DNA from: Candidatus Latescibacterota bacterium
GTDB taxonomy: Bacteria; Latescibacterota; UBA2968; GCA-2709665
Assembly: GCA_965237675.1 (NCBI GenBank)
Contig: OZ250150.1
Location: 3,456,001-3,520,000 of the forward strand
Direction of reading: 5' to 3'
DNA: 64,000 nucleotides
Shown here: in pieces, positions 1 to 64,000 of the stretch
How positions within the stretch are numbered: position 1 is the stretch's first letter
Layout of the letters: every line of letters starts with the position of its first letter
Position numbers and translations under genes: made by a program
Notes under the pieces: generated by a model
Seen by the model: only the letters and a program-made list of their open reading frames with translations
Told to the model about the DNA's origin: nothing
Databases searched by the model: none

Positions 1-15
1 AAACACGGGTGGAAC

Positions 16-1002
16 TCAGGGCAGGCGTTTGCCGAAGTTCTTTGCGAATTCCAGAAAGTCCGGAAAGTCGACCCGTCCGTTCCCATTCAGGTCGTAGATG
101 GCGTTGTCGGTGTTGAAGGCCTGGGCAAAGCCGATGAAGTCACTGAATCCGATTTCCCCGTCACCGTCGAAATCCGCCCGGGAGTCGCCATAGACAACGA
201 CGGCCGTTCCGGAGAGCGAGACGGCAATGCTGCTGTTTTCCGGGTCGTTGCTCAGAATAGTGATGGTGCCGGAGAAAGGGCCGGCCTCCACGGGGGTGAA
301 GGTGATTTCGACCTTCGCGCTGTCTCCCGCCGCAACGATTAGTTCGGTTTGACTGACGGAGACCCCGTCGAGGTCGGATTGAATGTTGGTAATGTCGAGG
401 GCGTTTTCGCCGGTATTCTTCACGACCAGGGTCAAGGTCCTGGATTCTCCCGCTGGAACGTCCTCACCAAAGTCGAGTGATGAATTGGAAATATTGATTG
501 CAGGCGGCAGGACGGTCAGCAGTTGGCGGATACGCGCGGCCGTGGCGCTAAGGCCGGATGCGGTGCGCCCCCCGATGTGGCGGACGATCCCTTCTCGGTC
601 CGCGACTAACAAAGTGTGAACACCGAGGGTGGTCTGAACGTTGCGGCCGGCCTCCAACAGCAGCGGGAATGTGATCGAGGTCGCTGCCTGAAAGCCTTGA
701 AGTTGCGACTTGTTGCCATTATATAGGTCAAGCCCCAGGACCGTTACGCCATCGTCCTGGAACGCCTTCCAGATCTCTTTTTCTATGGACGGACCCGCCG
801 CCCTGCACGTAGGTCAGTTATGGCCCAGGTAATAGAGGACCAGGACACTGCCCTTGTAATTCGCCGGGGTGTAGGTTTTTCCATCCAATCCCGTCAGCGA
901 GAAGTTGGGTACTGCATGGTCGACCTGCTGGGCTTCCGTGGGCCCCAACGGGTAGAGTCCCAGAACCAGCAGGAATACGACAAACGTAGCGATTCGACTC
1001 AT
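16..1002 (-). CDS. Exported selenocysteine-containing redoxin (AhpC/TSA/TlpA-like, U63-P-T-C66) fused to an Ig-like (ASH/choice-of-anchor D-like) domain and a C-terminal dockerin/EF-hand-like module; 328 aa
   Basis: ATG at 1002 with GGAGG RBS and signal peptide MSRIATFVVFLLVLG..TEA. In-frame TGA at 816-814 reads VLYYLGHN-U-PTC, and the frame stays open into track ORF 16..657. Redoxin motifs PNFSLTGLDGK, VTVLGLD, ITFPLL, DREGIV; C-terminal ADFDGDGEIGFSDF..YDLNGNGRVDFPDFLEFA. Confidence 0.85.
787..803 (-). promoter_or_regulatory. Putative bacterial SECIS element
   Basis: Minus strand reads UGA-CCUACGUGCA-GGGCGG-CGGGU-CCGUCC: a 6-bp stem whose G-containing loop starts after 16 nt downstream of the UGA. 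Confidence 0.65.
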
Positions 1003-1036
1003 CGCAATCCTCCATTGAGAGAGTGTGTGGCCTGCG

Positions 1037-2620
1037 TCAGAAATGGGTTTTAATTCGCATTTCAAGTCCATTGAATGGCAGCACCTGATAGCAGGTGCCC
1101 GATGTACATGCGGCGCCGCCGCGCCTGCGCCCGGCGAAAACGAGGGCTTCGTATCGTTCAAGGAAGCGGACGTTCAGATTGACCGCCAACCAGGTGCGCG
1201 TCCCGGTCTCAATCCGATCCGCCGTTGCGCCATCGTCCACTTCAAACGGATCGTTGGTGCGGTCCAGAACAAGAGCGGCACCCATGCCCGACGAATGCTG
1301 ATACGAGGCCTGGGCAAAGACATCCCGGAACGCCGGTTCGTTTTGTGGTAGCCTGGCCGCGCGCCGGACCTGCAGATTGAATCCCAGGACATCCCCGCGG
1401 GGTGTAATGGATTCGACCCCCACGCCAGCGATTCTGTGCTTCCCGATCCCCTTCAGTTCGTCTTTTCCCCAGTCGACGAACAGGTTGGTTGAGATCGCGT
1501 GGCCCCGATCTTCCGACGGGAGGTCGACGTCCACGCCTAAATACCGCTCGTTGAAGGTTTTTACGAAGCCGGGCGCCAGTTCGTTCTCTCCCGTGCTTAT
1601 GTTGGCCGTCAGCGTGCCCAGGCCGAATAGCGTATATGTGGCTTCCGCCTGATAGCCTTTTTCGGTATCGGCAAGCAGGGCGTGGGTAGATCTGTTGAGT
1701 AACACAGCCGAATGTTCACGAACCAGGGATGGGGGATCGTTGAAACTGAAGGCGAAATTCCGATAGTCTTTATATTCCACGCTCAGGCCCAGGTTTGAAA
1801 TGCCGGAGTTGGCGGAAAGATAGAGGGCGCTTCCGTCCACGTGAATGTCCTTCAGCCCGGCATATTCGGCGTAGACGGTCGCGTAGACGTCCGGCCGGCC
1901 CGATGCTTCGAATGCGGGAGTCATGTCGAGTTCCAGGAAACCGGACCATGTGCGGGTTGAGTCAAGCCTGCTGGCATGATGGCTGACGGCCGTGACACCT
2001 GTCTTGATCGGGTTGGTGGGGCGTAACGAGATCTCGCCCCCGACGAGCCAGTTGTCCCTCCGAGGTATCTCGCGCAGAGGGTCTCCCGCCCGTACCGCGG
2101 GCGGAATGTCGCCCAATACGGGACGCCCGATCAGGGCTTTGGCCTCGGCTTGCCGTCCCGACCAGGTGGCTATACCGCCCTCCAGGTCTCGCGACGGCGA
2201 ATAGCGACGCCGGTATTGAGCGCTCTCCAGTATCACCCCCGGGAGATCGAAGGCCCTGAGCGTGATTCCCCGGCCCAGTATGGCGTAGTAGTTGCCCGCG
2301 ACCAGTTCGGTGGGTCCGCGATTCCACCGCAGGTGCTTCTGTGAAATATGCACCACCTGGTAGTCAACCGTTGAAAGCTGCGAGCCCGGGGCGGGGTGCC
2401 GCCACGAATTGAAGATTTCCGCCCGGATTCCTGCCTGAAGTCCGTGCCGGTTATAATCGACATCGAACTGCTCGTAAAGTGTGGAGACCGCCAGTGAATC
2501 CCCGCCCGGTACGCGGCCGCGCTGGATTTCGGTCAGACTGAAGGCCGTGACTTGCGCGGATGACGGGGTCGCGTTGAGGAGCAAAAGGAGTGCTCCCAGG
2601 CTATTTCTCAGCGTGGGCAT
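1037..2620 (-). CDS. Putative outer-membrane beta-barrel protein (DUF6029-like) with C-terminal CxxGxC motif
   Basis: Signal peptide, alternating amphipathic strands, C-terminal Phe, VAGNYYAILGRGITLR and SVEYKDY..NDPPSL segments, tail RRGGAACTSGTCYQVLPFNG. Family name is recalled, not searched. Confidence 0.7.
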   Translation of the reverse strand: MPTLRNSLGALLLLLNATPSSAQVTAFSLTEIQRGRVPGGDSLAVSTLYEQFDVDYNRHGLQAGIRAEIFNSWRHPAPGSQLSTVDYQVVHISQKHLRWNRGPTELVAGNYYAILGRGITLRAFDLPGVILESAQYRRRYSPSRDLEGGIATWSGRQAEAKALIGRPVLGDIPPAVRAGDPLREIPRRDNWLVGGEISLRPTNPIKTGVTAVSHHASRLDSTRTWSGFLELDMTPAFEASGRPDVYATVYAEYAGLKDIHVDGSALYLSANSGISNLGLSVEYKDYRNFAFSFNDPPSLVREHSAVLLNRSTHALLADTEKGYQAEATYTLFGLGTLTANISTGENELAPGFVKTFNERYLGVDVDLPSEDRGHAISTNLFVDWGKDELKGIGKHRIAGVGVESITPRGDVLGFNLQVRRAARLPQNEPAFRDVFAQASYQHSSGMGAALVLDRTNDPFEVDDGATADRIETGTRTWLAVNLNVRFLERYEALVFAGRRRGGAACTSGTCYQVLPFNGLEMRIKTHF

Positions 2621-3137
2621 CTGCGTTTGCCTCGGCGTCTCCGGGCTTTGAAAAGAGCGACTCTACTGCGGCCAGTAACGCTTCGGCGTTTTTCGAATTG
2701 TATCCGACCTGCCGGAGCGTAATCTCGCCATTCTGCGTGATCAACAGCGTGGTTGGCAGGACATTGACTTGCATTCGCCGCATCACGCCGCTGTCGGAGT
2801 CCAGGGCGATGGGGAAGCTGACGTTTCGCGCCCGGAGAAAGGGTTTCACCCTGTTCTGGCCTCGTGGCCCGTCCACGTTGATGCCAAGTACCGTGAGTCC
2901 GGATTTTCCGTATTTCTCGTGGATCTTCTGAAGTTTGGGCATCGCCTTGACGCAGGGCTTGCAATAGGTCGCCCAGAAATCCAGAAGCACCGGTCCTTTC
3001 GTCAGAAGGGTTTTGAGGTTGACCCGTTCGCCCTGCAGGTTCCGGAGGTTGAAGTCGGGCGCGGAGGCGGCATCCGAGGATGCGACGCCGAGGACGATGG
3101 AGGCGATTGCAACGAACAATGGACGATTCGATTTCAT
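2601..3137 (-). CDS. TlpA/ResA-family thiol-disulfide oxidoreductase (exported)
   Basis: APDFNLRNLQG, LLDFWATYCKPC, cis-Pro VLPTTLLI, N-terminal signal peptide. Start trimmed to ATG 3137; stop overlaps the next gene's start by 20 nt. Confidence 0.9.
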   Translation of the reverse strand: MKSNRPLFVAIASIVLGVASSDAASAPDFNLRNLQGERVNLKTLLTKGPVLLDFWATYCKPCVKAMPKLQKIHEKYGKSGLTVLGINVDGPRGQNRVKPFLRARNVSFPIALDSDSGVMRRMQVNVLPTTLLITQNGEITLRQVGYNSKNAEALLAAVESLFSKPGDAEANADAHAEK

Positions 3138-3267
3138 CAATAGGAACTCTCCGCTGAACCGCGCCGGCCTGAGCACTGAAGGTTTTTCATGGCATAGGCG
3201 CCCGGACCTCGGTGTGGTTTCCGGCCCGGGACTCGCCATTGCGACGCATTTTGCGTCGAATCGCTTA

Positions 3268-3296
3268 ACAATAACCGAAATTCCCCGCCACATCAA
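3268..3296 (-). promoter_or_regulatory. Putative sigma70 promoter of the tlpA-barrel-selenoprotein operon
   Basis: TTGATG-17-TATTGT, followed by inverted repeat CGACGCA-N3-TGCGTCG at 3242-3258. Confidence 0.45.
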
Positions 3297-3572
3297 GCAC
3301 GATTTTTTCTGCCCGAGTGCCGCCGTACATTGAGAAGATGGGGATCACAACGCACCGGCTGCGCCGGAGCCCTGCAAGCAAGGTAACAACAGTATGGTGC
3401 GGAACTGACCGACGACCCGAAACTCTCCCACCCGGGCAGCCAGGGTCGCGCCGGCGGGAGACCGCCTGGTCAATCAGGATGGCGCGAATGGTTTGCGATC
3501 CTCTGAAAAGTCTTTGTGCAGTCCAGCCGAGTGCGAGGTGCGATGACCGCCCTTCCTTCAATCCGTTTCCGC

Positions 3573-3601
3573 TTGCAGCGCCTTTCCACTCAGCCTATAT
3601 T
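3573..3601 (+). promoter_or_regulatory. Putative sigma70 promoter for the Gfo/Idh/MocA gene
   Basis: TTGCAG-17-TATATT. Confidence 0.5.
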
Positions 3602-3614
3602 GAAAATATACATC

Positions 3615-3638
3615 CCACTTGCGGGCGCCCGCAAGTGG
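3615..3638. repeat. Perfect 24-bp palindrome
   Basis: CCACTTGCGGGCGCCCGCAAGTGG equals its own reverse complement. Confidence 0.9.
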
Positions 3639-3764
3639 CGGAAATATAATGTCATTAATGCGCCGGGGTCGCGACAAGCGCGTTATCGTGTAGTCAATGG
3701 CGAGGCCGGGCGCGAGGCCGTCCGCGTTGCGGGCGGTCGTTGAATTTCATCAGGAAGGGGCGCA

Positions 3765-4817
3765 ATGGTACAGATTGGCATTATCGGTATCGGATTTATG
3801 GGGATGACCCACTATCGAGGCGCCCGTCGGGTGAAAGGCGGGAAGGTGACGGCCATCTGCACGCGGGACGAAAAAAAGTTAAAGGGGGATTGGCGGGGGA
3901 TTCACGGGAATTTCGGGGACCCCGGAGGCATTGAAGATTTGTCCGGGATCCGGACGTACCGGAAGATCGAAGATCTGTTGGCGGATCCGGAAATCGATCT
4001 TGTGAACATCTGCCTGCCCTCGGCGATGCATAGGGACGTGACGATAGCGGCGTTGCGGGCGGGAAAGCACGTGCTGCTTGAAAAACCGATCGCGTTGAAC
4101 CCGAAAGACGCCAACCGGATGGTTCAAGAGGCAAGCAAGACGCGGCGCTCGCTGATGGTGGCGCAGGTGCTGCCGTTTTTTCCGGAATTCGCCTATGCCC
4201 GAAGGGTCGTGGAGGAGGGGAAGTACGGCGAGCTTCTGGGCGCGCACTTCAAGCGGATTATTTCGCAGCCCGACTGGTCTTCCGAATTTGGAGACGTCGA
4301 ACGAAGCGGCGGACCGGGTGTTGACCTGCACATCCACGATACCCACTACATTCTTCTGCTGTGCGGCGTCCCCGACCAGGTATCTTCAACCGGCCGCCTC
4401 GTTAACGATCGTTACGCCGAGTATCTGTGTACGAGCTACAGGTACCACGACCGACCGGGTCTGAGCATCACCTGCGCTTCCGGGGCGATTTCGCAGCCCG
4501 GCCGCGCGTTTGCCCACGGATTCGAGATCTACCTCGAGCAGGCAACGCTGATTTACGAATTTGCCACGTTGGGCGATAAGCCGGTTCTGTCCATGCCTCT
4601 CACGCTACTTACGGACGACAAGAAAGTCCGAAAACCCAGATTGGGCTCGGGCGATCCGGTAGTCGCGTTTACTCGTGAGATTCAGGCTGCGGTCGATGAA
4701 GTGGCGAGCGGGGTTCCCGCCGAGGCACTGTCCGGGGTTCGGGCGGCGGACGCCCTCCGGCTCTGTTTCAAGGAGGTCGAGTCCGTGCGTCGCGGGCGGG
4801 CGGTGCGGGTAAAATAG
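3765..4817 (+). CDS. Gfo/Idh/MocA-family NAD(P)-dependent oxidoreductase
   Basis: IGIIGIGFMG Rossmann motif, AGKHVLLEKP, GGPGVDLHIHD. Confidence 0.92.
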   Translation: MVQIGIIGIGFMGMTHYRGARRVKGGKVTAICTRDEKKLKGDWRGIHGNFGDPGGIEDLSGIRTYRKIEDLLADPEIDLVNICLPSAMHRDVTIAALRAGKHVLLEKPIALNPKDANRMVQEASKTRRSLMVAQVLPFFPEFAYARRVVEEGKYGELLGAHFKRIISQPDWSSEFGDVERSGGPGVDLHIHDTHYILLLCGVPDQVSSTGRLVNDRYAEYLCTSYRYHDRPGLSITCASGAISQPGRAFAHGFEIYLEQATLIYEFATLGDKPVLSMPLTLLTDDKKVRKPRLGSGDPVVAFTREIQAAVDEVASGVPAEALSGVRAADALRLCFKEVESVRRGRAVRVK

Positions 4818-5014
4818 GGAATGGGCGAGGATAGGGAGGAAAGCGCTGGGCGGACGAGCGGTCACGGGTGTGAGACAGATTCGGAGCGTGACGTATCGGG
4901 ATACATCGCCTGCTTGTTTTCGAAGGGCATACTACGGCGGATTCCGATGTCGCATCTTCGGGTTTGCTCGGAGCCCGGACCGGGCAGAAATCGCCGCGTT
5001 CCCGCTTACCGGCG

Positions 5015-6472
5015 TTAATTTCTCACCGCGATATCAACCGGTTTGCCCTGGGCGAACTCCGCTTCGACATTGCTCAGGCCGAAAAGGGTCGCGGAAAGGT
5101 CTCGGAGGGAGAGGGGTTCGGTAACGCGCAGACCCGCCGGCAGGCGGGGACCGATGAGAAGCGCGCGGTTGCCTGCCACATCCAGTAAGGCCAGGGTCGT
5201 CCGGTTCTGATAGCGGTGATGCTCCAGTACGACTTTCCGGATCTGTTCGATCGTATTGCGGCTGTCGGATCCGCCGGACAATTGAAAAAGCATCAGATCG
5301 GGTTGCGCCCTGGGAAGACAGGCAAGGACAAGCGAACTCACGAAGGCGTTCTTGAGTTCCAGGTTCTGATCGGAAGAAACGAGGGTCCTGACGACGAGCC
5401 GCGCCAGGACTTTGTTTTTGACGATTTTGTTGATTTTAAGTTTTTTCGGGGTGAGCGTCGGGTAGACAACATTGTCGATAAATGCCTGTGACCTGCCCTC
5501 CGACCTGGCTTCGTCCAGTGCAAGGCGGATTTTTTCCGCCGCCTGGTCTAAAGCGGAAGCCCGCACCGAGAGACACCCGAATTTCTTGTATTTCTTGTGT
5601 TTGCTGCGGTCCGGCGGGGCGCGATCGTCGAGATAGAAAGCCAGTGTGCGGGTACGGGTTTTGTCGTTAAGGGCGCGATTGTGATATTCGAAAAGGGTCG
5701 GGTGTGCGAGTTTGTCTCCCTTCAGCGCGTCGTCGCGGCCGGTCAGCAGGGTGGCCAGCCATCGTTCTGGCGGATTCGAAAAGGGCACGGTCTCCAGAAG
5801 GGTTCCCTGCGCGAGCAGGCTCTCGTCCAGCGTTGAATCGGATGATCCGGATTGCGCATGCATGATTGCGATTGCGAGTAGCGCCGGGGGGAAGTCCGCA
5901 CCCTCATAGACAAACCGATTGAACGCGGTTTCGATTCTTGCCCTCTGTTCCGGCATAATTTGCACATCAGGATTTCGCGGCCGCCTCTGAGCCGGCTCCC
6001 CGCGTTGCCCGGTTCCACGTCGCCGGCCAGGACCCTGTCGCAGTCCAGGTTCCCGACGTTGTCCAGGGCCCCTTCGCGTCCCGAAGATGCCTGCGATCGC
6101 CTCGCCGAAAGCCGCGCGCAGATCCCCATTCGACGCTTCCCTGGCCTTTATGAAAAAGTGTCTGAATCGCTCCCGCTCCTGCGGGAAGAAGTCATCCCAG
6201 TGTGTCAAAGAGTTAAGTATATAAGTCCTTATCGGGAGGGGAAGCCGGCGAAACGTCTCCTCGTTCCCCTTGACCAGGTCGTAGGCGCCAGTGGGGAGGT
6301 TGGAGAACTGGTCTCTTTGAAGTGGACTGAGATCAACGCCCCCGCCGCCTCTTCGACCTCTTCCGCCTCCGCCCCTTCGTTGCGCAAGCGTGTCCTCACA
6401 GGCAAGCAATAGGACAAGAAGGGTTGCCACGAGCGATATTATTCCTTGAGATGGTCTGGGGTAAACGGTCAT
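5015..6472 (-). CDS. Exported hypothetical protein with R/G-rich linkers and a degenerate alkaline-phosphatase/sulfatase-like C-terminus
   Basis: 485-aa ORF with GGAGG RBS and hydrophobic signal ending LLAC. C-terminal LLIGPRLPAG..LRDLSATLFGL..QGKPV resembles AlkP-superfamily ends. Confidence 0.6.
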   Translation of the reverse strand: MTVYPRPSQGIISLVATLLVLLLACEDTLAQRRGGGGRGRRGGGGVDLSPLQRDQFSNLPTGAYDLVKGNEETFRRLPLPIRTYILNSLTHWDDFFPQERERFRHFFIKAREASNGDLRAAFGEAIAGIFGTRRGPGQRREPGLRQGPGRRRGTGQRGEPAQRRPRNPDVQIMPEQRARIETAFNRFVYEGADFPPALLAIAIMHAQSGSSDSTLDESLLAQGTLLETVPFSNPPERWLATLLTGRDDALKGDKLAHPTLFEYHNRALNDKTRTRTLAFYLDDRAPPDRSKHKKYKKFGCLSVRASALDQAAEKIRLALDEARSEGRSQAFIDNVVYPTLTPKKLKINKIVKNKVLARLVVRTLVSSDQNLELKNAFVSSLVLACLPRAQPDLMLFQLSGGSDSRNTIEQIRKVVLEHHRYQNRTTLALLDVAGNRALLIGPRLPAGLRVTEPLSLRDLSATLFGLSNVEAEFAQGKPVDIAVRN

Positions 6473-6643
6473 TTTTCGCCTCCCCGAGCGAAGGTCAAGG
6501 AATTACGTACATGGTTTGGTTGCGGACTCTGCTTCGCGGCCGATTTTGTCAGCCGTAGACGATCGATTCCGCTGCTTTTGTCGCCCGCCGCGCCGTCGTG
6601 AACGAGGGCAGGACCGTCGCGCGAAACCGGGCGGGACGGTCGT

Positions 6644-7420
6644 TTAAAGGTGTTCTCGAAGCCAATATAGGATTTCGGCGCGGGCCGCCGGGTTGTTCAG
6701 GAGAGCCGGACCGTTGGCTGTGCCCTGGTATCCGCTGACCCGAACCGGCTCCCCGGTACGCTGTGCCAGGATTTCGGAAGAGGTATACGCGTACCCGTCG
6801 CCGTGGGCCGCCATGAACAGGATCGAGCGCGGCCGAAAGTTCGGGACACTGTTGCCGAGCAGGATATCCTGACTGAGCCGGGTGATGAGGGATATGACGA
6901 CCGACGTCCTGACGTCCGGATAGATGCCGGAACTGACGTAAGCAATGTTGGCGCCAAGCGCCGCGCCCACGAGTCCGATACGCCCTGCGTCGACGTCGGG
7001 ACGTTTCTTGAGCCAGCCGAGCGCACCCTCGATATCCAGGGGCATTTTGTTGATATCTTCCGTCTGGAAGGTGCTGCGCGGAAAATAGACGTCGTTCCGG
7101 AAGGTGCTCCCTCCATGTCCTCGAATGTCGTAGGCAAGCACATGGTATCCCTCGTTGGTCAGTTCCGGCACGAAGGGAATCCAGATATCGAGGTTCTGGT
7201 CGAAGGGGTGGATGAGGACAACAGCGGGCCGCCGCCCCGTCTGGCGGTTGGAGGTAAACCAGGCTGCAAGAATGCGAAAGCCGTCGGGAGTCGTAAATGA
7301 GACCGCCTCGCCCGTAACCATCTCCGGCGGCGTCGTTGGCTCGCCGTCGGTTGGCTGTCTGCCGCAATCCGTCGAAAGTAGGGCGAACGCTATGAGAGCG
7401 AGATATTTGCAAGGTGCCAT
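6644..7420 (-). CDS. Alpha/beta-hydrolase-fold lipoprotein, apparently lacking the catalytic Ser and His
   Basis: Lipoprotein-like signal, PAVVLIHP, LAYDIRGHGGS, RIGLVGAALGAN (GxSxG site reads GAALG), GTANG in place of GxxHG. Confidence 0.8.
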   Translation of the reverse strand: MAPCKYLALIAFALLSTDCGRQPTDGEPTTPPEMVTGEAVSFTTPDGFRILAAWFTSNRQTGRRPAVVLIHPFDQNLDIWIPFVPELTNEGYHVLAYDIRGHGGSTFRNDVYFPRSTFQTEDINKMPLDIEGALGWLKKRPDVDAGRIGLVGAALGANIAYVSSGIYPDVRTSVVISLITRLSQDILLGNSVPNFRPRSILFMAAHGDGYAYTSSEILAQRTGEPVRVSGYQGTANGPALLNNPAARAEILYWLREHL

Positions 7421-7909
7421 GCGCCGTTGTAGCCGGTAAGGTTTATGGAAACATGATTATTGTCGCTCGACGTCTAAATTAACGACATCAGGCCTCCAAA
7501 GACAAGCGCGTATTGAACGCCGCTACCGATCGTTGCGCGTACCCGGTGAAATTTTAGCGAGTCCTGGATTGCGAAACCGGCAAACACGACCTGCTACTTC
7601 TGTATCGGCCAACGCCAGGCCGGCGGTATAACCCGTTACCGCGTGAAGGCGTCGTGACCCGTACCGGGTCAAACGGAACAGGGTCCGCTACCCCTTTTGG
7701 GCCGCAGGGCCGGCACGAAGCCGTACAACAAATGGCAACGGGGCGGACGGGATGGCAGCACGGAATTGGAGACATCCACGGACAGGGCATTAGCGGTTGC
7801 CATGTCGATTCTTAGACCATAAATTACCGAAATTCGTTCCGGAAAGCGCGTGTGTGCACGAGACGCCGGCCGGTTTCTTTCCATTCGATCTGCTTGAAGG
7901 AGATTCTCA

Positions 7910-8731
7910 ATGTTTCGGATTACCCTGTGTTGGATGGCGGCGGTAGCACTCATCGTTCCGGCCGTTGTCGCGGACGGGTACGATCAACGACCTATCGAGA
8001 CCCCCGGCATCTCCCCTCGCGCCGCCGGCGCAGGTCGGAAGGCGGGCCCTTCGAAGGTGCGCAACCGGGCGGGGATGGAATTCGTGTTGATTCCAGCGGG
8101 TAAATTTCGCATGGGATCGGCGAGCGACGAGGCCGGAGACCAGGAAAAGCCGGTAACGGAGGTGACGATTGGGCAGGCATTCTACATGGGAAAGCACGAG
8201 GTTACCCAAAAGCAATGGGAAAAGTTAATGGGGAACAGACCTTCGGACTTCAAGAGATGCAATGACTGTCCAGTGGAACATATTTCATGGAACGACGCGC
8301 AGGCGTTTGTCCGCGCGCTCAACGACATGGAGGATTCGAAGCGGTATCGATTGCCCACCGAGGCCGAGTGGGAGTACGCCGCTCGCGGAGGGACGGCTGG
8401 GGACCGATACGGTGCCAACCTGGATGCAATCGCATGGTATGACAAGAATTGCGACGAACGTCCGCACCCGGTCGGGAAGAAAAAGCCGAACGGATTCGGA
8501 CTGTACGACATGCTTGGAAATGTCTACGAATGGGTCCAGGACTGGAAGGGCACGTACCCTGGCGGAGAAGTGACAGATCCGCGGGGCCCCGCCCGGGGAA
8601 AGTTCCGGATGATGCGGGGCGGAAGCTGGGAGAACGGCGCACAGAGTTGCCGGGCTACGCACCGCCTCGACGCGTCGCCCGGTTTCCGGATCCACGTTCT
8701 GGGCTTGCGGGTACTGATGGAAGCCCGTTAA
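7910..8731 (+). CDS. Formylglycine-generating enzyme (FGE-sulfatase/SUMF1) domain protein, exported
   Basis: AAGGAG RBS, signal peptide, FVLIPAGKFRMGS, RLPTEAEWEYAARGG, NGFGLYDMLGNVYEW, RGGSW. Confidence 0.92.
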   Translation: MFRITLCWMAAVALIVPAVVADGYDQRPIETPGISPRAAGAGRKAGPSKVRNRAGMEFVLIPAGKFRMGSASDEAGDQEKPVTEVTIGQAFYMGKHEVTQKQWEKLMGNRPSDFKRCNDCPVEHISWNDAQAFVRALNDMEDSKRYRLPTEAEWEYAARGGTAGDRYGANLDAIAWYDKNCDERPHPVGKKKPNGFGLYDMLGNVYEWVQDWKGTYPGGEVTDPRGPARGKFRMMRGGSWENGAQSCRATHRLDASPGFRIHVLGLRVLMEAR

Positions 8732-8952
8732 CGCAAAATAGTATTGTTTCTCCACTCTACGCGGGTGTACATTTGCGGTTCGTGGAGGAAGTTGGCGGCC
8801 GTGTCGCTGAACTCGGTTCGCAATCAGGATGGAAAGGCGCGGGAAAAAGGACGGCACGTCCCAAGGAATTCCTTTCAATTCACCGGTAAAGACGTTCCCA
8901 ACCCCGTTTTGGCCTGACGGGCGGCATTTTCGGTCGAAAAGCCAAAAAAGAC

Positions 8953-8981
8953 TTGACATTGATATGCCGTTTGTCTACATT
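8953..8981 (+). promoter_or_regulatory. rrn promoter
   Basis: A-tract then TTGACA-17-TACATT; boxA-like GTTCTTTGACAA near 9022. Confidence 0.75.
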
Positions 8982-9130
8982 TGGGGACTTCCGCAGATTG
9001 TGTACGTGCGGAATGATCGCCGTTCTTTGACAATCGAATAACGTGCATGAGTTTTACCCGACTGGTATTCCCAGGTCTTGTACCTGGATCTTACGGTGTG
9101 AAAACCCCGAATTCGGGGTCTGATATTTTT

Positions 9131-10692
<1,562 letters not shown>

Positions 10693-10801
10693 GGGAGACA
10701 TGACATAAGGTCGTCAATGACGTTTATGTCTACTCTCAGGTCATTTGCCGTTGGGATTCTCGTGCACGTTATTTGATTGTCGAAGGCCTGCGGTGCGTTC
10801 A

Positions 10802-10878
<77 letters not shown>

Positions 10879-10899
10879 GAATACCTGTTTATAAAATCG

Positions 10900-10975
10900 G
10901 GGGATATAGCTCAGCTGGGAGAGCGCAGCCTTTGCAAGGCTGAGGTCACCGGTTCGATCCCGGTTATCTCCACCA
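10900..10975 (+). tRNA. tRNA-Ala (TGC)
   Basis: GGGGATA/TATCTCC acceptor stem with G3-U70, TTTGCAA anticodon loop, encoded CCA. Confidence 0.98.
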
Positions 10976-11364
10976 AAGTCCTATTGAAACCTGGGGACGC
11001 GCGTCCCCGCTTGTTCTTTGACAACCGAATACGGAATACGAAAGGCCATGCGGGAGTTTTTGTTTCCGTATGGACTTTCGTGGGTATGCTGCAATTTAGC
11101 ATAGCCGATCTCGTTCACGAAGCTGTCTAAAATGCCGATTCCGGCCTCCGCGGGTTGCGGGTAAAGACGTGCGGCAAAGATTCCGCCGTCGTAACCGGAG
11201 GATTCGGCAGCGGGCGCCAGGATGCTACTAGTCCTGTGCGGCGTTGCCGGGAACCGGTTTGGTTAGCGACTTTTCCAGTTGCTCGGCTGCAGGCGGTACG
11301 CATTTGACAACGGCTTCTTGTGGATTGTGCAGAACACACACGTGATCTGCCGAGAACCTGTTTT

Positions 11365-14395
<3,031 letters not shown>

Positions 14396-14477
14396 ATTAA
14401 CGGTTTCTCGGCGGATCGTCTGTGCATTTTGTAATGCAGCAAGATCCTAATTCCGTATTTCGGTTGTCAATTTTGTT

Positions 14478-14597
14478 TTCCTGGTGGCTATAGCGGAGGG
14501 GGTACACCTCTTTCCATTCCGAACAGAGAAGTTAAGCCTTCCAGCGCCGATGGTACTGCTTGGGTAACCTTGTGGGAGAGTAGGTCGCTGCCGGGAA
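14478..14597 (+). rRNA. rrf: 5S rRNA
   Basis: TTCCTGGTGGC..GCTGCCGGGAA ends, CCATTCCGAAC, GAAGTTAAGC, CGATGGTACT, GGGAGAGTAGG. Confidence 0.97.
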
Positions 14598-14650
14598 ACC
14601 CCAAACAGGGTCCGGGATTCATCTGAATCCCGGACCCTGTTTGGGGTTTC
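14595..14650. terminator. Long perfect inverted repeat after 5S; probable rrn terminator
   Basis: GAAACCCCAAACAGGGTCCGGGATTC-ATCT-GAATCCCGGACCCTGTTTGGGGTTTC (26-bp arms). Confidence 0.7.
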
Positions 14651-14814
14651 TGGATGTAGAAAGAATGACTTGACATGCCTGTTGTTTCTATATTAATTAG
14701 GTTCTTCGGCCCCGGATGGATTTGTTGGCTGTTTCTCGTCTTTCCGGCGAGGTCGATTCAACGGCGGGCGGCGAATACGTCGCTGCTTTCTTGCGTTTAT
14801 ACAGGAGGAGGCGC

Positions 14815-16908
14815 GTGAATATCGAAACCCCTGACAGGATTCGGAACGTCGCCTTGGTGGGACACAGCAGCACGGGAAAAACCTCGCTGGCCGAGGCCCT
14901 GCTGTTTACGGCAGGCGGAAGCAATCGGCTGGGGACCATCGATGCCGGCACGACGACGTCGGATTTCTCCGAGGCCGAGATCGCGCGAAAAATCTCTATC
15001 GGCATGTCAATGTTGCACTGCGGCTGGAAAGGCACAAAAATCAACATTTTGGACGCGCCGGGATACGCGGATTTCATCGGGGACACCAAAGCGGCGCTCT
15101 GGGCGACGGACAATGCGGTTCTCCTTGTGCATGCGGCCAACGGTATTGAGATCGGGACGGATAAGGCCTGGGGGTTTGCGGAATCTTTCGGGCGTCCTCG
15201 TCTGTTTTTCATCAACCACATCGACAAGGAATTCGCCGATTTCGAAAAGGTCCTTAATGCCTTGCAGGAGCAGTATGGGCGACATGTGCTGCCGTTTCAA
15301 ATTCCCGTCAACCAGGGCGTAGGTTTCAACCAGATCATCGATGTACTGCATCGACGGCTGCTGACTTATCCCGCCGATGCGAGCGGAAAACCCGAAGTTG
15401 GCGAGGTGCCGGCCGATCTTCTCGACGACGTCGAAACCCACCGCGAACAGATTGTCGAAGCCGCCGCTGAAAGCGACGATGAGTTGACGGAGAAATACCT
15501 TGAGGAGGAGGATCTTTCGGAAAAGGACATCCTGAGCGGGCTTAAGGCAGGCATCGTGAACGGAACGACGGTTCCGGTTCTGTGTGGCGACGCGTCCAAG
15601 AATATCGGTACCGATCAATTGCTGGGGTTCCTCGTGGACAATATGATGGCTCCGTCGGAAATGCCCGCCAGGCAAGGACGGATGGTGGCAACGGACGAAT
15701 CTGCCGAACTCCTGCCGTCCGCGGACGGACCTCTTGCCGCCGTTGTGTTCAAGACCGTTTCCGAAACCGTCGGCGATCTCTCTTTCGTGCGTGTCTTCTC
15801 TGGAACGTTGCCAGCGTCCTCCGAGGTGTACAATTCGAATGGGAGATCCGTCGAACGCGTCGGTCAGATCTATATCCTGAACGGTCAGGATCGCGAAGAG
15901 GTCCAAGCGATTTCTGCTGGCGATATGGGGGCGCTTGTAAGGCTGAAAGACACACATAGCGGCAATACGTTGTGCGATCGTCGCACACCGGTTGAGGTTG
16001 CGCCGCTGGAATTCCCGCACCCGCTGATCCGCATCGCTATGGAACCGAAATCACGCGGGGACGAAGAGAAGATAAGCATGGGATTGCAGCGGATCCACGA
16101 AGAGGATCCCAGTTTCATTGCTGGCTACGATCCGGAACTGAAACAGATCATCGTTCAGGGGCAGGGCGAGTTGCACCTCGACGTTGTGCTCGACAAGCTG
16201 AAGCAGAAGTACGGTGTCGAGGTAAATACGGTTCAGCCGAGGATTCCGTATCGTGAGACGATCACGTCCAACGCCGAGGGGCACCACCGGCACAAGAAAC
16301 AGACCGGCGGACGCGGGCAGTTCGGCGAAGCGTATTTGCGAATTGAACCCACAAGCCGTGGCGAAGGATACGAATTTCAGGACGATGTGGTGGGTGGCGC
16401 CATTCCACGCAACTATATTCCGGCTGTGGAAAAAGGGGTGGTCGAAGCCATCGATCGGGGAGTGCTTGCCGGTTACCACGTTGTGGATACGCGGGTAACG
16501 GTCTACGACGGTTCGTATCACCCCGTAGATTCATCCGAAATGGCCTTTCAGATGGCGGGTTCCCAGGCATTCCAGAAAGCGTTTATGAACGCCCGGCCGA
16601 TTCTGCTGGAGCCTATATATAGTATAACGGTGATGGTGCCCGACAAATATATGGGTGATGTCATGGGCGATCTGAACAGCCGCCGCGGCCGAATCCATGG
16701 TATGGACCCGGAGGGCAGTTTTCAGGTCATACGGGCGGAAGTGCCGCTTGCCGAGCTATATAAATATTCGACGTCGCTCCGTTCGATGACGCAGGGCACG
16801 GGTGATTACACGATGGAATTCCACCATTACGAACCTGTACCCGCCGATCTGACCAGGAAAATCGTAGAAGCATCCAAGAAGGAGGAGGGCGAGGCCGTAG
16901 AGGCGTAG
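14815..16908 (+). CDS. fusA: Elongation factor G paralog (EF-G2/FusA2-type)
   Basis: GTG at 14815 after AGGAGGAGG. IRNVALVGHSSTGKTS, DAPG, GQGELHL, KKQTGGRGQFG, DGSYHPVDSSEMAF. Not in the str operon. Confidence 0.92.
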   Translation: MNIETPDRIRNVALVGHSSTGKTSLAEALLFTAGGSNRLGTIDAGTTTSDFSEAEIARKISIGMSMLHCGWKGTKINILDAPGYADFIGDTKAALWATDNAVLLVHAANGIEIGTDKAWGFAESFGRPRLFFINHIDKEFADFEKVLNALQEQYGRHVLPFQIPVNQGVGFNQIIDVLHRRLLTYPADASGKPEVGEVPADLLDDVETHREQIVEAAAESDDELTEKYLEEEDLSEKDILSGLKAGIVNGTTVPVLCGDASKNIGTDQLLGFLVDNMMAPSEMPARQGRMVATDESAELLPSADGPLAAVVFKTVSETVGDLSFVRVFSGTLPASSEVYNSNGRSVERVGQIYILNGQDREEVQAISAGDMGALVRLKDTHSGNTLCDRRTPVEVAPLEFPHPLIRIAMEPKSRGDEEKISMGLQRIHEEDPSFIAGYDPELKQIIVQGQGELHLDVVLDKLKQKYGVEVNTVQPRIPYRETITSNAEGHHRHKKQTGGRGQFGEAYLRIEPTSRGEGYEFQDDVVGGAIPRNYIPAVEKGVVEAIDRGVLAGYHVVDTRVTVYDGSYHPVDSSEMAFQMAGSQAFQKAFMNARPILLEPIYSITVMVPDKYMGDVMGDLNSRRGRIHGMDPEGSFQVIRAEVPLAELYKYSTSLRSMTQGTGDYTMEFHHYEPVPADLTRKIVEASKKEEGEAVEA

Positions 16909-16934
16909 TTCGGAACGATGATCCGATGGCGTCA

Positions 16935-16970
16935 GGGCGGTGTCCTCCTGGACATCGCCCGCTTTCGTTT
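16935..16970 (+). terminator. Putative intrinsic terminator after the EF-G paralog
   Basis: GGGCGGTGTCC-TCCT-GGACATCGCCC followed by GCTTTCGTTT. Confidence 0.55.
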
Positions 16971-17068
16971 CCGGCGGCCGATCCTCCGGAATAGCGTGAA
17001 CTCTGGCCGCAACAGGAAAACGGCGCGGCGCGGCGATGAAACGGTGAGTAAATCCACTCCTTTTTGTA

Positions 17069-17109
17069 TTGCCTAAATGTCCATTTGTTGCTATATTATC
17101 AAATAGTTA
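17069..17109 (+). promoter_or_regulatory. sigma70 promoter of the yebC-ruv operon with overlapping IHF-consensus site
   Basis: TTGCCT-17-TATATT; TATCAA-ATAG-TTA at 17097-17109 matches WATCAA-N4-TTR. Confidence 0.55.
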
Positions 17110-17159
17110 GAGAGATTTTTCAGGGGAATTTGTTGATCTTCGAAGGAGGTGGGCGCTTT

Positions 17160-17912
17160 ATGGCCGGTCATTCGAAATGGGCAAATATCAAACACAAAAA
17201 GGGACGGGCGGATGCCGCCAGAGGCAAGCTGTTTACCAGGCTGATCAGGGAGATTACGGTGTCCGCGCGGGAGGGGGGCGGCGACGAGGCGAATAATTCA
17301 CGGCTCAGGGCGGCCATTTTAAATGCAAAATCCGAGAATATGCCGGCCGTCAATATTGAGCGCGCCGTAAAGAAAGGCACGGGCGACCTGCCGGGCGAAT
17401 CGTACGAAGCCGCGGTTTACGAGGGATACGGCCCAGGAGGAGTCGCACTCTTCATCGAGGTGTTGACCGATAACAAGAATCGTGCGGTTTCCCACGTGAG
17501 GCATCTGCTCAACAAATATAACGCCAGCATGGCCGAAAGTGGCTCCGTTGCCTGGGTTTTCGATCAGAAGGGACTGGTTGTCGTGCCCAGAGACAACGTC
17601 GATGAAGAGACGATGATGATGGCCGCCCTCGAGGCCGGAGCCGAAGACATCGTCGAAGAGGAAGCGGTATACGAGGTTTACACGTCGCCGCAGGGCTTCG
17701 ACGGGGTGCAGAAAGCGTTGGCGGCACACGAGATTCCCGTTGAGCGTGCCGAGCTGACACGGGTGCCGCAGAATACGGTTCCCGTTGAGGGAAACACGGC
17801 GGCTCAGGTGATTCGATTGCTGGAGAGGTTGGAATCCGAGGATGACGTACAGAGGGTCTATGCGAATTTCGAGATGGATGAAGAGCAGTTGTCCGCTCTG
17901 ATTTCGTCATAG
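17160..17912 (+). CDS. yebC: YebC/PmpR family protein
   Basis: MAGHSKWANIKHKKG, YEGYGPGG, LTDNKNR; AAGGAGGT RBS. Confidence 0.96.
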   Translation: MAGHSKWANIKHKKGRADAARGKLFTRLIREITVSAREGGGDEANNSRLRAAILNAKSENMPAVNIERAVKKGTGDLPGESYEAAVYEGYGPGGVALFIEVLTDNKNRAVSHVRHLLNKYNASMAESGSVAWVFDQKGLVVVPRDNVDEETMMMAALEAGAEDIVEEEAVYEVYTSPQGFDGVQKALAAHEIPVERAELTRVPQNTVPVEGNTAAQVIRLLERLESEDDVQRVYANFEMDEEQLSALISS

Positions 17913-18020
17913 TACAACCGTGTCCGACCGACCTGTTCGCCTCAGCACGGGCGTCTGGCACGGTCTGCGGTCTTCTCCGCGCGTATCGAGTTCAATCCGC
18001 GCACCGGAAAGGCGGACACC

Positions 18021-18665
18021 TTGCTCGTTATGGGTATCGACCCGGGCAGTGTGATTACCGGTTACGGAGTGGTGGAATATCAGCGCAGGAAGAGCCGGCT
18101 GGTTGCATGTGGAGGTTTGCGCCCGGATCCCGGACTTTCTTTTGCCAGACGACTGCTGGAGATTCACGATGGCCTGCTCCGGCTGGTTGAAGAATATTCA
18201 CCTGATGAAGCTGCCGTCGAAAATGTTTTTTATAGTGCCAACGTGAAGACATTGATAAAGATGTGCGAAGCCCGGGGGGCGATTAAAGTGGCACTGGCCA
18301 AGTCGGATCTGCCCATTTACGAATACGCGCCTCGCGAGGTCAAACAAGCTGTCGTCGGCCGTGGAGGGGCTTCCAAGGAGCAGGTTCAGTTTATGATACG
18401 AAGTCTGTTCGGTCGCGAACATGTCAGCGGTCCATACGATATAACCGACGCGCTGGCTGTCGCGGTCTGCCACGTGAACCGAATTCAGGCCCCGGGCGTT
18501 CATGCACAGCACCAAAAAGCCCTCGAGGGAAAACCGGCGGCGGCCTTTCCGACCACCGGGAGCGCGAACGCACGTGCGAGGCAAACGAACCGGCTGAAAC
18601 AGAAGCTTTCCGAGTTGAGCGTCGATACGGGTCGGACGACCGGGCAGAAACGAAAGGGTCGGTAA
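18021..18665 (+). CDS. ruvC: Holliday junction resolvase RuvC (with C-terminal extension)
   Basis: MGIDPG..TGYGVV, AVENVF, EYAPREVKQAVVGRGGASKEQV, DITDALAVA; TTG start. Confidence 0.95.
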   Translation: MLVMGIDPGSVITGYGVVEYQRRKSRLVACGGLRPDPGLSFARRLLEIHDGLLRLVEEYSPDEAAVENVFYSANVKTLIKMCEARGAIKVALAKSDLPIYEYAPREVKQAVVGRGGASKEQVQFMIRSLFGREHVSGPYDITDALAVAVCHVNRIQAPGVHAQHQKALEGKPAAAFPTTGSANARARQTNRLKQKLSELSVDTGRTTGQKRKGR

Positions 18666-18669
18666 TCGA

Positions 18670-19263
18670 ATGATCACCTACCTGGAAGGCAAACTGGCCG
18701 TAAACAGCCCCACGCATCTGGTCGTCGACGTTGCAGGCGTCGGATTTTTCGTCAATATTCCACTTTCAAGCTACGACGCGAACCGGGCTCGGGGTGAAAC
18801 CCTCAGAATATTGACCCATCTGCATGTGCGTGAGGATGCGCTGACGATTTTCGGATTCGTAACTGAAGCCGAGCGAGGCTTGTTTGAGTTATTGATTTCA
18901 GTTTCGGGAATCGGCCCTCCATTGGCCCAGAAGATCCTCTCCGGCGTTCCAATTCGGGTCTTTCGCAGGTTGGTGGCAGCTGAAGATGCACGTGGGCTGA
19001 CAACGATAAAAGGGATCGGCCAGAAGTTGGCGCAGCGTCTGGTGCTCGAGTTGAAGGACCGGATTGGCGATGTCCCCGACGTCGACGTGGGGGAGCGAGT
19101 CTCGCCTGTCGTGGCGGCACGGGCCGAGGAAGCGGCTCTGGCGCTTGCGGGTCTGGGGGTTCCGCAGTTGCAGGCACGCAGCGTGGTGACCCATGTGGTT
19201 CGTGATCACGGTAACGACGTACCGATAGAAGAGATTATCCGAGAAGCGCTACGGCGTCTATAG
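18670..19263 (+). CDS. ruvA: Holliday junction branch migration protein RuvA
   Basis: MITYLEG, HVREDA..FGF, SVSGIGP, KGIGQKLAQRLVLELKD. Confidence 0.96.
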   Translation: MITYLEGKLAVNSPTHLVVDVAGVGFFVNIPLSSYDANRARGETLRILTHLHVREDALTIFGFVTEAERGLFELLISVSGIGPPLAQKILSGVPIRVFRRLVAAEDARGLTTIKGIGQKLAQRLVLELKDRIGDVPDVDVGERVSPVVAARAEEAALALAGLGVPQLQARSVVTHVVRDHGNDVPIEEIIREALRRL

Positions 19264-19514
19264 TGTTCTTCCCCGGAAATGGATTGCCGTAATTCGGCCG
19301 ACGAGTCGGGATGAACCGGCGCCTGTCTGCGTGCAGCCTCACGCACGCAGACAGGGAAGAATGGTGACATATTTCAGGAACAGGAAACAGGGTCCGCTGA
19401 CGGGCCAATCTCCGCTGGAGAACCTCGCCGGAAGCTGAGCCCCAACGCCCAATCTGATGTCTCTGCGTTGGAGAAAGAACGTGAGATTGCGGCATCAACG
19501 GAAGACAGATCAAA

Positions 19515-20537
19515 ATGAATGAAAGGATCAGCGATCCCCAGACGCAGGATCAGGACCAGTTTGAAGGCAACGAGCAGTTGCGCCCGGCGCGATTTGCAGA
19601 TATGACCGGACAGGAGAAGGTTAAGGAGAAACTGCGGATTGCGGTCGATGCGGCAACGCACCGGGGCGACGCCATGGACCACGCACTTCTATACGGTCCT
19701 CCCGGACTGGGAAAGACAACGCTGGCATATGTGCTCGCCAACGAATTGGGGGCCGAAATCGCGCCGACTTCCGGCCCTGTGCTTGAACGGGCGGCCGATC
19801 TGGCGGGTTTGCTGACCAATTTAAACGAAAAGGACGTCTTGTTTATTGATGAGATCCATCGGATGAACAGGGTTGTAGAGGAAACGCTGTATCCCGCGAT
19901 GGAGGATTTCGTGCTGGACATTATGCTCGACAGTGGTCCAGGCGCGCGCTCTTACAGAGTCCCTCTCGAGCGATTTACCCTCATCGGCGCAACCACACGC
20001 TATGGCCTGTTGACCGGTCCAATGCGGTCCCGCTTCGGAATCATCGAGCGGCTGGACTTTTACACGGAACCGGAGTTACAGACAATCGTCGAGCGTGCCG
20101 CACGAATATTCAAAATTGAGATCCATCCTGAGGGAGCTTTTGAAATTGCGCGTCGGTCGCGGGGTACCGCACGGATTGCGACACGGCTGTTGCGAAGATC
20201 GCGGGACTATGCACAGGCGCGCGCGCAGGGTACGATTACGCTCGATGTCGCAGGTCGCGCGCTCGAATTGGCCGACATAGATAACGAGGGGCTGGACGAG
20301 ATGGACCGCAGACTCCTCTCGATGCTGGTGGAGAAGTACGGAGGGGGTCCGGTTGGCCTGAATAACCTGGCAGCAGCGCTGGGTGAAGAACCGGATACCA
20401 TCGAAGATGTCTATGAGCCGTACCTGATTCAGGAAGGTTATCTGCTGCGCACCCACAGGGGGCGACAGGCGACGTCGCATGCCTATCGGCATTTGGGGTT
20501 GAAACCTCCGGACGGGAGGCAGGGGCGCTTGATATGA
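19515..20537 (+). CDS. ruvB: Holliday junction helicase RuvB
   Basis: [39 protein letters not shown]. Confidence 0.98.
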
Positions 20538-20575
20538 CGCCGAACGGTGACGGATTCGCCGCGGGAGGTGGACCG

Positions 20576-21259
20576 ATGTACGTGTTGGGACTTGAAACCT
20601 CGACACCGGTGTGCAGCGTCGGGTTGGTGGATGACGAGCAGGTGGTCGTGTCCTATTCACAGAATACGGGATTGCGCCACGCGGAACGGACGATGGCGAT
20701 GGTTGAACGGGCAATGGAAGATGCGGGACTCGCGCCGGCGGATCTGAACGGGGTGGCCGTGGGATCGGGTCCGGGTTCGTTTACAGGCCTGCGGATTGGA
20801 ATGGCCGCGGCGAAAGGGCTGTGTGTCGCGTTGAAGCTGCCACTGTTGGCAGTACCGACATTGAAAGGAATGGCGGCACAGGTTGTCTTTGAGGGTATGC
20901 CGGTCTGTGCGTTACTCGATGCCCGCCGCGACGACGTCTACGCTGGCGTATACGGTCTCAATGCGGGCGTCCTAATGCCGCTCCTGCCAGATGCCGCGAT
21001 TCCCGTGGGGGATCTGATGCCGAAATTACCAAGGCCCGTTCTGATAGTCGGCAAAGGTGCGTTGACATACCGGGATCGGATCGAGGCATACATGGGCGAG
21101 GACGTCCGATTTGCTCCCGGAGCCGTCCATCCCAATGGTGCATCGGTGGCGCTGCTGGGCGCTGACGCGCTGCGAGGCGGGCATGCGGTCGACGTGGCAA
21201 CGGCGGAACCTGAATATTTGCGCCGGAGTCCGGCGGAGAACGCGAGAGTCAAACGATAG
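20576..21259 (+). CDS. tsaB: tRNA threonylcarbamoyladenosine biosynthesis protein TsaB
   Basis: VLGLETS, GPGSFTGLRIG, LDARRDDVY, EPEYLR. Confidence 0.95.
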   Translation: MYVLGLETSTPVCSVGLVDDEQVVVSYSQNTGLRHAERTMAMVERAMEDAGLAPADLNGVAVGSGPGSFTGLRIGMAAAKGLCVALKLPLLAVPTLKGMAAQVVFEGMPVCALLDARRDDVYAGVYGLNAGVLMPLLPDAAIPVGDLMPKLPRPVLIVGKGALTYRDRIEAYMGEDVRFAPGAVHPNGASVALLGADALRGGHAVDVATAEPEYLRRSPAENARVKR

Positions 21260-21260
21260 C

Positions 21261-21806
21261 ATGCCGATGCCGGCTCGAAGGAGTCCGAAATCAATGCGGG
21301 TCGATTCGCAGGAGCTATCCGAATACAGACTCGGTGAAATGGGTGCGGGGCATCTCGATGCGGTCGTAGATATCGAGCGCGTGGGATTCGCGAACCCGTG
21401 GAGCAAACGGGATTTTGAAAATGCGCTATCCAGGCAGGACAGCTATTGCCTCGTTTTCCTGTCCGGTAGCCGGGTCGTCGCATATGCGGTTGGCTTTCTA
21501 GTGCCCAACGAATACCACCTGGCCGATCTGGCAGTTCACCCGGACTTTCGGCGCCGTGGACTCGGTCGACAGTTTATGAAGGCGGTGCTGGAAGGGTTAC
21601 CTGATCGAAATGTACAGGTGGTGAGCCTTGAGGTGCGGATTTCCAACGTGCCGGCCATCGGGTTATACAGGAAGCTCGGTTTTCGGACCGTCGCGATTCG
21701 TCGCGGGTATTACAGCGAACCCGTGGAAGATGCGCTCGTTATGTTGAAGACGCTTTACGGACGTCTTTTCGAGTGGGTAAACAGTGGCGTTGCGGCTTTG
21801 TATTAG
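21261..21806 (+). CDS. rimI: Ribosomal protein S18 alanine N-acetyltransferase RimI
   Basis: IERVGFANPWS, LAVHPDFRRRGLG, LEVRISNVPAIGLY, RRGYY..EDALVM. Start uncertain. Confidence 0.9.
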   Translation: MPMPARRSPKSMRVDSQELSEYRLGEMGAGHLDAVVDIERVGFANPWSKRDFENALSRQDSYCLVFLSGSRVVAYAVGFLVPNEYHLADLAVHPDFRRRGLGRQFMKAVLEGLPDRNVQVVSLEVRISNVPAIGLYRKLGFRTVAIRRGYYSEPVEDALVMLKTLYGRLFEWVNSGVAALY

Positions 21807-21827
21807 TCAAAGGCAGGCGAGTGGCGT

Positions 21828-22892
21828 ATGTTCGACCAGGCAGTCGTGGGACAGAAGCGCGTGACGGAGCGGCTTGAGCGAATGACGCGAAGCGCAAATC
21901 TTCCACACGCCCTCTTGTTTACCGGGCCTGAGGGTACGGGAAAGGTCGCCGCAGCCCTTGAAATGGCGAGAAGCCTCTACTGCGACCGACGGAAGAAGGG
22001 TTGCTGCGAGGATTGCGGGGGATGCAGGAAAACAGCCGGTCTGAACCACCCCGACTTGTCTCTGCTGTTTCCGTTTTTGGCCCGAACGTCGCCCGAGATG
22101 GAGCGAGAGACGTTGCGCCAGATTGTGAACGACCCCTACGGATACCCGCTGCCGGCCGAACCCGCCACGCTCTCCATCGAGCAGATTCGAGCTTTGCAGA
22201 AGCAGTTTGCGTATGGCGCATTCGAGGGGGGTTGGCGGGTAGCGGTCGTTATGCACGCGGATCGAATGCGTGTTGAAGCAGCCAATGCGTTGCTGAAAAT
22301 GCTGGAAGAACCACCGGTTCGTTCTCTGTTGATTCTCACGTCGTCCAGCCAGGAGTCCCTGCTGCCAACGATCGTTTCGCGGTGTCAGTGGGTGGTGTTT
22401 TCTTCCGTTCCGGATAGCGACGCGGCACGGATGTTGATTGAGGGGTTAGAAGTTGAAGCCGACAGGGCGTTGTCCATCGCGCGGTCCTGCGGCGGAAACC
22501 TCAGGCGTGCACGCGAAATGGCCGATGCCGAGGGTGAAGACCTGCAGGACCGTGCGTATCGGTTTCTGGCGGCGCTTCTGTGGGACGATGAGGCCAGAAC
22601 CCATGCGGCACTGGAAAAACTGGCTGCAGATCGAGATGAAGCCTTACAACTGCTTGGCGGCGCGGAGATGTGGTTGCGGGACGTCCTGGTTCTTCGCTAT
22701 GGTGATGTAGAACGTGTGACCCACCGGCGCAGGGTAGACGATATTCGGCGACTGTCCCGGGCCTTTGACCTGGAGGGCTTGCAGCAGACAGCTGACAGGA
22801 TCGAGTCGTTGCGGGAGATGAATCGCCGCAACGTCAATCTGCAGGTTGGCCTCGTATCTTTCTGGCGTGAGGTCAAGAGAGTTGGGAACTAG
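21828..22892 (+). CDS. holB: DNA polymerase III delta' subunit
   Basis: HALLFTGPEGTGK, Cys cluster, HPDL, AANALLKMLEEPP, LLPTIVSRC. Confidence 0.93.
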   Translation: MFDQAVVGQKRVTERLERMTRSANLPHALLFTGPEGTGKVAAALEMARSLYCDRRKKGCCEDCGGCRKTAGLNHPDLSLLFPFLARTSPEMERETLRQIVNDPYGYPLPAEPATLSIEQIRALQKQFAYGAFEGGWRVAVVMHADRMRVEAANALLKMLEEPPVRSLLILTSSSQESLLPTIVSRCQWVVFSSVPDSDAARMLIEGLEVEADRALSIARSCGGNLRRAREMADAEGEDLQDRAYRFLAALLWDDEARTHAALEKLAADRDEALQLLGGAEMWLRDVLVLRYGDVERVTHRRRVDDIRRLSRAFDLEGLQQTADRIESLREMNRRNVNLQVGLVSFWREVKRVGN

Positions 22893-23054
22893 TGTCCCGT
22901 CCCAGAAATATGTCACCATTCTGCCACCGGTCCATCCCGTCTCGCTGCGTTCGGCCGACCTTACAAAGGTCGCAGGCGTCTTGCGAGCCGGGCGACTCGT
23001 CGGCCGAATTTCGGCAATCTATTTCCAGGACAGAACACCAGGAAGGTTGGGTGA

Positions 23055-24959
23055 ATGGGGCGGTTCTATATTACAACGCCGATTTACTATGTGAATGACG
23101 AGCCTCATATCGGGCATGCATATACGACCATCATGGCGGATGTGTTTGCCCGCTATCATCGTGTTATGGGTGACGAAGTGCTGTTTCTAACCGGGACTGA
23201 CGAGCATGGTCAGAAGGTGGCGCAGGCGGCGAACGAACGCGGTATCGATCCGCAGGATCACTGCGACGAGATGGTCGAACGCTTCAGGAGACTGTGGGCG
23301 TCTTTGAATATCTCATACGATGACTTCATCCGTACAACCGAATCCAGGCATCGGCAGGTCGTGCAGAAGATTCTCCAGCGTCTATACGACGCGGGAGAGA
23401 TCTATGCGGACGATTACGAGGGCTGGTATTGCGTGCCCGACGAGCGGTTTTGGACGGAGAAGGATCTGTCGGACGGAAAATGCCCGGAGTGCGGACGGAA
23501 AGTGGCTCGGATTTCGGAGAAAAATTATTTCTTCAGAATGGGGCAATATCAGGAATGGCTGATCGACCACATCCGAGACGATTCACGGTTTGTTCTTCCT
23601 GTTTCGCGCAGAAACGAGATGCTCGGGTTTCTGCGCCGGCCATTGAACGATTTATGCATCTCCCGCCCGAAAGCCCGCTTGTCTTGGGGCATTCCGTTGC
23701 CATTTGACAATTCGTTTGTATGTTATGTCTGGTTCGATGCGCTGATCAATTACATCACAGCTGCTGGTTATCTTCAGGACACCGAAGTATTTGCACGGTG
23801 GTGGCCCGCCTCCTGCCACCTGATCGGCAAAGATATTCTGACCACGCACTGCATTTATTGGCCGACGATGTTGAAGGCAATGGGTATAGAGACTCCCGAT
23901 ACCGTGGTGGCCCACGGATGGTGGCTCGTCGACGACGAAAAGATGAGCAAGTCTCTTGGCAATGCGATTCGTCCCCTGGATCTGGCGGAGAAATACGGCG
24001 TGGACGCCTTTCGATATTTTCTGGTTCGCGAGATGGTTCTGGGGATGGATAGCAGTTTCGGCGAAACGGGATTCGTCCACCGGTATAATTCCGAATTGGC
24101 GAACGATCTCGGCAATTTACTGAATCGCACCGTCGTTATGGCCAATCGATATCTGGGAGGGCGCGTGCCAGCGGCAGATGTTAACCACCCTGTCCTGTCC
24201 ACGATAAAGGAACAGGCCCGGAAAACGCTGGATGGCGTGATCGACGCGCTGGGAAATATGAATCCCACGGGAATTCTGGATGCGATCTGGGACCTCGTGC
24301 GGCAGGCCAATCGCTTTGCCGAAGCGCAGGCGCCGTGGAACCTGGCCAGAGATCCGGACAGTAGGGATACACTGGAGGCAACAATCTACGGCCTTCTCGA
24401 GACGATGCGCTATCTCGCGGTGTTGCTCTTTCCCGTATTACCCGGTAAGTCAGAGGAGATCTGGGAGCAAATTGGTGCGGAGGGGGATCTGAAAACGCAG
24501 AATATTCATGGTCTTCATCCCTGGGGCGGGTTGCGCGCGGGAGGGGCGGTTAAGGCACGCGGCCCGATTTTTCCCAGGATCAATGTGTTGGAAGAGGACC
24601 TCTCGGAGAAACCCGATATGGCTGACAGGAAAGAGGATCTGGTTTCGTTCAAGGAGTTTCAGAAGCTTGAGTTACGCGTTGCCAGGGTGGAATCTGCATC
24701 CCGAGTCCCTGGCGCCGACCGCCTGCTGACACTACATGTCAACCTGGGTAACGAACAACGCCAGATTGTGGCCGGTGTGGCGGAACATTATTCCCCCGAA
24801 TCGCTGGTGGGGCGTCAGATTGTGATGGTGGCCAATCTGGAGCCGGCGACCATCCGGGGCGTGGCGTCGGAAGGGATGCTCCTTGCGGCTTCGGCGGACG
24901 GACGTGTTGCACTGCTGCGGCCGGACGCAGACGTTCCGGACGGAGCGGAGGTCGGCTGA
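23055..24959 (+). CDS. metG: Methionine--tRNA ligase with C-terminal tRNA-binding domain
   Basis: FYITTPIYYVN, HIGH, YVWFDALINY, KMSKS, Trbp111-like tail. Confidence 0.98.
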   Translation: MGRFYITTPIYYVNDEPHIGHAYTTIMADVFARYHRVMGDEVLFLTGTDEHGQKVAQAANERGIDPQDHCDEMVERFRRLWASLNISYDDFIRTTESRHRQVVQKILQRLYDAGEIYADDYEGWYCVPDERFWTEKDLSDGKCPECGRKVARISEKNYFFRMGQYQEWLIDHIRDDSRFVLPVSRRNEMLGFLRRPLNDLCISRPKARLSWGIPLPFDNSFVCYVWFDALINYITAAGYLQDTEVFARWWPASCHLIGKDILTTHCIYWPTMLKAMGIETPDTVVAHGWWLVDDEKMSKSLGNAIRPLDLAEKYGVDAFRYFLVREMVLGMDSSFGETGFVHRYNSELANDLGNLLNRTVVMANRYLGGRVPAADVNHPVLSTIKEQARKTLDGVIDALGNMNPTGILDAIWDLVRQANRFAEAQAPWNLARDPDSRDTLEATIYGLLETMRYLAVLLFPVLPGKSEEIWEQIGAEGDLKTQNIHGLHPWGGLRAGGAVKARGPIFPRINVLEEDLSEKPDMADRKEDLVSFKEFQKLELRVARVESASRVPGADRLLTLHVNLGNEQRQIVAGVAEHYSPESLVGRQIVMVANLEPATIRGVASEGMLLAASADGRVALLRPDADVPDGAEVG

Positions 24960-24964
24960 GAACA

Positions 24965-25729
24965 ATGCTTGTCGATACCCATGCTCATCTGAATTTCCCG
25001 GAGTTTCTGGGGGAGGAAGATTCGATAATCCGGCGGGCTCGTGCGGAAGGGGTAGAACGGATTGTCAACGTGGGCACAAACCTGGATATGAGCCTGAGGG
25101 CGCTGGATCTGGCTTTGCGGCACGAGGGAATCTATGCAACGGTGGGGTTCCATCCGCACGACGTCGAACTGGCCGACGCGTCCGGCTTGGAGGCGCTGAA
25201 GCGGCTGGCATCCAGGGAAAACGTTGTGGCGGTTGGTGAGACGGGTCTGGATTTTTTTCGGAATTATGCGCCTCGGGATCTTCAGGAGCGGATGTTCCGG
25301 TTCCATATCCGGCTGGCACGGCAGGCGGGACTTCCGCTTGTCATCCACAGTCGCGGCGCGGAGGACCGGGTAATGGAGATTCTCGAGGCCGAAGGCGGCA
25401 ATGCGGCTGGCGGGGCGTTGCACTGTTTTGGCGGAAATCCGGCCCAGGCGAAGCGGGCCGTGGATCTCGGCTTCCATCTGGGATTTGGCGGAACAGTAAC
25501 GTATAAGCGCTCGCCATCATTGTCTGTGGCGATGGACATACCGTCCGATCGGGTGCTATTGGAGACCGATTGCCCGTTTCTTGCGCCGGTCCCGCATCGG
25601 GGTCGGCGGAACGAACCGGCATACGTGAGGCATATTGCCGAGTTCCTGGCCGGATGCACGGACGAGCCGTTCGGCACGTTTGCCACTCGAACCTCGGAGA
25701 ATGCCCGCCGGCTTTTCGGGTTGACGTGA
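24965..25729 (+). CDS. tatD: TatD-family nuclease
   Basis: DTHAH, GFHPH, VGETGLD, HSR, HCF, LETDCPFLAP. Confidence 0.95.
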   Translation: MLVDTHAHLNFPEFLGEEDSIIRRARAEGVERIVNVGTNLDMSLRALDLALRHEGIYATVGFHPHDVELADASGLEALKRLASRENVVAVGETGLDFFRNYAPRDLQERMFRFHIRLARQAGLPLVIHSRGAEDRVMEILEAEGGNAAGGALHCFGGNPAQAKRAVDLGFHLGFGGTVTYKRSPSLSVAMDIPSDRVLLETDCPFLAPVPHRGRRNEPAYVRHIAEFLAGCTDEPFGTFATRTSENARRLFGLT

Positions 25730-26559
25730 TGACGAAGCCCAAAAAGGGCCTTGCGCAGCATTTCTTGACCGACGCAGGGGCTGTCCAAAGGATCGTTCGG
25801 GCGGCTGGTATCCGAGCGGACGATCTGGTGGTGGAAGTTGGTCCGGGCCGCGGCGCGTTGACCGGCCCGTTGGCGGCACAGTCGGCCAGGGTGATCGGGA
25901 TCGAACGGGATGATGCGTTGTGTGTCTTCCTGCGGGCGAAGTTCGGCCGGAGATTGCGTCTGCATAACCAGGATGTGTTAACGGTAGATTTTCGTAAACT
26001 GATTCGTGAGGAGGGGTTTGAACGGGCGATTCTGCTGGGAAACCTGCCGTTCAACATCACGGGTGCGGTTGTTCGGCGAATCCTGGATGCCCGGTTCCAG
26101 TTTAAACGAGCGGTACTGACCGTTCAGCGCGAGGTTGCCCGACGGATTGTTGCCGCGCCGGGCAACAGGGACTATGGAGTTCTGTCGATTGCCGTTCAAC
26201 TGCACACTCGGCCGAAGATATTGTTCGACCTGACTCCCGGCGTTTTTTTTCCGGCACCCAGGGTCGTTTCCTCGGTTATTCGGTTGGAATTCGATGGGGA
26301 GGCCCCCTTCCGGGTGAAGGATGAGGAATTTTTCTTTCGAGTCGTCCGTACGGCCTTCGGTCAACGGCGAAAGATGTTGAAGAATACCCTGCTGGGAATG
26401 GTAAATGGGAAGACGGAGAGCCTGCAACGCGTGGGTGCGGCTTCGGAGGTCGACTTCAGGTTGCGACCGGAAGCGATTTCTATATCGCAGTTTGAGCGGA
26501 TTTGCTGCGCGCTCAAGGAAAATTCCGAAACCAGCGGAAAGAATTACGGGCACCGCTAG
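25729..26559 (+). CDS. rsmA: 16S rRNA m6,2A1518/1519 dimethyltransferase RsmA/KsgA
   Basis: PKKGLAQHFL, VEVGPGRGALT, GNLPFNIT, QREVA, FGQRRKML. Confidence 0.95.
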   Translation: MTKPKKGLAQHFLTDAGAVQRIVRAAGIRADDLVVEVGPGRGALTGPLAAQSARVIGIERDDALCVFLRAKFGRRLRLHNQDVLTVDFRKLIREEGFERAILLGNLPFNITGAVVRRILDARFQFKRAVLTVQREVARRIVAAPGNRDYGVLSIAVQLHTRPKILFDLTPGVFFPAPRVVSSVIRLEFDGEAPFRVKDEEFFFRVVRTAFGQRRKMLKNTLLGMVNGKTESLQRVGAASEVDFRLRPEAISISQFERICCALKENSETSGKNYGHR

Positions 26560-26832
26560 CGGTCGCGCGGACCCCTTCACCTTAGGTCGCGAATGGTGCC
26601 ATGCCGAATTGCTGCACCGGCCCCTACCCCGTCCACATCAGGTGTCGTGGATCTGTGCGCCGATGAACAAGGAGTCGGTTTGTATCAAGGTGAATCGACC
26701 GGATGATTACGCGCCTCTCGCAGCCTGCATCGGATCGGCGGCTGGGGGAGATGGTTGTTTCGATGCAAGCGAGATGTCTTCGGGGAAAGACTTCCGCGGG
26801 ATCCACATCCATTCATCCAGAAGGGATTAGAA

Positions 26833-27762
26833 ATGCCTCCGATGCCGAAGGCGGATAAGATCTGGTTTAACGGAAAGTTTGTGGATTGGGACGACGCAAG
26901 GATCCACGTGTTGTCGCACGTCGTGCATTATGGATCCAGCGTATTTGAGGGGGTTCGCTGTTACAATACGCGAAAAGGACCGGCCTGTTTCCGATTGGCC
27001 GATCATGTGAATCGCCTGTTCGATTCCGCCAAGATATACCGGATGCCAATTCCTTATAGCCATGAGGAATTGTCTCAGGCCATTCTCGAAGCCATCCGCA
27101 GGAACGGACTTCAGGCCTGTTATGTGCGCCCCATCGTCTTTCGAGGATACGGGAGTCTGGGTGTGGATCCCTCGTCCTGTCCCGTTGAAGTCGTAATCGC
27201 CGTGTGGGAATGGGGCGCCTATCTGGGCGAAGAGGCCCTGGAAAAAGGGGTTGCGGTCCGGGTTTCCTCGTGGAACCGGCTCGCGCCGAATACGATGCCG
27301 TCGTTGGCGAAGGTAGGCGCCAACTACATGAACTCGCAGCTGATAAAGCTGGAGGCGCTCGCCGACGGATACGTGGAAGGAATCGCGCTGGATGCGCAGG
27401 GCCACGTCAGCGAAGCCAGCGGAGAAAATATCTTTATGGTAAAAAACGGCGCGATCTACACCCCCTCGACCGGATCGTCGATTCTGCCTGGCATTACCCG
27501 TCATTCGGTGATTACGCTGGCGCGAGATCTGGGATATGCGGTGACTCAGCGAGCCATTCCGAGAGAGTCTTTATATATCGCCGACGAAGTCTTCTTTACC
27601 GGCAGCGCGGCGGAGGTGACGCCAATTGCACAGATCGATCACATTCCGATCGGTGAAGGGACCCGAGGGCCCATTACAAAGGCACTGCAGGACGCTTTTT
27701 TCGGTGTTGTGTCGGGCGATGCGGACGACCGGCATGGCTGGCTGACCTTCGTAAATACGTAA
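26833..27762 (+). CDS. ilvE: Branched-chain amino acid aminotransferase
   Basis: [42 protein letters not shown]. Confidence 0.96.
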
Positions 27763-27827
27763 ACCCGTAAACCCAGGAAACCCGGTTACCACAATCGAAC
27801 ACCGGAAAGGACGTACTGGGCAGGGAT

Positions 27828-28646
27828 ATGGATGAATTCAAGAATAAGAGGATCGCTGTAGTCGGCGCTGGAAATATGGGCGGCGCGTTGATTTCGGGTC
27901 TGGTGCAATCCGGTACTGTACCGCCGGAACGGGTGACGGCCGTGGATATCGACGCGGCATTGTTGGAGGCGCATCACCGTGCGCTCGGCGTGAACACCAG
28001 CCGCGACGCCGCTGCAGTTGCCCCCGAACAGGACGTGGTGGTGCTGGGTTTGAAGCCACAGATGTGGGCCTCCGTTGGAGCGCCGTTGGCGCCGTCACTT
28101 ACCGATGGGCAGATGGTGCTTTCGATAATGGGCGGCGTGCGGACCGGCGCGATTGAAAAGGTCCTCGGCGGGCGGGTTCCGGTTGTTCGGGCGATGCCGA
28201 ATATTCTGGCGCAGATTCGCGCGTCTGTCGCGGCGATTTGCGCGGGCCGATTCGCGCGGGAAGCGCATATGGCCACGGCTGAAGCCATCTTGGAAACGGT
28301 CGGTGAGTCGGTACGGTTGGACGAACCGCAGATGGATGCCGTAACTGGGCTGTCCGGCAGCGGCCCTGCCTTTGTGTATGCGATGATTGATGGGCTTGCC
28401 GATGGCGGCGTGAAGATGGGGATTCCCAAGCCCGTCGCGCTTAAACTGGCGGCTCAAACGGTTTTTGGCAGTGCAAAAATGGTGATTCAAAGCGGGCAGC
28501 ACCCGGCGGTGTTGAAAGACCAGGTGACTTCGGCCGGGGGTACGACCATTGCCGGGTTGCAGGTTCTGGAACAGGCCGGATTTCGCGCTGCGTTGATGGC
28601 GGCGGTGGAGGCTGCGACACGGCGGTCGGAGGAGTTGGGAGCATAG
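27828..28646 (+). CDS. proC: Pyrroline-5-carboxylate reductase
   Basis: GAGNMGGA, VRAMPN, VTGLSGSGPA, VTSAGGTT. Confidence 0.96.
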   Translation: MDEFKNKRIAVVGAGNMGGALISGLVQSGTVPPERVTAVDIDAALLEAHHRALGVNTSRDAAAVAPEQDVVVLGLKPQMWASVGAPLAPSLTDGQMVLSIMGGVRTGAIEKVLGGRVPVVRAMPNILAQIRASVAAICAGRFAREAHMATAEAILETVGESVRLDEPQMDAVTGLSGSGPAFVYAMIDGLADGGVKMGIPKPVALKLAAQTVFGSAKMVIQSGQHPAVLKDQVTSAGGTTIAGLQVLEQAGFRAALMAAVEAATRRSEELGA

Positions 28647-28669
28647 CGGGGTTCCGGTCGGAGGTTGAC

Positions 28670-29275
28670 ATGATTGTGATTGTGGACTGCGGCGTGGGGA
28701 ATCTGCGTAGCGTGCAAAAGGGTTTTGAGCGCGTAGGGCACGCCGCCGTGATTACGGATCGCCCGGAAGATGTGTCCCGCGCGGAACGCGTGGTACTTCC
28801 TGGAGTCGGCGCCTTTGGCGACGCGATGGTGAACCTGAAGGCCGCCGGACTCATCGATCCTCTTATGGAGTCAATTGCCAGCGGTCGTCCTTTCCTTGGG
28901 ATCTGCGTCGGTCTTCAGCTTCTGTTTTCGGAGAGCAATGAGATGGGCCGCCACCGTGGATTTGGCGTTTTGCCGGGTTCCGTGCGTCGGTTCCCAGACG
29001 GAGTGCGAGTGCCGCAGATCGGATGGAACCAGATTCGAATTCAAAGACAGACCCCGCTTTTGACGGGCATTCCCGACGATGCATTTTTCTATTTCGTGCA
29101 TTCGTACTATGTGGATCCCGAAGTGGAGAGCGATTGTGTGGCAAAAACCGATTACGCGCTCGACTACACATCGATTGCGGGCCGGGGGGCCGCGTATGGG
29201 ATTCAGTTTCACCCGGAGAAAAGCCAGGACCTCGGGCTGCGAATTCTCAAGAATTTCGCGGAGCGGGTATGCTAG
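28670..29275 (+). CDS. hisH: Imidazole glycerol phosphate synthase, glutaminase subunit
   Basis: GNLRSV, LPGVGAF, LGICVGLQ, YFVHSY, QFHPEKS. Confidence 0.97.
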   Translation: MIVIVDCGVGNLRSVQKGFERVGHAAVITDRPEDVSRAERVVLPGVGAFGDAMVNLKAAGLIDPLMESIASGRPFLGICVGLQLLFSESNEMGRHRGFGVLPGSVRRFPDGVRVPQIGWNQIRIQRQTPLLTGIPDDAFFYFVHSYYVDPEVESDCVAKTDYALDYTSIAGRGAAYGIQFHPEKSQDLGLRILKNFAERVC

Positions 29276-30057
29276 CGAAACGAATTATACCCTGTCTTGA
29301 CGTCAAGAACGGCCGAAATGTACGAGGAGTGAAGTTCTCGGCCGACCGGGACGCCGGAGACCCTGTTGAACTTGCCCGTCGGTACGACGAGGAAGGGGCT
29401 GACGAGCTTGTTTTTTACGATATTACGGCATCGGCCGAGAAACGAAGGATCGTAGGTGAACTTGTGCGACAGGTATCGGAACAGGTGTTCATCCCGTTTA
29501 CGGTGGGCGGCGGGGTGAGGACTTTTGATGATATTCGCGCGATCATCGAAGGCGGCGCCGAAAAGGCGTCGATCAATTCGGCAGCGATTCGCACGCCGGA
29601 GTTGATTACCCGCGGCGCGGAGCGTTACGGCACACAGGCAATTGTCGGATCGATAGATGCAATTCGTTGCGGTAACATAAAGGGAAAACCAGAGTGGAAA
29701 GTGATGATAGACGGGGGTAGGACGCCAACAGGCAGAGATGCTATCGAATGGGCGATGGAACTGGTCGACAGAGGCGCGGGGGAGTTGGTGTTGAACAGCA
29801 TCGATGCTGACGGCACGAGGGAGGGGTATGACATTGAACTGAACCGCACTGTGGCGGATCTTGTAGACGTGCCGATCGTCGCATCCGGGGGTTCAGGTGG
29901 GCCGCAGCACATGTACCAGGTGCTTCAACAGGGCAGGGCAAGTGCGGCTCTGGCGGCGTCCATTTTTCACTATCGGCACTACAGCATTCCCCAGGTGAAA
30001 GCGTATCTGGCCAGGCGGGGCGTTTGTGTACGGCCCCGCGTTCGGGTGGATTTATGA
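29269..30057 (+). CDS. hisF: Imidazole glycerol phosphate synthase, cyclase subunit
   Basis: MLAKRIIPCLDV, GADELVFYDITAS, DGTREGYD, ALAASIFH. Confidence 0.97.
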   Translation: MLAKRIIPCLDVKNGRNVRGVKFSADRDAGDPVELARRYDEEGADELVFYDITASAEKRRIVGELVRQVSEQVFIPFTVGGGVRTFDDIRAIIEGGAEKASINSAAIRTPELITRGAERYGTQAIVGSIDAIRCGNIKGKPEWKVMIDGGRTPTGRDAIEWAMELVDRGAGELVLNSIDADGTREGYDIELNRTVADLVDVPIVASGGSGGPQHMYQVLQQGRASAALAASIFHYRHYSIPQVKAYLARRGVCVRPRVRVDL

Positions 30058-30152
30058 CGCATCGTCGTAGGATGGAAGGCAAAGGGGCGGTACGAGCAGA
30101 GAACGAAACGACGGGTGATTACGTGCGGAATCGGATTTGCGCCGAGCGAAAG

Positions 30153-31265
30153 ATGCTGTTTGAAAACGTCAGGCGTGTCGTGGTGAAGCTGGGCACGCGT
30201 GTGGTCACGTTGCCGGATCACGCGCTGAATCTGAAGTTGATCGAGCGCCTGGTTTCCGATGTGATCGGATTGCACCGGATGGGAATTGACGTGGCCGTTG
30301 TTTCTTCGGGTGCCGTCGGGGCCGGCATGGGGCGACTGGGTCTGGAGGAGCGGCCGCGACGCCTTTCGGCGTTGCAGGCAACCGCGGCGGTCGGGCAGGG
30401 CCTGGTGATGAATGCGTACAAACTGGCGTTCCGAGCCCATCGCATTCCGGTTGGGCAAGTCCTGCTGACTGCCGATGACCTCGATAACCGGCGTCGTTAT
30501 GTTAACGCGCGGAGCACATTGGATGAGTTGTTTCGATTCGGCGCCGTTCCGATTCTTAACGAGAACGACAGTGTGGCGGTTGAGGAACTCCAGCTTTCGG
30601 TCGGCGACAACGATCGCCTTTCCGCACTCGTGGCACATCTGGTTGACGCGGACCTTCTCGTTATCTTAACCGACGTCGATGGACTTTACTCTGCGGATCC
30701 GGATCGTAACGCCGACGCACGCCTCATTGCGCGGGTTGAGGAGGTCCGTCCCGAAATGATCGAAAGGGCCGGGAAAGCCGGTAGCCATGTGAGTCTGGGC
30801 GGAATGCGTTCAAAACTGGAGGCGGCTCAGAGTGTGATGCGCGGAGGCCGGATGGCGGTAATCGCAAACGGGCACAAGATCGGTTTGGGCCAGATCCTTG
30901 CCGGCTTACCGGCGGGCACACTGTTTCTCGCCGCGAGGGAAAGGCTGCCCGGCCGCAAGCTCTGGATTGCCAATTCCCGGCTGCACGGTGCCGTGGTTGT
31001 GGACGACGGCGCTGTGGATGCAATCGTAAAACGCGGCAAGAGCCTGCTGCCTTCAGGTATCGTCAAGGTCGTCGGCGCCTTTGAGGCCGGAGAGTTGATC
31101 GGTGTGGAAGACAGGCGTCGGCTGGAGGTCGCGCGCGGTTTGGTGAAGTACGGATCGGATGAGGTGCAGCGGATCTTGGGCAAGACAACGGCAGAGGCGG
31201 TGTCGATTTTGGATGTGGAGACGGGGGGAGAGGTGGTTCACCGGGACGATCTGGTCGTGTTGTAG
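30153..31265 (+). CDS. proB: Glutamate 5-kinase (with PUA domain)
   Basis: VVVKLGT, VSSGAV, PILNENDSV, GDNDRLSA, GKSLLPSGI. Start could be GTG 30123. Confidence 0.95.
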   Translation: MLFENVRRVVVKLGTRVVTLPDHALNLKLIERLVSDVIGLHRMGIDVAVVSSGAVGAGMGRLGLEERPRRLSALQATAAVGQGLVMNAYKLAFRAHRIPVGQVLLTADDLDNRRRYVNARSTLDELFRFGAVPILNENDSVAVEELQLSVGDNDRLSALVAHLVDADLLVILTDVDGLYSADPDRNADARLIARVEEVRPEMIERAGKAGSHVSLGGMRSKLEAAQSVMRGGRMAVIANGHKIGLGQILAGLPAGTLFLAARERLPGRKLWIANSRLHGAVVVDDGAVDAIVKRGKSLLPSGIVKVVGAFEAGELIGVEDRRRLEVARGLVKYGSDEVQRILGKTTAEAVSILDVETGGEVVHRDDLVVL

Positions 31266-31455
31266 TCGTCCTCGGCATGGGATGCGGCCACGGGCCGTTT
31301 TCCCGGCAGGCGGCGCATCTTTTGAACCCACGGACGGATTTGGTTGGTGGATGTCGGGTTTATCGATCGGCGAAACGCAGGCGGGAGCGTTACAGTGTTC
31401 CAAACCTTCGCAGAGGATCTTCGGTATGAAATTTTATAGAGGAATGGGTGAATAT

Positions 31456-31773
31456 ATGTACGCGCCCCGCCCCAAGATGTATCGATTCCTGTGGGCGCTG
31501 CCCGCCCTTTGGTTCGTCTATTTGTTTTTCGCGGGAGACAGTGGATATCTGCAAATTCGCCAGCGGAGCCAGCAGATTGAGGCGATGTACAGAGAAATTG
31601 AAACGGTAAGGACCGAAAACCGGCTGTTGGAGGCCAAGGTCGAAATGTTGCAGAACGACCTGGCGATCATTGAGAGGATTGCGCGGGAGCGGTACGGGAT
31701 GGTCAAGGAAAACGAAACGGTCTATATGGTGTACCCGAGTGCGCCGGCGCCAACTTCGGAAGACGAAAAATGA
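31456..31773 (+). CDS. ftsB: Septum formation initiator (FtsB/DivIC family)
   Basis: One TM segment, GDSG, coiled coil, IERIARERYGMVKENE. Confidence 0.85.
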   Translation: MYAPRPKMYRFLWALPALWFVYLFFAGDSGYLQIRQRSQQIEAMYREIETVRTENRLLEAKVEMLQNDLAIIERIARERYGMVKENETVYMVYPSAPAPTSEDEK

Positions 31774-32552
31774 TATTGAAAACCGAAGGGCTGGTTCTGC
31801 GCGGCTATCGGATGAGCGAGAGTAGCAAGGTGGTGGTAATCTATACGCGTACCATGGGCAAGGTGCGGGTGGTTGCCCGGGGCGCCCGGCGCCCCGGGAG
31901 TAAATTCGGCGCCAGCGTGGAGCCGATGACCTGGGGAACTTACGTTTTCTATACCCGTGAAAACAGAGATTTGCAGACCCTGAGCGAGGGTGATATTCTG
32001 TATGCCTTTGAGGGTCTCAAACGGGTCTACCGGCGTCTTGTTTACGCAAGCGCCGTGTGTGATTTGCTGGATCGCATGACGCCTGAAGAAGATCCCAGTT
32101 CCATTCTATGCGGTATCACCCTGGACACGCTGCGGTGGATGGAAACGGTTGAGGAAGTGGCGGTTGAATTGCCGCTCTGGTATTTTCAGCTCAAAGCGGC
32201 TGAGGCACTGGGCTACCGGCCCCATCTGAGCGGCTGTGTCCAATGCGGCGGTCGGATTACCGGCGGCCGGGTGTGTTTCGACGCTGGGCGGGGCGGTACG
32301 GTCTGTCGACGTTGCGAAAGCGGGGGCCTTGCGGTCAAAATGGCTACCATTCAATACCTGGAAAAACTCCAGGTCACACGGGCAGACCGAATCGAAGAGA
32401 AGAGTTTCCAGGCGATCGACACCATTGAAGCGCGCCGTGTATTGCGTGGCTTCTTGTGGCGTCATATCGAGAACCGGGGCCAGGTCAAGTCATTGGATTT
32501 CCTGAATCAGATGTTGGCGGCAGAGGGGCCGTCCGTGCCCTATGGCAGTTGA
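31770..32552 (+). CDS. recO: DNA repair protein RecO
   Basis: KTEGLVLR, ESSKVV, GKVRVVARGARR, CxxC..CxxC zinc finger. Confidence 0.93.
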   Translation: MILKTEGLVLRGYRMSESSKVVVIYTRTMGKVRVVARGARRPGSKFGASVEPMTWGTYVFYTRENRDLQTLSEGDILYAFEGLKRVYRRLVYASAVCDLLDRMTPEEDPSSILCGITLDTLRWMETVEEVAVELPLWYFQLKAAEALGYRPHLSGCVQCGGRITGGRVCFDAGRGGTVCRRCESGGLAVKMATIQYLEKLQVTRADRIEEKSFQAIDTIEARRVLRGFLWRHIENRGQVKSLDFLNQMLAAEGPSVPYGS

Positions 32553-32631
32553 GGGCTGGTCGACGGCAGACCATATACGGAAATAATCGACGGGATATCC
32601 GTCTTTTGGGAAAGGGGAACGGGATAGCGGA

Positions 32632-35319
32632 ATGGGAGAACAGGCCTTGCTCGAAAAAAAGTACGATCCAGGGTCGGTTGAAAAGACCTGGTACGCCTTC
32701 TGGGAGAAGAAGGGGTATTTCCGGCCGGAATATCGGGCCTGCGGAAGGCCGTATTCCATCACGATTCCACCGCCAAATGTCACTGGAGAGCTTCACATGG
32801 GGCACGCGCTTCAGCATGCAATTCATGATGCGGTGGTGCGGTGGAAGCGAATGCAGGGGCACCGGACGCTCTGCCTGCCCGGTACCGACCACGCCGGCAT
32901 TGCCACCCAGATGAAGGTTGAGCAGCAGCTTTTTGAGGAGGAAGGGAAGGGACGACACGATATTGGCCGGGAGGAGATGTTAAAACGGATCGGTGTCTGG
33001 AAACAAAAATACGGGGGAACCATTCTGAACCAGCTCCGGGAAATGGGTTGCAGCTACGATTGGGATCGGGAGCGGTTCACCATGGACCGTGGGTACGCCC
33101 GGGCGGTTTTGTCGGCCTTTGTGAGATTTTATGAAAAGGGATGGATCTACCGCGGTAAGCGGATGGTAAATTGGTGTCCGCGGTGCGGCACGGTCATTTC
33201 GGACCTGGAGGTGGAGGAGCGGGAACACGAGGGACATCTGTGGCATATTAGGTATCCGGGTCTGGAGGGTGCGCCGGACGTGGTGGTAGCCACGACGCGC
33301 CCTGAGACGATGTTGGGAGATACGGGTGTGGCGGTACATCCCGAAGACCCGCGCTGGCAGCGGGCGATTGGCCGCCGTGTCATGTTGCCGCTGATGGAGC
33401 GGTCGATCCCGATTGTGGCCGATCGGTACGCGAATCCAGAGATGGGTAGCGGTGCGGTAAAGGTGACGCCCGCGCACGACCCCAATGACTACGAAATCGG
33501 GTTGCGGCACGGGTTGCCGGAGATCCAGGTCATTGGATTCAACGGAGAGATGAACCACGAGACCGGTTCGTTTAGCGGCATGGACCGGTTCGCCTGCCGA
33601 GACGCGGTGATTGCGGCCCTGAAGGAATCGGGACTTCTAGAGCGAATCGAGGATTACGAACATATGGTGCCGCACCACGACAAGTGTGGCACTCCCATCG
33701 AGCCACTGCCGATGGATCAGTGGTTTCTGGCCATGAGGTCCCTTGCGGATCAGGCTCTGCCCGCTTTGAGGAAGCAGCAGATCAGATACGTACCCGATCG
33801 GTTTCGTGAATATTCCGTTGAGTGGCTGGAAAACATCCAGGACTGGTGCATCTCCCGTCAGATCTGGTGGGGACATCGGATCCCTGTGTGGACCTGTGCC
33901 GGCTGCGGAGAAATGCTTGTTCAGGTGGATGCACCCGTACGCTGCAATGCGTGCGGCAACGAAGCACTTGTGCAGGATCCGGACGTGCTAGACACATGGT
34001 TTTCGTCAGCTCTGTGGCCCTTCGCCACCCTCGGATGGCCGGAACCGGCAGAGGACCTGAAGGTGTTCCATCCAACCGATCTGATGATAACGGGCAGGGA
34101 TATTCTCTTCCTTTGGGTGGCACGGATGATCATGACGGCAGCGGAGTTTGTGGATGAGATTCCGTTCGGAACGGTATTTGTGCATCCGACCGTCCAGACG
34201 CGCGACGGGAAACGGATGAGTAAATCGCTGGGTACCGGGATCGATCCGAGGGAATTGATCGAACGGTACGGCGCGGATGCAACCCGTCTGTCGTTGCTTT
34301 ACCAGTGCGGCAGTTCACAGGACATTCGTTTCGACGCCGACGTCGTGGACAACCATATTCAGGATTCTCCTATAACAGAGTCCTGCAGAAATTTCTGCAA
34401 CAAGATCTGGAATGCGGCCCGATTTGTACAGATGAACCTTGATGAGGACGCCTTGAGATGCACAACGCCTCCGCCAGTGGCGCCTGGAGATCCGGCTGAT
34501 CGATGGATACTCAGCCAGTATAATCGGACGGTTCGCGCCGTGACGGAATCTCTTGAGGCGTATCGTTTTGACGAGGCATCCAAGACCCTTTACGAATTCG
34601 TATGGAACACATTCTGCGACTGGTACCTGGAGATCGCCAAAGTGCGGTTGAGTGACAATGACCGGGACGAAAGAGATAACGCACGGAGCACGCTGGTTCA
34701 TGTGCTGGAGGGCGCCCTGCGTTTACTTCATCCGATGGCGCCGTTTATCTCCGAGGCGCTGTGGCAACGGCTTCCTCACTCTGGAGACGCACTGATTGTT
34801 GCGAAATGGCCGGAGGTGAACTCGGAACGATTCGACGAGACCGCGGAGCGCGAGATGGCACTTCTGCACGAGGTAGTGGGTGCGGTAAGGAATATTCGCG
34901 GGACGATGCGGGTGCCGCCCGGCAAACGCGCGGATGTACTCCTGAAGGTGAATTCGGCCGAAATCGGGGAGATTCTGACCCGATTCGAGGTCTATCTTCG
35001 CGCACTCGCCAGGGTTGCGGAACTTCGGATCGGTACGGATATCACCCGTCTGCCGGCATCTGCCAGCGCCGTGTTGAGGGATGTCGAGATCTTCGTGCCT
35101 TTGCACGGTCTGATCGATCTCGACGTGGAGCGCCGCCGTCTGCGGAAGGAAATCGAGAAGCTGGAGGCGTTGCTGGGCGGGCTGGATAAGAAGCTCGATA
35201 ACGCTGGATTCCTGAATAATGCGCCTGCGGAGGTGGTCTCCCGGGAGAGGGGGCGTCACGCACAGTACCTGAATGCACTTGGCCGGTTGAACGACAATCT
35301 TGCCGCGGTGTTGTCCTGA
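32632..35319 (+). CDS. valS: Valine--tRNA ligase
   Basis: PPPNVTGELHMGH, GTDHAGIATQ, WCISRQIWWGH, DVLDTWFSS, RMSKS, C-terminal coiled coil. Confidence 0.98.
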   Translation: MGEQALLEKKYDPGSVEKTWYAFWEKKGYFRPEYRACGRPYSITIPPPNVTGELHMGHALQHAIHDAVVRWKRMQGHRTLCLPGTDHAGIATQMKVEQQLFEEEGKGRHDIGREEMLKRIGVWKQKYGGTILNQLREMGCSYDWDRERFTMDRGYARAVLSAFVRFYEKGWIYRGKRMVNWCPRCGTVISDLEVEEREHEGHLWHIRYPGLEGAPDVVVATTRPETMLGDTGVAVHPEDPRWQRAIGRRVMLPLMERSIPIVADRYANPEMGSGAVKVTPAHDPNDYEIGLRHGLPEIQVIGFNGEMNHETGSFSGMDRFACRDAVIAALKESGLLERIEDYEHMVPHHDKCGTPIEPLPMDQWFLAMRSLADQALPALRKQQIRYVPDRFREYSVEWLENIQDWCISRQIWWGHRIPVWTCAGCGEMLVQVDAPVRCNACGNEALVQDPDVLDTWFSSALWPFATLGWPEPAEDLKVFHPTDLMITGRDILFLWVARMIMTAAEFVDEIPFGTVFVHPTVQTRDGKRMSKSLGTGIDPRELIERYGADATRLSLLYQCGSSQDIRFDADVVDNHIQDSPITESCRNFCNKIWNAARFVQMNLDEDALRCTTPPPVAPGDPADRWILSQYNRTVRAVTESLEAYRFDEASKTLYEFVWNTFCDWYLEIAKVRLSDNDRDERDNARSTLVHVLEGALRLLHPMAPFISEALWQRLPHSGDALIVAKWPEVNSERFDETAEREMALLHEVVGAVRNIRGTMRVPPGKRADVLLKVNSAEIGEILTRFEVYLRALARVAELRIGTDITRLPASASAVLRDVEIFVPLHGLIDLDVERRRLRKEIEKLEALLGGLDKKLDNAGFLNNAPAEVVSRERGRHAQYLNALGRLNDNLAAVLS

Positions 35320-35459
35320 AGCCCGCGACCATTAACGCGGATGAGCCGCCTGGTTCGATCCAACACGAGATTCCGGGTCAAACCGCGGCTGAGGTAAGAA
35401 TACCTGGATGTCGGTCCGGCTTGTCAGAGTTCGACTGATTTATATCGGAAGACCGTGAG

Positions 35460-37613
35460 ATGTTGAGAATCTATGTACGGCGGATTCTGCTCTATTGTGG
35501 GATCTGTGTCCTGGTGTACGCGGGCATCGTCGGGGCGGTGGTGCTTCGATTCAAAGATGAGCTGCCTTCATTTTCACAACTGGAGGAGGTGGAGCCCGCG
35601 CGAACCACCAGCATCATTTCCGCCGACGGCGTGGTGCTGAAGCGGTTCTGGGTCGAAAATCGGGTGCCGATTACCTACGGCCAGATTCCGGAGGCGGCGA
35701 TTTGGGCTCTGACCGCCACGGAGGATCAGCTCTTCTGGCGGCATTGGGGTGTGAGCCTTCCCGATATCGTCCGTGCGGTATTGCGCAACGTGTTGGAGGA
35801 AGGAAGTCTGAAGGGACACGGGGCCAGTACGATTACGCAGCAACTCGCCCGAAATCTGTTTCTGGATCAGAAACAGACGTGGACCCGGAAGGTGAAGGAG
35901 CAGTTGACAGCCGTGCTGCTGGAGCGGACGTATACGAAACGGGAAATTATCGAGATATATTTCAACAAGGTTTTGTTCGGCAATGGCGCATACGGCATTC
36001 AGTCCGCGGCAGAGCGGTTTTACGGCAAGGACGCCAAGGAATTGACGCTGGACGAATGCGCGCTGCTGGTAGGACTGCTCAAAGGACCCTATTTCTACTC
36101 ACCCATCAATCATCCCCGCCGGGCTCGAGATCGGCGTGACTTGGTACTTCGTTTAATGCGCAGCACGGGCGGAATCACTCATGCGCAATACCTTTCAGCC
36201 ACGCGGCGACCCATTGTCTTAAAGGATACCCAGGTTGAAGAGATCGGTGAAGCGCCGTATTTCACGGAGTACATTCGTCGTTACCTCGAGAAAAATTACG
36301 GTTGGAATCTGTTGTACAAAGACGGCGCATCGGTGTATTCGACCGTAGACAGCCGTATCCAGTCAATTGCAGAGGAGACACTCCTGAAGCACCTGGAGAC
36401 GGTGCAGAAAAGGGTGGCGGCGAAACGACGGTGGAATCCGCCGGATTCGACGTTTTGGGCTGGCATCAGCACCCTGGAAGACTCGCTGAGGGCCACGGTG
36501 GTGCAGGGTGCGCTGGTTGCACTGGACACGCATACAGGACACATTCTGGCCATGGTCGGTGGCCGGGATTTCAAACAGAGCAAGTTCAATCGGGCAGTTC
36601 AAGCGCTACGCCAGCCAGGATCGGCATTTAAACCGTTCATCTATGCGTCGGCGATCGCGCAAAAGATCCCATCCACGCGTCGGTATCCGGATACGGCCGT
36701 TTCGGTCGAGATGTACGACGGCAGCCTGTGGCGACCGCAAAACTACGATCGCAAATTTCTCGGCTGGATGACGATGCGGGAAGGCCTTGCCATGTCCCGG
36801 AATGTCGTGTCGACCAAAATTCTCGAGGAGGTCGGGCCCCGAACTGCGGTTCGCCTGTCGAAACGCATGGGAATTTCCAGCAGGATCCGGGCCGTGAAGT
36901 CCCTTGGAATGGGTACAAGTGAAGTGAAATTGATCGACCTGGTAGCCGCGTACGGGACGTTTCCCAACGGCGGTATCCGTGTGGATCCGGTTGCGATTCT
37001 GAAGATCACGGACAAGGACGGAAACGTTGTCGAAAGCCGGGTTCAGGGCAAGGAACACGAAGCGCTCAGTGCGGAAGCGGCCGCCGTCGTGACAAGCATG
37101 CTCCGGTCCGTTATGGATATGCGCAAGCAGACCCCGAAGGGAGTCTGGCGCGGCACCGGTTCAAGCGCCCGATCGGCACATGGGTTCCGGCGACCGGCGG
37201 CGGGAAAGACCGGTACCACTCAGAACTTCGCGGACACGTGGTTTGTGGGCTTCACGCCCCGGATCGTGGCGGGCGTCTGGATCGGGTTCGACGACTATCG
37301 TGTCTCTCTGGGAAGCGGGATGTCGGGTGCGGCCGTGGCGCTGCCGGTGTGGGCGAGATTTATGAAAAAGTTACACGAAACACTCGATTTGCCAGAGGAA
37401 GAATTTGAACTGCCTCCAGGCGTCGCCCAGTTGGAAGTGTGCGGCGACACGTTTGAGGTGGCGTCCATCTATTGTCCCAGTCGATTGGACGAAGTGTTTG
37501 TGCCGGGAGCTGAGCCGACATCTCCCTGTCCCATCCATACGGCGGCCGTCGTCCGGCATCCTGACCTGAAGAAACAGGATCGCGAGAACGCGAATCGAGC
37601 GTATCAGTTCTAG
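35460..37613 (+). CDS. Class A penicillin-binding protein (PBP1A family)
   Basis: N-terminal TM, TED..HWG, GASTITQQLARN, SAFK, SRN, GKTGT. Confidence 0.95.
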   Translation: MLRIYVRRILLYCGICVLVYAGIVGAVVLRFKDELPSFSQLEEVEPARTTSIISADGVVLKRFWVENRVPITYGQIPEAAIWALTATEDQLFWRHWGVSLPDIVRAVLRNVLEEGSLKGHGASTITQQLARNLFLDQKQTWTRKVKEQLTAVLLERTYTKREIIEIYFNKVLFGNGAYGIQSAAERFYGKDAKELTLDECALLVGLLKGPYFYSPINHPRRARDRRDLVLRLMRSTGGITHAQYLSATRRPIVLKDTQVEEIGEAPYFTEYIRRYLEKNYGWNLLYKDGASVYSTVDSRIQSIAEETLLKHLETVQKRVAAKRRWNPPDSTFWAGISTLEDSLRATVVQGALVALDTHTGHILAMVGGRDFKQSKFNRAVQALRQPGSAFKPFIYASAIAQKIPSTRRYPDTAVSVEMYDGSLWRPQNYDRKFLGWMTMREGLAMSRNVVSTKILEEVGPRTAVRLSKRMGISSRIRAVKSLGMGTSEVKLIDLVAAYGTFPNGGIRVDPVAILKITDKDGNVVESRVQGKEHEALSAEAAAVVTSMLRSVMDMRKQTPKGVWRGTGSSARSAHGFRRPAAGKTGTTQNFADTWFVGFTPRIVAGVWIGFDDYRVSLGSGMSGAAVALPVWARFMKKLHETLDLPEEEFELPPGVAQLEVCGDTFEVASIYCPSRLDEVFVPGAEPTSPCPIHTAAVVRHPDLKKQDRENANRAYQF

Positions 37614-37646
37614 TTTCCTGGCCCGTAAAAACAGGATACGAATAGA

Positions 37647-37687
37647 TAAAAATTAAACCCGGCGAACATCGCCGGGTTTAATTTTTA
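37647..37687. terminator. Bidirectional intrinsic terminator between convergent PBP1A and secDF
   Basis: TAAAAATTAAACCCGGCGA-ACA-TCGCCGGGTTTAATTTTTA, 19-bp perfect arms with A/T tails. Confidence 0.9.
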
Positions 37688-37703
37688 GGTTCAGACTGCC
37701 GTC

Positions 37704-40256
37704 TTATGCGCGCGCGCGGCGGGACCCAACAACTGCGGTCTCTTTCCGGCGGTCGACCGCATTCTGCCATATAAGTACCAAGGGACTGGCCACGAATGAG
37801 GAAGAATAGGTGCCTACGATCACTCCGATCATCAGAGCAAAAGCGAAATCGCGAATGACCTCCCCGCCGAGGAGAAGCAATCCCAGGACAACGAGCAGTG
37901 TCGTACCTGAGGTGAGAACCGTACGGTTAAGGCATTCGTTGATGCTCCGGTTGATGACCTCGGCAGAACTGTCTCGCCGGTAGAGCTTTCGATTTTCGCG
38001 GATGCGATCGTAGACCACGATGGTATCGTTCAGGGAATAGCCAACGATTGTAAGCAATGCGGCGACGATGGCCAGGGAAATCTCTTTGTCCATCAGGGAA
38101 AAAGCGCCCAAAGTGAGCAGCACGTCGTGGAACAGCGCCACGACCGCGGCGATACCGAACTGGATCTGCTTGAAACGCCACCAGATGTAAAAGACGATCA
38201 GGATCAGGGAGACGATTATTGCGTGGATGGCGTTTTGTTTAAGTTCGCTGCCGATCTTTGGTCCAACCGCCTCCTGGCGCCTTAACCACTGCGTCGGATC
38301 GGGAATGCTGGACGCGAATTTTGTCTTGAGCGTGTTGTTTATGGCGTCGGCGGTGACTGTCCCTTCTGCTTCTTCCTCCACGCGAATCAGAATATCGGAA
38401 GCCGGACCGAAAACTTTGATTTCGCTGTGTCTCAGGTCGCGTTTTTTGCCCTTCACGTCGACGTCTTGAAGGGCATCGCGCAGGTCTGCGACCTCAACTG
38501 GAGGATCGAAGTGTAACTCCAACAGGGTGCCGCCTGCGAAGTCTATGCCGAGGTTGTAGCCTCCCTTGGTGACCGTGGAACCGAGACCAATCAGGATAAG
38601 CAGCGCCGAAAGCACGAACGCTGGTTTGCGCAGGCCCAGGAAGTCAAAAGATGGACGCCGGAAGATGGTTAGTCTGCCGATACTGATGGAAGTGAGTTGC
38701 CAGCGATTGATTGCGATTCTGAAGAGGGTCCGTGTGACGAATAGTGCCGTGTACATACTGCAGAGAATCCCGACCATGAGCGTAAGTGCGAAGCCGCGGA
38801 TGGGACCCGTACCGAACTGATAGAGTACAACGGCGGTGATAACGGTGGTGATGTTGGCGTCGACGATGGTGAGTAGCGCTTTGCCGTACCCGTCTTCAAC
38901 GGCGACGCGGGGGGTCTTGCCGTTGCGCAACTCTTCGCGGATTCGCTCGAAGATGAGCACGTTGGCGTCGACGGCCATTCCGATCGTGAGAATAATACCG
39001 GCAATTCCCGGCAAGGTGAGGGTGCCGCCGAATCCGGCCAGGATGGCCACCACAAACAGGAGATTCAGAACCAGGGCAAGGTTGGCCACGACGCCGGAAA
39101 GGCCGTAGTAGAGAACCATAAAGGCCATGACCACGGCCAAACCGATCAGGGCGGCCTTTCGGCTCTGTTCAATGGAGTCTCGTCCGAGCGACGGGCCAAC
39201 GGTTCGGTCTTCTACAATCGGCGCGTTTGCCGGCAAGGCCCCCGCCCGAAGAACAATGGCCAGGTCTTTCGCCTCCTCAAGGTCGCCACTGCCTTCAATA
39301 ATGGACCGTCCATCACGAATTTTGGCGCGAATGGTAGGCGCTGAGTAAACCTGATCATCGAGAATGATGGCCATGCGTTCGTCGAGGTGGGCACCGGTGA
39401 CGCGGGAGAAGCGTTTGATGCCGTCGTTTGTTGTGGTAAAGTTGATAATGGACTGCCCTGCATTTTCAAAACTCTGACCCTTGGTAACCTTGGCGTCCTG
39501 AACGATGTCGCCGGTCATTTCGATGCGCTTGTAAAGATAATAGAGTCGCCGGTATTTCTGACCATCGCCGAATTCTTCCACTTCGTTTCCCCAGAGGAAC
39601 TCGGAATCGTCCGGAATGAGCTCCCGGATTTCCTGATCTTCGAACATGATGGCTCTTACGGTCTGTATCCTGTCGGCAGGAACGATCAGATCTTCGCCCA
39701 GGGAGAGCACATATCGTTTTATCGAGGGTTTTTCTTCGACGGCTTCCTCTTCAAAGAGGCTGGCGGCATCCTTTATTGTTGGGTCTTCTGCCGCCCTTGC
39801 CGCCAGTCGCGTTTCTATTTTGTCGAGTATGGCGAGGCGGTCGGTTACCGGCGCGAGGATTTTGAATTCGAGGCGCGCCTGCGTCTGTATGAGATTCTTG
39901 GCACGCTCCACATTCTGCACGCCAGGAAGCTCGACCACAATGCGCCATTCTCCTTCGCGATGGATAATGGGTTCGGCCACACCGAACTGATCGACCCGGT
40001 TCGTGATGATTTCTTTTACGCGGTCCACAACATCCGCCCGTTCGTCTTCGGAAAGGCCGGTCGGATCCACCTCAAGAACCAGGTGGATGCCGCCCTGGAG
40101 ATCCAGCCCCAGGTTGACGGCTTCCCGTTTGACGGCTGAGAGTTTGTCGGGATCCGTCGGCGGGTCGAAATAATACCGGTACGTGGGAAAAAGGTAATAC
40201 AACGCGAGCACGATCGTAGCGAGGATAATCAGGACGCGAAGGTTATCTCTTTTCAT
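37704..40256 (-). CDS. secDF: Protein translocase fused SecDF
   Basis: LGLDLQGG, VGPSLG, TLPGIAG..GMAVDANVLIFERIREE, LGIDFAGG, GYSLNDTIVVYDRIRE. Confidence 0.97.
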   Translation of the reverse strand: MKRDNLRVLIILATIVLALYYLFPTYRYYFDPPTDPDKLSAVKREAVNLGLDLQGGIHLVLEVDPTGLSEDERADVVDRVKEIITNRVDQFGVAEPIIHREGEWRIVVELPGVQNVERAKNLIQTQARLEFKILAPVTDRLAILDKIETRLAARAAEDPTIKDAASLFEEEAVEEKPSIKRYVLSLGEDLIVPADRIQTVRAIMFEDQEIRELIPDDSEFLWGNEVEEFGDGQKYRRLYYLYKRIEMTGDIVQDAKVTKGQSFENAGQSIINFTTTNDGIKRFSRVTGAHLDERMAIILDDQVYSAPTIRAKIRDGRSIIEGSGDLEEAKDLAIVLRAGALPANAPIVEDRTVGPSLGRDSIEQSRKAALIGLAVVMAFMVLYYGLSGVVANLALVLNLLFVVAILAGFGGTLTLPGIAGIILTIGMAVDANVLIFERIREELRNGKTPRVAVEDGYGKALLTIVDANITTVITAVVLYQFGTGPIRGFALTLMVGILCSMYTALFVTRTLFRIAINRWQLTSISIGRLTIFRRPSFDFLGLRKPAFVLSALLILIGLGSTVTKGGYNLGIDFAGGTLLELHFDPPVEVADLRDALQDVDVKGKKRDLRHSEIKVFGPASDILIRVEEEAEGTVTADAINNTLKTKFASSIPDPTQWLRRQEAVGPKIGSELKQNAIHAIIVSLILIVFYIWWRFKQIQFGIAAVVALFHDVLLTLGAFSLMDKEISLAIVAALLTIVGYSLNDTIVVYDRIRENRKLYRRDSSAEVINRSINECLNRTVLTSGTTLLVVLGLLLLGGEVIRDFAFALMIGVIVGTYSSSFVASPLVLIWQNAVDRRKETAVVGSRRARA

Positions 40257-40342
40257 TGTTGAGTTTTGACTCCTGTGAACACGATGGATCCGGGATCGGG
40301 ATGGCGTCGGGCGCCGAATGCTGTTCTTGAGGCCCTGTCGGC

Positions 40343-41308
40343 CTACTTCTGCCGATCAACCACATGTCTCACCGCGAGTTCCAGCGCATCTCGCGCTTCC
40401 GACGTTTTCAGTTCGGACAGACGCTTCAGTCCGGAGGAGGCGTACTGCCGTGCTTCCTGGCGGGCGGCTTCGATGCCCTGGTAACGCCGTACGAAGCGGA
40501 AGACTTCCTGGAGGTCGGCATCGGACTCAATGCCGTTCCGCACCTTTGCCTGTATCTGTTCGGCATCGCCGTTGGGGCAATTGGCCAGTGCGCGAATCAG
40601 CGGTAACGTCAGTTTCTTTTCGCGCACGTCGCTGCCCACCGGCTTGCCCAGGGATTCTTCGTCGCCAATAAAGTCCAGCAAATCGTCGGTTATCTGGAAG
40701 GCGATTCCCACTTCTTTTCCGAATGTGGACATCCGTGAGACCTGCTCGGTTGTGCCGCCCCCCAAAATAGCGCCAACCTCGCATGCCAGGGCCATCAACG
40801 ACGCGGTCTTCTTGCCGATCATGTTGAAATAGCGCGTGGCCTCGGCATCGTTTCCGCTTTCGACCTCTAGAATTTCCCCCTCAATCATCCGGCTGACGGC
40901 GCGCGTGGCGGCTCGCATCACGTCCATGGAGTCGAGGCCGACCAGAAGTTGCAAAGCCCTGGCCAGCAGGAAGTCTCCCATAAGGACTGCTGCTTTGTTG
41001 CCCCATTTGAGGTTGAGCACCTCAGCGCCCCGGCGTTTGTCGGCATGATCGATAACATCGTCGTGGATAAGCGTCGCTGTGTGGATGACTTCAATTCCGG
41101 CCGCAGCGTCCACAACCCTGTCGGAACATTCTCCGATGGCCTGTGCGGTAAGCAGAGAGAGAGCCGGACGAATGATTTTGCCCCGCGTCGTAAGAATATG
41201 GCTGCCCATGGCCTGAACCAGATTGACGTCGGAGGCCAGCGTCTCTGTGAAACGCTTTTCAAAACGCTCGATCTTGGGTTGTATGGGCTGAAGAATTTGA
41301 TCTAACAT
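40343..41308 (-). CDS. Polyprenyl diphosphate synthase (IspB/HepT-like)
   Basis: GKIIRP, LIHDDVID..RRG, KTASL, FQITDDLLD, GKPVGSD. Confidence 0.93.
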   Translation of the reverse strand: MLDQILQPIQPKIERFEKRFTETLASDVNLVQAMGSHILTTRGKIIRPALSLLTAQAIGECSDRVVDAAAGIEVIHTATLIHDDVIDHADKRRGAEVLNLKWGNKAAVLMGDFLLARALQLLVGLDSMDVMRAATRAVSRMIEGEILEVESGNDAEATRYFNMIGKKTASLMALACEVGAILGGGTTEQVSRMSTFGKEVGIAFQITDDLLDFIGDEESLGKPVGSDVREKKLTLPLIRALANCPNGDAEQIQAKVRNGIESDADLQEVFRFVRRYQGIEAARQEARQYASSGLKRLSELKTSEARDALELAVRHVVDRQK

Positions 41309-41413
41309 AGTGTATTGGGACGGCCGTCTGCCAGGTGGCGGGTCAAACCCTTCGATACCGCGGTTTCAATATTGGAATAAGACCTTCCAACGTAACAAAA
41401 ACGAGTGTGCTTG

Positions 41414-44149
41414 TCAATCAATAGCTAAATGTCCGGTGCTCACACTGCTCACGATTTTCCAGGTTTCGGCGGGAATGGCATCATATCCGAGACCGCCGGC
41501 TTTCGTGTAGATCCTCGCGGACTTTTGGTCGGATTCAATGTGGACAATGGGGAATCCCGTGTCATAGGGTCCGCCCCGGACCAGTAACGTGTTGCCGATC
41601 AGATTCCTGTCTGGGAGCGGCCGGTCGATCCGGTAGAGGCTGTGTGCGTTATCGGTGATGACGTCCACAATTGCACCACCGAGAACCGGATGGTCCAGTT
41701 CGAGCACGTGGACGTTGAGGTTGGCCCGTGTACCGCCAAGAAGATAGGCAAACGCCAGGTCCCCGTTCGCCGCCAGTGAGAATACGGAAACACGGCCGTT
41801 TGTTTCAAGGGTTCCCTCCGGAGTTTCAAAAACAGCGGGTTGGCCGTCCGGACAGACGGCCACGAGATCCGTGCCCGATTCGCGGGTGACGAGGACACCC
41901 ACGGCGTCTCCGGCTCGGGGTACCAGGTTTTCCACCGCCCGAACGAATGGAAAGGAGCGGGGGCTGACGTCGAAGAGGCTTAAGAAGACGCTGTGGGCGG
42001 GTAACCCGGTGCGGCGGCGGATCACGTATGGGACGGTTTCGCCCGTTTGGATGTTGTCGCGGGAGCCTGTGCCCCGTTCGCCCCAGCCGTTTCCGATGAG
42101 CACCTGCTCGTCGCCGCAGGGCAGCGCATATGCGGTGAACCGCTGCTGGTCCATGTCGAAGTGGATGGACCAGGGAGTGTCGCCCTGACCGGTGGCCAGG
42201 TTCTCTAAATCGTGCCATTCGGTGTCGGTCGGCTGAAGGTCCAGGTTCCGGGTTCCGCCGCCGGCGACCGGGCCGTGGAACAGATAATCGTGAACGCGGC
42301 CACCGTTCACCCGAAAACAGTCGATCAGATAGCTGCCACCGCTGCCATGGTCGATAGTGGCGCACAGGCGATGATAGGTGTCGATATCGTAGGCCCGGGA
42401 AGAAACCCCTGCGACCTTCACGCGTCGGGTGCTGTCGAACAGGTGGAGGCTGCCGCCGCGGCCGTCGCGTTTCTGGTCTTGCCCGTCGACGATCACGGTG
42501 TTGTGCGCAATGGTTCGTACGGTATTGTGTTTGTCCGGCCGGTCCCAGAGGTACCCGAGGTCGGTAAGGGCTTGCTGTCCGTCTTTCCAGTAGACCAGGT
42601 TCAGGCTGTCTTCGTGGTGATGCCCGCCCCAGTCCGAGGCGCTCAGAAGCGCGGTACTCGCCCGTCCGTGTTCGCCTGTCCGCAGCAGGCCGATGCGCAG
42701 GGCCGGAAAGAACTGGTCGGTCAGGATCAGGGGAGCCAGCGGGTCGGCTCTCAAATCCGGGGCACGGTGAAAAAGGGCGTACTCCCCGCCGTAGTTTTCC
42801 AGATCGTATTCGCACAGTTCGGCAAGCAGGGCGATGTGGTTTGTGTCGCCGTAGCGGCTGGCGATTGTATCCGCAATGTCCACGGACATCCTGCATCCGG
42901 TTGCGTCATCAGCGATTACGCCATAACCCAGATCGGGCATCGGACTCTTGACATATCCCTCCAGTACCGAACGGTAACGACTGTCACCGTAAATGTCCAC
43001 GTTCTGCAGGCGGCATTCCGGCGAGTCGGATCCGTCCGAATCGGAATACCCGTGCACTGCGTCGGCGAAGTGGCGAATGCCGTTGAGCGTCATGAATCCA
43101 TATCCGGGCGATTCGGAACTCATGCCATCGTCCAGAAACCAGTTGTAGACGAAATGATTGAACCCGTCGAGGCCGTAACGGACCAGATCCGTATCGGCAA
43201 GACAAAGGCCGACCAGACCCGCGGCAGAGCGGTTGGTTGCGCTCTTATTGTTGAAATCCGGATCCGCGAGGAGAAGGACAGTGCTTTCCCGAAGGAGATC
43301 CCGTTCAATCCTGAGGCGGCATCCGGGTGTATAAACTGGACGGCCATCTGCTTCTGCTCCGCACGTGAGGTCGTAAGCGACGGTGACATCGGTAACAAAG
43401 GTGCCTTCCATTCCGACCCCCGTGGCGCGGCCAGCCATCCAGTAACCCACGTGTAGTCTGCCGTCCGGCCTGTTTGGCGGGACCACAAGTTCCGGTTTGG
43501 GCAGGTCAAGGATGTTTCTCGCGGCGACGTCAGCAGGCGCGTCGGAGAATTCACCATACCCGGAGTGAACCATGTAACCGGGATAGACGTCGGCGAATCG
43601 CAGGAGGATGTCCCGGGCTTTTTCGGCGTGGCCGATCTCTTGCGTCAGGGCATAGGCCATGGCACACTGACGTGCGATGCGCGCCATATGTTCGCATTTG
43701 CGGGCGCGGATATTGGCGGTCCAGGAGGAGACAAATGGAAATCCGATGAGGTCCCAGTGTTTTCCTGTATAGTACGTGATTTCCTGCCCGCCTCCGAAGT
43801 CGGTCTTGAACACGACGTCTTCGGGATAGTCGGAATGGGGATAGACGGTCTTGCAGGTCGTACAGACCAGTTGATCGGGACTCTCCGGCACCCATTCATA
43901 GTTTCCGTGCACAGGGGCCGCCTCGCAGGCGGGGCACATGGTAAAGAGGTGGCTGCCCGGTGTTTCCGGAGGAATCCAGTTTATGAGGTCGTCGACAGTT
44001 GTGTTGCTCATCGGAGCGACTGAGGACAGGAGATCCTCCAGAAACTGTCGTGCCCAGGCGTGACGTTCGATGTTCGCACGAGCGACTTCGATATCCCCTG
44101 CCTTAAACAGCGTGGCAGGGCGCCGGGTTGTATTTGCACTGTTCTTCAT
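41414..44149 (-). CDS. Large heparinase II/III-like (polysaccharide lyase-type) protein with CxxC..CxxC motif
   Basis: DGMSSESPGY, GHHHEDSLNL, DLGY, AHNTVIVDG; CPAC..CTTC near the N-terminus; no signal peptide. Confidence 0.8.
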   Translation of the reverse strand: MKNSANTTRRPATLFKAGDIEVARANIERHAWARQFLEDLLSSVAPMSNTTVDDLINWIPPETPGSHLFTMCPACEAAPVHGNYEWVPESPDQLVCTTCKTVYPHSDYPEDVVFKTDFGGGQEITYYTGKHWDLIGFPFVSSWTANIRARKCEHMARIARQCAMAYALTQEIGHAEKARDILLRFADVYPGYMVHSGYGEFSDAPADVAARNILDLPKPELVVPPNRPDGRLHVGYWMAGRATGVGMEGTFVTDVTVAYDLTCGAEADGRPVYTPGCRLRIERDLLRESTVLLLADPDFNNKSATNRSAAGLVGLCLADTDLVRYGLDGFNHFVYNWFLDDGMSSESPGYGFMTLNGIRHFADAVHGYSDSDGSDSPECRLQNVDIYGDSRYRSVLEGYVKSPMPDLGYGVIADDATGCRMSVDIADTIASRYGDTNHIALLAELCEYDLENYGGEYALFHRAPDLRADPLAPLILTDQFFPALRIGLLRTGEHGRASTALLSASDWGGHHHEDSLNLVYWKDGQQALTDLGYLWDRPDKHNTVRTIAHNTVIVDGQDQKRDGRGGSLHLFDSTRRVKVAGVSSRAYDIDTYHRLCATIDHGSGGSYLIDCFRVNGGRVHDYLFHGPVAGGGTRNLDLQPTDTEWHDLENLATGQGDTPWSIHFDMDQQRFTAYALPCGDEQVLIGNGWGERGTGSRDNIQTGETVPYVIRRRTGLPAHSVFLSLFDVSPRSFPFVRAVENLVPRAGDAVGVLVTRESGTDLVAVCPDGQPAVFETPEGTLETNGRVSVFSLAANGDLAFAYLLGGTRANLNVHVLELDHPVLGGAIVDVITDNAHSLYRIDRPLPDRNLIGNTLLVRGGPYDTGFPIVHIESDQKSARIYTKAGGLGYDAIPAETWKIVSSVSTGHLAID

Positions 44150-44338
44150 AAGGTTCTCGTTTGTTGGTTGAGGTCAATATTGTACGGTTGCCGGTGGCGA
44201 TTCCCGCGATGCCGGCATGCAGGGACCGGCGGGGTTCGGATGCGTCTATTCGATGTCGATGTCTCGTGGACGCGCTATTCCCCATGCTGCCTCCGCCGCA
44301 TTCGTCACGCGGATGACAACACCGCATCCCGCAGGATA

Positions 44339-45121
44339 TCATCCCCCTGCCCGGTGCAGAAAATCGGCGGCTCCCGCAGCGATCCACGGACCGATGTTGG
44401 TCAGCAGAAAGCGTGCGCCAAGGCCCGTGTATTTTTCTACATTACTGTTAACGGTCAGGGTGCCCGGCGTGCGTCCCGCGTCCCTGATCCGGTTGAGGGT
44501 TTCATCGACGGTGCGTTGTACGTCCGGGTGATCGTTGTTTCCGATATGGCCCATCGAGGCGGCCATGTCCGACGGAGCGACAAAGAAGACGTCGATTTCA
44601 TCCACGGCAAGGATGGTTTCCAGGTTCTGTACCGCGATTATGTCCTCGATGAGGACAATGAAGAGAGTCTCGTTGTTTGCGGCATGCAGGTAGTCGGGTA
44701 CGTCATATCCATGGCGGCTGGTGAAAAGGCCGCGTTTGCCCACCGGCGCGAATTTGCCGCCGTCAACGACGTTTCGCGCCTCCGCTTCCGTGTTGACATG
44801 GGGAACAACGATGCCCTGCGCGCCCCGGTCCAGCGTGCGGTATATGAGGGCCTGATCGTTGCGGTTGACCCTGACGATTGAGGTCATACCCCAGATATCG
44901 CAAGCCCTCGAGAGGTTGCCCAGGTCGGCCGCGTTGACCGGCCCGTGTTCGCCCTCGAGCCAGACACCGTCGAAGCCGGTAGGGCCAAAGGCATCGATGT
45001 CGTCGGGATGGGTCAGGCCGGCGATGACGCAGGCGATTCCGCCGTCAGCCAGTTTTCGTTTGACACGGTTTGGTCGGATCGTCACGGGCGATTCTCCTTT
45101 TTGAATGGATCGACGAGTCAT
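44339..45121 (-). CDS. HpcH/HpaI aldolase family protein
   Basis: DGVWLEGEHG, LDRGAQGIVVPHV, FAPVGKRG, LIED, FVAPSD. Confidence 0.92.
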   Translation of the reverse strand: MTRRSIQKGESPVTIRPNRVKRKLADGGIACVIAGLTHPDDIDAFGPTGFDGVWLEGEHGPVNAADLGNLSRACDIWGMTSIVRVNRNDQALIYRTLDRGAQGIVVPHVNTEAEARNVVDGGKFAPVGKRGLFTSRHGYDVPDYLHAANNETLFIVLIEDIIAVQNLETILAVDEIDVFFVAPSDMAASMGHIGNNDHPDVQRTVDETLNRIRDAGRTPGTLTVNSNVEKYTGLGARFLLTNIGPWIAAGAADFLHRAGG

Positions 45122-45139
45122 CAGAAGCTGACGACCCGT

Positions 45140-45925
45140 TCATGTTGAATGCGGGTTGCCGTACAGATCGATGCTGACGGGAGCATGGTCGGAAACGGTG
45201 AGACCGGCCTGGCGGTGTACGGCGGCGGAACGGAAATGTCTGGCGACAGTGGCGTTGCCGAGCAGGTAGTCGATTCGCCAGCCCCGGTCGAGTTCGCGGG
45301 CCCGCCCGCGATTGGACCACCAGGAATACGGACCCTGCGCATCTCCAAAATGCTGCCGGACAAAGTCGTTCCAGCCGGAAGCCAGGAGGTCGGTTATCCA
45401 CTGCCTCTCGTGCGGGAGGAATCCCGAGTTTTTTTGGTTCCCTTTGGCATAGAAGATGTCCTTTTCCGTGTGAGCAATGTTGAAGTCTCCACCGAGAATC
45501 ACGGGCTCGTCCCGAAGCGTGAAGTGCTTTGACCAGGGAAGAAACCGAGCCATCCAGAGATCTTCCTTGATCTTCTGGCGATCTTGGCTGGATGAGCCCG
45601 AAGGCAGGTAGACGTTTACGATGCGGACGCCCTTTACCCGCGCCTGGAGGATCCGCCCTTCCGGATCGGTCTCGTGAATGCCAGTGCCGAGGACTTCAAG
45701 CCGATGCCGGGACCAGATCGCAACTCCGGAATACCCTTTTCGTTCGGCGGGGTGCCAGTGGACATGCCAGCCGCGGGGATTGATCCACTCGTCGGGAAGT
45801 TGCTCGGGGAGCGCGCGGATTTCCTGGAGGAGAAGGACGTCCGGCGCGATCCGGTCGAGGTGTCGGGCAAAGCCCTTTCTGAGTGCGGCGCGCAGGCCGT
45901 TCACGTTCCAGGTGGTAATTCGCAT
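45140..45925 (-). CDS. xth: Exodeoxyribonuclease III / AP endonuclease
   Basis: MRITTWNVNGLRA, LQE, GYSGVAI, GDFNIAH, GWRIDY, SDHAPV. Confidence 0.95.
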   Translation of the reverse strand: MRITTWNVNGLRAALRKGFARHLDRIAPDVLLLQEIRALPEQLPDEWINPRGWHVHWHPAERKGYSGVAIWSRHRLEVLGTGIHETDPEGRILQARVKGVRIVNVYLPSGSSSQDRQKIKEDLWMARFLPWSKHFTLRDEPVILGGDFNIAHTEKDIFYAKGNQKNSGFLPHERQWITDLLASGWNDFVRQHFGDAQGPYSWWSNRGRARELDRGWRIDYLLGNATVARHFRSAAVHRQAGLTVSDHAPVSIDLYGNPHST

Positions 45926-45977
45926 GTACCAAACGCGGGGTGAGAATGTCGCCGGTTTGACAACGGCAGGTGTGGAT

Positions 45978-47849
45978 TTACACGAGGGCCGTTGCGACAC
46001 TGAGGGTTTGTGTGTTACGTGAGACGGTGATGCGGCCGTTTTCGGATCGGAACGCAACGTCCGCCGTGTCGCAGTCGATGCCAAAAGCAACTGCGAACCT
46101 GGCCCGGCCAGGTTGCAGGACGGTTTCGACTTTGAGGTATTCGACTTCCAGACTCTCGGCGTCGGCGTGCCCGGGCTTGAGGTCCTGGTGTTTTCCCTTG
46201 ACGAATGCGGTGTTTCCTGGGGTCAGCAGGCGGGTGTTCACAACTGTGTGTCCGGCCATGATTGTAGCCGAAGCGCCGGTCACCTCGGCCGCGCCCGCAA
46301 AGTGAATGCGGGACTCCATTCCGGTCGGGTCTGCGACTTCAATCTCGTCAATGACGACAAACAGATCCGGTCGCAGGTAGAGGAAATGACGGTCGAAGAC
46401 CGTGAGTTTGTCGATACCGTAAGCCGAGGCGATGGAAGCCCGGAGGTAATCGTGCGTGCCGGTGAGTTCGAACGTTTCCACGGTACCCACGAGGCGCCGT
46501 TCGCCGGGCTGACCGTGTCCGTCGAAGAGCGGAAGGTTGTGACCGTGGGTCGATTTGAAGATCCATTCGCCGGGGTCCCCGTAGCGTCCGATGCCGAGTT
46601 CACGGACGACGGTTCTGCGGCCGGCGTGGATAATATAGTTTCCTACGTCCGCGTGGCCGTGCGGTTCGACCGTGGCGCCGATTTTCAGCGCCATGATCGG
46701 TGCGTCGGGATCGCGCCAAGATCCGCGCATGACGCACCAGCCGGCGTCGGGAAAGTAGGCCGACGGGTGGGGCGGGGACGGCAACTCGGGAACGGTATTG
46801 GACGCATCCCAGAAAAGCTCCGCCAATTTCAGGGAAGGCCGCTGGTCCGTGGTGAGTCGATCGAAGTAGGCTGCGGCGCTGTGGCCGAATTCTTGCGAGA
46901 ACTTGCGGAAGGCCATACCTCCCGGGAAGTGTTTGCCGCAGTCGGCGAAGTTGACCACGCGGTCGGGCGGGAGAAAGCAGTTGATGGGAAAGTCGACCGT
47001 ATTCTTGAGTTTGGGATGATCGTAGAGGTTAATCTGTCCACCTGTGAGCCGCCTCAGTGCATCGGAAAAGGGGAAGGAAGTACTGATGCCGTAGTTCCAA
47101 TACCCCGGGCCCTCCTTCCACGAACCGTCGTTTTCGATGGCATCGTAGAATCTTGTAACACGTTCAACGCATTCCCGAATGACGCCGAGCATGGCTTCGC
47201 GAGCCCGAATACCCATCCGAAGATGGATATGTTTTGCATCGAGCATGCCAAGCGCACAGAGTCCCATGTTGGAGACGCAGACAGAACACCAGTTGCTGTC
47301 GTACCTCGTCGCCCAGAAGTGATGCTGCATGCCGTCGATGCAATGGGCCAGACCACGTGCAAAGATCATGTATTCGAGTTCGCGGCGCTGGTTTTCGGAA
47401 AGGGTGTCGTAAAGCAGGTCGTAAGCAGCGGCAAAACAGGTACAGGTATGGCTTCCGTCCAGATCCAGAAGCATGAATTCGTGGACCGGGTGAACCCAAG
47501 AGGGCCAACTCATCATTGAAGCAAGGCCCTCCCAGGCTTTTTCGAAGTAGGCTTGATTCCGGTCGATCGCATAGGCCAGCACATAGTCTTCGAGTAGGGT
47601 CCGGGCTTCGCCGGAAAGGCGGCTGTACGTTTCCCAGATGCCGTTCCGGTAGCTTTCCTCTCTGGGTGGCGGCATCGGGAACGGTTGATCGAGGCGGAGG
47701 TTGAGTTGGTCGCGCTTCTGCCTGTAGATTTCAGCATGGGTGCCGTCAAGGCAGAGTCCTCGCAGACGGTCAAGATCGGACCTGGAGAAGAAGAGGTAGG
47801 GATGTTCCAGCGTTTCGGGAATGAGACGGTCGACGTCGGGGACGGACAT
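45978..47849 (-). CDS. Heparinase II/III-like protein (alpha/alpha-barrel + beta-sandwich, DUF4962-like N-terminus)
   Basis: HPYLFFS, AYDLLY, SNW, DGSWKEGPGYWNY, VNFAD, HGHADVG, GHNLP; AGGAG RBS. Confidence 0.82.
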   Translation of the reverse strand: MSVPDVDRLIPETLEHPYLFFSRSDLDRLRGLCLDGTHAEIYRQKRDQLNLRLDQPFPMPPPREESYRNGIWETYSRLSGEARTLLEDYVLAYAIDRNQAYFEKAWEGLASMMSWPSWVHPVHEFMLLDLDGSHTCTCFAAAYDLLYDTLSENQRRELEYMIFARGLAHCIDGMQHHFWATRYDSNWCSVCVSNMGLCALGMLDAKHIHLRMGIRAREAMLGVIRECVERVTRFYDAIENDGSWKEGPGYWNYGISTSFPFSDALRRLTGGQINLYDHPKLKNTVDFPINCFLPPDRVVNFADCGKHFPGGMAFRKFSQEFGHSAAAYFDRLTTDQRPSLKLAELFWDASNTVPELPSPPHPSAYFPDAGWCVMRGSWRDPDAPIMALKIGATVEPHGHADVGNYIIHAGRRTVVRELGIGRYGDPGEWIFKSTHGHNLPLFDGHGQPGERRLVGTVETFELTGTHDYLRASIASAYGIDKLTVFDRHFLYLRPDLFVVIDEIEVADPTGMESRIHFAGAAEVTGASATIMAGHTVVNTRLLTPGNTAFVKGKHQDLKPGHADAESLEVEYLKVETVLQPGRARFAVAFGIDCDTADVAFRSENGRITVSRNTQTLSVATALV

Positions 47850-47938
47850 GGAATCTCCTTAAGACCGAAGACAGATTAAAGGCGCGGACCGCCGCCTCTG
47901 TCGGATCCGGATATCCGGTTTTGTGCGGTACGTGCGTT

Positions 47939-47967
47939 AATATAGCGATCGGGCATTTGAGGGTCAA
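47939..47967 (-). promoter_or_regulatory. Putative sigma70 promoter for the heparinase-like gene block
   Basis: TTGACC-17-TATATT. Confidence 0.55.
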
Positions 47968-47995
47968 GGAGATGTGTTCGAGGGATGAAAGTCCG

Positions 47996-48871
47996 CTACG
48001 CATTCTTTTTAGCCAGCAGAATGCGTTCGGTACCCGTGAGATCGGGGAGGGTCCGCACGTGAATGAGCCCGGACGACCTTACCATCAGATTCGCCACGTC
48101 CGTGGCAGTGTCGTCGGCCACCTCCAGGGCCAGCCAACCGCCCGGATTGAGGTGCGCCGGAGCACGGGCGATGATTGAGCGATGGAATGCGAGCCCGTCC
48201 GGCCCGCCATTGAGGGCGAGCGGGGGATCGAAGTCGCGGACTTCGGGTTGCAGGCCCGACATGTCGCCGGAGGCGACGTAGGGTGGGTTCGAGACGACCG
48301 CATCGAATGCGGCTCGAAATCGAAATGCGGCAAAGAGGTCAGCGCAAAGGAAGGCGATCCGCTGGTGAACGTCGTTGCGTCGGGCATTCCTGACCGCCAG
48401 GCGCAGGGCTTTCGGGGAAACGTCGGTGGCGATCAGGCGGCTCGTCGGAAGCGCGTGCGCAAGCGTGACGGCGATGGGACCGGCCCCGGTGCCAATATCC
48501 AGAACCCGCGGCCCGGCGTGGGTATACAGGCGGTCAATCAGCGTTTCAACCAGAATTTCGGTTTCGGATCGGGGGATGAGCGCGTCGGGGCCGACGTGGA
48601 ACGGCAGGGAGAAAAATTCGGTTTCCCCAAGCAGGTGTTGAAGCGGCACACGGCCGCGACGCTGTTGAACCAGGGCCTGGAGACGTTCATACTGCGTCGG
48701 TGTGAGCGGGCGCCGGGCGTTAGCGTATATGCCGGAGCGGCTTGTATTCAGAACCGACGCCAGCAGCCACTCAGTGTCAACGCGTGGATTCGGTACGCCG
48801 GCTTTCGCCAAACTGCGGGTCGTTTTGGCAAGGGCATCGGAGGTGGTGGGGGGAGTCGAGAGTTCGGTCAT
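47996..48871 (-). CDS. prmC: Release factor glutamine methyltransferase PrmC/HemK
   Basis: PLQHLLG, LIPRSETE, LDIGTGAG, VSNPPY. Confidence 0.95.
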   Translation of the reverse strand: MTELSTPPTTSDALAKTTRSLAKAGVPNPRVDTEWLLASVLNTSRSGIYANARRPLTPTQYERLQALVQQRRGRVPLQHLLGETEFFSLPFHVGPDALIPRSETEILVETLIDRLYTHAGPRVLDIGTGAGPIAVTLAHALPTSRLIATDVSPKALRLAVRNARRNDVHQRIAFLCADLFAAFRFRAAFDAVVSNPPYVASGDMSGLQPEVRDFDPPLALNGGPDGLAFHRSIIARAPAHLNPGGWLALEVADDTATDVANLMVRSSGLIHVRTLPDLTGTERILLAKKNA

Positions 48872-48906
48872 AGTCTGCCCGGCGAAGCCCCGAGACCAGG
48901 TTGGCG

Positions 48907-49995
48907 TCAGACAGAAATGGCGGTGTTTTGTTCGCTGTCTTTGATTTTCTCGGTATGGTCGGCCAGTCGCAGGGCGTTAATGAGGTCGTCCAGGTCGCCC
49001 TCGAGTGTCTCTTCGAGTCGGTGGACAGTGAGTTTGATCCGGTGGTCCGTGACCCGTCCCTGGGGGAAATTGTAAGTGCGAATTTTCGCGCTGCGGTCCC
49101 CTGTGCCCACCTGCGCCCTCCGATGCCGCGAGGTTGTCTCGCGTTGAGCCTGGACGGCGCGATCCAGAAGCCGGGCACGGAGGACCTTCATGGCTTTGGC
49201 TTTGTTCTTGTGTTGGGACTTCTCGTCCTGGCATTGTACGATAAGGCCGGTGGGCAAGTGGGTGATCCGTACGGCCGAATCCGTGGTATTCACGCTCTGG
49301 CCTCCCGGACCTGAGGAACGGTAGACGTCAACCCGAATTGCATCGGGTTTGATTTCGATGTCGACCTCTTTCGCTTCGGGCAAGACGGCAACCGTGGAAG
49401 TGGATGTGTGGATGCGTCCGCTGGATTCGGTCTCCGGAATACGCTGAACGCGGTGCACCCCGCTTTCGTACTTCAGGTTGCCGTAGACATCGCTTCCGCC
49501 AACTGAGAAGATGACTTCCTTGAACCCACCGATTCCGGTGGGTTTGGCGCTGAGCAGTTCGGCCTGCCACCCTTTGGATTCGGAATAACGAGTATACATT
49601 CTATATAAATCGGCAGCGAACAGCGCCGCCTCTTCGCCGCCGGCGCCAGCGCGAATTTCCACGACTGTGTTTTTGCTGTCGTTGGGATCCTTGGGGATCA
49701 GCAGGTATTGGAGTTTCTCGGCAAGACGGGCCTCCTTCTGCTGAAGCTCCGCCTGCTCCTCGCGGGCAATCTCGACAAGTTCCGCGTCATTCGAGTCCCG
49801 TATTATTTCTCCGGCTTCCTCTAGGCCCTTTACGATGTTTCGAAATTCACGGTACGTGTTGACGACTTCTTCCAACCCGCGAAATTCCATCGTGAGTTTC
49901 CTGTATCTGTCGGGGTTGGCCGCGACGCCGCGACGCGCCATTTCCATACTGATCTCATTGAAACGCTTTTCCACGTTTTCCAGTTGATCGAACAT
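48907..49995 (-). CDS. prfA: Peptide chain release factor 1
   Basis: [23 protein letters not shown] (PxT motif), [15 protein letters not shown]. Confidence 0.98.
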
Positions 49996-50251
49996 TCAAC
50001 TCCCTCAGGCTTGTGTTTGTGGAGGTTGAACCTTCCAAAACGCCGACAAGCCGAAATGATGAAACAGGAATATCACCTCGCAGGCTGCGACTATGCCTCA
50101 ACGGACTGTCCGGAAAGCGGGATACCTTCAACGCCCGGCCGTCGTCTTCCAGCCGGTACCCTCGGGCTGGCAACAAAAAAGGCGAAGCGGTACGCACGAC
50201 CACCGGTAGGCGGACGGTGCCGTTTCACCTTATCTATGACAATCAGGATGG

Positions 50252-50509
50252 CTAACCTTCGGCGGCTTTCGTCACTACGGCCGGTGAAGGCACATCGCCG
50301 ACTTCATCTTCGGTTATTTTGTAACGCCGCCGGTAACGTTCCACCATTCCTGCGGTATCCACCAATCGCTGCTTGCCCGTGTAAAATGGATGACAGTTGG
50401 AACAGATATCCACCCGCAGGCCCGGCACCGTCGCGTGCGTGGTCAGGGTGTTCCCGCAGGCGCACGTAATGGTGGTTTCCACGTACTCGGGATGAATTTT
50501 CGTTTTCAC
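50252..50509 (-). CDS. rpmE: 50S ribosomal protein L31 (zinc-binding type)
   Basis: GTG start; [21 protein letters not shown]. Confidence 0.95.
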
Positions 50510-50568
50510 CTGGTATGGGTCCTCAAATCCGGAAGCATCGACGATTACGTTCTTGCAAACGGTAATGG

Positions 50569-50597
50569 AATATATACAATACAGAATTCTGATGCAA
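50569..50597 (-). promoter_or_regulatory. Putative sigma70 promoter of rpmE
   Basis: TTGCAT-17-TATATT. Confidence 0.55.
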
Positions 50598-50690
50598 GGA
50601 CATAAAGGCCAGTCTCCGGAAAGAGTATCTGAAACCGCCACCGTCCGTACTTTCGTTTTGGCGGATCCTGAGTGTCCTGCCCCGCCCTCC

Positions 50691-51998
50691 TTACAACTGC
50701 CTATTCATCGAATCGAGGAAGGCCTCGTTGTTTCTGGTGCCCGCCATCTTCTCTTTGAGGAACTCCATGGCATCCAGAGCCGGCATCTGGTTGAGCAACC
50801 GCCGCAGGATCCATACCCGGTTGAGCTCCTTTTCATCGAGCAGCAGTTCCTCTTTTCGAGTTCCGGACAGGGTCACGTCGATCGCGGGATAGATACGCCG
50901 GTTGCTCAACCGCCGATCCAGTTTAAGTTCCATGTTGCCGGTACCCTTGAATTCTTCGAAAATGACCTCGTCCATCCGGCTTCCGGTTTCGACAAGGGCC
51001 GTGGACAGGATGGTCAGACTGCCGCCCTCTTCAATATTCCGCGCGGCGCCGAAAAATCGTTTGGGCCATTGGATGGCGCTGGAATCCAGACCGCCGGTGA
51101 GGATGCGGCCGCTGTGGGGAATCACGTTGTTATATGCCCGCGCAAGCCGCGTAATGCTGTCAAGCAGGATGACGACATCCTGTTGGTGTTCCACCAGGCG
51201 CTTGGCTTTCTCAATGACCATATCCGCCACCTGTACATGCCGCGTCGGAGGTTCGTCGAATGTTGAACTGATGACTTCGCCATTGACGGACCTCTGCATT
51301 TCGGTGACTTCCTCGGGACGTTCATCTATCAGGAGTACGATGAGATTGACTTCGGGGTGGTTCTCGGTGATTGCGTTGGCTATTTTCTGTAGCAACATGG
51401 TCTTGCCGGTAAAGGGAGGGGCTACAATCATGCCGCGCTGACCCATGCCGATAGGGGTGAGCAGGTTCATGATTCGCGTCGAGAAGTCGTTCGCATCGTA
51501 TTCCAGTTTCATGCGTTGCCGGGGATGCAGCGGAGTGAGGTTGTCGAAAAGGGTTTTCTGTTTGGCCTGTTCCGGATCTTCGAAGTTCACCGCTTCAACC
51601 CGAATGAGCGCGAAATATTTCTCGTCGTTCTTGGGCGGGCGAATCTGTCCGGAAATGGTATCACCCTTGCGAAGATTGAACCGTTTGATCTGCGAATGCG
51701 AGACGTAGATATCGTCGGGGCCAGGGAGATAATTGTAATTCGGTGACCGAAGGAAGCCAAAGCCGTCTTCCAGAATTTCCAGAACGCCTTTCGCAAGAAT
51801 CAGCCCGTTCTTCGCGGTCTGTGCCTGAATGATGGAGAAAATCAACTCCTGTTTTCTGAGGCTACCAAAACCCTGGATCTCAAGGCCCTGGGCTAACCTT
51901 GCGAGTTCCGAAATGGTCATGTTCTGGAGTTCCAGAATATCCACATTACTTGCCCGTACAGGCGTCCTGGGAATTTCTCTGGTCGTTTCGGTTGCCAT
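50691..51998 (-). CDS. rho: Transcription termination factor Rho
   Basis: [42 protein letters not shown]. Confidence 0.98.
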
Positions 51999-52239
51999 TG
52001 GTGGATCCAATTTGTTGGAGTTGTGGAATGTTTGATATGCGTGGCTAATCTCTCGGGTATTCCGGTCGAAACTTAGGGAGCCGGAGGGTACGGCGGAATA
52101 GGAAACTGATGGATTGCCAAATGTTTGACAAAAGGAGGCGAACCGAGGAAGTTTGTGTATCTGTAGGATGCCTAAAGCGAGGGACCGTCTGCATGTGTGC
52201 GGTGCAATAGTGGGAAGGAAGCAGGAAAATTACACGAAA

Positions 52240-52268
52240 AAAATAATCCAAGACGTGTGTGTTGTCAA
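52240..52268 (-). promoter_or_regulatory. Putative rho promoter
   Basis: A-tract then TTGACA-17-TATTTT, about 240 nt upstream of the ATG. Confidence 0.6.
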
Positions 52269-52717
52269 GTTTTTTCTTTATTTTTTCGGAAGATAGAGAA
52301 ATTGTTACCCGATTGTAACATGGGATCGATCCCGATTTCAAGCACTTTGGAAGAATCTGAAATAGCAGGTCGCCCCGGTGCCACGCATGGACGTGCACTC
52401 GTGGACATATGAACTGCCCTGTTGTCCGTGCCGTACCGCGGGTGGGTTTTCCGGAGATAAACTACGGTCAGGTTCCGGATGAGGTTCAGACGCCCTATCG
52501 ACGATTCGCTTGTCTCATGTGATCCGATCGGAGTCTCAAGAGGTTCTTGTAGAGTAAGTTGTACGTTGAAGTTGTGGGATCGGGGATGAGGGTGTCCTTT
52601 GGGCAGTGCCCTGATGAGAACAAGGTCCGTCGTGGATTTCGGGCGGTTAATCGGGCTTGCCTTTTGAGGATGGGTTGCATAGGTTGGATGGGACAGCAGG
52701 TGACCAGGAGAGCCATC

Positions 52718-53791
52718 ATGCCGAAATCTTCGGCGGAATACAGCGCCGCGTTGGTGCAGAGTTTGAACGAAGGCGTAATCGCGTTCGATCACCATCGGTT
52801 TGCCGTGTTGGCAAACGGGGCATCGATTCGCCTCCTGGGACTGGCGGGGCGCAAGGTGATCGGACGTACGGCCGACGATCTGTTTGCCGGACTCCCGGAA
52901 CTGCTGAAAATCCTGGAGGCGGGGTTTGTAGGGAAGCTGTATTTGGAACCAACCGATCTGATGTTGCAGGAAGAAGAGGGAGGGATGCGTCGATTGGGGG
53001 CCACCACGTCGTATCTGAGAGCGGAATCAAGACAGGGCGTGGTTCTTTTGGTACAGGACGTTTCGGCTCTGAAGCGTATGGAATGGGAGATGTACCAGGT
53101 GGCCAAAATGAGCGCACTGGGGCGTCTGGCCGCGTCGGTTGCGCACGAGGTCCGGAACCCTCTGGGTGCGGTGGATATCCAGTTGCAACTTCTGGAAGAC
53201 GACCTGACGGACGTCGAAGCGGGATTGCGTGGCCGGGTTTATCGCAGGCTTAATATCGCGCATATGGAAATGAAGCGGCTTGACGGGATTGTGCACAATT
53301 TTTTAAGGTTCTCCAGGACACCTAGGCTGGACCTGCAAAGAATAAGCCTGAACGACGTCGTTCAACATGTCTTTGACCTGGTCTCCCCGGAAGCCCGGGA
53401 TCGGAGCATTCGCCTGATGCTGGATCTCTCTGATGGTCTTCCTGCAGTGGATGGAGATGAAAGCCAATTGGGCCAGGCCGTCTTGAATATGACGGTTAAC
53501 GCGTTCCAGGCCATGGAATCCGGCGGAGAACTGTCTGCACAGACACGGTCGGATTCCGACGGACGCCAGGTTTGCCTGGCGATTTCGGATACCGGCTCTG
53601 GGATCCCAGACGAGGAAATCGATCGAATATTCGAGTTCTATTATACAACCCGTGATGACGGAACCGGTCTCGGACTTTCCATCGCACAGCAGATCATCTA
53701 TCAGCACCGGGGCCACATCGAGGTGGAGAGCAAAACGGGTAAGGGTACCGTGTTCAGGATTCATATGCCGGTTACCGAGCCTTCCGATTAG
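52718..53791 (+). CDS. Cytoplasmic PAS-domain sensor histidine kinase (NtrB/AtoS-like)
   Basis: AGGAG RBS; PAS domain (SLNEGVIAFD..AN), H-box AHEVRNPL, N/G1/F/G2 boxes; no TM segment. Confidence 0.93.
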   Translation: MPKSSAEYSAALVQSLNEGVIAFDHHRFAVLANGASIRLLGLAGRKVIGRTADDLFAGLPELLKILEAGFVGKLYLEPTDLMLQEEEGGMRRLGATTSYLRAESRQGVVLLVQDVSALKRMEWEMYQVAKMSALGRLAASVAHEVRNPLGAVDIQLQLLEDDLTDVEAGLRGRVYRRLNIAHMEMKRLDGIVHNFLRFSRTPRLDLQRISLNDVVQHVFDLVSPEARDRSIRLMLDLSDGLPAVDGDESQLGQAVLNMTVNAFQAMESGGELSAQTRSDSDGRQVCLAISDTGSGIPDEEIDRIFEFYYTTRDDGTGLGLSIAQQIIYQHRGHIEVESKTGKGTVFRIHMPVTEPSD

Positions 53792-53956
53792 CGCCCCGGT
53801 CCCCTTGAACCGGTCCCGTTTTCGCTGAAATGCCCGGACTTCGTCATCGTGAACGCGTGCGAATCGATTCAATGCACGCGAGGCGATCCGGCATCGGGAC
53901 CAGGATTGTTCCGGCGCTTGCGAACGTATAATGACGCGTGCGTGGACGGAGTGACA

Positions 53957-55318
53957 ATGAAAACAAGAGAGATACGGATTTTTGTGGCCGACGACGAGTA
54001 CCATATATGTGAAGGACTCAAAGAGTCGCTGAAGAAGGCAGGATACTCGGTTGATGTCGCCTATGACGGCGTCGAGGCGGCTGAAAATCTGGACGCAAGG
54101 GTCTATCACGCGGCCATTCTGGATTTAAAGATGCCGGGAATCGATGGAATTGCCCTGTTGAAGCAGTTAAAGAAAACCAGCCCGGATACGGGCGTCATCA
54201 TCATTACAGCCTTTGGTGACATCTCGACCGCGGTTGATACCATGCGCATGGGCGCGTATGATTATCTGGCGAAACCCGTGGATCTGAAACGGTTGCATCT
54301 GTCCTTGCAACACCTCCTGGAGCATCAGGCTCTGGTTGCGGAGAACAAGGAACTCAGGGCCTGGCTGAGTTCGACGGAGGCGTTTGGTCAGATCATTCAC
54401 CGGAGCCCCGCCATGCGGCAGGTCTGCGACACGCTGGCGCATGCCGCAATGACCGATGTGCCGGTTCTGGTCATGGGCGATACCGGCACCGGTAAGGAGC
54501 TTGTCGCCCGGGCAATCCACCAGCGAAGTAACCGGCGCGACGGTCCCCTGGTGGCGGTGAATTGCGGAGCCATCCCGGAAACGTTGTTCGAACGCGAGTG
54601 GTTCGGCCACATCAAGGGTGCGTTTACCGGCGCCCACGCCGACAAACCGGGCCGGTTCGCCGCAGCGGAGGCCGGTACTTTGTTTCTGGATGAAGTGGGC
54701 GAGATTCCGTTGCTCAACCAGGTGGACCTCCTGCGCGTTCTCGAGGAGAAGGTGTACACGCCTGTTGGCAGCACCTTGCCGAGAAGAGCCGATGTACGCA
54801 TCATTTTTGCCACCAATAGAAACCTGGAGTTAGAGGTCAGAGAGGGTCGATTCCGGCAAGATCTGTATTATCGGATCAATGTCGTACCGATTCGGCTTCC
54901 CTTATTGAAGGATCGGAAGGAGGATATTCCCCTGCTGGTGGAGACCTTTCTGGACGAGCTCTGCACGCTGCATCACAAGTCCAGGAAGCAGCTTTCCCCC
55001 GATGCGATGCGGTTGATTCTGGATCATGCGTGGCCGGGTAACGTTCGAGAGCTGAAAAACACCGTGGAACGAATCGTGGTGACGTGTCCGGAGACCGAGA
55101 TCCGCCCGGAACGCCTCCCTTCCGGCGTCCGTGCATCCGTCCCGGTTCCCCAGGAACTTGTGGTTCCACTGAATTCCTCCATAGAGGAAATGGAACGCCT
55201 TTTGATCGAGAAAACGCTCGCACACGTAACGTCCAACCGGAAGGCAGCCGCCCGTCTGCTGGGTATCAGCGTGCGAGCGCTGCATTACAAGATCAAGAAA
55301 TACAGCCTGGGCCCCTGA
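53957..55318 (+). CDS. Sigma54-dependent response regulator (NtrC/AtoC family)
   Basis: Receiver (ADDE, ILDLKMPG), GDTGTGKE, GAFTGA, LFLDEV, WPGNVREL, Fis-type HTH. Confidence 0.96.
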   Translation: MKTREIRIFVADDEYHICEGLKESLKKAGYSVDVAYDGVEAAENLDARVYHAAILDLKMPGIDGIALLKQLKKTSPDTGVIIITAFGDISTAVDTMRMGAYDYLAKPVDLKRLHLSLQHLLEHQALVAENKELRAWLSSTEAFGQIIHRSPAMRQVCDTLAHAAMTDVPVLVMGDTGTGKELVARAIHQRSNRRDGPLVAVNCGAIPETLFEREWFGHIKGAFTGAHADKPGRFAAAEAGTLFLDEVGEIPLLNQVDLLRVLEEKVYTPVGSTLPRRADVRIIFATNRNLELEVREGRFRQDLYYRINVVPIRLPLLKDRKEDIPLLVETFLDELCTLHHKSRKQLSPDAMRLILDHAWPGNVRELKNTVERIVVTCPETEIRPERLPSGVRASVPVPQELVVPLNSSIEEMERLLIEKTLAHVTSNRKAAARLLGISVRALHYKIKKYSLGP

Positions 55319-55370
55319 GTACAGGTAGACGGTGTCAGGGGCGCATGAAGTCGCGCCATCGCGACCACGC

Positions 55371-55416
55371 TGCAATTTTTGCGCGCCGGGCGGAATTTTC
55401 AGGTGCAAATTTTGCG
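55371..55416. promoter_or_regulatory. Tandem putative enhancer (bEBP-binding) sites
   Basis: TGCA-ATTTT-TGCG at 55371 and TGCA-AATTT-TGCG at 55404, 33 bp apart; third copy TGCA-AAATT-TGCA at 55656. Confidence 0.65.
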
Positions 55417-55514
55417 CCATCGGGAATAGTTTAGGACAGAACATGCGCCCGGGCATTGGAGTTTTCGGGCACATGTTCATTTATAACAAATACTTATGTG
55501 ATAATCCGAGAAAG

Positions 55515-55531
55515 TTGGCATTAAAGTTGCT
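55515..55531 (+). promoter_or_regulatory. Sigma54 (-24/-12) promoter
   Basis: TTGGCATTAAAGTTGCT with GG-N10-GC spacing; IHF-like TAACAA-ATAC-TTA at 55484-55496. Confidence 0.8.
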
Positions 55532-55770
55532 AATATTTAGAGTGACAATACCACGAGACTCGCTAAAATCGCTGAAATTGGTTAAAAACAGTTGTTCTAC
55601 AGCGAGTTTCAATTGCTCGTTACCGAGTTGGCAATCGGAGTGAATACGACGGTTCTGCAAAATTTGCATTTCCAAAAGTACCGAATCCCGATTCAACACG
55701 CATTTTCCGGCGTGAGACATAAATCGTAGGCCCGGATCGGACTGATGTCCAAAATATCGGCGCTATAGCC

Positions 55771-56319
55771 ATGGCGATCTCAGAGTATTACAACGGCAGT
55801 GAACGGGAAGTGGACTTGAGCGGTGTGGTTGGTTTCCACCCGGCGACGATGGTCGAATGCCTGCAACCGCGGGATCGGATGGGCGCAATCAAGGCGCTTG
55901 TGAACCGGTTACACGGCGCGGGTTATGTGACCGACAGTTTGCGCTTTTTGCAATCGGTCCTGGACCGGGAAGACCTGGAAAGTACCGTTGTTGGAAACGG
56001 GATCGCGTTTCCGCATGCCCGCTGTCGGTCTGCCGCCCACCTGGGTATGGCGCTGGGCATATCACCGCGTGGGGTGGATTTTCACTCCGAACTCCATCCG
56101 GAACCGGTTCGCCTGATTTGCCTGGTGGCGGTACCGGGGGAGGGGGATATCCGATATCTGCCCCTTCTCGGCTATTTGTGCAGGCTGTTCCATGAAGATT
56201 TTACGGCAACTTTTCTCAAGTCCCGAACGCCAGCGGAGATGAATCGCCTGCTGTTGCGTCAGATGAGCTCGCACGGGGCTCTGCGGGAGGCGTGCAGAGC
56301 GTACGTCTCCGCACCGTAG
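55771..56319 (+). CDS. PTS EIIA (fructose/Ntr-type) domain protein
   Basis: VLDREDLESTVVGNGIAFPHAR with the phospho-His, GVDF, PVRLICLV. Confidence 0.88.
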   Translation: MAISEYYNGSEREVDLSGVVGFHPATMVECLQPRDRMGAIKALVNRLHGAGYVTDSLRFLQSVLDREDLESTVVGNGIAFPHARCRSAAHLGMALGISPRGVDFHSELHPEPVRLICLVAVPGEGDIRYLPLLGYLCRLFHEDFTATFLKSRTPAEMNRLLLRQMSSHGALREACRAYVSAP

Positions 56320-56358
56320 AGGTGTGGACGACACCTACATTTCCGGGAGGTTGTACAC

Positions 56359-57210
56359 GTGGCTGGAATACTGATTCAAGATAGCGAGTCTCTGGATCTC
56401 TATCTGAGGGATATCGCTTCTTCAGAGCCCCTTACGGCGAAGACCGAGATAGAACTGGCGGACCGGATCCGGAAGGGAGATCAGCGGGCCAGGGACAGGC
56501 TGGTCGGGTCGAATCTCCGTTTTGTCGTCAGCGTCGCCAGGGAATACCAGAATCATGGCGTGCCGTTGGCCGATCTTATCAGTGCGGGGAACATGGGTCT
56601 GATGACGGCCGCCGAACGATTTGACGGGACGCGGGGATTCAAGTTCATTTCCTACGCGGTCTGGTGGATCCGCCAGGCCATCCATCAAAGCCTCGCGCAG
56701 GATTCGCGTGTGGTGCGGTTGCCCATCAACCGGATCGATCTGTTGCACAATATCGCAAAGGTGTCGCGGGAACTTCGACAATCGGCGGAGGCCGATCCCG
56801 ATCCTGAGACGATTGCAGATAAGCTCGGTGTTTCGGTTGAGATGGTGCAGGATACCCTCCTCCGGGCGCGCGACGTATGGTCTCTCGATGCATCGTTCAA
56901 GGACGACGACGACCACAGCCTGCTGCATATCCTGCCGGATAGCTCCCAAAAGGCGCCGGACCTGGAAGTGGTCGACGAGTCGGTGAAGGATCAGGTCAAG
57001 ATGGTTCTGGATTCGCTCGACGCGCGCGAAGCGGAAGTGTTACGGCTTTATTTCGGGTTAGGCGACGAGGAAGCGATGACCTTGGAGGAAATCGGCACCC
57101 GATTCAGCCTCACTCGGGAACGGGTGCGGCAGATTAAGGAGAAGGCCCTCCGAAGACTTCGCCATCCGCGCCGACGGCTGCAGCTAGAGCCGCTTATGGA
57201 GTCGGCATAA
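56359..57210 (+). CDS. RNA polymerase sigma70-family factor (short RpoD/SigA-like, no region 1.1)
   Basis: GGGAGG RBS + GTG; SLDLYLRDI, NLRFVVSVA, KFISYAVWWIRQAI, TRERVRQIKEKAL. Confidence 0.95.
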   Translation: MAGILIQDSESLDLYLRDIASSEPLTAKTEIELADRIRKGDQRARDRLVGSNLRFVVSVAREYQNHGVPLADLISAGNMGLMTAAERFDGTRGFKFISYAVWWIRQAIHQSLAQDSRVVRLPINRIDLLHNIAKVSRELRQSAEADPDPETIADKLGVSVEMVQDTLLRARDVWSLDASFKDDDDHSLLHILPDSSQKAPDLEVVDESVKDQVKMVLDSLDAREAEVLRLYFGLGDEEAMTLEEIGTRFSLTRERVRQIKEKALRRLRHPRRRLQLEPLMESA

Positions 57211-57476
57211 GGCCGCACCGCCCCGTTGCCGAGCACACCGGTGCCCGATCCCGGCCGCAGGCCCACGACGACCCGGGCGCTGGTTCTCGCGGGGCGGGAC
57301 GGGTAACTGGTTTCCGCCGTCTCTTTGCCGCGCCTGGTGTCCAGCCCGCCGGCCGATTCCGGAAACGACGTCGGAAATCCCGGCAAAATGCGAGTTGCAA
57401 TCTCCTTTGATGTGAAAATTGTTCGATTATCGTTGAAAAGAGAGTGGTCTTTTTGTGTCGCATGGCAACGCCGCAC

Positions 57477-57506
57477 TTGACAAGTTCCCACAATCGGCCC
57501 TATATT
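57477..57506 (+). promoter_or_regulatory. Putative sigma70 promoter of HU
   Basis: TTGACA-18-TATATT. Confidence 0.6.
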
Positions 57507-57538
57507 CTGGGCATATTCCAGAAAGGGGGTGAATTGCC

Positions 57539-57814
57539 ATGTCGAACAGGACCGATTTAGTCGATGCGATTGCGAATCAGGCCGGTCTGTCTAAAAAGAA
57601 CGCGGAAAATGCGCTGCGTGTCGTTCTGAACGAAATCGAGGATTCGCTCAAAAACGGTGAGCGTGTCGCCATTTCCGGTTTCGGGACGTTTTCAGTTGGA
57701 ACCAGAGCCGCACGGACCGGTCGAAATCCTCAGACGGGTGAGACTATTCAGATTTCCGCGGGTAAGACCGTACGATTCAGAGCCGGAAAGGCGCTTAAAG
57801 ACGCTGTCAATTAA
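57539..57814 (+). CDS. hup: HU family DNA-binding protein
   Basis: NRTDLVDAIA, GFGTF, ARTGRNPQTGE, FRAGKALKDAVN. Confidence 0.96.
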   Translation: MSNRTDLVDAIANQAGLSKKNAENALRVVLNEIEDSLKNGERVAISGFGTFSVGTRAARTGRNPQTGETIQISAGKTVRFRAGKALKDAVN

Positions 57815-57839
57815 CAAATAGAGTCAATTCTGCCCATGG

Positions 57840-57873
57840 AGCCTCGAGAGCACCCCACGATCGAGGCTTTTTT
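57840..57873 (+). terminator. Intrinsic terminator after HU
   Basis: AGCCTCGA..TCGAGGCT followed by a T-tract. Confidence 0.65.
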
Positions 57874-57874
57874 T

Positions 57875-57903
57875 CTTGACAGGGCGGGTTTCTGGGAATA
57901 TAC
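57875..57903 (+). promoter_or_regulatory. Near-consensus sigma70 promoter of the lipoprotein gene
   Basis: TTGACA-17-TATACT. Confidence 0.7.
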
Positions 57904-57977
57904 TGTTCCGCGTGCAACAGGGTGAGGCGTTCAATGACATCAGACCGTGCGCCTCGATGGTGTTTTTGGAGATAGGG

Positions 57978-58496
57978 ATGATTCGCCGACTGATGATCGT
58001 TCTTATGATGGTGAGCGCATGGTTTGCGCTGGGCTGTAGCGACCGTCTGGCACAGATGCAGCAGCAACTTGCGGGCACGTGGGAACTGGAGTCCCGACTG
58101 CTGCCCGATGGAACGGTGCTTCGAAAACCCGAGGTATCGGGCGTATTCTCCTGGCAGCCCATCGATTCGCGGAAAGCCCACGTCACACTGAACATGCGGG
58201 TCGAGGCGGGTGGCGAAAAACCCAGGACATTTGAATTTGCCGCAAGCAAGTACGAGATCTCGACCTCCGCGATTACGCGTTCCCGATATCTGCTGATCCG
58301 ACAGGGTTATCGTTCCTCGTCCGACTCGCCTATCACGATATATCATAAAGCCAAGGTCGAAAAGGGTAAGATCACGCTGGAAGAAGGTCTGATTCGCATC
58401 ACGCACGAGCGTGGTTATAGTGAGGAATTCCGGGGCGATCAGATGGTCGGGGCGTTTCCCGATGTGTTTGTGGATACCTGGAAGCGGGTACGGTAG
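57978..58496 (+). CDS. Lipoprotein, lipocalin-like beta-barrel
   Basis: Signal peptide with lipobox ALGC; LAGTWELES start and TWKRV end typical of lipocalin-like domains. Confidence 0.75.
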   Translation: MIRRLMIVLMMVSAWFALGCSDRLAQMQQQLAGTWELESRLLPDGTVLRKPEVSGVFSWQPIDSRKAHVTLNMRVEAGGEKPRTFEFAASKYEISTSAITRSRYLLIRQGYRSSSDSPITIYHKAKVEKGKITLEEGLIRITHERGYSEEFRGDQMVGAFPDVFVDTWKRVR

Positions 58497-59141
58497 CGTG
58501 CCCGTATTCAGGATCGACAACGCCCGGCGGCGGTGTTTCGCGCCTTCGAAGTGTTCAAAAAAAAACCGTTGTACGGTTTCCGAACCCGGCGCGGCGGGAT
58601 CTTGTCGCCGGTCAAACACGGGATATTATGAATTCCTACAAGGGATATTGGACCCCTGATGAATGAACGACATCCGCATCGTAGCCGAACCGGACAAAGG
58701 AGAGGCCGGGTATTTCCCCGAGCCTCTTTCTCTTTTGCGCAATCTCACGGAACGTGAGACCGGCGTCGCTGCCGCCGGCGACACGGCGGGTCGTCCGGTC
58801 GACGCTCTCATTCCACTTCGACCCCTTCCGGACCTGGTCGACTGGAATCGATGGTGGAAGACCGGCTTCTCGCGGTTGTCGGGTCGTTGCCAAATCCGCA
58901 CGTGGCGTTCAATCGAGGACGCTGGGTCCAACGTTTGTGTTTTGCGCTTGCAGCAGGTATTTTAGGTGCATCCAGGGAATGTGGAACCTGGCTGAACCAC
59001 GTACACCGGGCTGTCACGCCTTGAGGATCCGGTCGAAAAGACAACGGAATCTGTCGTGTTCACGCCGCATGAGGGACACTCGCCGTCTCCGACCGGACAA
59101 CTGGTACAGCCGGCTTTGCCGAAGCCGTAAGGAGAGTTTAA

Positions 59142-60563
59142 ATGGCGCGTCTTTTTGAGCCATTGAAGGATTTCGAAGTCAGAAAAATGCCGGAGCTGAA
59201 ACGGTCTTTCTGGAAACTGGCCGGACCGGGCGCTATTCTGGTGGGGCTTTCCATCGGCGCGGGTGAGATCGTTATCTGGCCGCGTATCGTGGCGGAATAC
59301 GGATCGAGCATGGTGTGGGCGGCCTGTCTCGGCATTTTTCTCCAACTCTGGATCAACTTTGAAGTGGGTCGTTGGACAGTTGCCACGGGTGAAACGGTGT
59401 ATACGGGATACAGCCGCGTGTGGCGCGGATTTGCTCCTGTATTTATTCTGCTGACGGTATTCAGCTGGATCGCACCGGGGTGGGGCCGCGCTTCGGGGTT
59501 GGCCTTGAAGGCGCTACTGGTGGGGCCACATGGAGGGGGTTCGGACACGTTCTGGACGGTAATCACCTTTGCTGGCGTGGCATTGATTCTGTTCGGACCA
59601 AAGCTGATCTACCAATCCGTCGAGCGGAGCATTGAGTTCCTCGTGGTGGTGGTTACGATTGGCCTGATTGTGGTCGCGTACGCGGTTGGATCTGCGGAGA
59701 CCTGGGCATCGCTCGGGAGAGGCGTCGTCAATGTTGGCTACATCGATCCGGGGATGAGCGTGAAGGCTATGTTCATCGCCCTCGTCTTTGCGGGGGCCGG
59801 AGGTACCGCCAATCTCTTCTATACGTTCTACTTGCGCGATAAGCATATTGGGATGGGAGCACATTTTCCCAAAATGCGGAACCCTCTTCGAGGGCGGACC
59901 GAGGCGATGCCCTCCACCGGATTTCAGTTCGAGGAGACGGAAGAGAATATCGGTCATTTCAGACGCTGGTTGGACTACGTGAAGAAAGATCAGATGCTGT
60001 TTTTCTGGGCCCTTAATTCCGTAACCATTTTGCTCTTTATTTTTGGTGCGCTTGCGGTGTTGCATCCGAATGGAATCGTACCGGCCAGTGGTACGCTGAT
60101 CTGGGACGAAGCCGAGGTCCTGGCGACGGTTTGGGGAGAGCCGGGGAGGTACGTGTTTCTGATTGTGGGGCTGGCCACCCTGTTCAGCACTCAGCTTGCT
60201 CTGGTCGATGGGGTGTCACGATCGATCGCGGACATGGTGTACACCAATTTCAGAGGGGCGCGGAAGCGGGATTTAAGCTGGTGGTACCTGGTGGTGGCCG
60301 CAACCTGGATTGTTGCCGGTTGCGTGATTACGTACGTGATGGAAGCCCGCGGGGTGAGTGAATTGGGATTTTTGTTCAACGCTGCCTATATCGGCGGATT
60401 TGCAATGGCGCTTTATACGCCGCTAACGCTCTACATCAACCATCGTCATCTGCCCAGGGCTGCCCGGCCCGGGCGGGTGTGTACCGTGATGATGGGGATT
60501 GCATCGCTCGTATATATCGTATTTGCCGTGGCGTGTCTGATTTGGGAGTTCAGGCGGGTATAG
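59142..60563 (+). CDS. Nramp-like/APC-superfamily membrane transporter
   Basis: AAGGAG RBS; GPGAILVGLSIGAGE, GRWTVATGET, about 11 TM segments, ATLFSTQL. Confidence 0.8.
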   Translation: MARLFEPLKDFEVRKMPELKRSFWKLAGPGAILVGLSIGAGEIVIWPRIVAEYGSSMVWAACLGIFLQLWINFEVGRWTVATGETVYTGYSRVWRGFAPVFILLTVFSWIAPGWGRASGLALKALLVGPHGGGSDTFWTVITFAGVALILFGPKLIYQSVERSIEFLVVVVTIGLIVVAYAVGSAETWASLGRGVVNVGYIDPGMSVKAMFIALVFAGAGGTANLFYTFYLRDKHIGMGAHFPKMRNPLRGRTEAMPSTGFQFEETEENIGHFRRWLDYVKKDQMLFFWALNSVTILLFIFGALAVLHPNGIVPASGTLIWDEAEVLATVWGEPGRYVFLIVGLATLFSTQLALVDGVSRSIADMVYTNFRGARKRDLSWWYLVVAATWIVAGCVITYVMEARGVSELGFLFNAAYIGGFAMALYTPLTLYINHRHLPRAARPGRVCTVMMGIASLVYIVFAVACLIWEFRRV

Positions 60564-61640
60564 ATGAGATCCGAGGAGGATGCCTCGAGTATGTCCCTGG
60601 ACGGTGCGATTTTCCGCGTGGCGCTGACCGCCGATTTTTTCGAATCCGACGGGTCGTGCAAATTCAAGGATATGGGCCTGTCGGTATTTGACGACCAAAC
60701 CCATATTCGAGCGTCGATATTCGATGTACATCGTCCGGAGATCGGTGCTGACCAGGTAAAGGACGTGCAGGGTGTGGTTGTACTCACGCCGGCCGTGACC
60801 GCGGAGACTGTGGCGGCATCGGAAAATCTGCTGGCCATCGGCCGGTTCGGTGTGGGGTACGACTCGGTCGATGTGGGCGCCTGTACGGAAGCGGATGTGG
60901 TCGTGCTCATCACGGCAGGTGCGGTAGACCGGTCGGTGGCAGAGGCAACCGTGGGTTGGATGATTGCCCTGACCCATCACACGCGGGTCAAGGATCGCCT
61001 GGTGCGTGCGGGCCGGTGGGATGAAAGAACCCGATATATGGGACGTGAGTTGAGAGACCGTACGTTTGGAGCTGTGGGGCTCGGTGGAATCGCGAGGGAG
61101 ACAGTACGGTTGCTCGGTACGTTCCGGATGAATTCACCCATGGCATTCGACCCATACATCGACCTGCGCGAGGCTCGAAACCTGGGGGTGTCCCTTGTAT
61201 CGCTAGACGAGTTGTTGGCGGTTTCCGATTTTGTATCCATTCACTGCCCGTTGACAGACGAGACGAAGGGACTGATCGGCCCGCGGGAACTGTCGGCGAT
61301 GAAGCGCGACGCCTATCTGATCAATACGTCGCGGGGCGGGATCGTGGATGAGGATGCATTGTACGTGGCCCTGGAAGCCGGCGAGATTGCCGGTGCGGCG
61401 CTGGACTGCTTTGCGGTGGAACCGGTTGTGGAACCGCACCGTTTTGCAAGATTCGACAACGTCCTGCTCGCACCGCATTCGGTGGCCTGGACGGATGAGT
61501 TATTCCGTGATATCGGAAGGGCGGTCTGCAAGGGTATGGTGGACCTGTCACTGGGGATTCGCCCCCGGGGTGTGGTGGATCCAGTTGTATTCGACCGCAG
61601 CGGCTTTCAGGAAAAATGGGCACGGCTGCGAAGAAGCTGA
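60564..61640 (+). CDS. D-isomer-specific 2-hydroxyacid dehydrogenase
   Basis: GRFGVGYD, GLGGIA, SIHCPL, INTSRGGIVDE, EP, APH. Start may be ATG 60591 (after GAGGAGG). Confidence 0.92.
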   Translation: MRSEEDASSMSLDGAIFRVALTADFFESDGSCKFKDMGLSVFDDQTHIRASIFDVHRPEIGADQVKDVQGVVVLTPAVTAETVAASENLLAIGRFGVGYDSVDVGACTEADVVVLITAGAVDRSVAEATVGWMIALTHHTRVKDRLVRAGRWDERTRYMGRELRDRTFGAVGLGGIARETVRLLGTFRMNSPMAFDPYIDLREARNLGVSLVSLDELLAVSDFVSIHCPLTDETKGLIGPRELSAMKRDAYLINTSRGGIVDEDALYVALEAGEIAGAALDCFAVEPVVEPHRFARFDNVLLAPHSVAWTDELFRDIGRAVCKGMVDLSLGIRPRGVVDPVVFDRSGFQEKWARLRRS

Positions 61641-61723
61641 AAGATCAGCGCGTTAAAGCCTGACAACAGCACGAAAACGGTCCATCGAAGCCTGGCGGAC
61701 ATTTTACAGATAGGGGAAGCGGC

Positions 61724-63196
61724 GTGTCTGAGGTCATCAGGATTCATTCGGAAAATGCGAAGGTTTTCGATTATCACGGGCGCCCGATGGTACTGCTTTG
61801 TGCGACCGAACACTACGGCGCGGTTGTGAACAGACCGTTTCGGTTTGAGAGATACCTGGCGGACGCGGCCGAACGGGGGCAGACGCTCACACGGCTGTTT
61901 ACGCTGTTCAGAGAGTTGCAGACGCCCGTGAATCCATATTCAACCTGCAAGCCCGAATCGCCGGATTATATCGCGCCGTTCGAGCGGACCGGGCCAGGAA
62001 ATGCACTGGACGGACAACCGCGGTACGATCTGACGCGGTGGAATCCCGAGTTTTTCGAGCGCTTGCACGCATTTCTGTCTCTTGCGGAGGGGTATGGGAT
62101 TATTGTCGAAGTGGTACTCTTCAGCAACACCTACAAGGACGAGGTCTGGGCGCTCAACCCGCTGAATCCCGCCAACAATATTACAATGGATCCGCCGGAT
62201 ACGCCAGTCCCCTGGCAGGAGTACATGACGTGTCGGCGGAAGGATCTGCTGGACTGGCAGCGCGCGCATGTTCGGCGTATTATAGAGGAGACCAACCGGT
62301 ACGGAAATGTGATCTATGAGATCTGCAACGAACCCTGTCACTTTCCAGGGCCCGACGATCTGCCCGATGCGGAGGAGGTGAACGGCTGGCAGGCTCAATT
62401 CATCGCGCAGATTCGCGACCTTGAAAAAGCGATGCCGAATCGGCATCTGATCGCCGGACAGGAGGCGATGACGATCCGGCCATTCGACCAGCCCAGCGAC
62501 GGTTCATTCGAGTCGATGGATTTCGACGTTGTGAATATCCACCCGCTGCCCAATACCCTCTGCAAGGGCCGCAGCTATGATCTTGGTGACTTCATGTCCA
62601 AGCAGCTCAAGTTACTGGCGTTTCGGGAGTTTACGCTTGCAACCTACGATCGGTCCAAGCCTCTCAACCACGATGAAGACAACATCGCCACCCAGTATAA
62701 GGAAGTCGAGGGATGGACGGTGCACCGCAAGCGGGCCTGGACGGCGCTGTTTTCCGGCGCTCACTATGATATGATCGATTTTTCGATCTTGCCGTACCTC
62801 GAGGCGGGAACACCCGACTCGCGGGACGGGATTCGGAGGTGGATGGGTCATTTGTCCGGCTTTATCCATTCAATGGATCTCGAAAGGGCGCGGCCGATAA
62901 GGGGCTGGTTGCACGAACAACCGGAACATACGATCGAATCGGTGTTCGCCGTTTCGGGCGAGGACTATTGCGTCTATCTGGCAGACGGACGCGAGCGGGA
63001 CGAGGGTGGATGCGGTGAGCCGATCGCAGGAAGGCTCTGTTTTGATCTGCCCCATGGTGCATTTGACGCGGCCTGTTTTTCGCCCGTAGACGGTGTCTAT
63101 TCTCCCTGGCTCCCGCTCTGCGGCGGCGAAATGAAACGCGTGGTTTTACCCGCGTTTCAGCACGATATCGTGGTACGTATCAGGAAATCGGAGTAA
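61724..63196 (+). CDS. Clan GH-A-like TIM-barrel glycoside hydrolase-like protein
   Basis: YDLTRWNPEFFERL, IIVEVVLF, NVIYEICNEP, NIH, KPLNHDE; GTG start; no signal peptide. Confidence 0.7.
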   Translation: MSEVIRIHSENAKVFDYHGRPMVLLCATEHYGAVVNRPFRFERYLADAAERGQTLTRLFTLFRELQTPVNPYSTCKPESPDYIAPFERTGPGNALDGQPRYDLTRWNPEFFERLHAFLSLAEGYGIIVEVVLFSNTYKDEVWALNPLNPANNITMDPPDTPVPWQEYMTCRRKDLLDWQRAHVRRIIEETNRYGNVIYEICNEPCHFPGPDDLPDAEEVNGWQAQFIAQIRDLEKAMPNRHLIAGQEAMTIRPFDQPSDGSFESMDFDVVNIHPLPNTLCKGRSYDLGDFMSKQLKLLAFREFTLATYDRSKPLNHDEDNIATQYKEVEGWTVHRKRAWTALFSGAHYDMIDFSILPYLEAGTPDSRDGIRRWMGHLSGFIHSMDLERARPIRGWLHEQPEHTIESVFAVSGEDYCVYLADGRERDEGGCGEPIAGRLCFDLPHGAFDAACFSPVDGVYSPWLPLCGGEMKRVVLPAFQHDIVVRIRKSE

Positions 63197-63199
63197 GCG

Positions 63200-64000
63200 A
63201 TGGGACGGCTCCAGGGGCAAGCTGCATGGGTGAGCGGCGGCGCATCCGGCATGGGAGAAGCCACGGCCGAGTTGTTTGCTGCCGAAGGCGCCCGGGTTGC
63301 CGTTGTGGACGTACAGGTGGAACGTGGCCGCCAGGTGGTGGAACGCATTGCCGAACAGGGTGGAGAGGCGATTTTTCTGTCGTGCGATGTGGCGATGGGA
63401 GAGCATGTGCGGGATTCAATCGAAGCAACCGTGGCGCGTTTCGGTGAGTTGCAGACGGTTGTGAATTGTGCCGGAATTGTGCATGTCGCCTGTCTGCATG
63501 AGTATTCCGAAGAGGATTGGGATCGGTTGATGGGGGTCAATCTCAAGTCAATCTTCTTCTCGCTCAAGTACGGTATTGCCTATTTCAGGCGACACACGCG
63601 CAGTTATATGGTGAATATCGGATCGGTAGGCAGTTTTATCGGTCAGGCGGCCACACCCGCCTATACCGCATCCAAGCACGCGGTGCTGGGATTGAGCCGG
63701 TCGATCGCTCTGGATTATGCCGTGGACGGGCTGCGCTGTAACTGTATCTGTCCCGGCATTACGGATACACCCATGCTGCGGTACCATCTGAATACGACAC
63801 CGGATCCGGAAGGTACGCTGGCACAACGCCTGAAACGCGTTCCGACAGGAGCCGTCATCAGACCGTCGGACGTGGCACGGGCAGCGCTTTACTTCTGTTC
63901 CGCGGCGTCCGAAGGAATTACCGGCACGTCCCTGGTGATCGATGGCGGGTATATCGCCGCCGCGGAGTGGGACACGCCGGGTCCGACACGTTTTACGGAG
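63200..64000 (+). CDS. SDR-family oxidoreductase (3' end runs off the window; absent from ORF track)
   Basis: ATG 63200: MGRLQGQAAWVSGGASGMG, VNCAG, VNIGS, YTASK, ICPGITDT, IDGG; no stop before 64000. Confidence 0.92.
   Translation, partial: MGRLQGQAAWVSGGASGMGEATAELFAAEGARVAVVDVQVERGRQVVERIAEQGGEAIFLSCDVAMGEHVRDSIEATVARFGELQTVVNCAGIVHVACLHEYSEEDWDRLMGVNLKSIFFSLKYGIAYFRRHTRSYMVNIGSVGSFIGQAATPAYTASKHAVLGLSRSIALDYAVDGLRCNCICPGITDTPMLRYHLNTTPDPEGTLAQRLKRVPTGAVIRPSDVARAALYFCSAASEGITGTSLVIDGGYIAAAEWDTPGPTRFTE

What the first reader, a model, noticed from the sequence alone, without database searches (positions are those of the whole stretch)
16..1002. Hidden exported selenoprotein: UxxC redoxin + Ig-like + dockerin-like domains, split in two by standard ORF calling
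Seen: track ORFs 814..1161 and 16..657 share one frame and are interrupted by a single TGA (816-814). Reading through gives ...VLVLYYLGHN-U-PTC-RAAGPSIEKEIWKAFQDDGVTVLGLDLY...ITFPLL..., so the TGA sits at the first position of a thioredoxin-fold CxxC. A stem-loop (GGGCGG/CGGGU/CCGUCC) follows with its loop after 16 nt. Established: UxxC redoxins and G-containing SECIS loops just 3' of the UGA are the bacterial selenoprotein pattern. Inference: the 328-aa product is exported and tethered through its Ig-like and dockerin/EF-hand tail. I do not recognise this architecture among characterised selenoproteins.
Basis: partly seen in the sequence, partly recalled or inferred. Interest (0 to 1): 0.88.

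Follow-up and report, generated by a model that had tools for sequence, protein, structure and literature searches.

The report
Hidden secreted selenocysteine redoxin gene
A gene that standard annotation cuts in two at a TGA codon really encodes one exported, selenocysteine-containing disulfide-reducing enzyme with surface-anchoring modules, and the same unannotated gene runs through a whole class of uncultured Latescibacterota bacteria.

Summary
Window 1002..16 (- strand) is one 328-codon frame with a single in-frame TGA at 816-814 (codon 63). That codon is the first position of a U-P-T-C motif at the N-terminus of helix 1 of a ResA/TlpA-like thioredoxin fold. An Ig-like domain and a dockerin-like EF-hand pair follow.

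The TGA lies in the same alignment column in 53 of 55 distinct homologues (27-83% identity); the other two have TGT (Cys). A hairpin that fits the published bacterial SECIS model follows the UGA. Its position is kept across clades while its sequence changes, with compensatory pairs. The genome has selA, selB, tRNA-Sec and a Sec-containing selD. Across the phylum, selA co-occurs with the TGA forms.

Public protein databases hold only the C-terminal fragments, named "choice-of-anchor D" proteins.

Sec-containing UxxC TlpA/Prx-like redoxins are a catalogued kind. New here are the secreted multidomain architecture (dockerin tail, or a type IX secretion tail in a sister family) and the conserved neighbours: a DUF6029 outer-membrane barrel and a CxxC TlpA-like redoxin. 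Surface tethering is inferred, not shown.

Verdict: a real selenoprotein and a new variant of a known kind; interest about 0.6.

The parts
16..1002 (-). Complete selenoprotein gene: 328 codons plus the TGA stop at 18-16. ATG at 1002-1000.
   Evidence: translation; one search shows homologues starting at the same Met; full-length Cys forms P0083 and P0121.
1008..1013 (-). Shine-Dalgarno-like GGAGGA, 5 nt upstream of the ATG.
   Evidence: Read from the sequence. Inference.
931..1002 (-). Signal-peptide-like N-terminus, residues 1-24 (MSRIATFVVFLLVLGLYPLGPTEA).
   Evidence: Read by eye: a charged residue, then a hydrophobic stretch, then TEA|QQ. No signal-peptide predictor was available. Low-confidence helix 5-15 in the model. 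Similar N-termini in homologues.
577..924 (-). ResA/TlpA-like thioredoxin-fold redoxin domain, residues 27-142.
   Evidence: Pfam AhpC-TSA 1e-15 and Redoxin 5e-11. AlphaFold2 model pLDDT 90.5. Foldseek top PDB hits are 2ls5, ResA 1su9/1st9 and TlpA-like chains, target TM-score 0.79-0.86.
814..816 (-). UGA codon 63, read as selenocysteine: first residue of the U-P-T-C motif.
   Evidence: TGA in 53 and TGT in 2 of 55 distinct homologues at this column. Sits at the N-terminus of helix 64-81 after strand 53-59. Contigs of three studies are identical here.
805..807 (-). TGC, Cys66: the resolving cysteine of UxxC.
   Evidence: Invariant column C66 in 50 and in 30 aligned homologues.
787..803 (-). 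SECIS-type hairpin: GGGCGG (803-798), loop CGGGU (797-793), CCGUCC (792-787). An alternative 4-bp register is GGCG/GGUC/CGUC (799-788).
   Evidence: Folded at -9.3/-9.4 kcal/mol. Fits the four constraints of the bacterial SECIS model quoted in PMC13188914 section 5. Positional conservation and covariation across clades.
208..504 (-). Ig-like (ASH/PapD-like, DUF1573, choice-of-anchor D) domain, residues 167-265.
   Evidence: Pfam PF22544 1.4e-13 and PF07610 1.4e-12; NCBIfam NF012200 51.1 bits against cut-off 45. Beta-sandwich in the model. Foldseek hits HYDIN 2e6j and CEP192 6fvi.
28..180 (-). Dockerin-like pair of EF-hand loop-helix repeats, residues 275-325 (DFDGDGEIGFSDF... and DLNGNGRVDFPDF...).
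   Evidence: EF-hand_1 28.6 bits (cut-off 25.4). Dockerin_1 15.8 (cut-off 22.9) and NF041540 dockerin_GC 24.7 (cut-off 29) are both below threshold. Dockerin_1 matches 7 of 50 homologues at E<=0.001. Helices 286-295 and 313-322 in the model.
1037..2620 (-). Upstream gene, ending 34 nt before the selenoprotein ATG: DUF6029 protein, predicted large outer-membrane beta-barrel.
   Evidence: Pfam PF19494 9.5e-14. AlphaFold2 model is all-beta, pLDDT 70.4. Foldseek hits usher pores, porins and TonB-dependent barrels at TM about 0.5. Adjacent to the Sec-redoxin in 20 of 20 f1 loci and 12 of 20 f3/f4 loci.
2601..3296 (-). First gene of the apparent operon: TlpA-like CxxC redoxin (WATYCKPC). Overlaps the DUF6029 start by 20 nt. 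The real start is probably the internal Met near 3137.
   Evidence: Pfam AhpC-TSA 1.4e-23 and Redoxin 4.8e-20. Sequence. A homologue lies next to the Sec-redoxin in the f4 loci L090, L092, L095, L098 and L099. The start choice is inference.

Best explanation
Window 1002..16 (-) is one gene for an exported selenoprotein.

How the UGA is read: UGA codon 63 is decoded as selenocysteine by SelB and tRNA-Sec, directed by a small hairpin 10-27 nt downstream, inside the coding sequence.

What the product is: a signal peptide, then a ResA/TlpA/CcmG-like thioredoxin-fold domain, then one Ig-like spacer, then a dockerin-like Ca-binding tail. The active site is U63-P-T-C66, with Sec at the N-terminal, nucleophilic position.

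Most likely mechanism: outside the cytoplasm, the selenolate of U63 attacks a substrate disulfide (or another oxidised sulfur). C66 resolves the mixed intermediate into a selenenylsulfide, which another thiol carrier re-reduces. The best candidate carrier is the co-operonic CxxC TlpA-like redoxin, itself fed by the genome's single DsbD-type membrane protein.

Location: the tail modules point to the cell surface. In this genus the tail is dockerin-like, and the genome has cohesin modules fused to type IX secretion sorting domains. In a sister family the same redoxin carries a type IX sorting domain directly.

Shown: the single frame, the Sec/Cys column, the hairpin's conservation, the Sec machinery, the fold and the domain make-up.

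Inferred: export (about 0.85), disulfide reductase chemistry (about 0.7), surface tethering by dockerin-cohesin (about 0.5), and electron supply from the neighbouring TlpA-like protein (about 0.4).
For: 1. Frame. There is a single internal TGA. Invariant or nearly invariant residues lie on both sides of it: F34, L36, G60 upstream and C66, G90, P113, L115, G138 downstream, in 50 aligned homologues and in 30 aligned N-terminal domains.

2. Sec/Cys column.
- TGA aligns to codon 63 in 53 of 55 distinct sequences; TGT in the other 2, both CPVC. Twenty of the loci examined were picked by me from rows already flagged '1 TGA'. For those, only the column position is a test.
- All 14 same-genus genomes carry a match with exactly one TGA.
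- In the phylum scan, 108 of 168 genomes match. By hand count, about 138 of the 150 listed rows have one TGA, 10 have none, 1 has a TAA, and 1 has a TGA plus a TAG.
- Full-length Cys forms with the same architecture exist: P0083 (CPVC) and P0121 (CAPC).

3. SECIS.
- This gene's hairpin has a 6-bp stem, a 5-nt loop (CGGGU) with G in second position, starts its loop 16 nt after UGA, and folds at -9.3 kcal/mol. This meets the four published constraints.
- Each clade has a hairpin at the same offset but with a different sequence, over different amino acids: GGACG/GGUC/CGUCC, GAGCCGCG/GGUC/CGCGACUC, AACGGACG/GUC/CGUCCGUU, CUCUCG/CGUGC/CGAGAG, UCGCGG/AGG/CCGCGA.
- Fixed-column counts. For 31 f1+f2 sequences, 71.8% of cells are paired against 33-53% when slid, the covariation score is 0.206 against at most 0.08, and 1 of 500 shuffles reaches it. 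For 16 f4 sequences, 90.6% against 24-51%, 0.290 against at most 0.067, 0 of 500 shuffles, and one pair is UA in 9 and GC in 7.

4. Sec machinery.
- selA and selB are adjacent, with tRNA-Sec (anticodon tca) right beside them; selD carries its own in-frame TGA.
- selA is over cut-off in 131 of 168 genomes of the phylum: f1 20/21, f2 30/31, f3 3/3, f4 71/76.
- Of the 102 f1-f4 genomes with a redoxin match, only G018 (80% complete, 820 contigs) and G032 (91% complete, 430 contigs) lack selA.
- The f4 genera without selA (g14, g15, g29) also lack the redoxin.
- Four of five distant genomes with matches that have no in-frame stop lack selA.

5. Fold. pLDDT is 90.5, and U63 caps helix 64-81. The nearest solved structures are ResA, TlpA-like and DipZ C-terminal domains.

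6. Location.
- The N-terminus is signal-like.
- Of 50 homologues, 14 carry FlgD_ig and 11 carry Por_Secre_tail.
- The genome has 6 cohesin matches over cut-off, cohesin plus type IX tail proteins, and SprA.

7. The TGA is not an assembly slip: contigs from three studies are identical across 814-816.
Against: - The hairpin of this sequence alone is not distinguishable from chance. Against dinucleotide shuffles, z is 0.02 (91 nt) and 0.61 (47 nt). Against synonymous recoding, p is 0.4 for the free energy and 0.108 for a positioned hairpin. Over 52 Sec sequences the median p is 0.077, and 37% reach p<=0.05.
- A competing fold pairs GACCN just after the UGA with GGGUC, and dominates the 55-nt minimum-energy structures in this genus and in f2.
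- The structures tested were derived from the same sequences, and the sequences are related. Both facts inflate those controls, as the tool itself warns.
- There is no direct evidence of selenium in the protein or of expression.
- Dockerin_1 and the NCBIfam dockerin model fall below their curated cut-offs for this protein.
- How a dockerin-tailed protein would cross the outer membrane is unknown.
- No substrate is known.
- G071 has selA but a match without an in-frame stop.
- The genome's estimated contamination is 8%.
Confidence: 0.88

Rival explanations
1. It is a real selenoprotein, but it stays in the periplasm. There it acts like ResA/CcmG/TlpA on a periplasmic client, for example cytochrome c maturation, a copper chaperone, or the neighbouring DUF6029 barrel. 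The Ig-like and EF-hand tail would only mediate a periplasmic protein contact or calcium binding.
For: The closest structures are periplasmic or extracytoplasmic reductases: ResA, DsbE-like, DipZ C-terminal domain. The U-P-T-C motif resembles the CcmG-type C-P-T-C as I recall it (not tested). The Dockerin_1 model is below its cut-off. No export route across the outer membrane is evident for the dockerin forms. A periplasmic CxxC partner and a DsbD-type protein exist.
Against: Sister-family homologues carry type IX secretion sorting domains, which take cargo to the cell surface: 11 of 50 have Por_Secre_tail and 14 of 50 have FlgD_ig. About 95 places in the genome encode the same tail, and cohesin modules are fused to type IX tails. 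That fits a surface docking system better than a periplasmic one.
Confidence: 0.3
2. It is a peroxidase, not a disulfide reductase: a Sec-containing peroxiredoxin- or glutathione-peroxidase-like enzyme that removes peroxides outside the cell.
For: The best Pfam model is AhpC/TSA. There are weak NCBIfam hits to thiol peroxidase, PrxQ and glutathione peroxidase models, 18-23 bits against cut-offs of 140-270. Bcp-type peroxiredoxins appear among the Foldseek hits.
Against: The active site is UxxC at the helix cap. It is not the PxxxTxxC/U peroxidatic motif: position -3 is Gly60 and -7 is Leu56. ResA and TlpA-like chains outrank the peroxiredoxins, with target TM-scores of 0.79-0.86 against 0.68-0.72. 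The published catalogue separates UxxC 'Prx-like thiol:disulfide oxidoreductase' from TxxU peroxiredoxin.
Confidence: 0.08
3. The TGA is a true stop. The locus is then a pseudogene, or two separate genes: a 62-residue peptide and a C-terminal 'choice-of-anchor D' protein started at an internal codon.
For: TGA is used as an ordinary stop by this gene and by its upstream neighbour. Gene callers produce the C-terminal fragment in many records. The hairpin of this sequence alone is not significant.
Against: The stop would cut a thioredoxin fold exactly at its active-site residue. The same single TGA is kept in 53 of 55 distinct homologues down to 27% identity, with conserved residues on both sides. 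Cys takes its place in paralogues and in full-length database proteins. The TGA forms co-occur with selA across the phylum.
Confidence: 0.02
4. The UGA is read through as another amino acid (Trp, Gly or Cys) through a changed genetic code or near-cognate decoding, without selenium.
For: No test here can tell which residue is inserted.
Against: TGA ends this gene and the neighbouring gene, so the code is not reassigned. A tRNA-Sec sits beside selB and selA. The aligned residue in relatives without TGA is Cys in an active-site CxxC, the classic Sec/Cys pair.
Confidence: 0.02

Closest known systems
'Prx-like thiol:disulfide oxidoreductase' selenoprotein family (PF00578, UxxC/UxxU). Listed in Zhang et al. 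2006, PMC1794560 (passages read), and in the 2026 catalogue PMC13188914 (passages read).
   Same: It has an AhpC/TSA-type thioredoxin fold, with Sec as the first residue of a UxxC motif and Cys homologues at the same site. The SECIS lies in the coding region just after the UGA.
   Different: The catalogued examples are from Deltaproteobacteria (Geobacter, Syntrophus, Desulfotalea). In the text I could read, the word searches found no occurrence of 'dockerin', 'signal peptide', 'periplasm' or 'secreted'. Here the domain is the head of a secreted multidomain protein in Latescibacterota. I could not fetch the catalogue's example accessions, so direct sequence relatedness to them is untested.
[quoted passage not shown]
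   Same: They have a TlpA-like fold with Sec in the redox motif.
   Different: The UGC/WAxxUGC family has another motif. NCBIfam NF041054 scores 13.2 bits against a cut-off of 300, so this protein is not a member. Identity with the cd02966 UxxC entry cannot be excluded: supplements are closed and accessions cannot be fetched.
ResA (Bacillus subtilis), and TlpA/CcmG-type extracytoplasmic thiol-disulfide oxidoreductases (PDB 1su9, 1st9, 3c71, 2ls5, 3gl3).
   Same: The fold matches: target TM-score 0.79-0.86 and rmsd about 2 A over about 135-145 residues. The CxxC sits at the helix cap, the cis-Pro loop is conserved (P113), and the location is extracytoplasmic.
   Different: Sec replaces the nucleophilic Cys. 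Sequence identity is only 20-24%. NCBIfam ResA scores 45.9 bits against a cut-off of 170. There is no membrane anchor, and the Ig-like and dockerin-like modules are added.
Cohesin-dockerin assemblies (cellulosome type) and type IX secretion cargo.
   Same: The tail has two calcium-loop/helix repeats. The same tail occurs at about 95 places in the genome. Cohesin modules are present. Sister-family homologues bear Por_Secre_tail/FlgD_ig sorting domains.
   Different: The Dockerin_1 model is below its cut-off for this protein. The cohesins here are fused to type IX sorting domains rather than to S-layer homology modules. The cargo is a redox enzyme rather than a glycoside hydrolase. Binding is untested.

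Membership tests
Bacterial selenoprotein (SelB/SECIS-dependent UGA decoding) | In-frame UGA that aligns with Cys in homologues, with conservation on both sides | tested here: met
   53 TGA and 2 TGT among 55 distinct sequences at codon 63. Invariant residues lie on both sides. Cys forms P0083 and P0121.
Bacterial selenoprotein (SelB/SECIS-dependent UGA decoding) | bSECIS hairpin: 3-9 nt loop, 4-16 bp stem, G in the first two loop positions, loop 16-37 nt after UGA, free energy <= -7.5 kcal/mol (model quoted in PMC13188914) | tested here: met
   6-bp stem, loop CGGGU, 16 nt spacing, -9.3/-9.4 kcal/mol. The position is kept and the sequence varies across clades. It is not significant in this sequence alone. 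bSECISearch itself was not available.
Bacterial selenoprotein (SelB/SECIS-dependent UGA decoding) | selA, selB, selC (tRNA-Sec) and selD in the same genome | tested here: met
   selA 561 bits, selB 358 bits, selD 363 bits (with 1 TGA), all over cut-off. tRNA-SeC (tca) lies next to selB.
Bacterial selenoprotein (SelB/SECIS-dependent UGA decoding) | Selenium actually incorporated at the UGA | not testable with these tools
   Needs 75Se labelling or mass spectrometry.
Prx-like / TlpA-ResA-like thiol:disulfide oxidoreductase | AhpC/TSA or Redoxin domain over the Pfam cut-off | tested here: met
   PF00578 58.2 bits (cut-off 26) and PF08534 43 bits (cut-off 26.6). PF00578 matches 50 of 50 homologues.
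Prx-like / TlpA-ResA-like thiol:disulfide oxidoreductase | C/U-x-x-C at the N-terminus of helix 1, and a cis-Pro loop | tested here: met
   U63-P-T-C66 before helix 64-81. C66 and P113 are invariant.
ResA / StoA / DsbE equivalogs (NCBIfam) | Score over the curated cut-off | tested here: not met
   ResA 45.9 bits against 170, StoA 26.4 against 210, DsbE 13.2 against 123. It has the same fold but is not one of these named families.
Peroxiredoxin proper | PxxxTxxC/U peroxidatic motif | tested here: not met
   The residues before U63 are L-G-H-N, with no Thr at -3 or Pro at -7.
Dockerin | Dockerin model over its cut-off | tested here: not met
   PF00404 15.8 bits against 22.9; NF041540 24.7 against 29. 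EF-hand_1 passes (28.6 against 25.4). 7 of 50 homologues match PF00404 at E<=0.001.
Dockerin | Cohesin partners in the same genome | tested here: met
   6 PF00963 matches over cut-off. A multi-copy family of about 266-aa cohesin plus type IX tail proteins.
Dockerin | Calcium-dependent binding to a cohesin | not testable with these tools
   Needs pull-down or calorimetry with recombinant modules.
Type IX secretion cargo | C-terminal sorting domain (Por_Secre_tail) | tested here: not met
   Absent from the window's protein. Present in 11 of 50 homologues, all of family f4.

The most novel reading that the evidence does not exclude
The three conserved neighbours form a thiol/selenol relay that carries reducing power out of the cell. 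A periplasmic CxxC TlpA-like redoxin would be fed by DsbD. A DUF6029 outer-membrane barrel would act as the passage or docking site. A surface-displayed selenocysteine redoxin would be held on type-IX-anchored cohesins (or anchored directly by a type IX tail in the sister family). The selenoprotein would work beside the roughly 95 other dockerin-tailed proteins, as the disulfide-breaking member of a surface enzyme assembly. Selenocysteine would be chosen because it stays reactive in an oxidising exterior.
Probability: 0.12. Interest if true: 0.85.

Novelty: new variant of a known kind. Interest (0 to 1): 0.6.

Why it matters
Bacterial selenoproteins are systematically lost by gene callers. Here a whole lineage-wide family is present in public protein sets only as mislabelled C-terminal fragments: at least 100 species-level Latescibacterota genomes, often with several copies each. 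The selenoproteome and the redox biology of this uncultured phylum are therefore understated.

The known UxxC redoxin selenoproteins are catalogued as small single-domain proteins. This one is a signal-peptide-bearing enzyme whose tail was swapped between two surface-anchoring devices, a dockerin-like module and a type IX sorting domain, while the Sec head and its neighbours were kept: an outer-membrane barrel of unknown function and a CxxC redoxin.

That gives three things:
- A concrete candidate for an extracellular or surface selenoenzyme in bacteria.
- A first functional handle on DUF6029.
- A natural set of Sec/Cys pairs and diverse small SECIS hairpins, useful for testing what SelB recognises outside the model organisms.

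Tried and rejected
- Complex prediction of the tail (residues 266-328, alignment A1) with the cohesin module of a 266-aa cohesin plus type IX tail protein (alignment A4, residues 20-178). Score 0.13 against a mark of 0.32, so no verdict. It says nothing for or against binding.
- Whole-fragment folding energy as a SECIS test. There is no signal for this sequence. GC-rich Ala/Gly/Pro/Arg codons fold well by chance, so I switched to positional and comparative tests.
- My contiguous-stem hairpin scan missed the f2 hairpins, which have an internal C·A mismatch. Their p values of 0.36-0.6 reflect the scan, not absence of a stem.
- RNA evidence. One metatranscriptome run (X11) gave only a 213-nt contig over 80-289 with 9 differences. 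It may come from a relative, from another dockerin gene or from carried-over DNA. It is no evidence of expression or of habitat.
The single-protein scan found only 10 close relatives, titled Candidatus Latescibacterota (some Gemmatimonadota) MAGs. Spread outside the phylum therefore remains untested at the DNA level.
- The promoter/terminator scan of the operon found nothing above the shuffle expectation.
- The whole-library protein search was swamped by Ig-repeat giants. Only P0083 and P0121 were useful.
- Literature: no paper in the held library joins selenoproteins with dockerins, type IX secretion or Latescibacteria in a relevant way. The searches were 'selenocysteine'+'Latescibacteria' (4 papers), 'Latescibacteria'+'dockerin'+'cohesin' (0), 'selenocysteine'+'dockerin' (7, listings only) and 'selenoprotein'+'type IX secretion' (1, irrelevant). 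PMC12993501 on sponge-associated Latescibacterota has no occurrence of selen*, cohesin, thioredoxin or T9SS.
Full report
**Observation.** The window's first kilobase, read on the minus strand, holds one frame from ATG 1002 to the TGA stop at 18-16. It has a single internal TGA at 816-814, codon 63. The local context is LVLYYLGHN-U-PTC-RAAGPSIE. A GGAGGA lies 5 nt before the ATG, and same-genus homologues begin at the same Met (MSRIA...). Its loop starts 16 nt after the UGA.

**Domains and fold.**
- Pfam gives AhpC-TSA/Redoxin at residues 27-142 and an Ig-like HYDIN/DUF1573/ASH domain at 167-265. NCBIfam calls the latter choice-of-anchor D.
- An EF-hand pair lies at 275-325. It resembles a dockerin, but the Dockerin_1 and dockerin_GC models stay below their cut-offs.
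- An AlphaFold2 model built on 50 homologues has mean pLDDT 90.5. It puts U63 at the N-terminal cap of helix 64-81, right after strand 53-59. This is the canonical CxxC position of a thioredoxin fold.
- Foldseek's best solved matches are a Bacteroides TlpA-like protein (2ls5), Bacillus ResA (1su9, 1st9, 3c71) and the DipZ C-terminal domain, with target TM-scores of 0.79-0.86. The Ig domain matches HYDIN/CEP192 PapD-like domains.
- The peroxiredoxin motif PxxxTxxC is absent.

**Is the UGA selenocysteine?** Four independent lines say yes.

*First line: Sec machinery.* The genome has selA and selB side by side, a tRNA-Sec (anticodon tca) next to selB, and a selD that itself carries an in-frame TGA.

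*Second line: comparative genomics.*
- All 14 same-genus genomes carry the gene with exactly one TGA.
- A scan of all 168 species genomes of the phylum with the 165-residue N-terminal part found matches in 108. By hand count, about 138 of the 150 listed rows have one TGA, 10 have none, one has a TAA, and one has a TGA plus a TAG.
- I took 55 loci: the tool's best ones plus 20 f3/f4 regions that I chose from rows already marked '1 TGA'. Among them were 55 distinct sequences spanning the site. TGA aligns to codon 63 in 53 and TGT in 2 (both CPVC), and the motif is always U/C-x-x-C.
- Residues are invariant on both sides of the stop: F34, L36, G60 before it and C66, G90, P113, L115, G138 after it.
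- Two full-length Cys forms with the same redoxin, two Ig-like repeats and a dockerin-like tail are in the protein library: P0083 and P0121.

*Third line: phyletic pattern.*
- selA is over cut-off in 131 of 168 genomes: f1 20/21, f2 30/31, f3 3/3, f4 71/76. It is absent from f5, f6, f7, f11, f12 and f14.
- Of the 102 f1-f4 genomes with a redoxin match, only two fragmented assemblies lack selA (G018 and G032).
- The f4 genera without selA are the ones without the redoxin.
- Four of the five distant genomes whose matches have no in-frame stop lack selA.

*Fourth line: the hairpin.*
- For this sequence alone it is unremarkable. Against dinucleotide shuffles z is 0.02 and 0.61. Against synonymous recoding p is 0.4 for free energy and 0.108 for a positioned hairpin.
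- It does meet all four constraints of the published bacterial SECIS model: loop of 3-9 nt, stem of 4-16 bp, G in the first two loop positions, spacing of 16-37 nt, and free energy of -7.5 kcal/mol or lower (PMC13188914 section 5, read).
- Every clade has a hairpin at the same offset with a different sequence, laid over different amino acids.
- On ungapped alignments with fixed columns, 31 f1+f2 sequences pair in 71.8% of cells against 33-53% when the partner is slid. The covariation score is 0.206 against at most 0.08, and 1 of 500 shuffles reaches it.
- For 16 f4 sequences the figures are 90.6% against 24-51%, 0.290 against at most 0.067, and 0 of 500 shuffles. One pair is U-A in 9 sequences and G-C in 7.
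- I left the three f3 sequences out of these counts because their stem is one nucleotide out of register.
- The structures were read off these same sequences, and the sequences are kin. Both facts favour the observed values.
- A competing pairing of GACCN (just after UGA) with GGGUC exists in this genus and in f2 and is unresolved.

*Other checks.* TGA is not reassigned in this organism: this gene and its upstream neighbour both end in TGA. It is not an assembly error: contigs from three studies are identical over 814-816, though one of them may be the source of this assembly.

**Hidden in the databases.** In the 5.8-billion-protein collection, none of the 60 relatives found covers more than 74% of the query, and none of the closely related hits reaches the active site. 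They are 195-241 aa fragments, or longer proteins matching only the Ig-like and dockerin-like part. Those that carry a name are called 'choice-of-anchor D domain-containing protein' or 'DUF1573 domain-containing protein', from MAGs labelled Gemmatimonadota or Candidatus Latescibacteria. Representatives such as P0153 start at MTGPSIEQ..., just after the UxxC. Titles of close genomic relatives read Candidatus Latescibacterota bacterium.

**Architecture varies, the head is kept.** Across 50 complete homologues:
- All 50 have the AhpC-TSA domain.
- 33 have one or two Ig-like domains, and 26 match EF-hand_1.
- 14 carry FlgD_ig and 11 carry Por_Secre_tail, the type IX secretion C-terminal sorting domain, in place of the Ig-like and dockerin-like tail. 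These are the family f4 members.

The window's genome encodes:
- The SprA translocon.
- Six cohesin matches over cut-off.
- Proteins in which a cohesin is directly followed by a type IX sorting domain, including a multi-copy family of about 266 aa.
- About 95 places with the same dockerin-like tail.

The simplest reading is that both tail types bring the redoxin to the cell surface: directly in f4, and via cohesin docking in f1-f3. This is inference. Binding was not shown, and the export route of the dockerin forms is unknown.

**Neighbours.**
- The gene is the last of three tightly packed minus-strand genes. First is a CxxC TlpA-like redoxin (2601..3296, WATYCKPC). Next is a DUF6029 protein (1037..2620), whose start the TlpA-like gene overlaps by 20 nt. 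Then comes the selenoprotein, 34 nt further on.
- DUF6029 models as an all-beta protein of roughly 26 long strands with a signal helix and a C-terminal Phe (pLDDT 70.4). It resembles large outer-membrane barrels only generically: usher pores, Occ porins and TonB-dependent transporters, at TM about 0.5.
- A DUF6029 homologue lies beside the Sec-redoxin in 20 of 20 f1 loci (L018-L037) and in 12 of 20 f3/f4 loci. In f4 it is in convergent or divergent orientation. It is found in 0 of 11 loci L071-L081, though the flanks there are only 1.2-1.5 kb.
- A TlpA-like homologue is adjacent in five f4 loci.
- An association that survives rearrangement suggests a functional link.
- The genome has one DsbD-type membrane protein elsewhere.

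**Mechanism proposed.** By analogy with ResA/TlpA/CcmG (known biochemistry of the fold, recalled), the N-terminal residue of the motif is the nucleophile. Here it is a selenolate, which is more reactive and fully ionised at neutral or acidic pH. It attacks a substrate disulfide. C66 resolves the intermediate to a selenenylsulfide, and a thiol donor regenerates the enzyme. The donor may be the neighbouring TlpA-like protein. The substrate is unknown.

**Comparison with the known.**
[quoted passage not shown] I read passages of PMC13188914 and of PMC1794560.
- The redoxin head is therefore a member of a known kind.
- It does not reach the cut-offs of the named ResA, StoA, DsbE or WAxxUGC models.
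- I found no description of a selenoprotein with dockerin-like or type IX tails, nor of selenoproteins in Latescibacterota.
- Supplementary tables were closed, and the example accessions could not be fetched. The family may therefore already sit in a large-scale list.

**Verdict.** This is a genuine, lineage-wide, mis-annotated selenoprotein gene, with confidence about 0.9 for Sec decoding. It is a new variant of a known kind. The surface-display and relay ideas are plausible but untested.

Noticed in passing
G000:C1:309559-310482 (outside the window; L014): selD itself carries one in-frame TGA, so the selenophosphate synthetase of this genome is probably a selenoprotein too.
   Followed up: no
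G000:C1:4984019-4987542 (outside the window; L001, L007): selA, selB and tRNA-Sec form one compact minus-strand cluster.
   Followed up: partly
L022, L025, L026, L027 (genomes G004, G011, G009, G002): Four same-genus genomes carry a tandem second copy of the gene (64-66% identity). It has its own TGA at the same column, a U-(N/D)-L-C motif, and a hairpin whose outermost pair changed from G-C to A-U.
   Followed up: partly
L031, L032 (genomes G006, G014): A 432-aa variant of the gene has the Ig-like domain duplicated in frame.
   Followed up: partly
L033:766-1467 (-), genome G020: A Cys paralogue (CPVC) still has a hairpin at the SECIS position, GAACG/GGCC/CGUUC, with a compensated G-C to A-U pair. 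This suggests a recent Sec-to-Cys change. The other Cys form (L067) has no such hairpin.
   Followed up: no
G000, about 95 places genome-wide, e.g. C1:5054790-5054990 and C1:2396474-2396713: The dockerin-like EF-hand tail ends about 95 predicted proteins of this genome, many of them large. Database relatives with this tail include FGE-sulfatase-domain proteins (P0054, P0056).
   Followed up: partly
G000:C1:4145323-4146120 and paralogues (5582403, 4937763, 5035761, 1695857); L106, L118: There is a multi-copy family of about 266-aa proteins made of a signal-like N-terminus, one cohesin module and a type IX secretion sorting domain. It is conserved in all 26 relatives searched. They look like dedicated surface docking posts.
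   Followed up: partly
G000:C1:3574270-3574833 (outside the window; L105): An 815-codon open frame with a cohesin match and a dockerin-like match contains one in-frame TGA within the dockerin-like match. Whether this is another selenoprotein, a stop or a gene boundary was not examined.
   Followed up: no
window 787-816 (-): An alternative RNA pairing between GACCU (815-811, overlapping the UGA) and GGGUC (796-792) competes with the SECIS hairpin in minimum-energy folds. The same alternative exists in f2 sequences as a longer stem that includes the UGA.
   Followed up: no
window 3765-4817 (+) and 7910-8731 (+): Nearby genes are a GFO/IDH/MocA oxidoreductase and an FGE-sulfatase (formylglycine-generating enzyme-like) protein. 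Two ORFs between them (5015-6472 and 6549-7412, minus strand) have no Pfam match.
   Followed up: no
L018:1-1221 (-), just downstream of the window start: The next gene downstream on the same strand looks like tRNA(Ile)-lysidine synthetase by its SGGPDS motif, which I recognise from memory; it was not scanned against any family library. The gap after the selenoprotein stop is about 277 nt.
   Followed up: no

Follow-up and report, generated by a model that had tools for sequence, protein, structure and literature searches.

Reducing pathways built on thioredoxin-fold proteins of the TlpA, ResA and CcmG type, which are fed by DsbD or CcdA, end in the periplasm, at cytochrome c, Sco/CoxB and Msr. 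To our knowledge all described reducing pathways stop in this compartment, and the reduction of thiol enzymes beyond the outer membrane of Gram-negative bacteria is unexplained. Two outer-membrane systems are related in architecture. In LptD-LptE a separate small protein fills the lumen of a large barrel whose cysteines are functionally important; in MtrCAB a periplasmic redox protein is sheathed by a barrel and electrons are passed on to a redox protein at the cell surface.

Here we describe a locus of three genes at one end of the window, the 64,000-nucleotide stretch of a Candidatus Latescibacterota genome under study. The genes encode a TlpA-like reductase, a DUF6029 outer-membrane β-barrel and a selenocysteine-containing redoxin, and our literature search found no description of a system made up of TlpA, a DUF6029 barrel and an exported redoxin. 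The best reading of the data, which we hold tentatively, is that of a reductase-plugged barrel that would pass reducing equivalents to a surface selenol or thiol oxidoreductase.

The gene trio and its products

All three genes are on the − strand: the TlpA-like reductase (P0003, 178 aa) at 2601-3137, the barrel (P0002, 527 aa) at 1037-2620 and the redoxin (328 aa plus stop) at 16-1002, with a Shine-Dalgarno-like GGAG or GAGG upstream of each ATG. Coordinates, strand and motifs re-derived from the sequence agree throughout with the preliminary description of the trio. The reductase and barrel genes overlap by exactly 20 nt (2601-2620), the barrel and redoxin genes are separated by exactly 34 nt (1003-1036), each protein has, judged by eye, a hydrophobic N-terminus resembling a signal peptide, and each carries the redox-type pair ascribed to it: WATYCKPC in the reductase, CTSGTC at the C-terminal end of the barrel and UPTC in the redoxin. 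The trio is flanked by tilS and ftsH downstream and by a Gfo/Idh/MocA oxidoreductase gene upstream, and a scan of the locus for promoters and terminators gave nothing better than shuffled sequences.

Profile matches place the first protein in the TlpA/ResA family of periplasmic thiol-disulfide reductases. The Pfam models AhpC-TSA (PF00578, 84.6 bits against a cut-off of 26), Redoxin (PF08534, 73.3 bits) and Thioredoxin_8 (PF13905, 50.8 bits) all score above their cut-offs; the best sequence matches, the NCBIfam models ResA (104.9 bits, cut-off 170) and TlpA (54.0 bits), remain below their equivalog or subfamily cut-offs, and the best solved match of the profile is PDB 2m72. The active site reads W55-A-T-Y-C59-K-P-C62 (residues 55-62; 2952-2975, − strand). 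Phe54, Trp55, Cys59, Pro61, Cys62 and Pro128 are invariant across 38 aligned sequences, Pro128 being, from its position, the presumed cis-proline. To judge from its sequence, the protein is a TlpA/ResA-type member with a thioredoxin fold and a WCxxC motif, and its family suggests reductase activity. A DGPR motif assigns it to a barrel-associated subfamily and is found in only one of the seven TlpA-like paralogues of the genome, that of the window. Elsewhere the same genome has a DsbD_TM gene, for a DsbD-type membrane protein.

The barrel gene, single-copy in the genome, encodes a protein ending in ...GGAACTSGTCYQVLPFNGLEMRIKTHF. It matches the DUF6029 model PF19494 with 51.4 bits (cut-off 27), the best stretch spanning residues 53-124 only, and PF19494 is precomputed on all 62 barrel homologues found. 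Its structure model has ∼24 strands (pLDDT 86.2, pTM 0.81). The top Foldseek matches are the 24-strand usher pores PapC and FimD (TMq 0.46-0.50, identity 7-10%), TM-scores of ∼0.5 that, on the model, mirror the size of the barrel and not homology. The motif C505-T-S-G-T-C510 (1091-1108, − strand) forms the turn of the last hairpin, which a strand and loop count on the model assigns to the extracellular side. Cys505, Gly508, Cys510 and Phe516 are invariant in 32 aligned barrels, which share an aromatic end. The Cys pair may be redox active; the modelled hairpin could also be a plain structural staple.

The third gene is open only with readthrough of an in-frame TGA at 814-816 (− strand), which is taken as selenocysteine, in the context LGHN-U-PTC, from the aligned codons of homologues and the selenocysteine machinery of the genome. 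Translated in this way, the protein comprises a signal peptide, a ResA-like UxxC redoxin, an Ig-like domain and a dockerin-like tail, all again on the − strand. The redoxin domain (577-924), of the AhpC/TSA-type thioredoxin fold, matches PF00578 with 58.2 bits (cut-off 26) and PF08534 with 43.0 (cut-off 26.6). The Ig-like domain (208-504), of the 'choice-of-anchor D' or HYDIN-VesB-like kind, matches NF012200 (51.1, cut-off 45), PF22544 (51.3, cut-off 25.5) and DUF1573 (47.9, cut-off 26.1). The tail (31-177; DFDGDGEIGFSDF ... DLNGNGRVDFPDF) resembles a double EF-hand, and only EF-hand_1 passes its cut-off there (28.6 bits against 25.4), the dockerin models staying below theirs (Dockerin_1 15.8 against 22.9, dockerin_GC 24.7 against 29). 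Two D-x-[DN]-G-[DN]-G-x-[IV]-[GD]-F repeats in this tail look dockerin-like by eye.

The closest solved relatives of the protein are 2ls5, 3kcm and ResA (4nmu), and thiol peroxidase models give weak matches below threshold. An Omp28-like reading of the third gene was abandoned, as no Omp28 model matches at E ≤ 0.1 and the protein is a ResA/TlpA-like redoxin. A peroxiredoxin reading was likewise rejected: the signature given as PxxxTxxC/U in a passage of PMC13188914 does not occur in YYLGHNUPTC, and the nearest solved relatives are ResA-like.

Several observations bear on the decoding of the UGA. Alignment of 65 homologous redoxin ORFs puts TGA at this position in 55 and TGT or TGC in 10; no other stop occurs there, and the redoxin domain match runs across the UGA with conserved sequence on either side. 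A SECIS-like hairpin (GGGCGG-CGGGU-CCGUCC; 787-803, − strand; −9.3 kcal/mol) begins 14 nt past the U of the UGA. RNAalifold on 43 ungapped sequences downstream of the UGA found no single consensus because the hairpins sit in three or four registers, and SECIS elements were assessed by per-sequence folding instead. This gives a hairpin past the UGA in all 43 distinct TGA sequences, with stems that differ in sequence between clades and a mean energy of −8.9 kcal/mol, compared with −5.4 kcal/mol in nine Cys forms; the energies are modestly better than those of shuffles (mean z −0.94). Folding of one sequence alone is no evidence for a SECIS element, the 73-nt piece from the window giving z −0.39 against shuffles. 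The genome encodes selB (358 bits), selA (561 bits), selD (363 bits) and, adjoining selB, a tRNA-Sec (73.3 bits). Codon alignment, hairpin and machinery uphold the earlier assignment of the gene, and we conclude on these sequence grounds that it is a real selenoprotein gene. The selD gene of this genome also carries one in-frame TGA.

Conservation of the locus

The comparison covers 105 barrel loci, 75 from the nearest barrel relatives (those left of the 80 best among 296 confirmed stretches) and 30 from another phylum. A TlpA with the motif W[AT][TL][WY]CxPC adjoins the DUF6029 barrel at 101 of these loci, in at least two phyla (75 of 75 among the nearest relatives and 26 of 30 in the other phylum). 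No more than 700 nt separate the two genes at 100 of the 105 loci, which include same-strand as well as divergent arrangements. The conserved module proposed in the preliminary description is thus borne out by the gene neighbourhood of the barrel homologues. CxxGxC is present at 102 of the 105 loci. Barrel records come from Latescibacterota, the phylum of a 'Cytophagia' MAG, Balneolales and Neomarinimicrobiota, and in another phylum 39 of the 167 genomes sampled carry DUF6029. Chance is far from sufficient to explain the arrangement. The TlpA-barrel pair, the CxxGxC motif and the aligned TGA/Cys codon recur across loci, and the trio is almost certainly a functional module that has been conserved and that includes a genuine selenoprotein. 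The C-x positions of TlpA (Lys or hydrophobic) and of the barrel (Thr or hydrophobic) co-sort in 88 of 92 pairs; we discounted this co-variation as independent evidence, each state changing only twice on the tree (sign test p = 1).

The third partner varies more. The 65 U/CxxC redoxin ORFs are distributed over 56 of the 105 loci, and tblastn at E ≤ 1e-3 found no second redoxin at 49; family scans did find one at L092 and L117. In five of five genomes examined that have no third gene at the barrel locus, a TGA-containing homologue is encoded elsewhere. TIGR04183, the T9SS sorting domain, scores above its cut-off in 12 of 12 ORFs with T9SS-like C-termini, among 16 ORFs scanned, and also at L092, L109, L112, L114, L116, L117, L118 and L120, while some other homologous redoxins end in dockerin-like tails. 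Beside other barrels lie lipoproteins of the Omp28 family or proteins matching 'Omp28-related selenoprotein', in all cases below cut-off, with an Omp28 or NF045500-type partner next to TlpA-DUF6029 at L102-L107, L111, L115, L094 and L095. Clusters of TlpA, DUF6029 and an Omp28-like protein, ascribed to Bacteroidota in the preliminary description, do exist in another phylum.

Wherever it is found, the third partner always appears built for export, by a dockerin-like tail, a T9SS sorting domain or an Omp28-type lipoprotein form. For the window's own selenoprotein there is no TIGR04183 match at E ≤ 0.1, and T9SS and dockerin models reveal no recognised outer-membrane export signal; cohesin-domain ORFs and a SprA homologue are present in the genome. 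The surface anchoring suggested earlier is thus supported by the dockerin-like, T9SS or lipoprotein relatives and not by the T9SS and dockerin models on the protein itself. We infer that the redoxin is located at the surface in this organism.

The predicted complex and its interpretation

Prediction of the TlpA-barrel complex gives ipSAE values of 0.87, 0.82 and 0.87, compared with 0.00 for the best of three controls. In the calibration of the tool, 58 of 80 solved complexes and 2 of 110 mismatched pairs attain the ipSAE mark; this calibration is only rough here because the analysis's own, unpaired alignments were used. There are 160-171 contacts, at least 90% of them common to the runs, and the partner pLDDT is 85-86. 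On the barrel the contacts form a ring around the whole of its periplasmic turns and continue at residues 122-128 (the conserved FDLPG), 295-304 (the conserved NDPPSLVREH) and 506-508; on TlpA they include residues 56-60 (with Cys59), 88-96 (with DGPR) and 114-126. Comparison of the contact residues with the alignments shows that the family-specific invariant motifs of both proteins fall in the predicted interface. The prediction places TlpA within the lumen of the barrel, where the face bearing its active site makes contact with conserved barrel loops and with the Cys hairpin at its tip; of this hairpin the contact list contains residues 506-508 only. On this model TlpA probably does bind in the barrel. 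The interpretation offered in the preliminary description accordingly keeps its conserved envelope redox module and gains a TlpA predicted within the barrel; an Omp28-like third gene is not supported.

The mechanism that we propose would run as follows. Soluble periplasmic TlpA, with its CxxC, is presumably charged by the DsbD-type membrane protein of the genome and would dock as a plug within the lumen of the ∼24-stranded barrel. There its inward-turned active-site face would meet the conserved inward-folded loops of the barrel and the tip of the C505-x4-C510 hairpin. Thiol-disulfide exchange through the barrel Cys pair would then deliver reducing equivalents to the exported ResA-like oxidoreductase, with selenocysteine (UPTC) as the attacking residue, and this enzyme, displayed outside by its Ig-like spacer and dockerin-like tail, would act on some extracellular or surface disulfide substrate. 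Electrons would presumably flow along the trio in that direction. Recharging at the inner membrane would be out of reach for a TlpA that stayed lodged in the barrel, so the protein would have to cycle. The full trans-outer-membrane relay is possible, though doubtful, and we are similarly hesitant to regard DUF6029 with its TlpA plug as an outer-membrane counterpart of DsbD, leading from the periplasm by way of the Cys pair to surface Sec or Cys oxidoreductases.

The strongest alternative, which we nevertheless consider unlikely, is that the barrel is a redox-gated or redox-assembled channel, served by TlpA alone, with the exported redoxin merely co-regulated. TlpA would then keep or isomerise Cys505-Cys510 during assembly, as LptE and Dsb do for LptD, or act as a removable pore plug. 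Such a role agrees with the universality of the TlpA-barrel pair and the absence of the third gene from many loci, with the filling of the lumen by TlpA in the prediction, and with the staple-like position of the Cys pair at a tight hairpin turn. Against it, the third gene, where present, encodes a thioredoxin-fold protein that has both U/CxxC and a tail for export, and in five of five genomes missing it in cis a homologue lies elsewhere; a reductase dedicated to a single structural disulfide would also be unusual.

The match to PapC and FimD raises the idea of a dedicated translocon or anchor, an usher-sized barrel that exports the redoxin or TlpA or holds it at the surface, its Cys pair tethering the cargo by a disulfide. 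In its favour, the window's selenoprotein has no known outer-membrane export signal, but most homologous redoxins bear a T9SS sorting domain, so that a secretion route is already there, and SprA is represented in this genome. With the usher resemblance reduced to an effect of size, we regard this function as improbable.

We give little credence to a purely periplasmic system for detoxification or uptake, in which TlpA would reduce a peroxidase-like or disulfide-reducing selenoprotein and the barrel would be a porin for the substrate. Both redoxins do match the AhpC/TSA family, and the sub-threshold thiol peroxidase matches point the same way, whereas the peroxiredoxin signature is missing from LGHNUPTC, the solved relatives are ResA-like, the T9SS, dockerin and lipoprotein tails indicate an outward location, and TlpA is predicted within the barrel and not alongside it. 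A polysaccharide-export porin, the role speculated for DUF6029 in a passage of PMC9603273 from its HHpred likeness to the Wzi barrel, is very improbable and finds no support in the gene neighbourhood, in which the constant neighbour is a thiol reductase and not an OPX or polysaccharide gene, and the flanking genes in the window are tilS, ftsH and the Gfo/Idh/MocA oxidoreductase gene.

Comparison with described systems

The favoured reading, a reductase-plugged barrel serving a surface oxidoreductase, may show how cells move reducing power over the outer membrane. If true, it would represent the first conduit for electrons across the outer membrane that does not use haem, and a widespread one. 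The trio supplies three concrete parts (a dedicated subfamily of reductases, a barrel whose Cys hairpin is invariant and an exported U/CxxC enzyme), together with a predicted architecture in which the reductase is plugged into the barrel. It also provides a proposed function for DUF6029, a domain of unknown function, and a cellular context for two catalogued selenoprotein families, the Prx-like UxxC and the GOS_C/Omp28-related proteins.

The first of these, the 'Prx-like thiol:disulfide oxidoreductase' family (PF00578, UxxC), is 'predicted with high confidence' in PMC13188914, the passages of which that bear on it make no mention of a TlpA-barrel context. The third protein of the window shares its PF00578 domain, UxxC motif and Sec/Cys homologues and differs in the Ig-like domain and dockerin-like tail fused to it. 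The Omp28-related selenoprotein NF045500, GOS_C in the same source, occupies the third place beside TlpA-DUF6029 at other loci and has Sec and Cys forms, whereas the ResA-like protein of the window does not match it at E ≤ 0.1. The PapC and FimD ushers are similar to the barrel in size and are its best Foldseek matches, but the DUF6029 locus has neither usher plug and periplasmic domains nor chaperone or pilin genes, and sequence identity is low. For HBP35 of Porphyromonas gingivalis we know of no reductase-barrel partner. HBP35 is described as a T9SS cargo with thioredoxin activity (PMC13744359, citing Shoji 2010) and, by this description, is a thioredoxin-type enzyme exported to the surface, as is proposed for the window's redoxin.

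As in the DsbD/CcdA pathways to TlpA, ResA and CcmG, the window's reductase is a thioredoxin-fold WCxxC protein with a signal peptide in a genome that has a DsbD-type gene; unlike theirs, it has the DGPR motif and is associated with a barrel in the outer membrane and a U/CxxC partner built for export. The trio resembles LptD-LptE in its large barrel, with cysteines and a predicted small-protein plug, but the putative plug is a soluble thioredoxin-fold reductase and not a lipoprotein, the complex is a predicted one, and there is no sequence relation or link to LPS transport. An 'MtrB/PioB family' is named in a table of PMC13188914. The trio shares with MtrCAB the proposed logic of periplasmic redox protein, barrel and surface redox protein, but its families are unrelated and the transfer we infer would proceed by thiol/selenol exchange instead of haem chains.

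Layout of the three genes

Three genes on the reverse strand open the window: a TlpA-like protein of 178 residues (2601-3137), a barrel of 527 residues (1037-2620) and a third product of 328 residues (16-1002), whose reading frame is open only with readthrough of a TGA at 814-816. The tight packing given in the preliminary description, a 20-nt overlap followed by a 34-nt gap, is exact in both values; the WATYCKPC, CTSGTC and UPTC motifs were each found in their gene, and the signal peptides proposed for all three agree with N-termini that are signal-peptide-like by eye.

Gene 1 lies above cut-off for AhpC-TSA, Redoxin and Thioredoxin_8, with ResA/TlpA closest, and alone among the seven TlpA-like paralogues of its genome carries the DGPR motif of the barrel-associated subfamily. 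Gene 2 belongs to DUF6029, scoring 51.4 bits where the cut-off is 27, and PF19494 is carried by all 62 barrel homologues found. Gene 3 combines a redoxin domain matching PF00578 at 58.2 bits, an Ig-like domain of the 'choice-of-anchor D' type (51.1 bits, cut-off 45) and a double EF-hand tail that looks dockerin-like but falls under the dockerin cut-offs. Its nearest solved relatives are ResA-like, and an assignment as peroxiredoxin was rejected in their favour. The genome encodes one barrel, one redoxin of the gene 3 type and a DsbD-type protein.

Gene order in this genome is barrel, selenoprotein, tilS/ftsH; tilS-like (GVSGGPDS) and ftsH-like genes lie downstream of the selenoprotein gene, just beyond the window start (locus L141, G000:C1:3450001-3456100). 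The barrel of a sister clade adjoins tilS/ftsH directly, so the space between barrel and tilS is where the selenoprotein gene was either acquired or lost. Divergent from the TlpA gene is a 350-residue Gfo/Idh/MocA-like oxidoreductase (3765-4817, forward strand; MVQIGIIGIGFMGMTHYRG...), its family assigned by eye only; a near-identical N-terminus adjoins the module in loci L034, L035 and L036, which makes it a syntenic neighbour. The 485-residue reading frame at 5015-6472 (reverse strand) starts in signal-like fashion and includes a stretch rich in Gly and Arg (RRGGGGRGRRGGGG), and the product of L035 1526-3136 resembles it (QRGGGGRGGGRGGGG...).

Conservation of the TlpA-barrel pairing

The best 80 of 296 barrel relatives confirmed in species-representative genomes gave 75 distinct loci, all 75 of which contain a TlpA with the motif W[AT][TL][WY]CxPC; relatives of 78-85% identity come from records titled Candidatus Latescibacterota and a few titled Gemmatimonadota. 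A second phylum was entered through a 'Cytophagia' MAG. Among the 167 genomes sampled there, 39 have DUF6029, 34 of them above cut-off, against none of 14 control genomes. Of the 30 loci fetched, 26 have TlpA beside the barrel; the exceptions are two loci truncated at contig ends (L108, L117) and two without TlpA within 1.5 kb (L115, L119). Overall, neighbourhood analysis bears out the pairing, with TlpA in 101 of 105 loci, co-directional or divergent, and within 700 nt of the barrel in 100. Some genomes recur (L112 is L083, L121 is L063, and L116 is like L085); L116 belongs to a genome not yet published (G161); no conclusion depends on it, and each count drops by one without it. We conclude from these gene neighbourhoods that the TlpA-barrel module is a conserved unit.

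The module is found in two places within one genome in the pairs L057/L058 and L065/L066. The L057/L058 redoxin frame breaks after about 126 residues, the tblastn match going on in another frame. In L092, a Balneolales record (2514-7928), the genes flanking the module resemble, by eye from the translated frames, those for a membrane protein of the CcdA/DsbD type, an ECF sigma/anti-sigma pair and MsrA (GCFWC), a context that hints at a possible role in repair of oxidised envelope proteins.

Selenocysteine and predicted export of the third partner

The homologue set for gene 3 comprises 65 redoxin frames from 56 loci. The window TGA aligns with TGA in 55 and with TGT or TGC in 10, and no other stop codon occurs at this position among the 65; one Cys form, in L100, is more TlpA-like. 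All 43 distinct TGA sequences have a hairpin of 4-11 bp (mostly 5-7 bp) with a short loop, usually containing G, that starts 11-18 nt (mostly 14-17) past the U of the UGA. Stems are clade-specific (GGACG/CGUCC, UCGCGG/CCGCGA, CUCUCG/CGAGAG, GAGCGGC/GCCGCUC), and RNAalifold returned no single consensus because the hairpin registers differ. The folding energy averages -8.9 kcal/mol, compared with -5.4 for nine Cys forms, with only a modest gain over shuffles (mean z -0.94; z -0.39 for a single piece of 73 nt). The genome encodes tRNA-Sec, selB and selA adjoining one another, and selD (G000:C1:309559-310482), whose one in-frame TGA makes it probably another selenoprotein. Gene 3 is thus predicted, as first proposed, to encode a true selenoprotein.

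Tandem second selenoprotein copies with GHN-U-[DN]LC and their own hairpin occur in L021, L024, L028 and L054 (about 7600-8630); L053 has three copies, one a Cys form.

A second redoxin, where the locus contains one, ends either in a dockerin-like repeat (in the clade of the window and neighbouring ones) or in a sorting domain of the T9SS. TIGR04183 is above cut-off in all 12 frames with T9SS-like C-termini among 16 scanned, and in eight further frames, one from a Balneolales record. The Omp28-like clusters named in the preliminary description are borne out in the second phylum: beside other barrels there, the third place is held by Omp28-family lipoproteins or matches to 'Omp28-related selenoprotein', all scoring under the cut-offs of these models, or by other T9SS cargo. 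The Latescibacterota clade with the order TlpA-barrel-tilS-ftsH has a TGA-containing homologue elsewhere in all five genomes checked. The window's own genome encodes cohesin-domain frames and an SprA homologue, and in genomes G170-G174 the dockerin-like tail (residues ~270-328) is matched by dozens of frames each, which makes it a very frequent anchoring tail among these Latescibacterota. Judged by its tails, the third partner is predicted to be made for export.

The barrel, its predicted TlpA complex and a putative relay

The barrel model is confident (pLDDT 86.2, pTM 0.81), with about 24 strands by our count; the turns on one side are short, and the opposite side carries long loops (116-145, 168-190, 288-319, 456-474). 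Foldseek matches are size-matched only: PapC/FimD ushers (TMq 0.46-0.50, 7-10% identity), then OprD and BtuB. Conservation is highest in two long loops (FDLPGVILE; NDPPSLVREH..LLNR.TH) and in the C-terminal GxRRGGxAC-x2-G-x-CY..F.G. CxxGxC is present in barrels of 102 of the 105 loci, and in the model the two cysteines bracket a two-residue turn joining the last two strand segments, a hairpin predicted to be able to form a disulfide.

The TlpA-barrel pair was modelled as a complex (barrel 22-527, TlpA 24-166, a custom alignment for each). The ipSAE values are 0.87, 0.82 and 0.87, where each of the three controls scored 0.00, with 160-171 contacts, partner pLDDT of 85-86 and at least 90% of contacts agreeing across runs; in the calibration, 58 out of 80 solved complexes and 2 out of 110 mismatched pairs attained the mark, figures that apply only approximately to custom alignments. 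Contacts at all periplasmic turns round the whole barrel and at 112-128, 295-304 and 506-508 place TlpA in the lumen as a plug, and the model suggests that barrel residues 500-515 fold inward as a hairpin loop whose tip, which carries the Cys pair, reaches into the lumen. TlpA contributes 56-60 (including C59), 88-96 (DGPR) and 114-126, which immediately precedes the conserved proline, so that family-specific invariant motifs of both proteins lie in the predicted interface, a position that would explain their conservation. Residues after the first Cys of TlpA and barrel sort together in 88 of 92 pairs, a striking pattern that nevertheless traces to just two changes on the tree and is without statistical weight. 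That the reductase merely assembles or gates the barrel would fit part of these data.

A periplasmic reductase, a Cys-hairpin barrel and an export-tailed U/CxxC enzyme are most simply read as a relay that would carry reducing power across the outer membrane. The DsbD-type protein would supply reducing equivalents, and the invariant barrel hairpin would face TlpA and pass reducing power outward. On this reading the barrel Cys pair would be redox-active, flow would run outward and TlpA would be recycled; the window's selenoprotein would take an outer-membrane route and act on a putative substrate. Export or anchoring of the redoxin by the barrel would also account for part of the data, as would a wholly periplasmic pathway.

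No description of a TlpA-DUF6029-third partner module was found in the literature searched. The gene 3 family fits an entry, 'Prx-like thiol:disulfide oxidoreductase (PF00578, UxxC)', in the catalogue of the review PMC13188914, and PMC9603273 reports an HHpred likeness of DUF6029 to the Wzi barrel, with a speculated role in polysaccharide export.
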